From the IMG/VR virus record IMGVR_UViG_3300030376_004208, positions 1 through 41,325 of that record: a stretch of 41,325 nt of DNA, one strand, 5' to 3'. Below, piece after piece: positions 1-41,325 of the stretch. Origin of the DNA: a virus (lineage: Duplodnaviria; Caudoviricetes). The position numbers were made by a program, and so were the translations under genes. The first letter of the stretch is position 1. Each line of letters opens with the position of its first letter. Under the pieces are notes generated by a model. That model did not search any database and was not told the DNA's origin. It saw only the letters and a program-made list of their open reading frames with translations.

Positions 1-99
1 TAGTTTTTCTTTTCCAGGTAATTCAATATTTTCTAGCACCCACAAAGGATCTGTAATTATTCCCATTTGCATAAGCTGCATAATTTTATTTTCCTGGAA
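1..99. repeat. Terminal overlap (copy 1) indicating a circular assembly
   Basis: Bases 1-99 are identical to 41227-41325, and the portal reading frame continues across the junction. Confidence 0.97.
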
Positions 100-1632
100 C
101 TCTTTATTTTCAGGTAACATTGATCCAGCCTTAGCTCTTACTTCAAAGTCCATTGGCTGCATCATGGTCCCTATATACTTCTGGTCTATCATCCCAGTTT
201 CAGTTTGTAAAGAAACAGAATGTTCTTCAGTACCTAGATTCTTGATCATAGCAATCCACATGGTCCCTAGTGTTTGAATCGCTTGGTCCACTGCTCTTGA
301 TTTAAAATCAATTTTTGTAGTAGAAGCTTGGCGGTAGATCTGTGCCTGAACTCCAGAAGTAACATTAGAATCTGCCTTACCTTGAGTAGCACGATTTACA
401 CCAGATATAGTCTCAAACATATCAGACAGTATTTCATAAAAGTTAAATACATATCCAGGCATTGAAGCTGGTTGTGACATATTTACCGCTCCTGGTCCAC
501 GCTTTCGGATCACGCTGCCAGGCTTATTGCTTATCTGATCTACAACATCTGTTGTTTCATCTACTACCCACATAGGGTTAGCAGTTAAATGTATGTTATC
601 TAAGATCTGACTAGTTAAACGATCTAAGCTTAAGTTTAATGGTTTTAATCTTTTCGGTTCTGGCTTTCCCCAGAATGAATGTGCGGACCCACCATTTTTA
701 AGCATAACGAATGGGAAAGGATGAGCCACATGGGAATCCTTGTTAAAAAATGGGTATTTTGTAGGACCATCATAAAGCAGCACACCATTACAGATCGTTG
801 TTTGCCTGATCATACCAGGATACTTTGGTTTTTCTCTCTTCCCTTCTTCATCTTCAACATATTCTTTTGAATAATCTCTAGCATAACATTCTATGATCAG
901 AGCTCTCTCTTCCAGGTCTTTCATTGCTCTATTGGTATTTTCATAGTAGTTAGTCTCAGTTCCTTTAGTATCAGTAACTTGCGTAATACTATTACCACCT
1001 ATCTGGACATCATTTATTTTTAATGCTTGATATTTATCAAGCTCTGATTGTCCTTTAACATATTTACCATTAGGGTACTTATCTCTGATCTCCCAGAGCG
1101 GAGTCGGGGCTGCATACGCAACATACTCGGCATTTTCAAGCTTTGTTGCAGATGGGTTAACATAAAAAGCGAAAGGATCTACAACATCCGCATCTGGAAG
1201 ATCATCACTACCAAAATGGACTTTTAATATACCATTACCATATACTAAATAATCGAGGAGCCAGTCTGGTATTAGGTTTTGCATATCCCTAACAACCCAG
1301 AGCTCATCTATTTGTTTTTGTAATATTTGTGCAGCACTAACTGTTACCTCATCTTGATTGACTGGCATTATGTCAATCTTAGGTGGCCTACTTGATAGGA
1401 TCGGGACCATAGTATCAATAGCACTAGCTATAAGATCTAAAGTAACCTGGTTCTTGTAATTAGGCATGTTCATGCCCCCCCAGTGATCGCCCATGTACAG
1501 CTTCTCTGCTTCTCTCCACACTTTAGCAGTGTTTTGTTTTGCTTTATGAGATATGTCAAACATATTCTCTGTACGCTTTATAATTCTTTGTTCTTCTTTA
1601 CTTGGTTGGTATTTACCCTGATCCTCAGACAT
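1..1632 (-). CDS. Portal protein, P22-like (N-terminal 544 codons; continues across the origin into 41077-41226, about 593 aa total)
   Basis: Missing from the ORF track because it wraps. ATG at 1632 gives MSEDQGKYQPSKEEQRIIKRTENMFDISHK...YMGDHW...NQVTLDLIASAIDTMVPILSSRPPKID. It is in frame with the 41077..41307 ORF and lies between terL and the scaffold gene. Confidence 0.88.
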   Translation of the reverse strand, partial: MSEDQGKYQPSKEEQRIIKRTENMFDISHKAKQNTAKVWREAEKLYMGDHWGGMNMPNYKNQVTLDLIASAIDTMVPILSSRPPKIDIMPVNQDEVTVSAAQILQKQIDELWVVRDMQNLIPDWLLDYLVYGNGILKVHFGSDDLPDADVVDPFAFYVNPSATKLENAEYVAYAAPTPLWEIRDKYPNGKYVKGQSELDKYQALKINDVQIGGNSITQVTDTKGTETNYYENTNRAMKDLEERALIIECYARDYSKEYVEDEEGKREKPKYPGMIRQTTICNGVLLYDGPTKYPFFNKDSHVAHPFPFVMLKNGGSAHSFWGKPEPKRLKPLNLSLDRLTSQILDNIHLTANPMWVVDETTDVVDQISNKPGSVIRKRGPGAVNMSQPASMPGYVFNFYEILSDMFETISGVNRATQGKADSNVTSGVQAQIYRQASTTKIDFKSRAVDQAIQTLGTMWIAMIKNLGTEEHSVSLQTETGMIDQKYIGTMMQPMDFEVRAKAGSMLPENKEFQENKIMQLMQMGIITDPLWVLENIELPGKEKL

Positions 1633-1816
1633 GTTTGCCCTCATTCATTATGTTGATTGTGTTTATAATTGATATCCAAGCTTGATGATAATCCATCAAC
1701 TCAATTGGACTTAAATTTTTTACTATTTTTTCTTCTGCTTTTATATCTTCTTTAGATAATTCAATATCTTGCTCTTCCCATAGTTTTGTTCTAAAATTAA
1801 AAACCTGAAGCTTCAA
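1625..1816 (-). CDS. Hypothetical protein (63 aa)
   Basis: Overlaps the terL stop and the portal start, consistent with translational coupling. Confidence 0.7.
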   Translation of the reverse strand: MKLQVFNFRTKLWEEQDIELSKEDIKAEEKIVKNLSPIELMDYHQAWISIINTINIMNEGKHV

Positions 1817-3186
1817 TCTCTTATCCCAACAACATCTGTTTCATCAGCTAGTAACTTATCTAATTCTTTTTGCAGCCAAGGCTGCTGCACAACTCTTTTA
1901 GGCCTACCAACATAGTGTAGAAAATATCTCATTTGGTCCGCATGGTGATCATCACCAGTTGTATCTAAATCTTCTGGTCTTTTATCATCGTGGATTAAGG
2001 TAGGTATGGATCGAATAAACTCAGTGCAATTGGAAAAAATTTTTATTCTAGGACCCTTTTCTTCATCATGATCTAAGTACTGCCGACAAAGGTTCCAGCC
2101 ATTTATTCTTTCATTGTTTGCCTTGATTACATTTATTCCATGCCTACCTAAGATGTCGGCAATACTCATATTACTTGGTGCAGCAGTATCGGATCTATTC
2201 GTGTTTTGTGGGTTACGAATCCACATGGAAGGATCACCAACTGTCATCATATATTTCTCATCTTTCGATAACTCCAAAATTCTATCTATGTGATAGTTTA
2301 ATTCTTGTCCAGCAACATAGTGCTCTCTGTATAAGTATATATTCCCATCGTGATCTACACACCACCAGCCACAAGCAAATGGGGCAGCAAAGCCATAGTC
2401 AATACTTCGGTATCTAAACCAATCATTTGGTATATCAAAAGGCTCAACAACATGTACATCATATCTCCATTTCTGAAAAAACTGACCAGCGAATATTTCC
2501 CAGTCTCCATCCAGCCATGCTCTCCTTAATTCATCAGGCAAAGCTTTCAAGCTGTCAATATACTCTGGATCTTCTTTCATCAAAGTTGGATTATCTGTTA
2601 CCTTACTTGGAATAAAAATGCGTGACTTTTTGCTTTTTTTATCAAAGTAGGTTTTATTTCGTGCTACCTCAACAAACCTAGACTTAACCCAACCATGTCC
2701 AGGGCCCCCTGGGTTTGTCGTTCCTAAAACTTGTGATGTGAGTCCAGGTATTGTACTCCTGGCTGATGATATCAACCTTAAATAGTCTAATTCATTTGGG
2801 ATCAGTGTGAGCTCTTCAATAGCTATCTTTTGATATTCTTGCCCCAGGTACTTGGTCCAGGCATCCTCGTTTGACAAGTGGCCAGTCCAGATCTTCGCTC
2901 CTGATGGGAATTCAAACTGAGCTGGGTTACCAGTGACTTTCACCCCCATGTATCTGTACATGAATTTGGCTCGGTCAATCCAATCTTTTAGATCATCATA
3001 ATTTCGTCTGATTACTAGACCTCTGTATCTAGGATTAGCTACATATTTAGGCTCTACCATCCAGACAGTCATAGCCTCGGTTTTACCGCCACCCCTGGAC
3101 CCACCAAAAAGGATCTCTGACTCCATTCTTTGTAGGACCTCAGTCTGTGGTCCCTCATGGGGTTTCCAGATTATACGCTCTTCCAT
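1813..3186 (-). CDS. terL: Terminase large subunit
   Basis: Walker A GGSRGGGKT, Walker B IAIEEL, TTNPGG coupling motif, RNase H-like SIDYG and DDHHADQMRY. Confidence 0.96.
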   Translation of the reverse strand: MEERIIWKPHEGPQTEVLQRMESEILFGGSRGGGKTEAMTVWMVEPKYVANPRYRGLVIRRNYDDLKDWIDRAKFMYRYMGVKVTGNPAQFEFPSGAKIWTGHLSNEDAWTKYLGQEYQKIAIEELTLIPNELDYLRLISSARSTIPGLTSQVLGTTNPGGPGHGWVKSRFVEVARNKTYFDKKSKKSRIFIPSKVTDNPTLMKEDPEYIDSLKALPDELRRAWLDGDWEIFAGQFFQKWRYDVHVVEPFDIPNDWFRYRSIDYGFAAPFACGWWCVDHDGNIYLYREHYVAGQELNYHIDRILELSKDEKYMMTVGDPSMWIRNPQNTNRSDTAAPSNMSIADILGRHGINVIKANNERINGWNLCRQYLDHDEEKGPRIKIFSNCTEFIRSIPTLIHDDKRPEDLDTTGDDHHADQMRYFLHYVGRPKRVVQQPWLQKELDKLLADETDVVGIRD

Positions 3187-3446
3187 TATAATTCGCTGTA
3201 AATGAATACTGGAGTGTAGTCACCCATATAGGCCCCAGATATATTAAACTCGAAATACTCTGCTGCATCTGCTGTTGTCATACCATCCTTATCAACTAAG
3301 GTTCTTAAACATGCTTCGATACTGTAAACCAGTCTTTGTTTATCATCTATGCCAATTACGCAATCATCAAAACCATCAGCTTTTAAAGTATGTCCAGGCT
3401 CCCCGAAAACATCGACTAAGTCATTTAGATCATCTGCATCTATCAT
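3186..3446 (-). CDS. Conserved phage hypothetical protein
   Basis: ADGFDDCVIG...VYS...DGM...AEYFEFNISGAYMG..TPVF pattern typical of a widespread small phage protein; coupled to terL. Confidence 0.75.
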   Translation of the reverse strand: MIDADDLNDLVDVFGEPGHTLKADGFDDCVIGIDDKQRLVYSIEACLRTLVDKDGMTTADAAEYFEFNISGAYMGDYTPVFIYSEL

Positions 3447-3733
3447 TTGGTCCTCTTTTTCTTAAATCCAGTTAAAGGGTTAATAGAAAGCTCTTCGTAC
3501 CACTTCATTACTTTGGCGATCTCTTGTTCATGCTTTGATTCTAATTTTAGGACTCTCTCATGTAGCTCTGTTACATCCAGGTGAAGCTGTTCAATTTTGC
3601 TTTGAGTATTATACCAGTAATAAGTAGCCGAAGCGACAAGAGTAAGCAAGTAAAGCAAAGCCCTGATATTGATACGCACAATATAGTTATCGTCAACTCG
3701 GTCCATTTTAACCGATCTTGCATCAGCTTTCAT
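3443..3733 (-). CDS. Membrane-anchored coiled-coil protein
   Basis: One hydrophobic segment (ALLYLLTLVASATYYW) followed by a heptad-rich region. Confidence 0.65.
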   Translation of the reverse strand: MKADARSVKMDRVDDNYIVRINIRALLYLLTLVASATYYWYNTQSKIEQLHLDVTELHERVLKLESKHEQEIAKVMKWYEELSINPLTGFKKKRTK

Positions 3734-3776
3734 TGGTATATTTTATCCTTGGTTCCATAAGTCTGTTTTGGGTCCC

Positions 3777-4166
3777 CTATTTCGGAAGTGGGGGGTCTTT
3801 TTCTGGGAGGACTTTTTCTGGGGCTACTAATTTTTTTTGGGGACTTGATATCGAGGGGTCGTTTATAGAGGGAAGTGGGGTAGGGTCTATATCTTTCTTC
3901 TGAGGCAGAGCTATCACTCCTATATGACTACTCACATCTGCCTGGATCTCTTGGCTCTTCAGGTCAGGAGCTATCTTGTTAGCGATCAGCTTCCATGCAT
4001 CCTTCTGACGAGGATCATCATCATCCATAGCAGCACCAATGATCTTCTCTAATACTACTGGTATGCTCGGATGATCCCTTAAAAACTTACCAAAATGTTG
4101 TGGCTTCCTGCCTTTTGGATTACCACTAGTTCCCTTGGTCCATGCTGGATTACCTGGCTTACTCAT
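3777..4166 (-). CDS. terS: Terminase small subunit (putative)
   Basis: N-terminal W-x-KG-x-SGNPKGR motif common in small terminases; 129 aa; upstream of terL. Confidence 0.75.
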   Translation of the reverse strand: MSKPGNPAWTKGTSGNPKGRKPQHFGKFLRDHPSIPVVLEKIIGAAMDDDDPRQKDAWKLIANKIAPDLKSQEIQADVSSHIGVIALPQKKDIDPTPLPSINDPSISSPQKKLVAPEKVLPEKDPPLPK

Positions 4167-4204
4167 GTTAGTGGCAATATAGTGGCAAAATGATTAAATA
4201 ACAT
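4163..4204 (-). CDS. 13-aa leader ORF MLFNHFATILPLT coupled to terS
   Basis: SD GAGGAG 5 nt before the ATG at 4204; its TGA overlaps the terS ATG (ATGA); terS has no SD of its own. Confidence 0.5.
   Translation of the reverse strand: MLFNHFATILPLT
4169..4190 (-). repeat. Integrase arm-type repeat, distal copy (TTTTGCCACTATATTGCCACTA on the minus strand)
   Basis: Exact 22-bp reverse complement of 12729-12750. Confidence 0.85.
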
Positions 4205-4369
4205 ATGTTCTCCTCGTGAAACGCTACCCTATGGTGGCAGCGATTCTCTTTTTGTTTAGTAAAATACCTGATTTTTTTCAAAATTGTTCTCTATGGCTTA
4301 TTAAACTAATATTATACATTTATAAACAAGAAACTAAATCACTATATTTATCCTCGGCAAACAAATTCA

Positions 4370-4385
4370 ATGACTATTTATTTTT
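4370..4385 (-). promoter_or_regulatory. Candidate late-promoter motif upstream of terS
   Basis: ATGACTATTTATTTTT is 15/16 identical to 41062-41077; a related copy is at 20761-20776. Confidence 0.45.
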
Positions 4386-4405
4386 ATACTTAATTAAACT
4401 ATTAT

Positions 4406-4434
4406 TTGACTCCCAAGGCTCCCATATGTATATT
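4406..4434 (+). promoter_or_regulatory. Sigma70-type promoter for the integrase
   Basis: TTGACT-17 bp-TATATT, followed by SD AAGGAG before the ATG at 4468. Confidence 0.6.
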
Positions 4435-4467
4435 ATTGTGTAAATACATAAAGAAGGAGTATAAATC

Positions 4468-5631
4468 ATGGCAGCAACGAGATTAAAAGCAGATACTTAC
4501 CACGCTTATTGGTATGATCATTTGGGAAATAAAAAAGAGAGATCCACGAAGATAAAAGTAAGTATTTATGGTAAGAGAAAAGCTGAAAAACTAGCTGAGA
4601 TAAAGGCAGCAGAGTTTGAGATAGCAGACAAATCCAAGGGCATGATCCAATTTGATTATCAGTCTGTTATTAAAGCATCTGATAAATTACCATATGAAGA
4701 TAAAGTTAAATTAGCAGTTTACTTATCTACTTACTTACCAGATGGTATTAATACACCACTTAACAATAAACTAATATCAGTTAATAAAGCTGCTATTGAG
4801 TTTAAGAATGAGGTGAAGAGAGAGAAATCTGATCACTGGATTGAGCATTTTGATCGTGATATAAATTATCTAAAAGGGTTTTTAGGTGAAGATATTAATG
4901 TTCAAGATATTACTGTTAAGATGATGAATAAGTTTATCGGTCACAGACTTGATCAGGGCAAAGCTCCTGGTACTGTACTGAGGAATTTATTATCAATAAC
5001 TCAGTTAATGGATCATTGTGTTAATGTTGGTTATATCACATTTAATCCAGTTGATAAATGTAACAAGCCATCTAACCAGGTACAGAAGAAGAACGAGTAT
5101 GTATTTATTCCTAGTGAGATCGTTACAAAGCTTATCAATAAAGATAACATTATTGATGAACACACTGAGAATGATTATATCTTTTGGACCATGTTTCGTT
5201 ACACTGGGTTATCACCAATAGACATTACTCAATTGACTAAAGATGTAATTAAAGGTGAACCAGGTCAATTACACATAGTTAGACCAAGATCTAAAACTGG
5301 TGTTGTAGCTAAGATACCAGTACATAAGAATCTAGAAAAACTATTCAATGAGTATGGCGATAAATGCTTTGGTTTACTACCAACTAAAGGTAAGCGAGAT
5401 GCTTCGACTAGGAGATTTAAGAAGCTATGTTTACAGTACAGCAATGGTGAGTTAGAGACACCAATGTATTCACTTAGACATACATTCATAACTGAGCTTA
5501 GTCTAGCTGGGTATGAGCCAGATGATATTACACTAATGACTGGACATACTACTACGAAGATGCTTTTAAAATCATATGTAAAACAAACTAACCAAGAAGC
5601 TGCACATAAAGCAGTTAATTCAATTAAATAA
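4468..5631 (+). CDS. int: Tyrosine integrase (Ser in place of Arg-I, IntDOT-like)
   Basis: N-terminal arm-binding-like beta region, SAM-like core, YTGLSPIDI, RSKT, YSLRHTF, TGH, catalytic Tyr in LKSY. Confidence 0.93.
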   Translation: MAATRLKADTYHAYWYDHLGNKKERSTKIKVSIYGKRKAEKLAEIKAAEFEIADKSKGMIQFDYQSVIKASDKLPYEDKVKLAVYLSTYLPDGINTPLNNKLISVNKAAIEFKNEVKREKSDHWIEHFDRDINYLKGFLGEDINVQDITVKMMNKFIGHRLDQGKAPGTVLRNLLSITQLMDHCVNVGYITFNPVDKCNKPSNQVQKKNEYVFIPSEIVTKLINKDNIIDEHTENDYIFWTMFRYTGLSPIDITQLTKDVIKGEPGQLHIVRPRSKTGVVAKIPVHKNLEKLFNEYGDKCFGLLPTKGKRDASTRRFKKLCLQYSNGELETPMYSLRHTFITELSLAGYEPDDITLMTGHTTTKMLLKSYVKQTNQEAAHKAVNSIK

Positions 5632-5641
5632 GGAGGCAGCA

Positions 5642-5785
5642 GTGAACGCATTAAAAACAAAGATAGAGATCTCAAAGCAAGAAAGGAATCTGCTTAGAGT
5701 ACATTCAATGACTCAAGGCATTAGCCTACAGAAGATGATCGGAATTATATTAAGAGATTATATAAGTAGGCACATGACCAATTAG
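5642..5785 (+). CDS. Small ribbon-helix-helix-like protein (47 aa)
   Basis: SD AGGAGG, GTG start; MNALKTKIEISKQERNLLRVHSMTQGISLQKMIGIILRDYISRHMTN has an alternating beta strand, helix, G-I-S turn and second helix. Not in the ORF track. Confidence 0.7.
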   Translation: MNALKTKIEISKQERNLLRVHSMTQGISLQKMIGIILRDYISRHMTN

Positions 5786-5806
5786 CTTATTAGATCAGCA
5801 GCGAAG

Positions 5807-5830
5807 AAGGCCCTTAAATGGGCCTTTTTT
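5807..5830 (+). terminator. Rho-independent terminator of the int operon
   Basis: AAGGCCC-TTAAAT-GGGCCTT followed by a T run, at the convergence with the early operon. Confidence 0.75.
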
Positions 5831-6050
5831 GTTTAAACTTATGTTGGTAGTGAGCCCAATGTTTTCGCAACGCTACAACTAATCTATTTAACTCATCCCG
5901 ATCACAATTAATCAATAGCTTTTTCCCTACTACACAAGTCTTTACAAAATGACTATGCTTTAGGCCCATACCTTTAGGATAGTCTTGTTGTGATTTAGTA
6001 TAGACTGCGATTAGATCGCTATTATCTACCCAATTAGAATCCGATCCCAT
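5814..6050 (-). CDS. Hypothetical protein (78 aa)
   Basis: Last ORF of the leftward early operon. Confidence 0.55.
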   Translation of the reverse strand: MGSDSNWVDNSDLIAVYTKSQQDYPKGMGLKHSHFVKTCVVGKKLLINCDRDELNRLVVALRKHWAHYQHKFKQKRPI

Positions 6051-6166
6051 TTTTTCTTATTGATTGCATTTAGTCTGCTTCTTAAGACTGTAGCATCTTC
6101 TCCTTTACTTTCCTTGTCTCTGATCAGGTCCTTGTACACTTGCTTCACTAAATAATAATCAAGCAC
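6026..6166 (-). CDS. Hypothetical protein (46 aa, MLDYYLVKQVYKDLIRDKESK...)
   Basis: GAGG then GTG; fills the gap between operon neighbours. Confidence 0.5.
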   Translation of the reverse strand: MLDYYLVKQVYKDLIRDKESKGEDATVLRSRLNAINKKKWDRILIG

Positions 6167-6180
6167 ATTTCCTCTATTCT

Positions 6181-6333
6181 TCAAGAAATACCTCTTCTCT
6201 TTTTTGCATTACGAATATCTTCAAGTAATTGATCTACCTCTTTCCAATCACCTAACTTCATCGATTTACGCATATCTCTATAAGTCTTCAAAGCATTCAT
6301 AATTATCTTTAACTCTTTATGATCTATATTCAT
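6181..6333 (-). CDS. Hypothetical protein (50 aa, MNIDHKELKIIMNALKTY...)
   Basis: ATGA overlap with the stop of the upstream gene. Confidence 0.6.
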   Translation of the reverse strand: MNIDHKELKIIMNALKTYRDMRKSMKLGDWKEVDQLLEDIRNAKKRRGIS

Positions 6334-6626
6334 TTCTGTTTAAGCGTATTTAGTACATCAGTTGATATGTTATTAATTGTAGACTCTGCTAGTTTGCTGC
6401 TAAACAAATGATGATACTTCATCAAAGCATCACAGACTGCTTTCTTAACATCATCTGTAGATGCAGTAGTTACAATGATCTTATCTTGTTCTAGGCCAGA
6501 TACCACTAGCTCAATCATCTCTTCCATCCTATTTAATTTCTTAAATAAGATATCAGAAATAGGATCTACTTCTTTCAACTTAACATCCACATTGTCTGTG
6601 ACTGATATATTTGTATTTTCTTTCAT
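6330..6626 (-). CDS. Hypothetical protein (98 aa)
   Basis: ORF within the operon with an upstream GGAG. Confidence 0.6.
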   Translation of the reverse strand: MKENTNISVTDNVDVKLKEVDPISDILFKKLNRMEEMIELVVSGLEQDKIIVTTASTDDVKKAVCDALMKYHHLFSSKLAESTINNISTDVLNTLKQK

Positions 6627-7032
6627 TACTTATCTCCACTTCTATAGTTACACCTGGTTCTATTGAATAGACCTTTTGCTTTGTTACTAACCATATCAAA
6701 CAGTCATCAACAAATAACTTCCCATTCAAACTATCAAATAAAAACTTCTCTAGATTATCGATATCAGGCTTACTGCTATGTACACTAGGAGCCTGATCCT
6801 TAACCAACCCTTCATATTTGCCAGTCCTTAACCATTTTTTTGGATAAGGGAGTTCCCATGTGATCGAGATTGCAATCGGGTCTTTAATCGGTTCTTTTGG
6901 GAGTTGGTTAAGTATAAGTTTTAAAAATTCTTTTTTATCTTTGCTGCTAGGATCATACACATGTCCTGATCTAGTATGTCTATGTCTAGCCTGAGCTTTA
7001 GGGACCCACTTTACTTTGAAGATACTAGCCAA
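6580..7032 (-). CDS. rusA: RusA-family Holliday junction resolvase
   Basis: PKAQAR N-terminus and KPDIDNLEKFLFDSLNG...DDC catalytic motif. Confidence 0.92.
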   Translation of the reverse strand: MASIFKVKWVPKAQARHRHTRSGHVYDPSSKDKKEFLKLILNQLPKEPIKDPIAISITWELPYPKKWLRTGKYEGLVKDQAPSVHSSKPDIDNLEKFLFDSLNGKLFVDDCLIWLVTKQKVYSIEPGVTIEVEISNERKYKYISHRQCGC

Positions 7033-7885
7033 TATGTTCCCTCATGTAAGGTAGTTCGTAAGGATGACATAGTGAATGCTCATTACAGTGAGTACATTTA
7101 ATCTGATGCATATCTTTCTCAGACTGTACCATCTTTTCACACTGATAACAAACATAGTTATTCACTTTGGGGGTAGTAGGACTATGTGCTTTGACTTGAC
7201 CAGGCATTTCCATAGATCTACTAAGCCAGTTATTCATAAACTTTGAAAAGTCTTTCTTAGCCTTACTTGGGTTACTGATCAGCCAAGCCTTAGCCTTAGC
7301 TGACTGTGCTTGTATATCTACATTAGGATAAGCTTCTTTCCATGTACTGATCAGTGTATCATCAATACTCATAAAGTAGCTATGAACTCTATCTGCATAA
7401 GGTTTTACCTTTGCAGACTTATTATTACTTTTAATTTCTTTAATTACTTCTAAGTTATTGTTATGGTCCGTCCTTGGTCCGTTCTTGGTCCGTCCTTGGG
7501 TCGTTCTTGGTCCGTTCTTGAGTACCATATCTCTGTAAGTCTCGTACTGACAGATATATACATGGGTCGTTTTTGTCCCGCTTTTGAGTCGTATCATGTC
7601 CGCCTTCTGTAACACTTCGAGAAACCTCTTTACCTTATTTTTGGACCATCCCCACTTCTCACCCATCTGTCTTTGAGTGCGAATAAACTCTCCTTTTTTG
7701 ATCTGTACGAAGCCTTCTATAGCTGGTGCTTCACGATCTCGATGGGATGCCCATAGCAGCATATCTACCCATGCCTGGCCTTTGGCTACTGGCTTATCTT
7801 CCCAGATCCAATGATCTTGTAGGGACCTCATTAAATAGATATATCCTTTACCTAGATCAGGCATTTGGTATATCTGGTCCTTCAT
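7025..7885 (-). CDS. Phage replication initiator / replisome organizer with C-terminal Zn ribbon
   Basis: GYIYLMRSLQDHWIW...AWVDML...KGEFIRTQRQMGEKWGWSKNKVKRFL wHTH N-terminus; internal iterons; CYQC...CTHC. Confidence 0.85.
   Translation of the reverse strand: MKDQIYQMPDLGKGYIYLMRSLQDHWIWEDKPVAKGQAWVDMLLWASHRDREAPAIEGFVQIKKGEFIRTQRQMGEKWGWSKNKVKRFLEVLQKADMIRLKSGTKTTHVYICQYETYRDMVLKNGPRTTQGRTKNGPRTDHNNNLEVIKEIKSNNKSAKVKPYADRVHSYFMSIDDTLISTWKEAYPNVDIQAQSAKAKAWLISNPSKAKKDFSKFMNNWLSRSMEMPGQVKAHSPTTPKVNNYVCYQCEKMVQSEKDMHQIKCTHCNEHSLCHPYELPYMREHIG
7464..7518. repeat. Replication-origin iterons (5 x 11 bp, consensus TGGTCCGTYCT)
   Basis: tggtccgtcct/tggtccgttct/tggtccgtcct/tgggtcgttct/tggtccgttct inside the initiator gene, next to an AT-rich tract (about 7420-7462), as in lambda ori. 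Confidence 0.8.
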
Positions 7886-8102
7886 CGTGTAGATACTCCA
7901 TTATGATTTCATCAGGTATTTCTATATCCCTAACTTCCCAGGATTGGCTTATATCTCTGTGTAATATTTCAGGTGTCCAGTGTTCTTTATCAAATATTGA
8001 ATTAGCTATTTCAATGATTGTTTTAATTGCTTCTTCACCCCTTCTTTCTTCAATTCCACTAAGCCAATCTTCTACCATTTCTTTAGTTACCTTCTTATGC
8101 AT
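7857..8102 (-). CDS. Hypothetical protein (81 aa)
   Basis: ORF in the early operon with a G-rich SD. Confidence 0.65.
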   Translation of the reverse strand: MHKKVTKEMVEDWLSGIEERRGEEAIKTIIEIANSIFDKEHWTPEILHRDISQSWEVRDIEIPDEIIMEYLHDEGPDIPNA

Positions 8103-8112
8103 AAATCCCCCT

Positions 8113-8544
8113 TTACTTATCTAAGGTTTTAAGCCTTGGTCCTTTATAGTCTCCTCTTTTGATCATTGCTGCTTTTAAATAGAATGCTAGATCTAAAGCT
8201 TCTTCATATGCCTCTTGCAGCCAATCTCTAGGATCATTCATAATCATGTCTAGATCTATATCAGCTTTGTTTTGATGATGTGCTCCGTTATTTAGCCTGG
8301 CTAAGATGTCCCCCTTAATTGCATTGCTAATGTTTTCATTGCCTGGAGTAGCCATCCTATTCCTTCTGGAATTCATATCCTCATAGGCTTCTATTACTTT
8401 ATTTGCTTCTTCATTTGTAAGCTCATGATCCTCCATTAGTATCCTTGTTAACGAGCCACTAAATCCTTCGCTCATTAGATAATCGATTGTATCGAAATGC
8501 TCTTCACATAAATGGTCCATAATTATATCTCCTTCTGTTATCAT
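8113..8544 (-). CDS. Hypothetical protein with a MazG-like (all-alpha NTP pyrophosphatase) C-terminal motif
   Basis: DWLQEAYEEALDLAFYL resembles the ExxEExxD helix. Confidence 0.5.
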   Translation of the reverse strand: MITEGDIIMDHLCEEHFDTIDYLMSEGFSGSLTRILMEDHELTNEEANKVIEAYEDMNSRRNRMATPGNENISNAIKGDILARLNNGAHHQNKADIDLDMIMNDPRDWLQEAYEEALDLAFYLKAAMIKRGDYKGPRLKTLDK

Positions 8545-8552
8545 TTTATATG

Positions 8553-8954
8553 TTATTCAAATTCTGGGTATCTCATATATTGATAGAAAAAATGTCTAAG
8601 TTTATCTTGGTTGTTTGCAGCAGTGTACAATGCCAGGTTAATACTTTGTGGTGCTCCCATATCTTGGTAAGGTAAATAAGCAACTCCTACTGGCTCATAA
8701 ACTATTGCCATAACATCTACTCTTTTAGATGTAGGATGCTTTTTACCAAACCTAACCTCTATTGATGTCTTCGTTTTTGCTTTATAGACATACTTTACAT
8801 TTACTGTTTGAAATACTTTAGGCCTAACCTCAACCACGAGATCTATTTCATCATCGTCTACTTCAGGTGAGTAAATATTATAGTATTTCAATAAATCAGT
8901 TTTTACGATAAGCTCACCTATTGCCCCTTTTCGAGTAGTATTAAGTTCCATCAC
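8553..8954 (-). CDS. PD-(D/E)XK family endonuclease
   Basis: KGAIGEL...DLVVE...TVNVK motif. Confidence 0.7.
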   Translation of the reverse strand: MMELNTTRKGAIGELIVKTDLLKYYNIYSPEVDDDEIDLVVEVRPKVFQTVNVKYVYKAKTKTSIEVRFGKKHPTSKRVDVMAIVYEPVGVAYLPYQDMGAPQSINLALYTAANNQDKLRHFFYQYMRYPEFE

Positions 8955-9175
8955 TTATACTTTTTTTGAGGCTTATCAAGATTAAATAGTGCAGCTACAG
9001 AATTAATAGCTCTTAAGTTTCCTACTTTACCTTTATTCCACTTTTGACAAATTTCAACAATAGCTTTAACACTCTGAAATAACTGATCATACTTTGTGTT
9101 AAATTCCTTGTTCATCTTTTCTTGAGCTTCTAGATGTTTTACTACTTGATTATAATATTTCTTACTTACGAACAT
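8951..9175 (-). CDS. Hypothetical protein (74 aa)
   Basis: Overlaps both neighbours. Confidence 0.6.
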   Translation of the reverse strand: MFVSKKYYNQVVKHLEAQEKMNKEFNTKYDQLFQSVKAIVEICQKWNKGKVGNLRAINSVAALFNLDKPQKKYK

Positions 9176-9647
9176 GCTTACTAATCTCCTTACCTATAGT
9201 CTTTAGCCATTCAGTTTCTACCAGGGTAATTACTTCACCTTTTCTACGACTATATAGCCGATATTGAGCTTCTTCTGGCCTAGCCACCCATGTCTTCTCA
9301 ATCTTAGTTGATAGCCATTCCTGAAGCGTTTTTATCTGGACCAAGATCCATGACTCTGGCATCTCAAAGGCTACTATATCAGCGTGGGATCCATAGACCC
9401 AACCTTTACCATCTCCATATGCACTGCTGATCTCAATCCAATGCCATTCAGGATTGGGGGTATTGTGATTCCTATTTAACTTTTTCATAGCTTTAACATC
9501 GACCTTCACAGATAATTGTAGGTCCCAGTGTTCTTTGCTATCGTATACTGGTGGTGATCTATGAACTGTAAAACCAGCAGACTCTGATAGAGATTTAAAT
9601 GCTAGTTCTGCTTTGTATCCGTCTATTGCTGTTTTCTGTAATTTCAT
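9162..9647 (-). CDS. Restriction-endonuclease-like PD-(D/E)XK protein
   Basis: G-x-x-AE...HWD...KVDVK...WIE...GW motif. Confidence 0.65.
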   Translation of the reverse strand: MKLQKTAIDGYKAELAFKSLSESAGFTVHRSPPVYDSKEHWDLQLSVKVDVKAMKKLNRNHNTPNPEWHWIEISSAYGDGKGWVYGSHADIVAFEMPESWILVQIKTLQEWLSTKIEKTWVARPEEAQYRLYSRRKGEVITLVETEWLKTIGKEISKHVRK

Positions 9648-9679
9648 TAGTATGTGGTCCTTTGTTAATTAAATTTTTT

Positions 9680-9707
9680 GCCCCTCTTAACGCCAATCAA
9701 GAGGGGC
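9680..9707. other. Intergenic stem-loop
   Basis: GCCCCTCTT-10 nt-AAGAGGGGC perfect 9-bp stem downstream of ssb; followed by A, not U, on the coding strand. Confidence 0.55.
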
Positions 9708-9739
9708 CAGGTATGTCAACCTTCTCTTTTCATTTTTGC

Positions 9740-10078
9740 CTAAAAGGGCAAATCGTCTTGGGGTGCAGCAGCTTGTTGATGCTGTTGCTGCTGTGGCGGC
9801 TGCTGTTGAGGTTGACTACCACCTTGCTGTTTTACCATTTCAGGATCATAAAGACTTACTCTAGTGTAAGCTGTTTTCCCTTGTGGTGCTTTAGGGTACA
9901 AGCGACCCTTCCAGATCTTACCATTCACATTAATAGTGATATTCCCAGAGAAGTTATTAGAGTCCTCTGGATCACCTTGTGGATTGTAGTCTGGGTTTTT
10001 GAATATAGATCCTGATCCAGGCTTGTGTTCAAATTTGCCACCAGCTTTTGGAAAAGGACTATTGTTTTGAAATGCCAT
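9740..10078 (-). CDS. Single-stranded DNA-binding protein (small OB-like)
   Basis: Q-rich linker and acidic C-terminal tail DDLPF; follows the exonuclease. Confidence 0.7.
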   Translation of the reverse strand: MAFQNNSPFPKAGGKFEHKPGSGSIFKNPDYNPQGDPEDSNNFSGNITINVNGKIWKGRLYPKAPQGKTAYTRVSLYDPEMVKQQGGSQPQQQPPQQQQHQQAAAPQDDLPF

Positions 10079-10100
10079 ATATATGGTTCTCCTTCGTTAT

Positions 10101-11042
10101 TTAGTAAAGTTTAAATGTTTTAGGTGGCTGCGGTTTAAGAGTTGGTGCTACATTGCCTTTTACATTTTGATTTTCTTTGTGCCACAACTTTGATGCTGCC
10201 TTAAAAGACTCGTAATCAAATTTTTGATAAGACAGATCATAGGTAGGATCATTTCTGAACGAGTCCCTTACATATAGTGAAGCAATATAGTCTATCTTAA
10301 GTCCTGGATGATCTAGCTCCCAACCTACCTTATATGCACTGTTTTGTATCCCATGAGTCCAATATTTTTGGCCAGTCTTAAGGTCCACTAAAACTAGTGA
10401 TTCTTTCTTTGCTGCCTTTGTCTTCTTCATCTTTACAATCATATCTAATCGCCCAGCTAACTTTATATCAGGCTGATAGATAGGATATTCAATTGCTACA
10501 ACTGTAGGCTCATGCTCAATCCAGAATTGCTGAAAGGACCATAAGTATCTACGAATAGAATGCATGTAACTATGAATATTCTTATAGGACCACCTCCAGT
10601 CTTTATTAGTATCATTCATAATATATTCTTGGATATCATTTTCAGTGACTTCTTCACCTCGGCACATTCTTTCTAAAGCTAAGAAGTGCACATGAGATCC
10701 CTTTACTGCCTTAGCATCTCTCTCTCTAGGAGCTAGGTGGCCATAATTTCTATTCCAGGTATTAAAGCCAAAACCCTTATGTATAGATCCTAGCTGCGTA
10801 GTAACTGATGGGACCCAAGAATCAGTCTCCTGATCATCACCTTCTAAAAAATAAAATCGACCATTAGCAAGGTCCCTATTATAAATTTGAAAATCAGGCT
10901 GTAGTATTTCTTTTGGTTCTTCTTTAATAGGATCAGGAGTGGTTTCATTTTTAACCTCATACCCTTCTTTTTCTAAAAGTTTTTTAGCTTCGTCTAAGCT
11001 CATTGTATTTGTAACTGGCTGCTGTTCCATTGGTTGGGGCAT
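10101..11042 (-). CDS. PD-(D/E)XK exonuclease (lambda-exo/Cas4-like)
   Basis: PSVTT, KGSHVH, AGRLD, VDLKTG, Q-x-x-AY. Start moved from 11111 to the ATG at 11042, which follows SD AAAGGAG. Confidence 0.85.
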   Translation of the reverse strand: MPQPMEQQPVTNTMSLDEAKKLLEKEGYEVKNETTPDPIKEEPKEILQPDFQIYNRDLANGRFYFLEGDDQETDSWVPSVTTQLGSIHKGFGFNTWNRNYGHLAPRERDAKAVKGSHVHFLALERMCRGEEVTENDIQEYIMNDTNKDWRWSYKNIHSYMHSIRRYLWSFQQFWIEHEPTVVAIEYPIYQPDIKLAGRLDMIVKMKKTKAAKKESLVLVDLKTGQKYWTHGIQNSAYKVGWELDHPGLKIDYIASLYVRDSFRNDPTYDLSYQKFDYESFKAASKLWHKENQNVKGNVAPTLKPQPPKTFKLY

Positions 11043-11081
11043 ATCAATCTCCTTTATTATTGATCCTAATGTTTTCAAATT

Positions 11082-11149
11082 AAACAACCCCCTACACCAG
11101 TATATACACACACAAGAAGGAAGGGGAATGCGGTGGTTCGGGGGTTGTT
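11082..11149. other. Long intergenic hairpin (possible structured RNA)
   Basis: AACAACCCCC ... GGGGGTTGTT terminal 10-bp stem with an inner CACC/GGTG stem. Confidence 0.5.
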
Positions 11150-11151
11150 AT

Positions 11152-11409
11152 TTATTTGCATTTATTACACTGCTCTCTGGTTTTACCTAATGATGGAAAA
11201 TCTTCATAGTATATAGTATGTTTATTATCGCTATCAGCTCTACTTCCATGTTCCCACACATTTTTACAAGTAACGCAATACCTAAGATATAAATCTGAAT
11301 CTCTAGCATATGCTCTGGCTTTACCTTCTTTTCTATTTAGGTTAGGGGCCATATTTAGAAAAGCTTCTATAATGTTTTCTGGCTTGTCATTATTTTTCAT
11401 AGGCAGCAC
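11152..11409 (-). CDS. Zn-finger protein
   Basis: [10 protein letters not shown]...CNKC. Confidence 0.7.
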
Positions 11410-11579
11410 TTCTTATATTTTTTTTGAGAACCACAAGGACATGGTTCGTTCCTACCAATTTTTTTTGTGGTTCTTTTGAAAGTAGTATAGCTCTTGAGGA
11501 ACTTAAAGTATGGTCCCCAGCCGCCTTTCTTACGAATAAACTCACCATCGTGGTCTGGATGCTTAAATCCATCTTTCAA
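11397..11579 (-). CDS. Small SEC-C motif protein
   Basis: C-terminal [20 protein letters not shown], a canonical SEC-C metal-binding motif; TTG start right after the upstream stop. Confidence 0.8.
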
Positions 11580-11753
11580 TTAAATTACGCTGGACTCTAT
11601 ATAATGATCTAAATCTGCTTTGTCAATTCTATGGGATCGATAACCGAATTTGTATACTTTAAGTTGCTCGGTTCTAATCAAATGTCTAATATGATCTACC
11701 GACATACTGATGTGTTTTGCTGCTTCTTGAATAGTAATTAATTGTGCTGCCAT
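11580..11753 (-). CDS. Excisionase/Cox-like winged-HTH protein (57 aa)
   Basis: MAAQLITIQEAAKHISMSVDHIRHLIRTEQLKVYKFGYRSHRIDKADLDHYIESSVI fits the HTH_17/Xis pattern; SD AAGAAGGA; divergent from the repressor. Not in the ORF track. Confidence 0.85.
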   Translation of the reverse strand: MAAQLITIQEAAKHISMSVDHIRHLIRTEQLKVYKFGYRSHRIDKADLDHYIESSVI

Positions 11754-11941
11754 AAAAATTCCTTCTTTGTATGTTTTGTGTGATTTTGTATAACTATTAT
11801 AATATATATAAAACTATTTATACAATAATAAACTATCATAGAACTACATACATTAGCATATTTATACCTATATTAGCATATATAAACAAATGATGAATTT
11901 GTTTGTAAAACACACATACCAAAAAAAAAGAGGAGTTTTTT
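11754..11941. promoter_or_regulatory. Lysis-lysogeny switch region (divergent promoters/operators)
   Basis: AT-rich gap between divergent xis/cox and repressor; repeated AACTA(T/C) boxes and ATTAGCATAT twice (11852, 11872). Confidence 0.7.
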
Positions 11942-12721
11942 ATGACTATTAATATAGGCGATATAATTCGCAAAGTGAGGTTAAAGGCTGGTTTAACTCA
12001 AGAAGAGTTAGCCAATAAATTGGGTGTGTCTGCTATGTCTATACATACTTATGAACACAGTAAACGCAATCCATCCACTAGAGTTCTTAGTAGATTAATA
12101 AAAGAATACCCTGAAGTTGAACAATCAGTTTATAGTACAAACAAACTAGATGATGAGCCAAAAAAAGAAAGGAAAAAAGAAATCGTGAATACTAATATTT
12201 ATGAAGATCATATTGCATTACAGAAAGATAAAATAATTAACCTAGAGAAAGAAAATTTAAGATTAAAAGAATCTTTAAATCTTAAAACTCCAGAGTCATC
12301 ACATTGGGATGATTTGAAATTTCATTACCAAACAGAAGTTGAATTACATTGGATATCTTTTGGAGTATTAGGTAGAACTATATTGAGCGTTAACAACTTA
12401 AGAACACAATCTGAAATACTTGGTTATTCTGAAAGACAGTTAAAAGCTATGTGGGATGTTGGCACTAAATATCCCGATATGAGCAAACACCCTATTGATG
12501 GCATACTACACCAAGATAGTAAAGATGAGCTTCAAAATATTGCAAAAACACTACCAACTGTATTTGGTGCTATTAAAGATATGATTGGTAATCATTATAT
12601 ACCAACTAAGCTAATGTATAAGTGTAAGGATGGTGGCTTTGTAGGTGCTATTTCTTATAATAAAATTGATTGGAGATCTCAAAGAGTTCATTCTAAAATA
12701 GCTTTTTTAATTGAAGAATAA
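11942..12721 (+). CDS. XRE-family HTH repressor with coiled coil and PAS-like C-terminal domain
   Basis: N-terminal IRKVRLKAGLTQEELANKLGVS...YE...RNP HTH; C-terminal ILSVN...EILGYSERQL, ILHQDS, YKCKDGGFV PAS/PAC-like motifs; no S24 motif. Confidence 0.8.
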   Translation: MTINIGDIIRKVRLKAGLTQEELANKLGVSAMSIHTYEHSKRNPSTRVLSRLIKEYPEVEQSVYSTNKLDDEPKKERKKEIVNTNIYEDHIALQKDKIINLEKENLRLKESLNLKTPESSHWDDLKFHYQTEVELHWISFGVLGRTILSVNNLRTQSEILGYSERQLKAMWDVGTKYPDMSKHPIDGILHQDSKDELQNIAKTLPTVFGAIKDMIGNHYIPTKLMYKCKDGGFVGAISYNKIDWRSQRVHSKIAFLIEE

Positions 12722-12730
12722 GAAATTATT

Positions 12731-12753
12731 TTGCCACTATATTGCCACTATTT
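12731..12753 (+). repeat. Integrase arm-type site, left of the attP core
   Basis: TTGCCACTATATTGCCACTATTT, a tandem TTGCCACTAT; identical to 12918-12940. Confidence 0.85.
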
Positions 12754-12820
12754 ATGACATATTACTGCATACAATGGCATATTATAAAATAGAACAGTTT
12801 ACTGTTTGTCGAGGGGAAAG

Positions 12821-12866
12821 TGGTGGGCGATGAGGGATTCGAACTCTCGACCTCTACGATGTCACG
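12821..12866 (-). mobile_element. attP: attP core: 3' half of tRNA-Val(GAC)
   Basis: Minus strand CGTGACATCGTAGAGGTCGAGAGTTCGAATCCCTCATCGCCCACCA: anticodon loop with GAC, TTCGAAT T-loop, CCA end; 5' half absent; flanked by arm repeats. Confidence 0.85.
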
Positions 12867-12917
12867 ACAGTGACTATCATCGCTTTGTCGAGGATCTTTT
12901 GAAAATTGTTAAAATCA

Positions 12918-12940
12918 TTGCCACTATATTGCCACTATTT
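12918..12940 (+). repeat. Integrase arm-type site, right of the attP core
   Basis: Identical 23-mer to 12731-12753. Confidence 0.85.
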
Positions 12941-12982
12941 TTTCCATAGAACTACATAGAATCTAATACATTTTTAATACAT

Positions 12983-13015
12983 GGGGGGAGCGGAGAACAG
13001 CAAACCTCTCCCCCC
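12983..13015 (-). terminator. Putative terminator of the late/lysis operon
   Basis: GGGGGGAG...CTCCCCCC stem just after the endolysin stop; weak U tract. Confidence 0.55.
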
Positions 13016-13023
13016 TGGGATCC

Positions 13024-13509
13024 CTAAAGATACTTTGAAACTTGATCTATATATTCTTCTGGATCACCAGCACCAAGCTCAGTGTTATACCACTGCTTCC
13101 AATATTTTGCCTGACCTTCTAATGTTTTTGGGATGGGATGTGGGACCCTATAATATTTAATTCTAGCATGAACTATTCCAGCAGCTAAATTAGTTCTTAA
13201 TAGAAAGTTCCATTCATTCTTAGTTCCCTTTGCCCAATACCTTAATGGGACATAGGTAGCACTTACACAACTACTTAGCGTTTTTGGCCTAAATCTGAGC
13301 CAATTAGTATTATTATCTAATGCTGTATCGCTTTCTATTTGCCAAAAGCCATTAGCTGGACCATCACCTAATTGTTTAATATATTTAAATCTAGATTCTA
13401 TAATAGCAGTGCCGATCAGCAGATCTATAGCATCGCTACTAGCGTACTTAGGACCAAGCTTAGTTAGGGTCCTTAATGTAAGGTCCCTGATCTGTGAAAT
13501 ATCAATCAA
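13024..13509 (-). CDS. Endolysin, lysozyme/transglycosylase-like
   Basis: AIIES catalytic Glu, GPANGFWQIE, YWKQWYN; last gene of the late operon, after membrane proteins. Confidence 0.7.
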   Translation of the reverse strand: MIDISQIRDLTLRTLTKLGPKYASSDAIDLLIGTAIIESRFKYIKQLGDGPANGFWQIESDTALDNNTNWLRFRPKTLSSCVSATYVPLRYWAKGTKNEWNFLLRTNLAAGIVHARIKYYRVPHPIPKTLEGQAKYWKQWYNTELGAGDPEEYIDQVSKYL

Positions 13510-13743
13510 TTAGAACTTCCAGATTAATCGACCTAGACTAACGATGACATCCATGCATTCTTTTGCTATAGCTTGTTTCTCAGACTTGCTGATTGAACCA
13601 TCTTTTTTTGCATCGTGGTATTTTTGTGCAACATCTTTAACCTCTTTTATAAGCGGCCTATAACGAACTGCGGCCATTGTCCCTGCTGCCCCTAATATTA
13701 TAACAAGCATATATGCTCCGTTACTTAATGATAACCATTCCAT
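13510..13743 (-). CDS. Holin-like membrane protein
   Basis: N-terminal TM (AYMLVIILGAAGTMAAV); directly upstream of the endolysin. Confidence 0.5.
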   Translation of the reverse strand: MEWLSLSNGAYMLVIILGAAGTMAAVRYRPLIKEVKDVAQKYHDAKKDGSISKSEKQAIAKECMDVIVSLGRLIWKF

Positions 13744-13745
13744 AT

Positions 13746-14081
13746 TTAATGTCTCCCATTTATTCTATTTATGTTTCCTTTTATTTCAGCTAAATCTGCT
13801 GTGAGATCAGAGATCTCCTTTATTAAATCTTCGTGTCTCCTGGACCTTTCATCTGTAGCTTGTTCTGACTCTCGTTGGATCCGATCCAAAAGCTTAAGTA
13901 GTATTCCTTCTACATTTTTTATTGTAGTAGACTGACTAGCATTTTCTTCTACGAGCTCTCTAATGCTCTCAGAAAGTTTATTACCTTGTTTAACCTGGTT
14001 AACTAGCATAAAAACAGCCATAGATCCTACAACTGCAATCATGCCCCCTTCAGCATATAATTCTAAAAATGTTGATTCCAT
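13746..14081 (-). CDS. Holin-like membrane protein with coiled coil
   Basis: TM GGMIAVVGSMAVFMLV followed by heptads. Confidence 0.5.
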   Translation of the reverse strand: MESTFLELYAEGGMIAVVGSMAVFMLVNQVKQGNKLSESIRELVEENASQSTTIKNVEGILLKLLDRIQRESEQATDERSRRHEDLIKEISDLTADLAEIKGNINRINGRH

Positions 14082-14084
14082 TTA

Positions 14085-14183
14085 TTAATCTTTAGGTTTT
14101 AATTTTTTAATTTTTTTCTTTTTCTTTGATTTAATCTTTGATTTAACAGCATTTAAATATGCTGACTTATTTCCAATTGGCAT
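14085..14183 (-). CDS. Lysine-rich micro-peptide (32 aa)
   Basis: MPIGNKSAYLNAVKSKIKSKKKKKIKKLKPKD; TAATG overlap with the upstream stop; fills the gap exactly. Confidence 0.55.
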   Translation of the reverse strand: MPIGNKSAYLNAVKSKIKSKKKKKIKKLKPKD

Positions 14184-14425
14184 TACATACTCCCTATTTT
14201 TTTAAATACAGATACTAACCCAGCCAGGATCACTCCAGCGAAATATGCTGTAGCTTTGGTCCAGGTTTTTGCTTTTGAGATATCAGTCTCTAAAGCACTT
14301 AAACGAGATCTATCTCGCTTCAAATTTTCTACATCATGCCTGAGAAGGTGAACCTCTACCCATAATTGGGAACGATAATCACTCACCTTCTCAGGTAATG
14401 GCGGTATTTTAAGTCCGTTAGCCAC
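14183..14425 (-). CDS. Coiled-coil protein with C-terminal TM (XhlA-like topology)
   Basis: RLSALETDI followed by TM ATAYFAGVILAGLVSVF. Confidence 0.6.
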   Translation of the reverse strand: MANGLKIPPLPEKVSDYRSQLWVEVHLLRHDVENLKRDRSRLSALETDISKAKTWTKATAYFAGVILAGLVSVFKKIGSM

Positions 14426-14582
14426 TTTTCTTAGACTTAGAACCTTCTTGCTGCTCTTTGATCATTCCATCAACAACAGCAATAGCACCAGCGATCTGGT
14501 GAAAAGTAGCCTCAGTTTGTTTCTGCTGCTCTTTTAGTTCCTCTAGCTTTTTTTCCAAATCTAATATGGATTCTTTAGCCAT
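14418..14582 (-). CDS. Small coiled-coil protein (54 aa)
   Basis: SD AAGGAG; MAKESILDLEKKLEELKEQQKQTEATFHQIAGAIAVVDGMI...; not in the ORF track. Confidence 0.7.
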   Translation of the reverse strand: MAKESILDLEKKLEELKEQQKQTEATFHQIAGAIAVVDGMIKEQQEGSKSKKSG

Positions 14583-14612
14583 GGTTTGTTCTCCTTATTT
14601 TAGGGTTATTAT

Positions 14613-14936
14613 TTAAAGTGCTTTTAAGTCTTTTTCTAGTAATTCCATGTCATCTAATTCACTTTGCATATTTGAAATTCTAGACTTCATACTAACAATA
14701 TCATTAGCTATCATGCTTAATTCGCAAGTCATTACTAAATCATCCATTGCTTTACCAGTAGATCCATCAAATTGCTTTTTAACTAACTGTAATTCATTTT
14801 GTGATTCTTCAGCTATTGCTTGTCTTACTACTTTGCCATCGTCATCTTTGACTTCAGACACAGCTTCTCTAGTAACAACTTTAGCTTTCTTTACAGACCA
14901 ACTTTTAGCATCTTTCATTGCTTTATAGTTTCTCAT
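14613..14936 (-). CDS. Hypothetical protein (possible tail-fibre assembly factor)
   Basis: Abuts the tail-fibre stop codon. Confidence 0.6.
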   Translation of the reverse strand: MRNYKAMKDAKSWSVKKAKVVTREAVSEVKDDDGKVVRQAIAEESQNELQLVKKQFDGSTGKAMDDLVMTCELSMIANDIVSMKSRISNMQSELDDMELLEKDLKAL

Positions 14937-17900
14937 TTACTTGTCCTCTAATTGTTTCTCAAGCTGAACAATTCGGGTACTCAGCTCTTGTACCGCTTTC
15001 ATTAATGGTGCTATAAACTGATTGTAATCAGCTCCTAAATATTCATCACTATCTTTAATACCAGCAAAATCTTCATTGTTGCTTTCTTTTAAAACTTCTT
15101 GTACTTCTTGAGCAATAATTCCATATTTTGTTTTTCCATCTTGTTTGTCTTTAATGTAATTATATTTAACTGGTCTTAGCTTATTTATAAAGTCTAATCC
15201 TAAATCAGTATCTTTAATGTTTTCTTTTAATCTTTTGTCTGAAGTCTGAATAGTACCATTAGCATATAAAACACCAGCTCCATCACTAGCAACATATAAT
15301 CTTGTTACATTAGCGTTTCCAATAACTGCATAATTATTGCCTAGTCCAGTTGTTGATGAACCTATAACTATTTGATTACCTCCATCAGCGGCAGATGGGT
15401 TTGAATCAACACCAATACATATATTATTATTGCCAGTCGTTATAACATTTCCAGACCATACTCCAACTGCAATATTGTAATTAGAATCCCGATTATTTGC
15501 TGATAATGCTCCATGTCCAATACCAATACTCCCAAGACAGCTTCCAGCAAGAGTTCCTCCTCCTGCGTGTCTTCCAAGCATTACTTCTCTTGAAACATCT
15601 TGGTTACCTGTACCATCGTGAACTTCATATCCCATTGCAACATTTTCTGCATAAGTTCCAGTACCGCCTCTAACTGCATAGTTTCCTACAACAGTATTAA
15701 AATCAGAAGCATTATTATCTACATTATCCATACAAGCAACACCAATAGCAACATTTCCAGTTTCTGTACCATTGGCATCCATCATTGCATCTCCGCCAAT
15801 AGCGATATTTTGTCCACCACCATTATATAGATTAGCTCGTTTACCAATGTAAACTCCACCACTAGCAGAAGTTCCACAAGCTGCAGAACCTAAAGCATAA
15901 TATCCAATAGCAACTGCTCCAGTTACTGTATTATTTATTGCTCCGCCCATCGCAAAGTTTCCTACTGCGACATTCATATTAGAGGCTAAAGCACCTGATG
16001 AGTTATCAGTTGAATCTGTATTAGCAAAGGCTCTATCTCCTATTGCAACATTGTTTCCTCCTGTGATTGTTCTACCAGCGTGGTATCCTATAAAAGTTGA
16101 ATTTGCAGCTGTGGTTAAAGCCATACCAGCTTCATGCCCTATTGAAATTTGATTTGCACCTGAAGTTAAATTATAATTTGCATTAGTTCCGATTGAGAGT
16201 GAATTGCTACCAGTAGCATTTGCTCCTGCATTATGCCCGATGGCAATATTATTTGAACCACTAACTAAATCATTTAATGAAAAACTACCTAGTGCAATAT
16301 TAGAATCACCAGTAGTGAGACTTGCTAAAGTAAAGTATCCTACTGTGACATTATGTTGTGCCCCATCTAAACCACCAGGCATAGTGTTATATCCTACGGC
16401 TGTATTATAATTAACACCATTTGAACCCCAAGTGCCACTACCTGATTGTCTACCAATAAAAGTACATTTTACCATACTAGGATTGTTAGTTCCTAAACCA
16501 TCACAGGCTTCAGAACCAATTACTACATTTTCAGAAATTTGACCAGTACCATTTCTTAACGCCCATGCTCCTAATACTGTATTATTATCAGAATTTACAT
16601 TGGCAAAACCACCAGCAACTGCACCAACAACTGTATTACTTCTCATGTCTCCAACAGCATCATTATAGGCTTCTGCACCAACTGCTGTATTAAACAAACC
16701 TACATCAGATGATAAACCAGCATTAAACCCTAAATATGTATTTTGATATCCAGTTGTTAAATTCTTTCCTGCTCGATATCCCAATGCTGTACTACTATGA
16801 CCACTCGTTAAATCTTCCAATGCCTGATAACCAATAGCTACTGTACCATTAGCACCAGTATCATTTATTTCATATCCTGCTCTATATCCTATAAGAACTG
16901 TATTTGAAGTGGTGGTCATGTCGTTACCACATTCATAACCTATTGCAATATTGCTTGAACCTTCTGTTATGTTCAGACCCCCTGCTGAACCAATTCCAAT
17001 ATTATTATCACCAGTAGTTATACTCCTTAATGCTGCATATCCCAGTGCTGTATTATAATGAGCTCCATTCATTGCCCCATTTAAAGTAGCTCCACCAATC
17101 GCAGTATTGTAATTAGATGCTCCTGCCCAAACAGCACCCATAGAGAATTTTCCCATAGCTGTATTATAAGTAGCGTTATTATCTCCAATTCGCCTAAAAG
17201 CATACCCTCCAACTACTGTATTGTTTGTTACTAATCCAGTTCCACCCATTCCAGCATAAATACCGACATAAGTATTTTCAATACTACCATCGTTATCCAT
17301 ATCCATAGCTGAAAACGCTCCAAGTGCTGTATTTGAATTTTCTGCACCATCTGCATTTGCTAGAGCTAGATATCCCATAGAAACATTATACCCACCAGTT
17401 GTCACATCTTTTAGTGCGTGGTAGCCTGTCGCTGTATTTCCAATAGAAGTTGTTGATGCCGATAAACTTGAAGTACCTACTGCAACATTTTTATTGCCAG
17501 TAGTTGTACCTTTCATTGATTCATAACCAATCGCAGTATTATTACTATGTGAATTTCCTGACACTCCTTTTAGTGCTTCAAAACCAATAGCTACATTGTC
17601 TGCTCCAGTTTCATTATACCTTGAGGCACTTAAACCAATTCCAATATTAGAATCGCCAGTAGTTAATTCGTTTAGTGCCATTGAGCCAACTGCAACATTA
17701 TAATTAGCACTTGTTGCGTTTGATAATGTGCTAGACCCTAATGAAGAATTTGAGCTACCAGTCATGACTAATTGTGAACTTGCACCTATAGCAGTATTAT
17801 AATTGTGAGAATTACCTGATGACCCCATTAATGCCTGATAACCAAAAGATGTATTTTGTATACCAGTTTCATTATATCTTTGTGAACTTGTACCAATAGC

Positions 17901-20699
17901 ATTGTTACTTGCACCGCCATTTAATTGATTTAAGGCTCTCCAACCTATTGCAACTGTATGGCTTGAGTTAGTGTTAGTGTACATACTCCCAACGCCAAGA
18001 GATACATTGTTCCCCCCTATAGTATTTGAATATAAACTTTGATGCCCTAATGATACATTACTCCCACCAGTAGTTATACTTTTCATTGATTGAACGCCAA
18101 CCGCAGTATTGTCATTATGAGAGTTACCTGATACACCTCTTAATGCCTCAAAACCAACAGATACATTATTTCCGCCAGTTTGATTATACCTTAAAGCTTG
18201 TTGTCCTACTGCGGTGTTTTGACTTGCAGTTGTTTGGCTGTTTAATGCACGACCACCTAACCCAGTATTATTACCGCCAGTTGTGAGCAATTCTAATGAC
18301 CTATATCCTATAGCAGTATTTGCTGCTCCAGTTGAAACTGTAAGCAGACTATTATAACCTACAGCTGTATTATAACTATTAGAATTACCTGATGAGCCTT
18401 GCATTGCATTATACCCTACTGATGTATTTTGCTGACCATTTACATTATAATAACTAGCATTAGAGCCAATAGCAGTATTATATACCGCTCCGTTAGCATT
18501 TTGAGAGTACATAGCTTGTTCACCTATAGCAACTAAATATCCACCTCCAGTCTCACTATATAATGCTTCTTTACCTATTGCAGTATTAGTACTACCAGTA
18601 GTAATTGAATACATTGACCTCCAGCCAACTGCTGTATTATTGCTATGCGTGTTTCCACTAACACCATGCATTGATTGATATCCAATAGCAGTAGCATTGC
18701 TACCAGTTTGACTATAATAAAAAGCATTAGCACCTACAACTGTATTATACTGTCCGCTTGTAGTTGCACTTGATGAACCTTTTCCAACAGAAGTATTAGC
18801 TCCTCCAGTAGCACTACCTAAAACACTATAACCAACAGCAGTATTTGAATAACCACTTACATTTGATAATAAAGAACTTTTACCTATCGCTACATTTTGT
18901 CCTCCGTCAGCTGTGGTTACCCCTGCTTTCCAGCCTAGATAAGTATTTTCACTTCCTGTCGTGAGACTAAAACCTGATTGATATCCAACCGCTGTATTAT
19001 CATCGCCCTGCGTTAATGAATATAATGATTTATATCCAACACCTACATTATCAGTAGCATTGTCTAAAGTTCCACCATTAACAACTTCTTCTCCTATAAA
19101 TACATTGTAATCTGTACCTGAATCTAATATTTGGTCATAATTATTTTCTCCCACATTTTTCCCAAATACTGTATTGCCTGTTCCATTATCATTATTACTA
19201 AGACTAATTTTAGCATGGTCATCTAATTTAAATCTTACTCTATTTTTAGTCCTTAGCTCTATACTAAATCCAGCTCCATCAACTAGCGTTCCAATCTTCA
19301 TTATTCCATCATTGCCGTTTGCTGTTATGCTATGATGATTGTATACAGTACCAGTATTACCAAAGTGTATAATTTTAGTATCAGCAAGGGCATCTCCGCT
19401 AAGTTTCATAGTAGCACCAACTGAATTAAAAATTTGCAAATCATAGGCAGGAGCAGTAGTTCCTATGCCGACAAGACCAGCAGAAGTAATTGTAATTGCT
19501 GTCGTATCAGTACCACCAGTTCTATAGTTTAATTTTAAGCCACTAGTGTTATTATCGGTGTAGACTGATTCTATTGCCTTATAAGCATATGTGCTTCCAC
19601 TAGTAAGAAACCCAAACACACCAGCGTTACCAGCATATATATTAAAATCTGACATATTACTAGCTATACGATTATTACCATTCACATCGTGCCTTAATTC
19701 TATGTATTTTGAAGCATCAGCATTTTGATGCATCAACCCATCTCTTGATTGCACATAATGCCACATTGTAGCTGTCCAATACGCATTGTAACCTTCTCCG
19801 TATATGTGAGAATTAGATGTACCAACAAATCTTAATTTGTTACTTGTGCTGTTAGTATTTACTGGAAGTATGACTAGATTATTAGTTGTATCTACAGCCA
19901 TTACATCTCCACCAGCTGATGCTTTTCTTACTAGAAATGCTTCAGTATTTGTTTTGTCTATTACTTGAGCACCGCTAACACTGACAGTCCCAGTGAATGT
20001 TGGACTGGCTAAAGGAGCTTTTGCTGCTAAACTTGTTGTGACTGTAGATCCAAAATTCGCATCATCATTTAATGCTGCTGCCAATTCATTTAAGGTATTT
20101 AATGCACTAGGTGCAGAGTCAATTAAATTATTAACCTGGGTAGTCACATGAGCCTGAGTAGCTATGGTCCCAGTTTCATCTGGTAAAGTTAATGTACGAT
20201 CAGCGGAAGGATTACCTGGTGATAGTGTAAGCTCGTGATCATTAGCACTAGATCCTTCAAAAATAAGGTTTGTAGTAATAGTCGCATTTAGAGCTAAGGT
20301 ATCTGCTGGAGCATCACCGATCTGAACATTCCCACTACCAATAAAGTTAGCAGCGGTTATGGTCCCAGTAGCTGTGATGTTTCTAAAGCCTGATATATCT
20401 TTATTTGTATCAACCAGGACAAACTTAGCAGTTGTTACTGTACCAGGAGTTAATCCATTTAATTTATTTATTTCAGCAGCGGATGAAGTAACCAAGGTCC
20501 CATTAAGCATTAAGCCAGTGGCCCCATCGTGGTTATTTATATTTACATTTGCAGTACTTAGTTGGAGATTTGTTGCAGCACCATCTCCATCAAACATAGT
20601 TTTAAGTGTGGATACTAGACCCTCATTATCATCTCCATCATAGATGTGTAAGAGATCTTTAAAAGTTGTTCCAGGAGCTTTACCAGATAAACTTGCCAT
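14937..20699 (-). CDS. Tail fibre/spike with YadA-head-like repeats and C-terminal intramolecular chaperone (peptidase S74-like)
   Basis: Dozens of roughly 14-aa N(T/V)A(V/I)G repeats; C-terminal SDKRLKENIKD...YGIIAQEV...IAPLMKAVQEL; N-terminal APSALNTLNELAAALNDD anchor motif. Confidence 0.9.
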   Translation of the reverse strand: MASLSGKAPGTTFKDLLHIYDGDDNEGLVSTLKTMFDGDGAATNLQLSTANVNINNHDGATGLMLNGTLVTSSAAEINKLNGLTPGTVTTAKFVLVDTNKDISGFRNITATGTITAANFIGSGNVQIGDAPADTLALNATITTNLIFEGSSANDHELTLSPGNPSADRTLTLPDETGTIATQAHVTTQVNNLIDSAPSALNTLNELAAALNDDANFGSTVTTSLAAKAPLASPTFTGTVSVSGAQVIDKTNTEAFLVRKASAGGDVMAVDTTNNLVILPVNTNSTSNKLRFVGTSNSHIYGEGYNAYWTATMWHYVQSRDGLMHQNADASKYIELRHDVNGNNRIASNMSDFNIYAGNAGVFGFLTSGSTYAYKAIESVYTDNNTSGLKLNYRTGGTDTTAITITSAGLVGIGTTAPAYDLQIFNSVGATMKLSGDALADTKIIHFGNTGTVYNHHSITANGNDGIMKIGTLVDGAGFSIELRTKNRVRFKLDDHAKISLSNNDNGTGNTVFGKNVGENNYDQILDSGTDYNVFIGEEVVNGGTLDNATDNVGVGYKSLYSLTQGDDNTAVGYQSGFSLTTGSENTYLGWKAGVTTADGGQNVAIGKSSLLSNVSGYSNTAVGYSVLGSATGGANTSVGKGSSSATTSGQYNTVVGANAFYYSQTGSNATAIGYQSMHGVSGNTHSNNTAVGWRSMYSITTGSTNTAIGKEALYSETGGGYLVAIGEQAMYSQNANGAVYNTAIGSNASYYNVNGQQNTSVGYNAMQGSSGNSNSYNTAVGYNSLLTVSTGAANTAIGYRSLELLTTGGNNTGLGGRALNSQTTASQNTAVGQQALRYNQTGGNNVSVGFEALRGVSGNSHNDNTAVGVQSMKSITTGGSNVSLGHQSLYSNTIGGNNVSLGVGSMYTNTNSSHTVAIGWRALNQLNGGASNNAIGTSSQRYNETGIQNTSFGYQALMGSSGNSHNYNTAIGASSQLVMTGSSNSSLGSSTLSNATSANYNVAVGSMALNELTTGDSNIGIGLSASRYNETGADNVAIGFEALKGVSGNSHSNNTAIGYESMKGTTTGNKNVAVGTSSLSASTTSIGNTATGYHALKDVTTGGYNVSMGYLALANADGAENSNTALGAFSAMDMDNDGSIENTYVGIYAGMGGTGLVTNNTVVGGYAFRRIGDNNATYNTAMGKFSMGAVWAGASNYNTAIGGATLNGAMNGAHYNTALGYAALRSITTGDNNIGIGSAGGLNITEGSSNIAIGYECGNDMTTTSNTVLIGYRAGYEINDTGANGTVAIGYQALEDLTSGHSSTALGYRAGKNLTTGYQNTYLGFNAGLSSDVGLFNTAVGAEAYNDAVGDMRSNTVVGAVAGGFANVNSDNNTVLGAWALRNGTGQISENVVIGSEACDGLGTNNPSMVKCTFIGRQSGSGTWGSNGVNYNTAVGYNTMPGGLDGAQHNVTVGYFTLASLTTGDSNIALGSFSLNDLVSGSNNIAIGHNAGANATGSNSLSIGTNANYNLTSGANQISIGHEAGMALTTAANSTFIGYHAGRTITGGNNVAIGDRAFANTDSTDNSSGALASNMNVAVGNFAMGGAINNTVTGAVAIGYYALGSAACGTSASGGVYIGKRANLYNGGGQNIAIGGDAMMDANGTETGNVAIGVACMDNVDNNASDFNTVVGNYAVRGGTGTYAENVAMGYEVHDGTGNQDVSREVMLGRHAGGGTLAGSCLGSIGIGHGALSANNRDSNYNIAVGVWSGNVITTGNNNICIGVDSNPSAADGGNQIVIGSSTTGLGNNYAVIGNANVTRLYVASDGAGVLYANGTIQTSDKRLKENIKDTDLGLDFINKLRPVKYNYIKDKQDGKTKYGIIAQEVQEVLKESNNEDFAGIKDSDEYLGADYNQFIAPLMKAVQELSTRIVQLEKQLEDK

Positions 20700-20760
20700 T
20701 TAATTCCTCATTTAGGTTCAAAAATTTTGGCTGTCCTAATTATTATATCAATTTAAAAGC

Positions 20761-20776
20761 ATGACTTTCTGTTTAT
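20761..20776 (-). promoter_or_regulatory. Candidate late-promoter motif upstream of the tail fibre
   Basis: ATGACTTTCTGTTTAT, 13/16 identical to 41062-41077; TATAAT follows on the minus strand. Confidence 0.4.
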
Positions 20777-23700
20777 TTATAGTACTACTTTTCTTTTCTT
20801 TTTCTTTGTTGGTTCTGCTTCGCCCCTAGCTAACCTTTGATGTTTTAAAAAGTCGTTTATAATTTTTGGGACCATCTTACCATTATGATCCTTTACTAGT
20901 TTTATATCTTTTTCAGCTAATGCACCAAACTTGATCGCATCATGTACATATTTTTTAAACTTAGATACTTCAACATGGTTATAGATTGTGTGTTTCGCTT
21001 CGTATTTCATTTTAAAAATCAATCTTTTTTCTGTCGCTCCAGTTAGGTCTGGCTTAGAATAAAACTGTCTTATAAATGGAATTTTAGATACTTCTGTAGA
21101 TTTATTTTGAGAAAAGTTCATACCCAGATCAAAAGACCTTTGAAAGAATTTTCCAGTACCACCAGTTAAAAATCCGAATATGTGATCTAATGCATCTGGG
21201 TTTACATCAATTACACCTGGGATTGTATGATCCTGGACTGTGCCATCTCTTTTTTTGATCAGACCTTTATATCTGCGGCCACCACTTATTAATGATAAAC
21301 TTTCAGTGGTCCACCTGGATACCCAGCTAGGTGGGTTTTTCTCATAATAATTTGAAAAATTAGGTTTGCTGCGATCATAATATTTAGGTTTCATAAAAGG
21401 TGTACCAGCAAAGTTTTTGTTTTCTGCTAATTGTACAATAGGATCAAGAACTGTTGGAGAGATTGCTTGTAATAAGCTGCCATCGCCAAATGGGGATACA
21501 GCATCTGATGCTGCTTTTAAGACCCTGCTGCTTAAACCGATATAGTCTACATACTTAGCACCATTCTTTTTAGTTTGATGAATACCATCTGCTATAGCTT
21601 GACCAGCTACATGAAATATATTATATCCATATGGGACCTTAACTTTATACGCTGTACCATCTCGATTCATCCACATTAAATAATTGTCTTTTTCCCAGTG
21701 ATTCTTTTTTTCCCACTCCTCATCATTCATGTGGTAATTCCTTAATGACCAGATCATGCTATTAGCAACCATACCACCAACGATCATTCTTGTCTTTTTA
21801 CTATTAATAATAGACTTAGCTATTCTGGCATTACCCTGGACTGTAGCATTAAAGAATAAATAAAATGTGTTAAAGAGTGTGGACCACTCACCTTTCTTAT
21901 TAAAGTTAACAGTAATGTTTTTCGCTGCTTGAGCAGCTTTCTTCTTACTGAGTCCTTTTTTAATCAGAGCTTCATAAGTAGCTAACCTGATCCCTGATTC
22001 AACTGCTTCGTTTGCTTGTTCAATTAACTCTAAAAAATCTTTACCAGCTTGGACCACACCACCTTTTCCATCTTCAACATTTTTTAAAGCTTTTTCAACC
22101 TTTTCCTGGTGTTCATCTAAAGAAGCCATATCAAACCAACCTACTTTACCACCTTCCTTTTTTAGCTCATCATACATCTTGGACCAATATGCAGTTCTAT
22201 CACCTCGTACATTTTTCCAAACACCACCCATAGCTTTAGTGACATTTGCTGCCGCAGTCTTAGCTACACCATCGTATTCACCACCAAGATGGACTAAAGC
22301 TGTTTGTATATCTCTAAAAAAGTTGGTGACAATAAATTCTGGGTTAAAAGTTGTTACAATAGATCTGATATAAGCATTGGCCTGATTTAAATATTTATAA
22401 GTTTTTTCTGCACCTAAGTTTTTCAATCCAGAAGCAAGTGCTTCATCTTCAATTGTGATCAGGTACAGATCACCATCCCTTCTAACTGCTAGGATATTAT
22501 CATCCATTTTAAATTGTGGCTGCATGAATTCCACTTCCCCATCTTTATTGAACTGAGGTCTATATCTCATTTTTTCAATTTTCCAGGACTCACTTTGCAT
22601 CTCTTCAGCTAAGTTTAAAAACTTTGCAGCAACTTTATTTTTTTCTGATCTTCTCATTACACCCATCATTTCATAGATGGCACTAAAGACTGGGTTACCC
22701 CTTACCTTAGCTGATCCTTTAACACGCTTGAGCTCTGATCCCTGGGGAGTACTAAACCCCTTACCAACAATGGTCCTATTCTCTACATCTTTAATAACAA
22801 AAAGCGGCACATAATCTTTATAATAATCATTAAGGTAGTCATAGGTCTTACGATCTATTAATCCGCTGTTTAACCGCATCCTAAGTCCCCTTTTTGTGAC
22901 CTTACGATAGAACTCCTTTGCGAAAGCTTCTATCTTTTTATCGCCTTTATATTGTTTAAGGATCTCTTTAGCCTGATCATTGGTCATCCCTGATCCACCA
23001 TCTGGTAAATCTTCATTGATCTTAGCTACATGTTCGTTACGCTCTAAAGCATGTCTAGCGTGTAAGTATGATCCAAAATCCTCCATACTGTAACCAGCTT
23101 TAATAATTCGTGGCAGCAGCGAATCTTCACGACCAAATATATCTTCTTCAAATCGGTCCATAAGTTCTCTGGTTTTACCGATGTATAATTCTTGAGCTAG
23201 GTAGGCATCTTCCTCATCAGATATCTCTCTGACTTCTTTGAACTTATCCATAACATAGCCGAGTCGATTCATCTTATCGACTATCTTACGATTAAATAAT
23301 TGTGTATAGTTCTCTGGATCTAGCTCAATACCAAAGTTCGAGTCTGGTCCAGCTAGTTGTTTAGGGGTTTTTTGTTTGGGGATTAGCCGCTTAGGGCGAA
23401 CTGCAAATACTACTTTTTGGCTTTTGCCTGGGTTTCCCCAGCCATACTTTTTGGAGTACCTTTCGTTGATTTTTTGGATGTCACCAGAAACCTGGTTGAA
23501 AACCCTGGTTGCAGCATTACGCTGTCCGCTTTCACTAATCCTTCTTCTATAATCTTTGCCATTGCTATAATCCTCCGTTAATTTACCTATAGATTGAGCT
23601 CTTTGCAAATGAATAGTTTTATCAGAGCCTTCCAATGCTGACTCAGCAGCATCTTTTACTTTTTTATAAAATGTATTATTATCAATACCACTGAATGGGT

Positions 23701-26700
23701 TACCATTTTCATCTGCAAAATTGACTACAATACCACCATAATTAGTTGGCATAATACCAAAATCATCACCTAGTTGATCGTTTACAGATCTAAATTCTTC
23801 TGTTGTTAGTCCCTCTTTAACTACTAAACCAACTGCATTTGCTTGTTTTAGTGATTGTGGTTTTAATTCTTTTGTACTTCCAATAGCATCCTGATGAAAT
23901 AATAAACCTACTATACTGTTGTGGACATCTATTGTTTTAAAAAAGTTTGGATCAATTTTATCTTTTATATCTTTAGCTGAAGCTATAGATGGTACTAAAA
24001 CTTCCACTTGTTTTGATGGACTAACAGCACCTTCCCAAAATCCAGGACCATCAAGACTTCTTACTTCTGGTATTTTTAGCTCTTTAGCTATAATGTTTTT
24101 ACCTTTATCATCTGTGATTACTTCGCTCATATCTTTATGATATTCCATTTTTTGCTCATAAGAAGCTTCATGTATTCCAGGTAAAATATCTGATCTTGTG
24201 CTAGGTATAAATTCAAATGAAATTCTACCTTCATAGATCTTCATTGCATCAGCATAGTCTACTTTAGCTATGTCTAATCTTTCTTGAGATGCTGGGGTAG
24301 ACTTCATTAATCGCAAAGCTTTTTTAAGTGGCATTTTATTACCATTGATAGTTTCCCATCTAGCTTTAGCACCTACCCATATTGCTGCCTGAGTTTGTTT
24401 TGGGGTCCATCCTCTTTTTGTAGCAATCCTTCTTACATCTTCAGCAACAGTTTTATACTGTGCTCCAGTTGGAACTTCATTTGGAAAACCATAGGCTCTC
24501 ATCATCCACACATCTACTGTTACTCTATTATCATCAGCATTAGTCAATGATCGCTTTAGATTCTCTGCAAATGAAATGAGCTTGGCATCATTAATGGATT
24601 CTTTAAGATTTTTACCTTCTGCTAGTGCTTTTACCCAACCTTCGACTCTAGCTGGGAATCTACCAGCACCTTTAATATCTCCCTGAGCAATTTGATACAT
24701 AAGCTTTACAGCTTGACCAGTGTTTGATTTGACTGGCATACCAGCACTGGTAACAGCGATCAAGTCCAGTATTAATTCAGCTTGTTTCATATCTCCACCA
24801 GCCAGGTCTAAGGCTGCCTGAGCACTATTATCGTACCAATTTTTACCTACTTCTCCTTGATCAGCTAACTCTTCTACTCGTTTTCTAAGTGTACTTAATT
24901 TAGATCTAGTGTTTATGCCTTTTGGAAATCCTACAAATTGTTTAGTGGTCCCAACTCTTTTTAATTGGAACTGGATCTTTTTCATCTTACCACTAAGTTT
25001 TACTGGCTTCTTACCAGGAATTAGATCACCTTTTTCTATTTGTTCTTTACGATCTAACTCTTTGACAAAGCTTTTATCCTCTATATAAGCATTAGCTTCT
25101 TCTAGTGCTTCTTCCTTAGATGTAAAGTCACCTAGAGTAAAATTTTTCTCTAAATCAAAAACTGACCACTCATTTATATCTCTTCTATGAGTTATTTCAA
25201 TATCATATTCTTTATTTTCATAAATTATTTCATCAGATATCTTTGCCAACTCACTATCTTTTTCAAAATCTTTTAATGTGAGTTCAGATATTTCTATAGT
25301 TTTATCTTTTAATTGTTCAGGTATGTATTCAATGTCAAAATAATCATTGAATTTGTGCAGATTAAATCCTTTCCTATTGTACCACTTTGCTAACTCATCA
25401 GTGTTAGGTCCTTCAATACCAATTTGTTTAGCATACCCTTCTATAATTGTTCCAGTTTCATCTGCTGCTTCTTTGAGCATTTCTAATAATTTATTTCCAT
25501 TACCTTGGCCCTTATCAAATGCCATGATCGCTGATAATTTGACTGTCTTTTTGCCTTCATTTCTTTTTCTAAATGGATATGTTCCCTGGTCTTGCAATTC
25601 AAGTTGGCCAATATTACCTACCATAACCATACCTCGATCAAGTGGGTTATTTGTAAGGAATGTATTTTTCTTTTGAAGATGTTGAAATATTTCTAACCTT
25701 GGAGAATTTTTTGCTTCTTTATCTGTTATAGGACTCCATTGTTCAAATGGTTTACCACCTGGCTGCTGCTTTGGTTTCTTCTTAACCTGGAACATGATCT
25801 TAGGACTAGCCTTATCAGGCTTAGGATTGAACTGGCCTTTGATTTGGTTAGGATTGAAAGCTATGTAAACCTTATCAGATCCAGCATAATCAGGCATAAT
25901 ATCTTCTGAAGCTACAATACCATCAAATCCCCTTGCTTTTAAAGCATTCATTAGAGCTATGTTATTATCAATAAAATTATATATTGGGAATTGATTTATT
26001 GTAGCGTATGCTTTAGGAGTAAACCCCGAACTATCCATTTTATAATTAGAATGTTTTTCGTTTGCAACCTCTTTAACAAAATCATTTGTTATCTGCTGAT
26101 CTTCTTCCTTTGTTAACTTTTCTTTTTTATGATCTGTTAAAAATTCATTTAAAGTGACTAACCAGTCATCGAGATGCATATTAATACCTAAATCTAAAGT
26201 TTTAAATGCATCTAGAGGATCTCGTCTTATATCAAGAGGATTTTTTATATTTAAATACACTGGATAAACCTGAGCATCTTTTTTAGTACCTGGATCATCA
26301 CTGTAACCCCTATGATCTCTGGCATAATAATTCGCTACATTAGGAGATGGTGTGAAATAAGACATTTGATTAAAGCTATCAATATTTTTTGCGGTCCCAT
26401 GATACATTACCATAGGCTTACCATTTTCTTTTACTTCAGATCCTTTAAACCAATCCTGAAACTCTTTGGATCTAGGTTTTTCTTTTAGCCTTAGTGCAGC
26501 AGTTTTTTTCTTAACCTGGTGCATGATCTTAGGACTAGCTTTATCAGGTTTAGGATTGAACTGGCCTTTGATTTGAGAGGGCTCAAAAGCGATGTAAGAA
26601 TCTTCGCCAAATTTTTCTAAAGTTTTTGCGGTCCGCCCTATTGAGGTTCCAAAATTACCTGCAACTCCTTCAAATTGATTGGAGTAGACTATACCATCAT

Positions 26701-29368
26701 AACCTTTTTCTTTTATTTTATCTCGAATATATGCTGTTTGGTCATCATACATTAAATTTCCATCGAAATCATAATCATAGTCACTTTTATGCAATGGAGA
26801 ACCTGGTATTTCAAATTCTACTAGTTCTTCATAGAGAGTCCCAAATTCGTTTGGATATAATTTATCAAGTGTATTAGCAACCTCACCTGGGTTCCACTGT
26901 GCAATATCAGGCAACCTTATTGGATTGTTTATAGATAAATAAACTGGTTTTATATTGAGACCTTGTTTAGGTATTTGATTTGTTTCTGTGAGGTAATCAA
27001 GTCTTGCATTTGCTTGTTCTACTGGTCCAAAATGAAATCCGAATTGTTTTTTGTCATATTCATTAGCATCTAATTTGAATGAATCAAAATCTCTATTGGT
27101 CCCATGATATACCACCAATGGCTGACCTTTTTCATCAACGACCTTAGAATCTCCAAACCACTTTTTAAACTCCTTAGACTTAGGCTTTTGCCTTAATTGA
27201 AACTGAGCCTTCTGGACCTTGATCTTTTTCTTTTGTGCAGCAGTTAATGGTTTAAGCTGCCTGGTCCCAGCTTTAGTATATAAATTCTGAATTCGCTTAG
27301 GGATCTTAGCTCCCCTGATCTTTCTGATCCTGGCAATAAGATCAGTAAGTGTTTGCTTTATATCTTTAAGTCCAGGGATCCAGTCAAATACTTCTCTTAT
27401 CCCACCAGCCTTTTCATGCATCCCTTCAGAAAAGAAATAGTCTCTTCCTTCTTGGCCGAAATGCTCTTCAATAGACCTTGTATCGCCTGACTCTTCGTGA
27501 TACTTTGCAAAAGACTTTCTATCTTTTTCTGGCATATGTTCATAAAAGTCATGGTAGAATTCTTCGACAATTGTGTCGGCATCGTGACCCTTATATAGCT
27601 TGATGGCTGTCCTGGTCGCATTCTTTTGAAAGTCAACAGTTGTTGACCCAGTCGCAAAGTATTCTCCTGACTCTGCTTCTTCTTTTGTAATACCTTCCTC
27701 TTCATAAAATTGCTCTGGATCCTTTCCTAATACATTGATGATATAATCATCATTCATTTGTAAAACTTCGTTACTGATCTCTAGACTAGCTCTGCTATCA
27801 AATTCTGGATCTTGATCTAAAAGATAGTTAGCAATAGATGCTGACCCTGGGGAAATCTCCTCAGATTCAAGTGCTGCTTGAACTTCTAATTTTGCAGTAG
27901 GCTGTGTCTCTCTATTTTCTTCTTTTTCTACTTTTGTTAATTGAGCTCTTTCTGGGCTCATACTGTCAAGAGCAACTTGCTCTTCAACTAATGCTTCAGA
28001 TTTCTTTTTAGCATCAGCATCAGTTATAACTTTTGCAGCACTTACACCACCACCTAAACCTACTGGTATGATCAGGCCTTTTGCAGATTCAACAAATGTT
28101 TCACGAAGCCTACTAAGCATTTCTTGACCTTCTGCTTGAGGTATAGATCCATCCATGATCTTATTATTTAACCAGGTTGCTGTTTCTTCAGATGCTATTA
28201 AAGTGACTTCCTGAGCAACTTCTTGACCTACTTGTTTTAAATATTCCGCTCCAGCTTTCTCACCAACTTTTTTAAGTCCAGTTGCTACACCACCAGCTAT
28301 AACATCTACAAATTCTTTTTTAAGAGATACTGGTATTAAACCTTTCATTGAAATAGATTCTATCATTGCATATGGTAGAGCTCCTATTGAAGCTGTAAAA
28401 CTAGCAACATCTTCGTTTACACCTTTTCTTACTTGATCTCTATAAATAGATCCAGCACCTTGCATATACCAGAACTTTGCAACATTAGCCTGAGCACCAG
28501 TAGCCATAAAGGTTGGGACTGCTATAAGTTCATCAGGGATCGGTGTTAATGCAGTATATGCTGCTGCTGCTCCACCACCCATTGCTGCACCTTTAAAACC
28601 TTCCTTGATAGATGCCCACATACTTGGAGCAAAATTGGCAGTAGGGATTAATATTTCTTCTACCCAACCATCTGCATTTATTGGATCGGCTGCTTGTTGC
28701 TTTTCAAACTCATCAGTCATAGCAGCTAAATCTTTATATCCAAGTTTCCCTGTTCCTGTCATAAACTCAAACCAGAGAAGATCCATAGCAATATTTTGTT
28801 TACCTCTAGAAAAAGAAGTTTTTAATTTTTCCCATTTTGTTTTAGGGACCAATGACTCTGGTCTTTTTTTCTGTACTTCTTCCCTGGCTAACTTTGCAAT
28901 GGTCCCAATGTCATGGACCCCATCTTTAACCATAGACATAATAACATTCCTGGCTTCAGGATATTGTTGTACTAATTCTACTAAATTTGTTTTTACTTCT
29001 TTTTGAGTTTCAGCTAATTGCAGCCGCTGATCCACACGACCTTTATTTGCTTGTATAGTTTGTTCAACTCTTGATTGATCAGTAAGTGATCTGGTTGGAT
29101 GGTTTGGTCCTTTTAATATTTTATCTGGAGTTTCACCAAGCCAGTGATATTTTCCATCAGGTTGCAGCTCTGGCTTTATACCACTTTCAATTGCAGTTTT
29201 ATAATCAAAGCCATTTCCTGATCCGCTGCCATAATTTTGAATTGAATTAGCCATATGTAATAAAACATTTTCTGGCTCATTTGGATGATCAAATCTTAAT
29301 TGGTCATACCAAGACTTAATATCAGGGTCATTTAAAGCGATTTGGGTCCAATGTTGTTGATTTGCCAT
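20777..29368 (-). CDS. Giant virion ejection / polyvalent protein (two ART-like domains, GNAT, glycosylase-like domain, LPD38-like C-terminus)
   Basis: Two WF..S.V...G.P.V.YHGT...PVYL.I.NP...GYDGI modules; KGQGNG...WYNRKGF GNAT motif; WY...VTVDVWM...QAAIW domain; last of three ejection-position genes. Confidence 0.8.
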   Translation of the reverse strand: MANQQHWTQIALNDPDIKSWYDQLRFDHPNEPENVLLHMANSIQNYGSGSGNGFDYKTAIESGIKPELQPDGKYHWLGETPDKILKGPNHPTRSLTDQSRVEQTIQANKGRVDQRLQLAETQKEVKTNLVELVQQYPEARNVIMSMVKDGVHDIGTIAKLAREEVQKKRPESLVPKTKWEKLKTSFSRGKQNIAMDLLWFEFMTGTGKLGYKDLAAMTDEFEKQQAADPINADGWVEEILIPTANFAPSMWASIKEGFKGAAMGGGAAAAYTALTPIPDELIAVPTFMATGAQANVAKFWYMQGAGSIYRDQVRKGVNEDVASFTASIGALPYAMIESISMKGLIPVSLKKEFVDVIAGGVATGLKKVGEKAGAEYLKQVGQEVAQEVTLIASEETATWLNNKIMDGSIPQAEGQEMLSRLRETFVESAKGLIIPVGLGGGVSAAKVITDADAKKKSEALVEEQVALDSMSPERAQLTKVEKEENRETQPTAKLEVQAALESEEISPGSASIANYLLDQDPEFDSRASLEISNEVLQMNDDYIINVLGKDPEQFYEEEGITKEEAESGEYFATGSTTVDFQKNATRTAIKLYKGHDADTIVEEFYHDFYEHMPEKDRKSFAKYHEESGDTRSIEEHFGQEGRDYFFSEGMHEKAGGIREVFDWIPGLKDIKQTLTDLIARIRKIRGAKIPKRIQNLYTKAGTRQLKPLTAAQKKKIKVQKAQFQLRQKPKSKEFKKWFGDSKVVDEKGQPLVVYHGTNRDFDSFKLDANEYDKKQFGFHFGPVEQANARLDYLTETNQIPKQGLNIKPVYLSINNPIRLPDIAQWNPGEVANTLDKLYPNEFGTLYEELVEFEIPGSPLHKSDYDYDFDGNLMYDDQTAYIRDKIKEKGYDGIVYSNQFEGVAGNFGTSIGRTAKTLEKFGEDSYIAFEPSQIKGQFNPKPDKASPKIMHQVKKKTAALRLKEKPRSKEFQDWFKGSEVKENGKPMVMYHGTAKNIDSFNQMSYFTPSPNVANYYARDHRGYSDDPGTKKDAQVYPVYLNIKNPLDIRRDPLDAFKTLDLGINMHLDDWLVTLNEFLTDHKKEKLTKEEDQQITNDFVKEVANEKHSNYKMDSSGFTPKAYATINQFPIYNFIDNNIALMNALKARGFDGIVASEDIMPDYAGSDKVYIAFNPNQIKGQFNPKPDKASPKIMFQVKKKPKQQPGGKPFEQWSPITDKEAKNSPRLEIFQHLQKKNTFLTNNPLDRGMVMVGNIGQLELQDQGTYPFRKRNEGKKTVKLSAIMAFDKGQGNGNKLLEMLKEAADETGTIIEGYAKQIGIEGPNTDELAKWYNRKGFNLHKFNDYFDIEYIPEQLKDKTIEISELTLKDFEKDSELAKISDEIIYENKEYDIEITHRRDINEWSVFDLEKNFTLGDFTSKEEALEEANAYIEDKSFVKELDRKEQIEKGDLIPGKKPVKLSGKMKKIQFQLKRVGTTKQFVGFPKGINTRSKLSTLRKRVEELADQGEVGKNWYDNSAQAALDLAGGDMKQAELILDLIAVTSAGMPVKSNTGQAVKLMYQIAQGDIKGAGRFPARVEGWVKALAEGKNLKESINDAKLISFAENLKRSLTNADDNRVTVDVWMMRAYGFPNEVPTGAQYKTVAEDVRRIATKRGWTPKQTQAAIWVGAKARWETINGNKMPLKKALRLMKSTPASQERLDIAKVDYADAMKIYEGRISFEFIPSTRSDILPGIHEASYEQKMEYHKDMSEVITDDKGKNIIAKELKIPEVRSLDGPGFWEGAVSPSKQVEVLVPSIASAKDIKDKIDPNFFKTIDVHNSIVGLLFHQDAIGSTKELKPQSLKQANAVGLVVKEGLTTEEFRSVNDQLGDDFGIMPTNYGGIVVNFADENGNPFSGIDNNTFYKKVKDAAESALEGSDKTIHLQRAQSIGKLTEDYSNGKDYRRRISESGQRNAATRVFNQVSGDIQKINERYSKKYGWGNPGKSQKVVFAVRPKRLIPKQKTPKQLAGPDSNFGIELDPENYTQLFNRKIVDKMNRLGYVMDKFKEVREISDEEDAYLAQELYIGKTRELMDRFEEDIFGREDSLLPRIIKAGYSMEDFGSYLHARHALERNEHVAKINEDLPDGGSGMTNDQAKEILKQYKGDKKIEAFAKEFYRKVTKRGLRMRLNSGLIDRKTYDYLNDYYKDYVPLFVIKDVENRTIVGKGFSTPQGSELKRVKGSAKVRGNPVFSAIYEMMGVMRRSEKNKVAAKFLNLAEEMQSESWKIEKMRYRPQFNKDGEVEFMQPQFKMDDNILAVRRDGDLYLITIEDEALASGLKNLGAEKTYKYLNQANAYIRSIVTTFNPEFIVTNFFRDIQTALVHLGGEYDGVAKTAAANVTKAMGGVWKNVRGDRTAYWSKMYDELKKEGGKVGWFDMASLDEHQEKVEKALKNVEDGKGGVVQAGKDFLELIEQANEAVESGIRLATYEALIKKGLSKKKAAQAAKNITVNFNKKGEWSTLFNTFYLFFNATVQGNARIAKSIINSKKTRMIVGGMVANSMIWSLRNYHMNDEEWEKKNHWEKDNYLMWMNRDGTAYKVKVPYGYNIFHVAGQAIADGIHQTKKNGAKYVDYIGLSSRVLKAASDAVSPFGDGSLLQAISPTVLDPIVQLAENKNFAGTPFMKPKYYDRSKPNFSNYYEKNPPSWVSRWTTESLSLISGGRRYKGLIKKRDGTVQDHTIPGVIDVNPDALDHIFGFLTGGTGKFFQRSFDLGMNFSQNKSTEVSKIPFIRQFYSKPDLTGATEKRLIFKMKYEAKHTIYNHVEVSKFKKYVHDAIKFGALAEKDIKLVKDHNGKMVPKIINDFLKHQRLARGEAEPTKKKKRKVVL
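25779..26575. repeat. 68-bp direct repeat (25779-25846 and 26508-26575) ending each ART-like module
   Basis: 64/68 identical; encodes QIKGQFNPKPDKASPKIM(F/H)QVKK. Confidence 0.9.
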
Positions 29369-29453
29369 TTTTTTCTAATTCTCCTCTAAAACGACCTTCA
29401 TATTTAGCGTATATGAAGAGATCTCAATGTCTTTCGATACCAAGTTCACTTAT

Positions 29454-30350
29454 TTATTTAAAGTTATTGTAGGTATCTTTAAACCTATCAGGGACAATAC
29501 CCTTTCTTCTAAGGTCAAATCGCTCTGGTCCAGTCATATCGTTTTGATATTTCTTCAAAAAATTCTGAATCTTTTGAGTATTTGACACTTTTTTAGCTAG
29601 TTTAGAATCTTTTGCTTTATTAACTAATTTTGAAAATGCTGAATCTTGTGTAGTAGTATCTGCATTAGAAACATTTGTACTGTCTGGTTTTATATTGGCC
29701 AATAAAATACTATCTAATTGATCTTGTGCAGCCTTATCACCACTTAAGGCAGCAGTCGTAATTTCTTCCATTGTTCTTGGTTTTGGGTCTTTATTAAGAG
29801 TTGGTGGATTAAGAAGATTATTTATACTATCAATTTTAGTAGTATATGTTTCATTTTGATTTCTAATCCATTTATTCTTATTTGTTTTTTGATCTACTAA
29901 TTCCTTTGGATCGTCATCCTTTGATACATTTAATAAAGGCAGCTTAGATCTTTTCTTTTCTAGATATGCTAATTCTTCTTTTCTTTTCTTTGTTGTATAA
30001 TCAGGACTATCACCATAGATAGCAGCTAACTTTGCAATTCTTTGATTTATTTTGTCTTGTATAAAAGAAGGCATTGCTTTGGCATTATCTTTTTTAGGAA
30101 CTTTTGCAGTCTTTGGATCTGCTGCCACTTTTGGCTCTGCAACAGATAATTTTTTCCTCATTCTTTTTTTATACATCTCAAGCCTACGATCACCTTCCCT
30201 GATCTGACGATTGGTTTTGATCTCAGCTTGTCTTCGGTTATTAAATTCGGCAAATTGTTTTAAATAGTCACCGATACCTTTTTTCTTTGTTTCAAACTTT
30301 TCTCCTAATAGTGTTGGGATTGGAGTATCTCCTATAAGTGGATTAGCCAT
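29454..30350 (-). CDS. Putative ejection (internal virion) protein
   Basis: Basic, helical, positioned just upstream of the giant ejection protein. Confidence 0.5.
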   Translation of the reverse strand: MANPLIGDTPIPTLLGEKFETKKKGIGDYLKQFAEFNNRRQAEIKTNRQIREGDRRLEMYKKRMRKKLSVAEPKVAADPKTAKVPKKDNAKAMPSFIQDKINQRIAKLAAIYGDSPDYTTKKRKEELAYLEKKRSKLPLLNVSKDDDPKELVDQKTNKNKWIRNQNETYTTKIDSINNLLNPPTLNKDPKPRTMEEITTAALSGDKAAQDQLDSILLANIKPDSTNVSNADTTTQDSAFSKLVNKAKDSKLAKKVSNTQKIQNFLKKYQNDMTGPERFDLRRKGIVPDRFKDTYNNFK

Positions 30351-30352
30351 TA

Positions 30353-30979
30353 TTAGATACCCCCAAGTATTTTTGCTTTTTCTTCAGGAGACAAACTTGA
30401 CCACCAAGGTTGTTTCTGTAGCTCTTCTAACAATCCAGCATCTTCTTGTTTTTTAAGATATTTATCACCCATACCAGCTAAAGCACCCAATAGTTGATTA
30501 GCTGCATTATCTTTTTTAGAATAACTAGCTAAAGCAGTTTTATAATCTTGAGCACTTCTTTGCATACCAATTTCACCAAGCTTGTGCTCCGCATTATCTT
30601 TTACTTGTTGATTTTTCATGGCAATTTTTCTAGCAGCATTAGCCATTGACACTACTTGTGCTGAGTCTATTTCTGTTGCTTGTTCAGCAGCGACTCCTGA
30701 GTTTTCAATTCCTTGACTAATTGCTCGACCCTGGACTTGAGCCTTGCCTTGGTTAGCAGCGTTAGTAACAGTGGTCCCAGTCTGATTCATCATTTGATTT
30801 ATATTCTGCTGACCAAGTCCATGTACTCTTCTACTTTGTAACCAGTTCGTATATTTATTTTCCATGCTAGATCTAGAATCTTTTGCACCTGGTATAGACC
30901 CACTTAGCCAGTCATACCCTTGTTTTAATTGTGGTAAATATTGTGCGAATTTCGACATAGTCGCTAAAGTTGCAGACAT
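30353..30979 (-). CDS. Putative ejection (pilot) protein
   Basis: Q/A/G/N-rich helical sequence typical of podovirus DNA-transfer proteins; synteny. Confidence 0.55.
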   Translation of the reverse strand: MSATLATMSKFAQYLPQLKQGYDWLSGSIPGAKDSRSSMENKYTNWLQSRRVHGLGQQNINQMMNQTGTTVTNAANQGKAQVQGRAISQGIENSGVAAEQATEIDSAQVVSMANAARKIAMKNQQVKDNAEHKLGEIGMQRSAQDYKTALASYSKKDNAANQLLGALAGMGDKYLKKQEDAGLLEELQKQPWWSSLSPEEKAKILGGI

Positions 30980-30984
30980 ACTTA

Positions 30985-31254
30985 TTACCCTCCTATTTTA
31001 CTTCCAGTTAATTGATATAAAACTCCACTTATCTTAAAATATAATCTTCCCTCATCTGTTGAAGGTGATCCAGGAGATTGAGAGTCTTTTTCTACAGAAG
31101 AAAATTTAAATTCTCCTTCTGCTACATCTTCAGACTTTAAAGGACCAGTTGTCATTTCTACTGCCGATTGCATTCCTCTCATTTCTCTGGTTACATTACT
31201 TAAGATCTTATCAAAATCTTTCTGTCCTGATTTTATTTCTTTAATCTTGCTCAT
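30985..31254 (-). CDS. Small virion-associated protein
   Basis: 89 aa; C-terminal GRLYFKISG; coupled to neighbours. Confidence 0.55.
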   Translation of the reverse strand: MSKIKEIKSGQKDFDKILSNVTREMRGMQSAVEMTTGPLKSEDVAEGEFKFSSVEKDSQSPGSPSTDEGRLYFKISGVLYQLTGSKIGG

Positions 31255-31805
31255 GCGTATTCAATCTCCATTTTATTTATTTCCATGCTGTTTACAGAAC
31301 TAGGTCCCTCAATTTTTACTTGGGCATATTTAGCTCTCTTTGAAATTCTTATTGAATCACTAGGGTAATTATTATAACTAATAGTTGCTCCACTATTGTG
31401 AGCTGCTACTGAAGTACCACGCATTCCACGCTGCACTGTATGACTAGTGGTCCCAGCGGTAATTACTTTCATTATCTCACTACCAATTTTTACCCAATCA
31501 CCATCCTTTAATTTTGTCGTTGAACTTGTTGGTAGAGTAATTACTGAGTCACTTATACCAGCAGATAAAGTGGCTCCAGTTAATCCAGAATTAGCTCTAA
31601 ATATTGTAGTATTAATACTTGTATCAGAATCACCATCTACAAATAATTTTACAGTTATATCATCACCGCTTAAGTATCTTATATTAATTCTTCTTATTAA
31701 AGCATTACTACCTAGATCAGACATAGAAAACCAACCAGTTGTTCTTTCTACGCTGCGTGTCTCTGTACTTGAAGATGGATTTAATTCTTTAATTTTTGCC
31801 ATCAT
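31251..31805 (-). CDS. Nozzle C-terminal-like domain with inserted beta module
   Basis: TGW...IRRINIRY...VDGD...SIRISKRAK...MEIE, paralogous to the C-terminus of 31789..33519; insert TLSAGI...EIMK...VQRG.RGT..AAH.SGA. Confidence 0.6.
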   Translation of the reverse strand: MMAKIKELNPSSSTETRSVERTTGWFSMSDLGSNALIRRINIRYLSGDDITVKLFVDGDSDTSINTTIFRANSGLTGATLSAGISDSVITLPTSSTTKLKDGDWVKIGSEIMKVITAGTTSHTVQRGMRGTSVAAHNSGATISYNNYPSDSIRISKRAKYAQVKIEGPSSVNSMEINKMEIEYA

Positions 31806-33519
31806 CTATCTCTATTTCTATGTCTTCAATAGTTACATTTGTATTGCTGCTGCTTGGAGTTGAAAGTTGTAACATAAAATTTTTAGCTCTGCGACCAACT
31901 CTAACGCTTTTATTTGTTGTCTCTTCAGAAGTATCTGCTGCAAAACTTGTATTAAACTCTTGGTTCTGATCATCGCCATCAACATAAATACTTACATCAA
32001 TTGGATCAGCACTGTTGTACTCTAGATTTAATCTTCTTATAAGTCTAGACTTGCCTTCTTTGTTATCTGTTACGATCCAACCAGTTTTATGTAATGTGCT
32101 AAAATCTTCTGTAGGATTATCTTGAAATTTTCTAATATTACAATTTCTAAGTATTTGTGAATTAATAGATTCAACAAACGCTATCCCATCTATTGATGCC
32201 TCTCCAAAAACATCAGATATACGCTCAGTAAAAGCTAAAACTTCATTGATTACATATGCCCATTGGCTAATAGTATGTTGAACTGACTCTGTCGTTACTG
32301 TTTCTTCTGTTGCGAATCTTTTCCAGGGTTTTGTTTCAGTAGTTATAGATTGAGTTAATTCTGTTGAATCATCTGCTACAACTAGATGTTTCCATACCCT
32401 GGTTTCTTTCACTACTGTTTCTGTGGTAGATGTGGAATCAAGGCTATCTACATTATGTTTCCAAACTCTTGTATCTGGGGATATTACTTCAGTATAAATA
32501 GTAGCATCTGACATTATACTATTTTCCCAAGTACTTACATTATGTGAAAGACTATCAACACTAAATTGAGTAGTATCACTAATCGTTTCTAATTTTTTAT
32601 AGACATGAATATCTGAAGTTAAAACCTCGCTAATTAAAGTTGATTCAGTAGGACCATAAAGATGTTTCCAAAATTCAGTTGTACTTACTACTGATTCATT
32701 TATTTGTGGGTTATCTGATAACCTATAATTAAATCCTAAATTATAATCAAAGTTTTCTGAAAATACACTCTGATCAGCTACAATTCTTTGCCATTGACTA
32801 ATTGATGTTGATAATGATTCATTAAACAATGTGCCATCAAAAACATCAGGTTGTTGTTGTATATATATTGCTACTGTTTCCGTTACCGCTGTTGCATCAC
32901 GAAGCGATTTAAAAAATTTCCATGAAATCTTAGATGTTGATAAAGATTCAGTCATTGATATATTATCTATTGGCTCTGGCTGCGACTGTACAAATGAACT
33001 AATACTTTCCGAGAATAATGTCGCATCAGTTTCCGTTTTAATATATTTCCATAATTGAGTACTACTAGCTATACTATCTGTAAACTGAGTGCTATCAGTG
33101 GCAGTTTTAATAACTTTAAATTGTGTAATAGTATCTGAAAAATTTTCTGTTATTGAAGTTGCTTCAGTTAATACCTTTGCTTGAAAATTATTAATTGTAA
33201 AATAGCCGCTAAAGTCTGAAGGGCTACCATCTGTTTCCTGAATTTTGATTCTATAAAAATTTGAAGTACCAGCTAGATCACTAGTGACTATTGTATAATT
33301 AAAACTACCATCATTTGCAGTTGATGAAGATAATGTTTTTACTAAAGTAGAAAATTTATATAGATCTATTTTTAGATTATTAACTGTATTTGTAGTGCTC
33401 CAAGTAATATTAATAGTATCTGTTACATGGTAAGGTCCAGCTGATGGAGTATTAACAGTAATTGTTGGAGGACTAAGTATCCTAAAAGTACCAGAATTTA
33501 TATAATTAGTTACTGGCAT
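31789..33519 (-). CDS. Fibre-like structural protein: Ig-like N-domain, about 16 repeats, nozzle-like C-domain
   Basis: ITVNTP...INITW...DLYK...NDGSF...YRIKI Ig-like domain; repeats D-x-T-x-(F/I)-x-E...W-K of 18-23 aa. Confidence 0.65.
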   Translation of the reverse strand: MPVTNYINSGTFRILSPPTITVNTPSAGPYHVTDTINITWSTTNTVNNLKIDLYKFSTLVKTLSSSTANDGSFNYTIVTSDLAGTSNFYRIKIQETDGSPSDFSGYFTINNFQAKVLTEATSITENFSDTITQFKVIKTATDSTQFTDSIASSTQLWKYIKTETDATLFSESISSFVQSQPEPIDNISMTESLSTSKISWKFFKSLRDATAVTETVAIYIQQQPDVFDGTLFNESLSTSISQWQRIVADQSVFSENFDYNLGFNYRLSDNPQINESVVSTTEFWKHLYGPTESTLISEVLTSDIHVYKKLETISDTTQFSVDSLSHNVSTWENSIMSDATIYTEVISPDTRVWKHNVDSLDSTSTTETVVKETRVWKHLVVADDSTELTQSITTETKPWKRFATEETVTTESVQHTISQWAYVINEVLAFTERISDVFGEASIDGIAFVESINSQILRNCNIRKFQDNPTEDFSTLHKTGWIVTDNKEGKSRLIRRLNLEYNSADPIDVSIYVDGDDQNQEFNTSFAADTSEETTNKSVRVGRRAKNFMLQLSTPSSSNTNVTIEDIEIEIDDGKN

Positions 33520-33785
33520 TATTTATTCCTCATCGTCATATCAATATAAACTTTCAAATCAGATTTAATCTCTGCATTCCATTTTTTTACTTTTCCAAGC
33601 TCATCCATAATCTTATCTAACCGCTTCTGTAGGTTCGCATGTTTTTCATCAAACCTATTTAAAGTATCTTCTACTTTCTCTTTTAGAATAAACCTCACTA
33701 CGCTATATAATGCAAAACTCAAACCAATGCTAATAGCAACTGGAAATCCTAGTTCTTGTATCAACTTTATTACTTCATCTGTCAT
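33519..33785 (-). CDS. YvrJ/holin-like membrane protein
   Basis: IQELGFPVAISIGL TM motif followed by a coiled coil. Confidence 0.55.
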   Translation of the reverse strand: MTDEVIKLIQELGFPVAISIGLSFALYSVVRFILKEKVEDTLNRFDEKHANLQKRLDKIMDELGKVKKWNAEIKSDLKVYIDMTMRNK

Positions 33786-33797
33786 CTTTAAACATCC

Positions 33798-34094
33798 TTA
33801 TTCAGATATCTGAGCATATTTTAATCGAAGACGATATACATCATCATAAACTGGCACTGAATCTGGTATTGTTACAGTTTGAGAATTTGCAGTTACATTT
33901 GTTTCTCCAGTCCATAATACTTGAACATCAGACCATGTATTATTAATAATTCTTTGAAGTTTTATCTCTGTAACTCTTTTTGAGTTAACACCAGTACAAT
34001 TACCATTATTAGTCCATGTAACATTTACAGACTCTTTTAGGTCAAATTCTGCACTTGAATCGGGGTTAGTAATTGTATTAATAAAACAAGCCAT
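33798..34094 (-). CDS. Stand-alone Ig-like domain protein
   Basis: ITNP...VNVTW...YRLRL, similar to the N-domain of 31789..33519. Confidence 0.55.
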   Translation of the reverse strand: MACFINTITNPDSSAEFDLKESVNVTWTNNGNCTGVNSKRVTEIKLQRIINNTWSDVQVLWTGETNVTANSQTVTIPDSVPVYDDVYRLRLKYAQISE

Positions 34095-34097
34095 TAA

Positions 34098-34718
34098 CTA
34101 TCCGATTGTTATGGACCAAGTCACTTTTAAAATATCGTTCACTTCTAAAGTAAAATCAGTGACATTATTATCAGCAAAAGGCTTAATAAATCCAGCATTT
34201 GTGCCAGTTCCTTGTGTACCGCCTTGAGGACCATAATACTTACCCATGTAAAGATAAGAAACCAGAGTTGAACTTGCTGATCCTACAACACCGCCAGTCC
34301 ATGAACCTTGAGCTACCCATTGAGCAGTATTATTTGATACACTACCACTTAAACCTTCATGTAGTAAAAAATCGTATATATAATCGCCTCCTCCTTCTGG
34401 ATCTTGAACTTCTGCTGTTTTATCATTTACCCTAGCAAATATTCCATCTTTACCAGCCATATCTGTATCAACATCATTTGTATCTCCACCAGGTAATTTC
34501 TGCGTAAACCAATTTGAAAGATGATTTAACTGATAAACTGTAGCTCCTGATGAGCTATGCATCTGATCAATAATTTGCTTCATAAGCCAACTATTAATCG
34601 TATTGCTTTTATTCTCATAATGTTTTGGCTCTAACTGATCTAAATCTTCCTTATCAAATACTTCAACAATAGTGTTTCCACGAACACCTACTGGACTTAA
34701 TTTTTCAAAAATAAACAT
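34098..34718 (-). CDS. Structural (tail-associated) protein
   Basis: NTI near the N-terminus and D-x-L-x-VTW-x-ITI C-terminus; paralog of the next gene. Confidence 0.55.
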   Translation of the reverse strand: MFIFEKLSPVGVRGNTIVEVFDKEDLDQLEPKHYENKSNTINSWLMKQIIDQMHSSSGATVYQLNHLSNWFTQKLPGGDTNDVDTDMAGKDGIFARVNDKTAEVQDPEGGGDYIYDFLLHEGLSGSVSNNTAQWVAQGSWTGGVVGSASSTLVSYLYMGKYYGPQGGTQGTGTNAGFIKPFADNNVTDFTLEVNDILKVTWSITIG

Positions 34719-34727
34719 TTATAACTC

Positions 34728-35195
34728 CTAATTATCTGCTATTGTTATAGTCCAAGTAACATTTAACTGATCTCCATCAGATAAGGATACATTTGGATTA
34801 AAATCGTATACGCTATATTCATAAGTAAAATTTCCACTTGAGTACTGATTCCCTAAATAAGCTTTATCAATAGTGTAAGACTGTGAAGCTCTAGCTACTC
34901 CCTTTATTACAAATGATAAATCGGAACTAGATTGAAGTGTTGTTTTCATTTGGTATTTACTGGACCCAGTATCTTCTATGTAAATTCCTGATTCATTTGT
35001 TGGTGGAGAAGAAAAATCATCATTGTCAAAAGCACTTTCCAGTAAACCAAAATTTGTGGAAGCCGCCCTTAATGAATCCGCTACTTTATTTTTTATTCCA
35101 GAACTGATTGTATTAAAACCTTCTTGATGTTTGCTACCATCAGCTTTAATAATTTCAATTTCTACATAACCAACTGGTTTAATATTTTCTTTCAT
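34728..35195 (-). CDS. Structural (tail-associated) protein
   Basis: G.VEIEI...NTI...GDQLNVTWTITI. Confidence 0.55.
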   Translation of the reverse strand: MKENIKPVGYVEIEIIKADGSKHQEGFNTISSGIKNKVADSLRAASTNFGLLESAFDNDDFSSPPTNESGIYIEDTGSSKYQMKTTLQSSSDLSFVIKGVARASQSYTIDKAYLGNQYSSGNFTYEYSVYDFNPNVSLSDGDQLNVTWTITIADN

Positions 35196-35204
35196 AATTA
35201 ACCT

Positions 35205-37208
35205 TTAACTGTTTGTAATTGTGTACACATCTAAATTTTCATCAATAGCAAATATGTCTAACACATCTGAACTACCCATGTCTAATTGATACCATATAGC
35301 TTTACCGCCCTTAGCTGCTTGTATATCGAAGGAATATATGTTTTGCTTATCATCACCGAACCGACATAATAATCGAGCTTTTTTAGGGTCATAAAAGAAT
35401 TTGGAATTTTTTAAATTTGTTTTCGCCTGGTAAACATTTTTAATTGGCTCAGTAATTGGAGAAATATTAAATCCACTATCCATTACATAAGCATTATCTG
35501 CACCAGCAAAAAAGGTTTGAGAACCGACAGTGACTATAGAATTAGGAGCTATGCAGCCAAAGTTATCTTCACTTTCAATTAAACTAAAATCACCTGGATT
35601 TGTTGAAGGTATATCTAATCGATAAATACCTCGTTCCATAAATACAACTAAGGACCCAAGCTGATTAGCTAGTCCAGTGATCGCACCACCTTGAATATCT
35701 TTTATTTGTATATAGTTTACGATAGGTAAAACATCTGGTTGTCCCATCTCAGAATAAATAATCCAGTCTTCATGGTCCTCAGCATCGCCATCTGGATCTA
35801 ATCGAACATTACCAACAAATTGCCTTCCACTTATAAATGCAGAGTATTTGTGATTTACTGTTATTTTTGTCTTTTTATTTAAAGGGTGTAATCCACCATC
35901 TAAATAATCATAATCGTAAAAATATAAAGTAACATCATTACTATTTATTTCGTAACGATATCCATCAGATAAAGCTACTGTAACACTACCAGTCTGAGTT
36001 AATGGGTTACTTAACTTAACTACACGATCTTTACTATCTACTACTATTTCTTCAATAGACGGACTATCATCGAAAGCCACTCTACCATTTGCTTCTCCAG
36101 AGTACCAAGACCATGAATCTTTATATAAAATAGTTTTACCATAATAACCACCGCTACTTTCATTGAGTATATTTGATTGGCTATTTTCTCCCTGTGCTTG
36201 TTTTGTGAATGTAAAACTTTGGTCCCATTTAACACTAGACCCAAAAGTATCACCAGCTTTCAATGTTACAGTTTTTCCATTCCAAGCAACTCCATCATTT
36301 AATTCATTACCATCTAAATAAAATGTAGTATTTCCACCCCAGTCAGTTGGAGCAGAAGATGGAAATTTATCTGAATAAGCAACATTATCTAATACTTCAG
36401 CAGTCTCTGATCCCATTGCATCCTCATGGGTGGATTTTGTACTAATAGGAATTGTTCTTATTAAATAATAAACTGGGTCAATATTACCAGTTGCTGTAGC
36501 GGAATAAGATCTATAAATATTTACAGCGGTTATTCTTGGATTGAAATCATTAGTTGCCTTACTCATTTTAAAAGGAACTTTTAAAGTTTTATCGTTATTA
36601 TTAAGCTTATAATAACTAAAACCATCTGTTTGTGGATGCTCTTGTACCCCATCAAATACTGGTACAAACATGTAATAGTAGTAACCTCCTTGCCGATTTC
36701 CGTTTCCAATTTCTGTTATGGGATCATATGTCCAAGTAGTTGGAAGAGATGGTGTAGCATCGTCATAGTGAATAGCGTTAAATGTGTGCCCACCAAAAAA
36801 ATAACTTCTATTAATTTTCTGATAAACACCAGCCTTACTAAATAAATCATTTGCAAATCTAAGGGTCCTACCAAAGTTTGATATTTTTATATCGGTTACA
36901 TCACTGTGCAATGTTTTTATATCAGATGCACCAGTAAAGTTTGCTGCACAAGTTTTTATTTTATCTGCTTGTGTTTCGTAATACACCCATACTGGACTAG
37001 TTAAATCTTGATTGGTCCATTTAGTAATTTGTCCAATAAAGTCCCCACTTAAAGTAGTAGTTGCTCCTCTACCATCTCGCTTAACTAATTTACCAGGAAT
37101 ATTTGTTTCAAAATTGACACTAGAAATAGCAGCATCATTTTGAATATCTTCAGGATCAGCGTTAGTTACTAAGCCGCCATCAAATATTGGGATTTTGATA
37201 AAACTCAT
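35205..37208 (-). CDS. Tail nozzle / DNA stabilization protein (P22 gp10-like)
   Basis: FDGGLVT...DP N-terminus; beta-propeller signatures IYSE, GAITGL, LVVFME, GCIAPNSIV; follows the adaptor genes. Confidence 0.7.
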   Translation of the reverse strand: MSFIKIPIFDGGLVTNADPEDIQNDAAISSVNFETNIPGKLVKRDGRGATTTLSGDFIGQITKWTNQDLTSPVWVYYETQADKIKTCAANFTGASDIKTLHSDVTDIKISNFGRTLRFANDLFSKAGVYQKINRSYFFGGHTFNAIHYDDATPSLPTTWTYDPITEIGNGNRQGGYYYYMFVPVFDGVQEHPQTDGFSYYKLNNNDKTLKVPFKMSKATNDFNPRITAVNIYRSYSATATGNIDPVYYLIRTIPISTKSTHEDAMGSETAEVLDNVAYSDKFPSSAPTDWGGNTTFYLDGNELNDGVAWNGKTVTLKAGDTFGSSVKWDQSFTFTKQAQGENSQSNILNESSGGYYGKTILYKDSWSWYSGEANGRVAFDDSPSIEEIVVDSKDRVVKLSNPLTQTGSVTVALSDGYRYEINSNDVTLYFYDYDYLDGGLHPLNKKTKITVNHKYSAFISGRQFVGNVRLDPDGDAEDHEDWIIYSEMGQPDVLPIVNYIQIKDIQGGAITGLANQLGSLVVFMERGIYRLDIPSTNPGDFSLIESEDNFGCIAPNSIVTVGSQTFFAGADNAYVMDSGFNISPITEPIKNVYQAKTNLKNSKFFYDPKKARLLCRFGDDKQNIYSFDIQAAKGGKAIWYQLDMGSSDVLDIFAIDENLDVYTITNS

Positions 37209-38143
37209 AAATAAACATTTCCAAATACATCTGCTACTGTTTGAACTCCATCGATACCCTTATGTCTTATTTGAATTTTTGTCTGCTGCTTATCTAAATC
37301 ATATTTATTACGATAATATTGAGCACCACTTCCATCACCATTATCTTCTGCTAAAGCTGCCTTCGCATAACAAACTAAATAAACATGGTAATTTTCTGGT
37401 ATTGTTGGACTAGATCCAATACCAGTATAATTATAGAGTACACCATTTACATCAGCTATACCACCTAATCCAATGCTTTGCCAATTAGCTAATAATGTGG
37501 ACCAACTATTCCCAAAATTTGTAAGCCACATTCCTTGCTCATCGCCTTCAGTTACTATAACCTCATTATCTTGAAAAGCACCACTAACTGATCCTAATAC
37601 TAATGTACCTTTTTTCTGAGCAACATCAATTCTTTCTACAACAATCCCAGATGCTGATGAGGTCCTACCAGATATTTTATTACCTATATAAAATTGATCA
37701 GACTCTAGATCATCATATTGTAACCTCTTATAAGTTACAGAATCATCTAATTGAGTTGGCCTTGCGACATATGAAAAGGTTACTAATCCAACTGAAGATA
37801 TAGCTGGATAAATATACATTTTATCACCTCTGATAAAATAACGATCTGGATTACCAGTTTTTATTGTACCATCAGTTCTATAGCGAGAAAAGTCCTCAAA
37901 ATGAGAGACTCTATCTAAGGTCTTAGTTTTAAATTCTACATTGCCCTGAAGCTCTACAAAGTCTTTCGGTAATTCTATAAAATCATCACCATCATAAGGC
38001 ATATAAGAAAAGTTTTTTACATGACAATAAGTTCCAAGTGAAAAGTCTTCTTCAGCTTCCTGTAAATACTTCTTAACCTTTGTCCTGGGTACATCTGGAC
38101 CAAAGGATGTAAGAACCCTATCGATCAAAGTTTCCCAGGTCAT
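37205..38143 (-). CDS. Head-tail adaptor-like protein with inserted domain
   Basis: MTWETLIDRV...LP.DF...G.P..Y...IYP...PTIPENYH..LV.YA pattern. Confidence 0.65.
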   Translation of the reverse strand: MTWETLIDRVLTSFGPDVPRTKVKKYLQEAEEDFSLGTYCHVKNFSYMPYDGDDFIELPKDFVELQGNVEFKTKTLDRVSHFEDFSRYRTDGTIKTGNPDRYFIRGDKMYIYPAISSVGLVTFSYVARPTQLDDSVTYKRLQYDDLESDQFYIGNKISGRTSSASGIVVERIDVAQKKGTLVLGSVSGAFQDNEVIVTEGDEQGMWLTNFGNSWSTLLANWQSIGLGGIADVNGVLYNYTGIGSSPTIPENYHVYLVCYAKAALAEDNGDGSGAQYYRNKYDLDKQQTKIQIRHKGIDGVQTVADVFGNVYL

Positions 38144-38805
38144 TATGATCTCCCTTTAGTGCCTATTCCACTAGGGGCTTCTCCTGCATATCTAGCATTT
38201 AATGCTTCGATCATTGTTCCAGCGTTGGCTTGTGCAGAAGTAGCTCTATCAGATTTTGCATCCATTTTCCATAACTGCGATTCTGCTAGGTCCACAACAA
38301 TTTCATGTAGTGCTGGATTCAGTTCGCATTCAGCAGTTAAAACTTGACTTACATTTGTTACTGCATTGCCGCTAGTAAATTTAAGCGGAGCTCTAATATA
38401 CCAGACTACAATTGTATCTGTAGCTGTAATTCCTTCTACATAAATTTTCTCACCAAATACATACGCAACTGGATTTGCTACACTTCCAGCTAAATAAGTA
38501 TTTTCTAATCTTTTTAAATCACTAGGCTCTATTAGTGTGGCCCATTTACCATCACTATCTTTCACAGCAACAACTCCATTACGAATTGGAGCAGTTGTCA
38601 TATCTGAAAAAGCTAATGCACCAGCAGTCATTGCTGTTGCAGCTTGTATAGCCTGAAGCTCAACTAAGTAAGCATTATTAACCAAGTTAACGACACTAAT
38701 CTGAGCAATATTTAATGCATCTATTTTAGCAGCCTGAGTAAAACTTGATTCTTGCGGATCTTCTAATCTAAGACCCAGTGTGGATAACATTTCGTTTCCA
38801 GTCAT
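38143..38805 (-). CDS. Head-tail adaptor-like protein
   Basis: MT..EM...L.LRLED...LN.AQ...WYIRAP...CEL...LHEIVVDLA pattern; downstream of the capsid gene. Confidence 0.65.
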   Translation of the reverse strand: MTGNEMLSTLGLRLEDPQESSFTQAAKIDALNIAQISVVNLVNNAYLVELQAIQAATAMTAGALAFSDMTTAPIRNGVVAVKDSDGKWATLIEPSDLKRLENTYLAGSVANPVAYVFGEKIYVEGITATDTIVVWYIRAPLKFTSGNAVTNVSQVLTAECELNPALHEIVVDLAESQLWKMDAKSDRATSAQANAGTMIEALNARYAGEAPSGIGTKGRS

Positions 38806-38823
38806 AAAATTTTCCTTTTTAAA

Positions 38824-38856
38824 TCAGGCTGGACTCGCAAACCCAGTCCAGCCTGA
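38824..38856 (-). terminator. Strong hairpin after the capsid/decoration genes (terminator or attenuator)
   Basis: TCAGGCTGGACT-9 nt-AGTCCAGCCTGA perfect 12-bp stem, then TTT on the minus strand. Confidence 0.65.
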
Positions 38857-38885
38857 ATGATAAACAAACTACTTAGTAAAAGTAA

Positions 38886-39116
38886 TTAAGATTGTGTTCC
38901 TACCTTAACCCAAGTTCCAGTTGCAGCAGTACAGATGTACAGTTCGCCAGTACTAGTGTTAACATATAAAGATCCCTTAATTGCAGCGTGGTTAGCAGCA
39001 CCTTGACCAGTGTAGAAACTAACTCCACCAATCTTAGTATGAACAAATCCACCAGCATCCACTTCACCAAGTTGTCCTACTTGCTTTTTATCAGAATCTG
39101 ATTGAGCTGTAGCCAT
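38886..39116 (-). CDS. Capsid decoration / small head-fibre protein
   Basis: KGSLYVNTSTGELYI...W motif; directly after the capsid gene; SD AGGAG. Confidence 0.55.
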   Translation of the reverse strand: MATAQSDSDKKQVGQLGEVDAGGFVHTKIGGVSFYTGQGAANHAAIKGSLYVNTSTGELYICTAATGTWVKVGTQS

Positions 39117-39128
39117 AGTCTAATCTCC

Positions 39129-40103
39129 TTAAGAGTAATTAGTGGACAGTCCAGTGATCTTTCCCTGACGAGAGCGATTTGAACAAGTCAAAGCTCCAAG
39201 CCATAAGATCTTAGCAACTGCCGCATCTTGGTTAACTGGTTTCTGGAATCCTTCAAAAACAAAATTCCTTTTACGATGATGCCTAAATTGCAGATATTTC
39301 TCATTTAAGAAATACATTTCCCCAGCAGGGCAATGATCATCTACCACAATTGGTGTACCACGATACATCAAGTTTTGAAACCCAGCATCAGCAAGTGACT
39401 GAGATGAAGCACCGAAACGCTTCTGAGCAGTCAATACTTCTTCATAAGCATCAAATACAACTTGAGTGGTTACAATTAATGTAGGAACATCATTATCAAC
39501 AGTACACTGACCATACATCTCACGAATTTGCTTTAAGATATAATCAGCATGAGTGCTGTCTACCATATTAGCATAAGATGCTGATCCACTAGCAGCTTCC
39601 TGAGCTTTCCACCAAGTATAAGTGCCACTATTAATGCCACCAATAGTGTTACCACTATTTTCGACAATTGCACCTAAACCAAGAAAACCAGTTGCTACAG
39701 CAGTGTTAGTACCGAACAATGTAGTTCCAAACATATCTTTGATAGATTTTTCTGCATTCTTTACTTTAGCTTCAACAAGATCAATTACACGCTCTGCACC
39801 ATCATTAAGCATTTCTTCTTTACCAGAAATACTGATAGTAGCATAACCCTGAACCCAGTCATAAGCTGCATCTGTGAATACTTCAGTTGGAGTTGTGTCC
39901 AACACATCGTAACCACTATAGTAACCCTTTGCAGATGCCTTAGCATATTCAAGGGGTTGAAGCACCTTATTACCTGAAACCGCAGCTTTTGACTTCCGCA
40001 GCATTCTATGAGTAAGGATATTGGAATTGAAAATGTTATCAACTAATAAAGGGATGTATTTATCACGAGTTAACGCACTAAGATTGTTATAATCTAATGA
40101 CAT
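39129..40103 (-). CDS. Major capsid protein (HK97 fold)
   Basis: 324 aa; LVDNIF.SN, Y.W......ISISG.E...N, GFQNLMYRG.PIVVD, YFLN..YL, LGALTCSNR..QG pattern; follows the acidic scaffold. Confidence 0.88.
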   Translation of the reverse strand: MSLDYNNLSALTRDKYIPLLVDNIFNSNILTHRMLRKSKAAVSGNKVLQPLEYAKASAKGYYSGYDVLDTTPTEVFTDAAYDWVQGYATISISGKEEMLNDGAERVIDLVEAKVKNAEKSIKDMFGTTLFGTNTAVATGFLGLGAIVENSGNTIGGINSGTYTWWKAQEAASGSASYANMVDSTHADYILKQIREMYGQCTVDNDVPTLIVTTQVVFDAYEEVLTAQKRFGASSQSLADAGFQNLMYRGTPIVVDDHCPAGEMYFLNEKYLQFRHHRKRNFVFEGFQKPVNQDAAVAKILWLGALTCSNRSRQGKITGLSTNYS

Positions 40104-40122
40104 TTATCTCTCCTTTTTTTAA

Positions 40123-40986
40123 TTAAGCGAATAAATCGTACTTTAAAGCCATTTCTCTAGCTTCGTCAAAATCCTTGGCTTTGGCATTAGTTGGAGAACG
40201 ATCTCCATCATGTTTTACCGAAGCTTCAGGAATTGCCTTAGCAGAATTGGCTTCTTCCAAAGTTTTCTTAGCCTTAGCAAATGCACTTTCTTCAGTTGCT
40301 TGATGATTGGTAAGAACAAAAGCATCCTCTAGATTATCTAGATTTTTTGCTACAGCAGTTTCAAGTACTTGTTCAATTGCATCGTTACGACCTTCCAGTT
40401 CTGGATGGGCCTTAACTAATGATGCTATATCACGCTCTACCTCTGCTACAGCTTCTCGCTCTTGTAACTTTCCTTCAAGCTCCGAGATTCGATTCTCTAA
40501 TGGATTCGATTCTGTCGTGTCCTGATTGGGAACATTTACTGGCTCTTCTATAGATTTAAAGATTGTATGGTCCTCACCTAAGTAATCTTTAAGAGTATCC
40601 ATTAAATCCTCATCTTCTCGAATCGAATTAAATTTTCCTCTTTCAGATTCCAGTTCTTTACGCATTTCTGCGAGTTCCTGGGCCTTTTGGGTATTAGACT
40701 TTTGCCATTCGCTTCTGTTTTGAGAATCATCGAGAGCTAACTCAAGGTCCTCATACGAATAGTTTTTACCATTAATCTCTATCTCTTCAATAGAAGGTGC
40801 TTCTTCAACTTGATCTAGTTGCTCAGTTTCCTGAGTCTGATCAGGTTCAGTGGTTACTTCACTGTTGGGATCATTACTTTCCGAAGAGGGCTCCGCTGCA
40901 ATAGACTCATCGACCATGAGTCCAGAGGCAGTTTCTGCATCTACTTCGGCTCCATAAAGACCACCGACTATATTTTCTTCCGACAT
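40123..40986 (-). CDS. Capsid scaffolding protein
   Basis: Very acidic coiled coil with TQKAQELAE; between portal and capsid genes. Confidence 0.8.
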   Translation of the reverse strand: MSEENIVGGLYGAEVDAETASGLMVDESIAAEPSSESNDPNSEVTTEPDQTQETEQLDQVEEAPSIEEIEINGKNYSYEDLELALDDSQNRSEWQKSNTQKAQELAEMRKELESERGKFNSIREDEDLMDTLKDYLGEDHTIFKSIEEPVNVPNQDTTESNPLENRISELEGKLQEREAVAEVERDIASLVKAHPELEGRNDAIEQVLETAVAKNLDNLEDAFVLTNHQATEESAFAKAKKTLEEANSAKAIPEASVKHDGDRSPTNAKAKDFDEAREMALKYDLFA

Positions 40987-41061
40987 CTTGTTCTCCTAAT
41001 GTTAGTCAAAAAATAAACTCTCAAAATTTTCAACAAATAATCCTTTATCAAACTCTAAACG

Positions 41062-41077
41062 ATGACTTTTTATTTTT
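41062..41077 (-). promoter_or_regulatory. Candidate late-promoter motif upstream of scaffold/capsid
   Basis: ATGACTTTTTATTTTT, 15/16 identical to 4370-4385. Confidence 0.45.
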
Positions 41078-41325
41078 TATGAAGGTATGCGATTCATTAA
41101 GTTTGGATCTTCTTCCAGTCTTTGCATTATTTCATCTTCATCAGTTCCTAGATCTGCGATCTCCTGATCACTCATAGGCTCCATCTCACTTTGCATCGCA
41201 GCTTGTTGGTCCATCATAGATTGCATTAGTTTTTCTTTTCCAGGTAATTCAATATTTTCTAGCACCCACAAAGGATCTGTAATTATTCCCATTTGCATAA
41301 GCTGCATAATTTTATTTTCCTGGAA
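41077..41325 (-). CDS. Portal protein C-terminal part (joins 1..1632)
   Basis: In frame with the portal through the 99-bp overlap. Confidence 0.88.
   Translation of the reverse strand, partial: FQENKIMQLMQMGIITDPLWVLENIELPGKEKLMQSMMDQQAAMQSEMEPMSDQEIADLGTDEDEIMQRLEEDPNLMNRIPS
41227..41325. repeat. Terminal overlap (copy 2)
   Basis: Identical to 1-99. Confidence 0.97.

Follow-up and report, generated by a model that had tools for sequence, protein, structure and literature searches.

A predicted PAS-fold domain on the immunity-slot XRE regulator of a temperate phage likely infecting Marinimicrobia: a candidate chemical input to lysogeny

The natural inducers of marine prophages, in an environment where strong DNA damage is rare, are a standing question, and the chemical inputs that have been described use separate receptors and antirepressors, as in the VqmA-Qtip, LuxR-XRE and AimR systems. 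VqmA of vibriophage VP882 is described as activating the antirepressor gene qtip beside a separate cI gene (PMC8284805), AimR as working through a peptide (PMC11945551), and SOS-independent modules as working through small antirepressors (PMC10432266). Proteins that combine an XRE helix-turn-helix (HTH) with a PAS-like ligand-binding domain are known from the MmyB/MltR group (PDB 3pxp), in which MltR is reported to hold a bound fatty acid (PMC3406030). In literature searches over mostly openly accessible papers, no phage repressor to which a PAS domain is fused came up, and the entries listed for Marinimicrobia temperate phages showed nothing on the present regulator. A presumed occurrence of PAS in the Vibrio factors TF63 and TF72 was not borne out by what the published description of them states.

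The regulator analysed here is encoded in a stretch of 41,325 nucleotides (the window), which is a complete virus genome record with direct terminal repeats and contains terminase, head, tail and replication genes as well as a tyrosine integrase (Table 1). The term prophage, used in a preliminary description of the sequence, is therefore replaced here, the record not being an integrated prophage. Directly behind the XRE-PAS gene lies a 43-nt attP-like core flanked by two tandem 11-bp repeats, a layout also seen in six relatives with other tRNAs. The core was matched once in a species-level genome collection, by the tRNA-Val gene of genome G001, and among 401 genomes of the host phylum only G001 (100%) and G342 (98%) exceeded 94% identity to it. 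Six of ten clusters of neighbouring proteins in such genomes carry the name Candidatus Marinimicrobia or Neomarinimicrobiota, and from these names and the tRNA-Val match the host likely belongs to the uncultured marine phylum Marinimicrobia. An integrase together with an attP core that matches a host tRNA marks the phage as probably temperate. Contigs of two other studies include both the phage and the host tRNA, but no attL/attR junction was seen in them. RNA runs contained next to none of the region and so speak neither for nor against its expression. ARAGORN detected no intact tRNA in the window, and Rfam gave nothing above threshold in positions 11400-13100.

Three further observations concern the genome at large. 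A third copy of the arm-type repeat, at 4170-4190 (minus strand), immediately precedes the putative small terminase's start codon and lies some 280 bp upstream of the integrase. A hairpin rich in G+C, whose loop has the conserved segment ACAGCRAA, is located at about 12963-13023, in the interval from attP to the end of a lysozyme-like gene; it recurs at the same place in G412, G413, G419, G422 and G423 and has no Rfam match. In the virion region, the window encodes a 2863-aa protein (20777-29368, minus strand) that is also present in G412 and G413.

Table 1. Features of the window that bear on integration and on the putative switch.
Feature	Position	Strand	Basis or remark
Tyrosine integrase	4468..5631	+	PHROG 1 E 7.8e-33; PF00589
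Ribbon-helix-helix-like gene, 47 aa, directly behind integrase	5642..5785	+	Iterated profile
Orphan CxxC...CxxC zinc-ribbon protein, candidate antirepressor or late activator	11152..11409	-	Co-occurs with PAS form
HTH_17 (excisionase/Cox-like) gene, 57 aa, Cro slot	11580..11753	-	Pfam E 1.8e-9; PHROG 66
AT-rich divergent control region, 188 bp	11754..11941	.	Position
XRE-HTH / coiled coil / PAS-fold regulator	11942..12721	+	259 aa, immunity (cI) slot
XRE (HTH_3) DNA-binding domain, aa 1-67	11942..12142	+	Pfam and structural matches
Long helix, aa 84-114, predicted coiled coil	12191..12283	+	Model and conservation
Divergent PAS domain (predicted), aa 117-255	12290..12706	+	Model, fold searches, dN/dS
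Tandem 11-bp direct repeat, presumed left arm-type site	12731..12752	+	Repeat
attP-like core, 3' half of tRNA-Val(GAC)	12821..12863	-	Identical to gene in G001
Tandem 11-bp direct repeat, presumed right arm-type site	12918..12939	+	Repeat

The regulator gene is a single uninterrupted frame. Its product has one Pfam match, HTH_3 at aa 9-56 (E 9.8e-12), and its XRE domain structurally resembles P22 c2, P2 C and ImmR (Z 9.2-9.5). A full-length model built from an 87-row alignment (mean pLDDT 89.4) consists of HTH helices (aa 5-67), a low-confidence linker (69-79), a long helix (84-114) carrying a conserved IxLQKxKIxxL motif, and a compact domain (117-255), so that Pfam and the model agree with the succession of XRE-HTH, coiled coil and C-terminal domain originally read from the sequence. 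The long helix likely acts as a coiled coil that both dimerises the protein and transmits a signal. The motifs from which a PAS-like domain had been proposed are all present, i.e., ILSVN (147-151), EILGYSERQL (158-167), ILHQDS (188-193) and YKCKDGGFV (226-234), and the extra segment WDVGTKYPDMSKHP at aa 171-184 is a 14-residue family-specific insert in the PAS domain. As had been claimed of the S24 Ser-Lys motif, no S24 domain is found by Pfam in the 259-aa protein.

Modelled alone from a 97-row alignment, the C-terminal domain yields a confident structure (pLDDT 90.0, pTM 0.84) with its elements in PAS order, namely a short N-terminal helix, two strands, four helices and three strands, which agrees with the feature by which PAS domains are recognised, an antiparallel sheet of five strands in which helices C-F lie between strands B and G. 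Foldseek against the PDB gave eight matches at E<=0.001, those listed being PAS/LOV domains, with TM scores of about 0.45 by query and 0.6 by target. A VIA-align comparison with 48,161 chains likewise placed PAS/LOV domains at the top (best 3h9w, Z 9.2, rmsd 2.6, 101 residues), and the top matches include the HIF/ARNT/BMAL1 PAS and KinA PAS-A dimers. The ESM Atlas's own model independently matches PAS_3/4/9 clusters (TM 0.54-0.61). The Z values are modest one by one, and all lists point to a PAS fold for the modelled domain; the check by modelling and Foldseek that had been suggested for the preliminary description thus returned a PAS fold and not a different one.

At the level of sequence the link is faint. 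The 259-aa protein has no match to a Pfam PAS profile, a single one of 34 homologous domains matches PAS_3 (E 0.012, below the cut-off), and profile-profile comparison with more canonical PAS domains gave a probability of 14.7%. When PAS was looked for with Pfam, with phmmer and with a profile run against PDB sequences, HTH or chance matches alone came back, and among INPHARED phages the C-terminal part was without a match. A PAS fold in the models and so faint a sequence link suggest that the domain represents a PAS subfamily that has diverged, in which the first hairpin is lengthened and the 14-residue insert is present. In six pairs the dN/dS of the PAS part is 0.21-0.33, so that purifying selection acts on it. 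Hydropathy suggests that the small residues T131, A236, S238, N240 and S251 line the inner face of the sheet, and the conserved R145, H183, K212, H218 and Y226 lie near them; small residues at this face can equally reflect tight helix packing. K252 (99%), K241, Y239 and D/H128 are among the most conserved residues; they occupy positions alternating with those of the hydrophobic face and may lie at the surface. NCRFLQ is the flavin-binding motif of LOV photoreceptors; it occurs in 0 of 87 homologues, which also show no cysteine cluster (median one Cys).

The gene belongs to a sizeable family in which the two ends of the protein have separate histories. A phmmer search with the coil-PAS part yielded 93 clusters at 50% identity, 73 of which are 225-285 aa long, and HTH_3 is found at E<=0.1 in 57 of 87 full-length members. 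A survey of 37 non-redundant loci, counting the window and leaving out chromosomal copies, showed a divergent ORF upstream of the XRE-PAS gene in 28 of the 30 readable loci, which bears out the expectation that homologues would lie in the cI position, and the integrase directly downstream in at least 13 of 31, the profile having overlooked some that were visible otherwise. An integrase is present in all six family records that are at least 90% complete and in eight of ten tested overall. In five near-complete genomes (the window and four relatives) and in 18 records chosen by capsid or lysozyme no S24 domain was detected. The statement that no antirepressor is recognisable agrees with the annotation, antirepressor or ImmA-type names being absent from the 47 ORFs of the window and from 150 of the 316 small ORFs of six relatives. 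The two parts of the protein are exchanged or lost independently, as judged from sequence comparison: the HTHs of the 40 pairs with at least 80% identity in the PAS part share a median of 16% identity, PAS identity is below 50% in 21 of the 30 pairs whose HTHs are at least 60% identical, and PAS types sharing 20-25% identity are swapped behind near-identical HTHs. HTH swaps would create new immunity types and PAS swaps new inputs. The idea that the phage gene yields a shortened product through programmed frameshifting was rejected, as there is no conserved slippery site (in-frame A_AAA_AAG occurs in 6 of 53 genes, at scattered places).

Relatives were also chosen by their major capsid protein, so as not to select on the XRE-PAS gene. 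Among the seven that are at least 90% complete, two encode the HTH-coil-PAS form (G421 and G422), three an HTH-coil form only (G419, G420 and G423) and two have no XRE gene (G417 and G418). The HTH-coil genes occupy the same slot as the XRE-PAS gene of the window, encode 99-122 aa and are directly followed by attP, which leaves no space for a PAS remnant; the HTHs of G419 and G423 share 47% and 43% identity, respectively, with that of the window. The PAS domain is therefore an optional add-on, which is more in keeping with an input domain than with a dimer core that the protein must have. This bears on the possibility that the domain binds nothing regulatory and adds dimer or higher-order contacts for cooperative binding to operators, similar to the C-terminal domain of lambda CI minus the protease. 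Many PAS domains are described as association modules (PMC8694187), the best fold matches include the HIF/ARNT/BMAL1 and KinA PAS-A dimers, and the domain shows no cofactor motif (LOV 0/87). However, a coiled coil is already there and suffices in three relatives, PAS types as divergent as 20-25% identity replace one another behind HTHs that are nearly the same, and response regulators and stand-alone host regulators carry the domain too. As the optional presence of PAS in close relatives argues against a purely structural role, we consider this explanation unlikely.

A different partner for the domain could be a protein. The PAS domain would then be a docking surface, in the manner of Qtip or the smORF products, for a host factor or a phage antirepressor, the best candidate for which is the zinc-ribbon protein, and it would bind no small ligand. 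The zinc-ribbon family is present in nine of ten PAS-bearing records versus one of six without PAS (Fisher p 0.017, near-identical relatives merged), a count that leaves out G424, in which the slot lies at the contig edge, and the co-occurrence spans two virion types. The conserved K252, K241, Y239 and D/H128 would fit such a surface, and separate antirepressors are described as commonly inactivating non-cleavable repressors (PMC10432266). Against this, the position of the zinc ribbon varies, G414 lacks it and the PAS-less G420 has it, and the host chromosomal copies of the regulator have no zinc-ribbon partner beside them. An early CxxC-CxxC gene might just as well encode a late activator of the Ogr type, which counts against its being an antirepressor. 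Docking of a protein appears rather unlikely. As an observation apart, the pattern CxxC-W-YxxFPxYG-CxxC of this unannotated zinc ribbon is frequent in these phages, at times in two copies, and the ESM Atlas gave no named family for the protein.

The tentative first choice of input to the PAS domain is a small molecule, i.e., a putative ligand. This reading is favoured because the module is optional and exchangeable, occurs in stand-alone host regulators and has small residues on its presumed inner face. The PAS-less and XRE-less relatives must switch otherwise, and PAS is therefore not the only trigger of the group.

How far the switch depends on this protein is a separate matter. The XRE gene is missing from G417, G418 and the 66% complete G427, which keep the integrase, an attP-like site and the HTH_17 gene; the loci without it lie at L241:5292-5804 (G417), L232:15044-15477 (G418) and L234:9135-9609 (G427). 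In the preliminary description the protein was called a master repressor. Its place in the cI slot stands, but master is too strong a word, as integrase-bearing relatives do without the gene and the ribbon-helix-helix-like (RHH-like) gene is kept more widely in the capsid group. The latter gene, a candidate rival or co-regulator of lysogeny judging from its distribution, was found with an iterated profile in 12 of 16 records, including the three XRE-less ones, with weak Pfam support (NikA-like, E 0.02-0.09 in homologues). The XRE-PAS protein could accordingly be an accessory regulator, acting in superinfection immunity or as an activator or tuner of an early or integrase promoter, while the RHH-like or HTH_17 protein mainly holds lysogeny, and known XRE-PAS proteins such as MmyB are described as activators (PMC3406030). 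However, no RHH-like gene was found in three records that carry the XRE-PAS gene and an integrase (G407, G409 and G416), and it may be that the relatives without an XRE gene are derived and mostly lytic. Moreover, an XRE gene divergent from a small HTH gene is the arrangement of a lambda-type switch and is reported to act so in Phaeobacter prophages (10.64898/2026.07.02.736140). A purely accessory role is, on balance, improbable.

The arrangement of the locus itself is in keeping with an immunity function. The XRE gene is divergent from the small HTH_17 gene in the Cro slot, as expected from the cI-like position ascribed to it earlier. The HTH_17 gene, present in 13 of 16 related records, is the first of the leftward early operon, from which the XRE-PAS gene faces away, and this position makes repression of the leftward promoter the likely role of the protein. 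The longest exact arm of an inverted repeat in the control region is 8 nt, a length reached by 237 of 500 shuffles and not above chance, and no sigma-70 consensus was seen there. A 14-nt word is exactly common to the control region (11837-11850) and attP (12945-12958; p 0.002); the idea that it is a shared Cox-like site is not supported, the finding not being repeated in six relatives (p 0.18-0.90).

In the mechanism that we propose, the XRE-PAS protein would dimerise through its coiled coil, and the dimer, to judge from its position and from XRE biology, would bind the 188-bp control region and repress the leftward early operon. By analogy with other PAS proteins, the PAS pair would change the register of the coil on input, and a small host or environmental molecule at the PAS domain would loosen or tighten DNA binding via the coil, with induction proceeding without RecA cleavage. 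That the predicted PAS domain is an input on an immunity-slot repressor, binds a small molecule and operates without RecA cleavage is quite possible, although short of an even chance, and the repressor may in this way let the phage read a chemical cue rather than DNA damage. A wider form of this proposal, possible but somewhat doubtful, is a one-component switch of two cassettes, in which the HTH would set immunity and the PAS pocket the cue (a metabolite, a signal or redox state), phage and host would trade the cassettes, and neither RecA nor an antirepressor would be needed.

The architecture is common to the bacteria of the host phylum and their phages, as far as sequence comparison can tell. 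The divergent PAS domain was found in 9 of 401 host-phylum genomes, one of them weak, in stand-alone XRE-coil-PAS genes, one of which is divergent from a TonB-dependent receptor gene, and appended to REC-LuxR regulators that have a kinase as neighbour. G001 encodes an XRE-coil protein with a canonical PAS domain (PF00989, E 8.4e-11). The tree of phage and chromosomal forms is poorly resolved, with long chromosomal branches, and does not settle the direction of transfer. Two groups of chromosomal loci deserve mention on their own account. REC-LuxR regulators with a C-terminal PAS domain lie beside a HisKA_3 kinase at L020:1465-2580 and L024:1498-2583. At L029:200-939, L030:240-979 and L031:1124-1902 a -1 offset, in each case at the same A_AAA_AAG run, separates the XRE-coil part from the PAS part, and a fourth host-phylum genome has a fused in-frame counterpart (L027:1486-2232); the offset is a candidate programmed frameshift that would give short and long regulators.

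An SOS-linked route through another gene is possible, since the host group has LexA (52 of 61 over the cut-off). Upstream of the lexA operon, 17 of 20 genomes (L090-L109) carry a conserved 23-bp tandem/palindromic motif, a candidate Marinimicrobia LexA box derived from one operon. It is absent from the phage, in which the best score is 2.6 bits versus 32-36 for true sites, and this is modest evidence against a LexA-controlled antirepressor, the box coming from one operon. A short LexA-box pattern, searched genome-wide, was uninformative and was set aside.

A repressor that senses directly would, if the proposal is true, follow a simpler logic than the systems with separate receptors, and with one gene and a 188-bp region it would be tractable in E. 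coli. The family provides natural controls, since HTHs of one type occur both with PAS and without it, and one PAS occurs behind HTHs that are unrelated. The regulator also offers a first handle on how the temperate phages of a marine phylum that is both widespread and uncultured are regulated, and its C-terminal domain a probable new PAS subfamily missed by Pfam.

Compared with known systems, the protein resembles MmyB/MltR in uniting an N-terminal XRE HTH with a PAS-like domain at the C terminus in one chain, as a one-component regulator. The proteins of that group are described as controlling antibiotic pathways from chromosomes or plasmids, for the most part in actinomycetes, whereas the present protein sits in a phage immunity slot and has a linker and a 30-residue coiled coil between its domains. 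The MmyB-type Pfam family was found neither in the 259-aa protein nor among the families listed for its homologues, and 3pxp (MltR) is not among the matches listed in the structure searches. With VqmA it shares the character of a phage-encoded transcription factor with a PAS ligand domain, which in VqmA is described as able to steer lysis-lysogeny, but here the PAS domain forms part of the very XRE protein that occupies the cI slot. In VqmA, PAS comes first and is followed by the LuxR part. The present protein is not a LuxR-type HTH protein activating an antirepressor gene, its HTH being N-terminal and XRE-type and no antirepressor being named in the window. Similar to lambda CI and P22 c2, the 259-aa protein has an XRE-type HTH (Z 9.5 to P22 c2), encoded divergently opposite the small HTH gene in the Cro slot as in the lambda CI/LexA type, and its HTH varies far faster than its C-terminal domain; it differs in that there is no S24 autoprotease and that the C-terminal domain has a predicted PAS fold and can be missing. 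P2 C/Cox, N15, ImmR/ImmA and the TF-smORF modules are likewise described with no autoprotease, an excisionase-like HTH gene opposite and often an integrase directly after the repressor (PMC10432266), but here a PAS domain is fused and no known antirepressor or metalloprotease family is detected. Finally, the hth | xre-luxR-luxI modules reported from the Roseobacter group share marine phages, a divergent hth/xre pair and a chemical input (10.64898/2026.07.02.736140); as described, they keep the LuxR sensor and the LuxI synthase as separate genes, whereas in the window the sensor fold is fused to XRE and no synthase is seen. The combination of XRE and PAS is already known from MmyB/MltR, and sensing by a PAS-bearing repressor is plausible; what appears to be new is a regulator with a predicted PAS domain that is not cleavable, stands in a phage immunity slot and evolves in modules.
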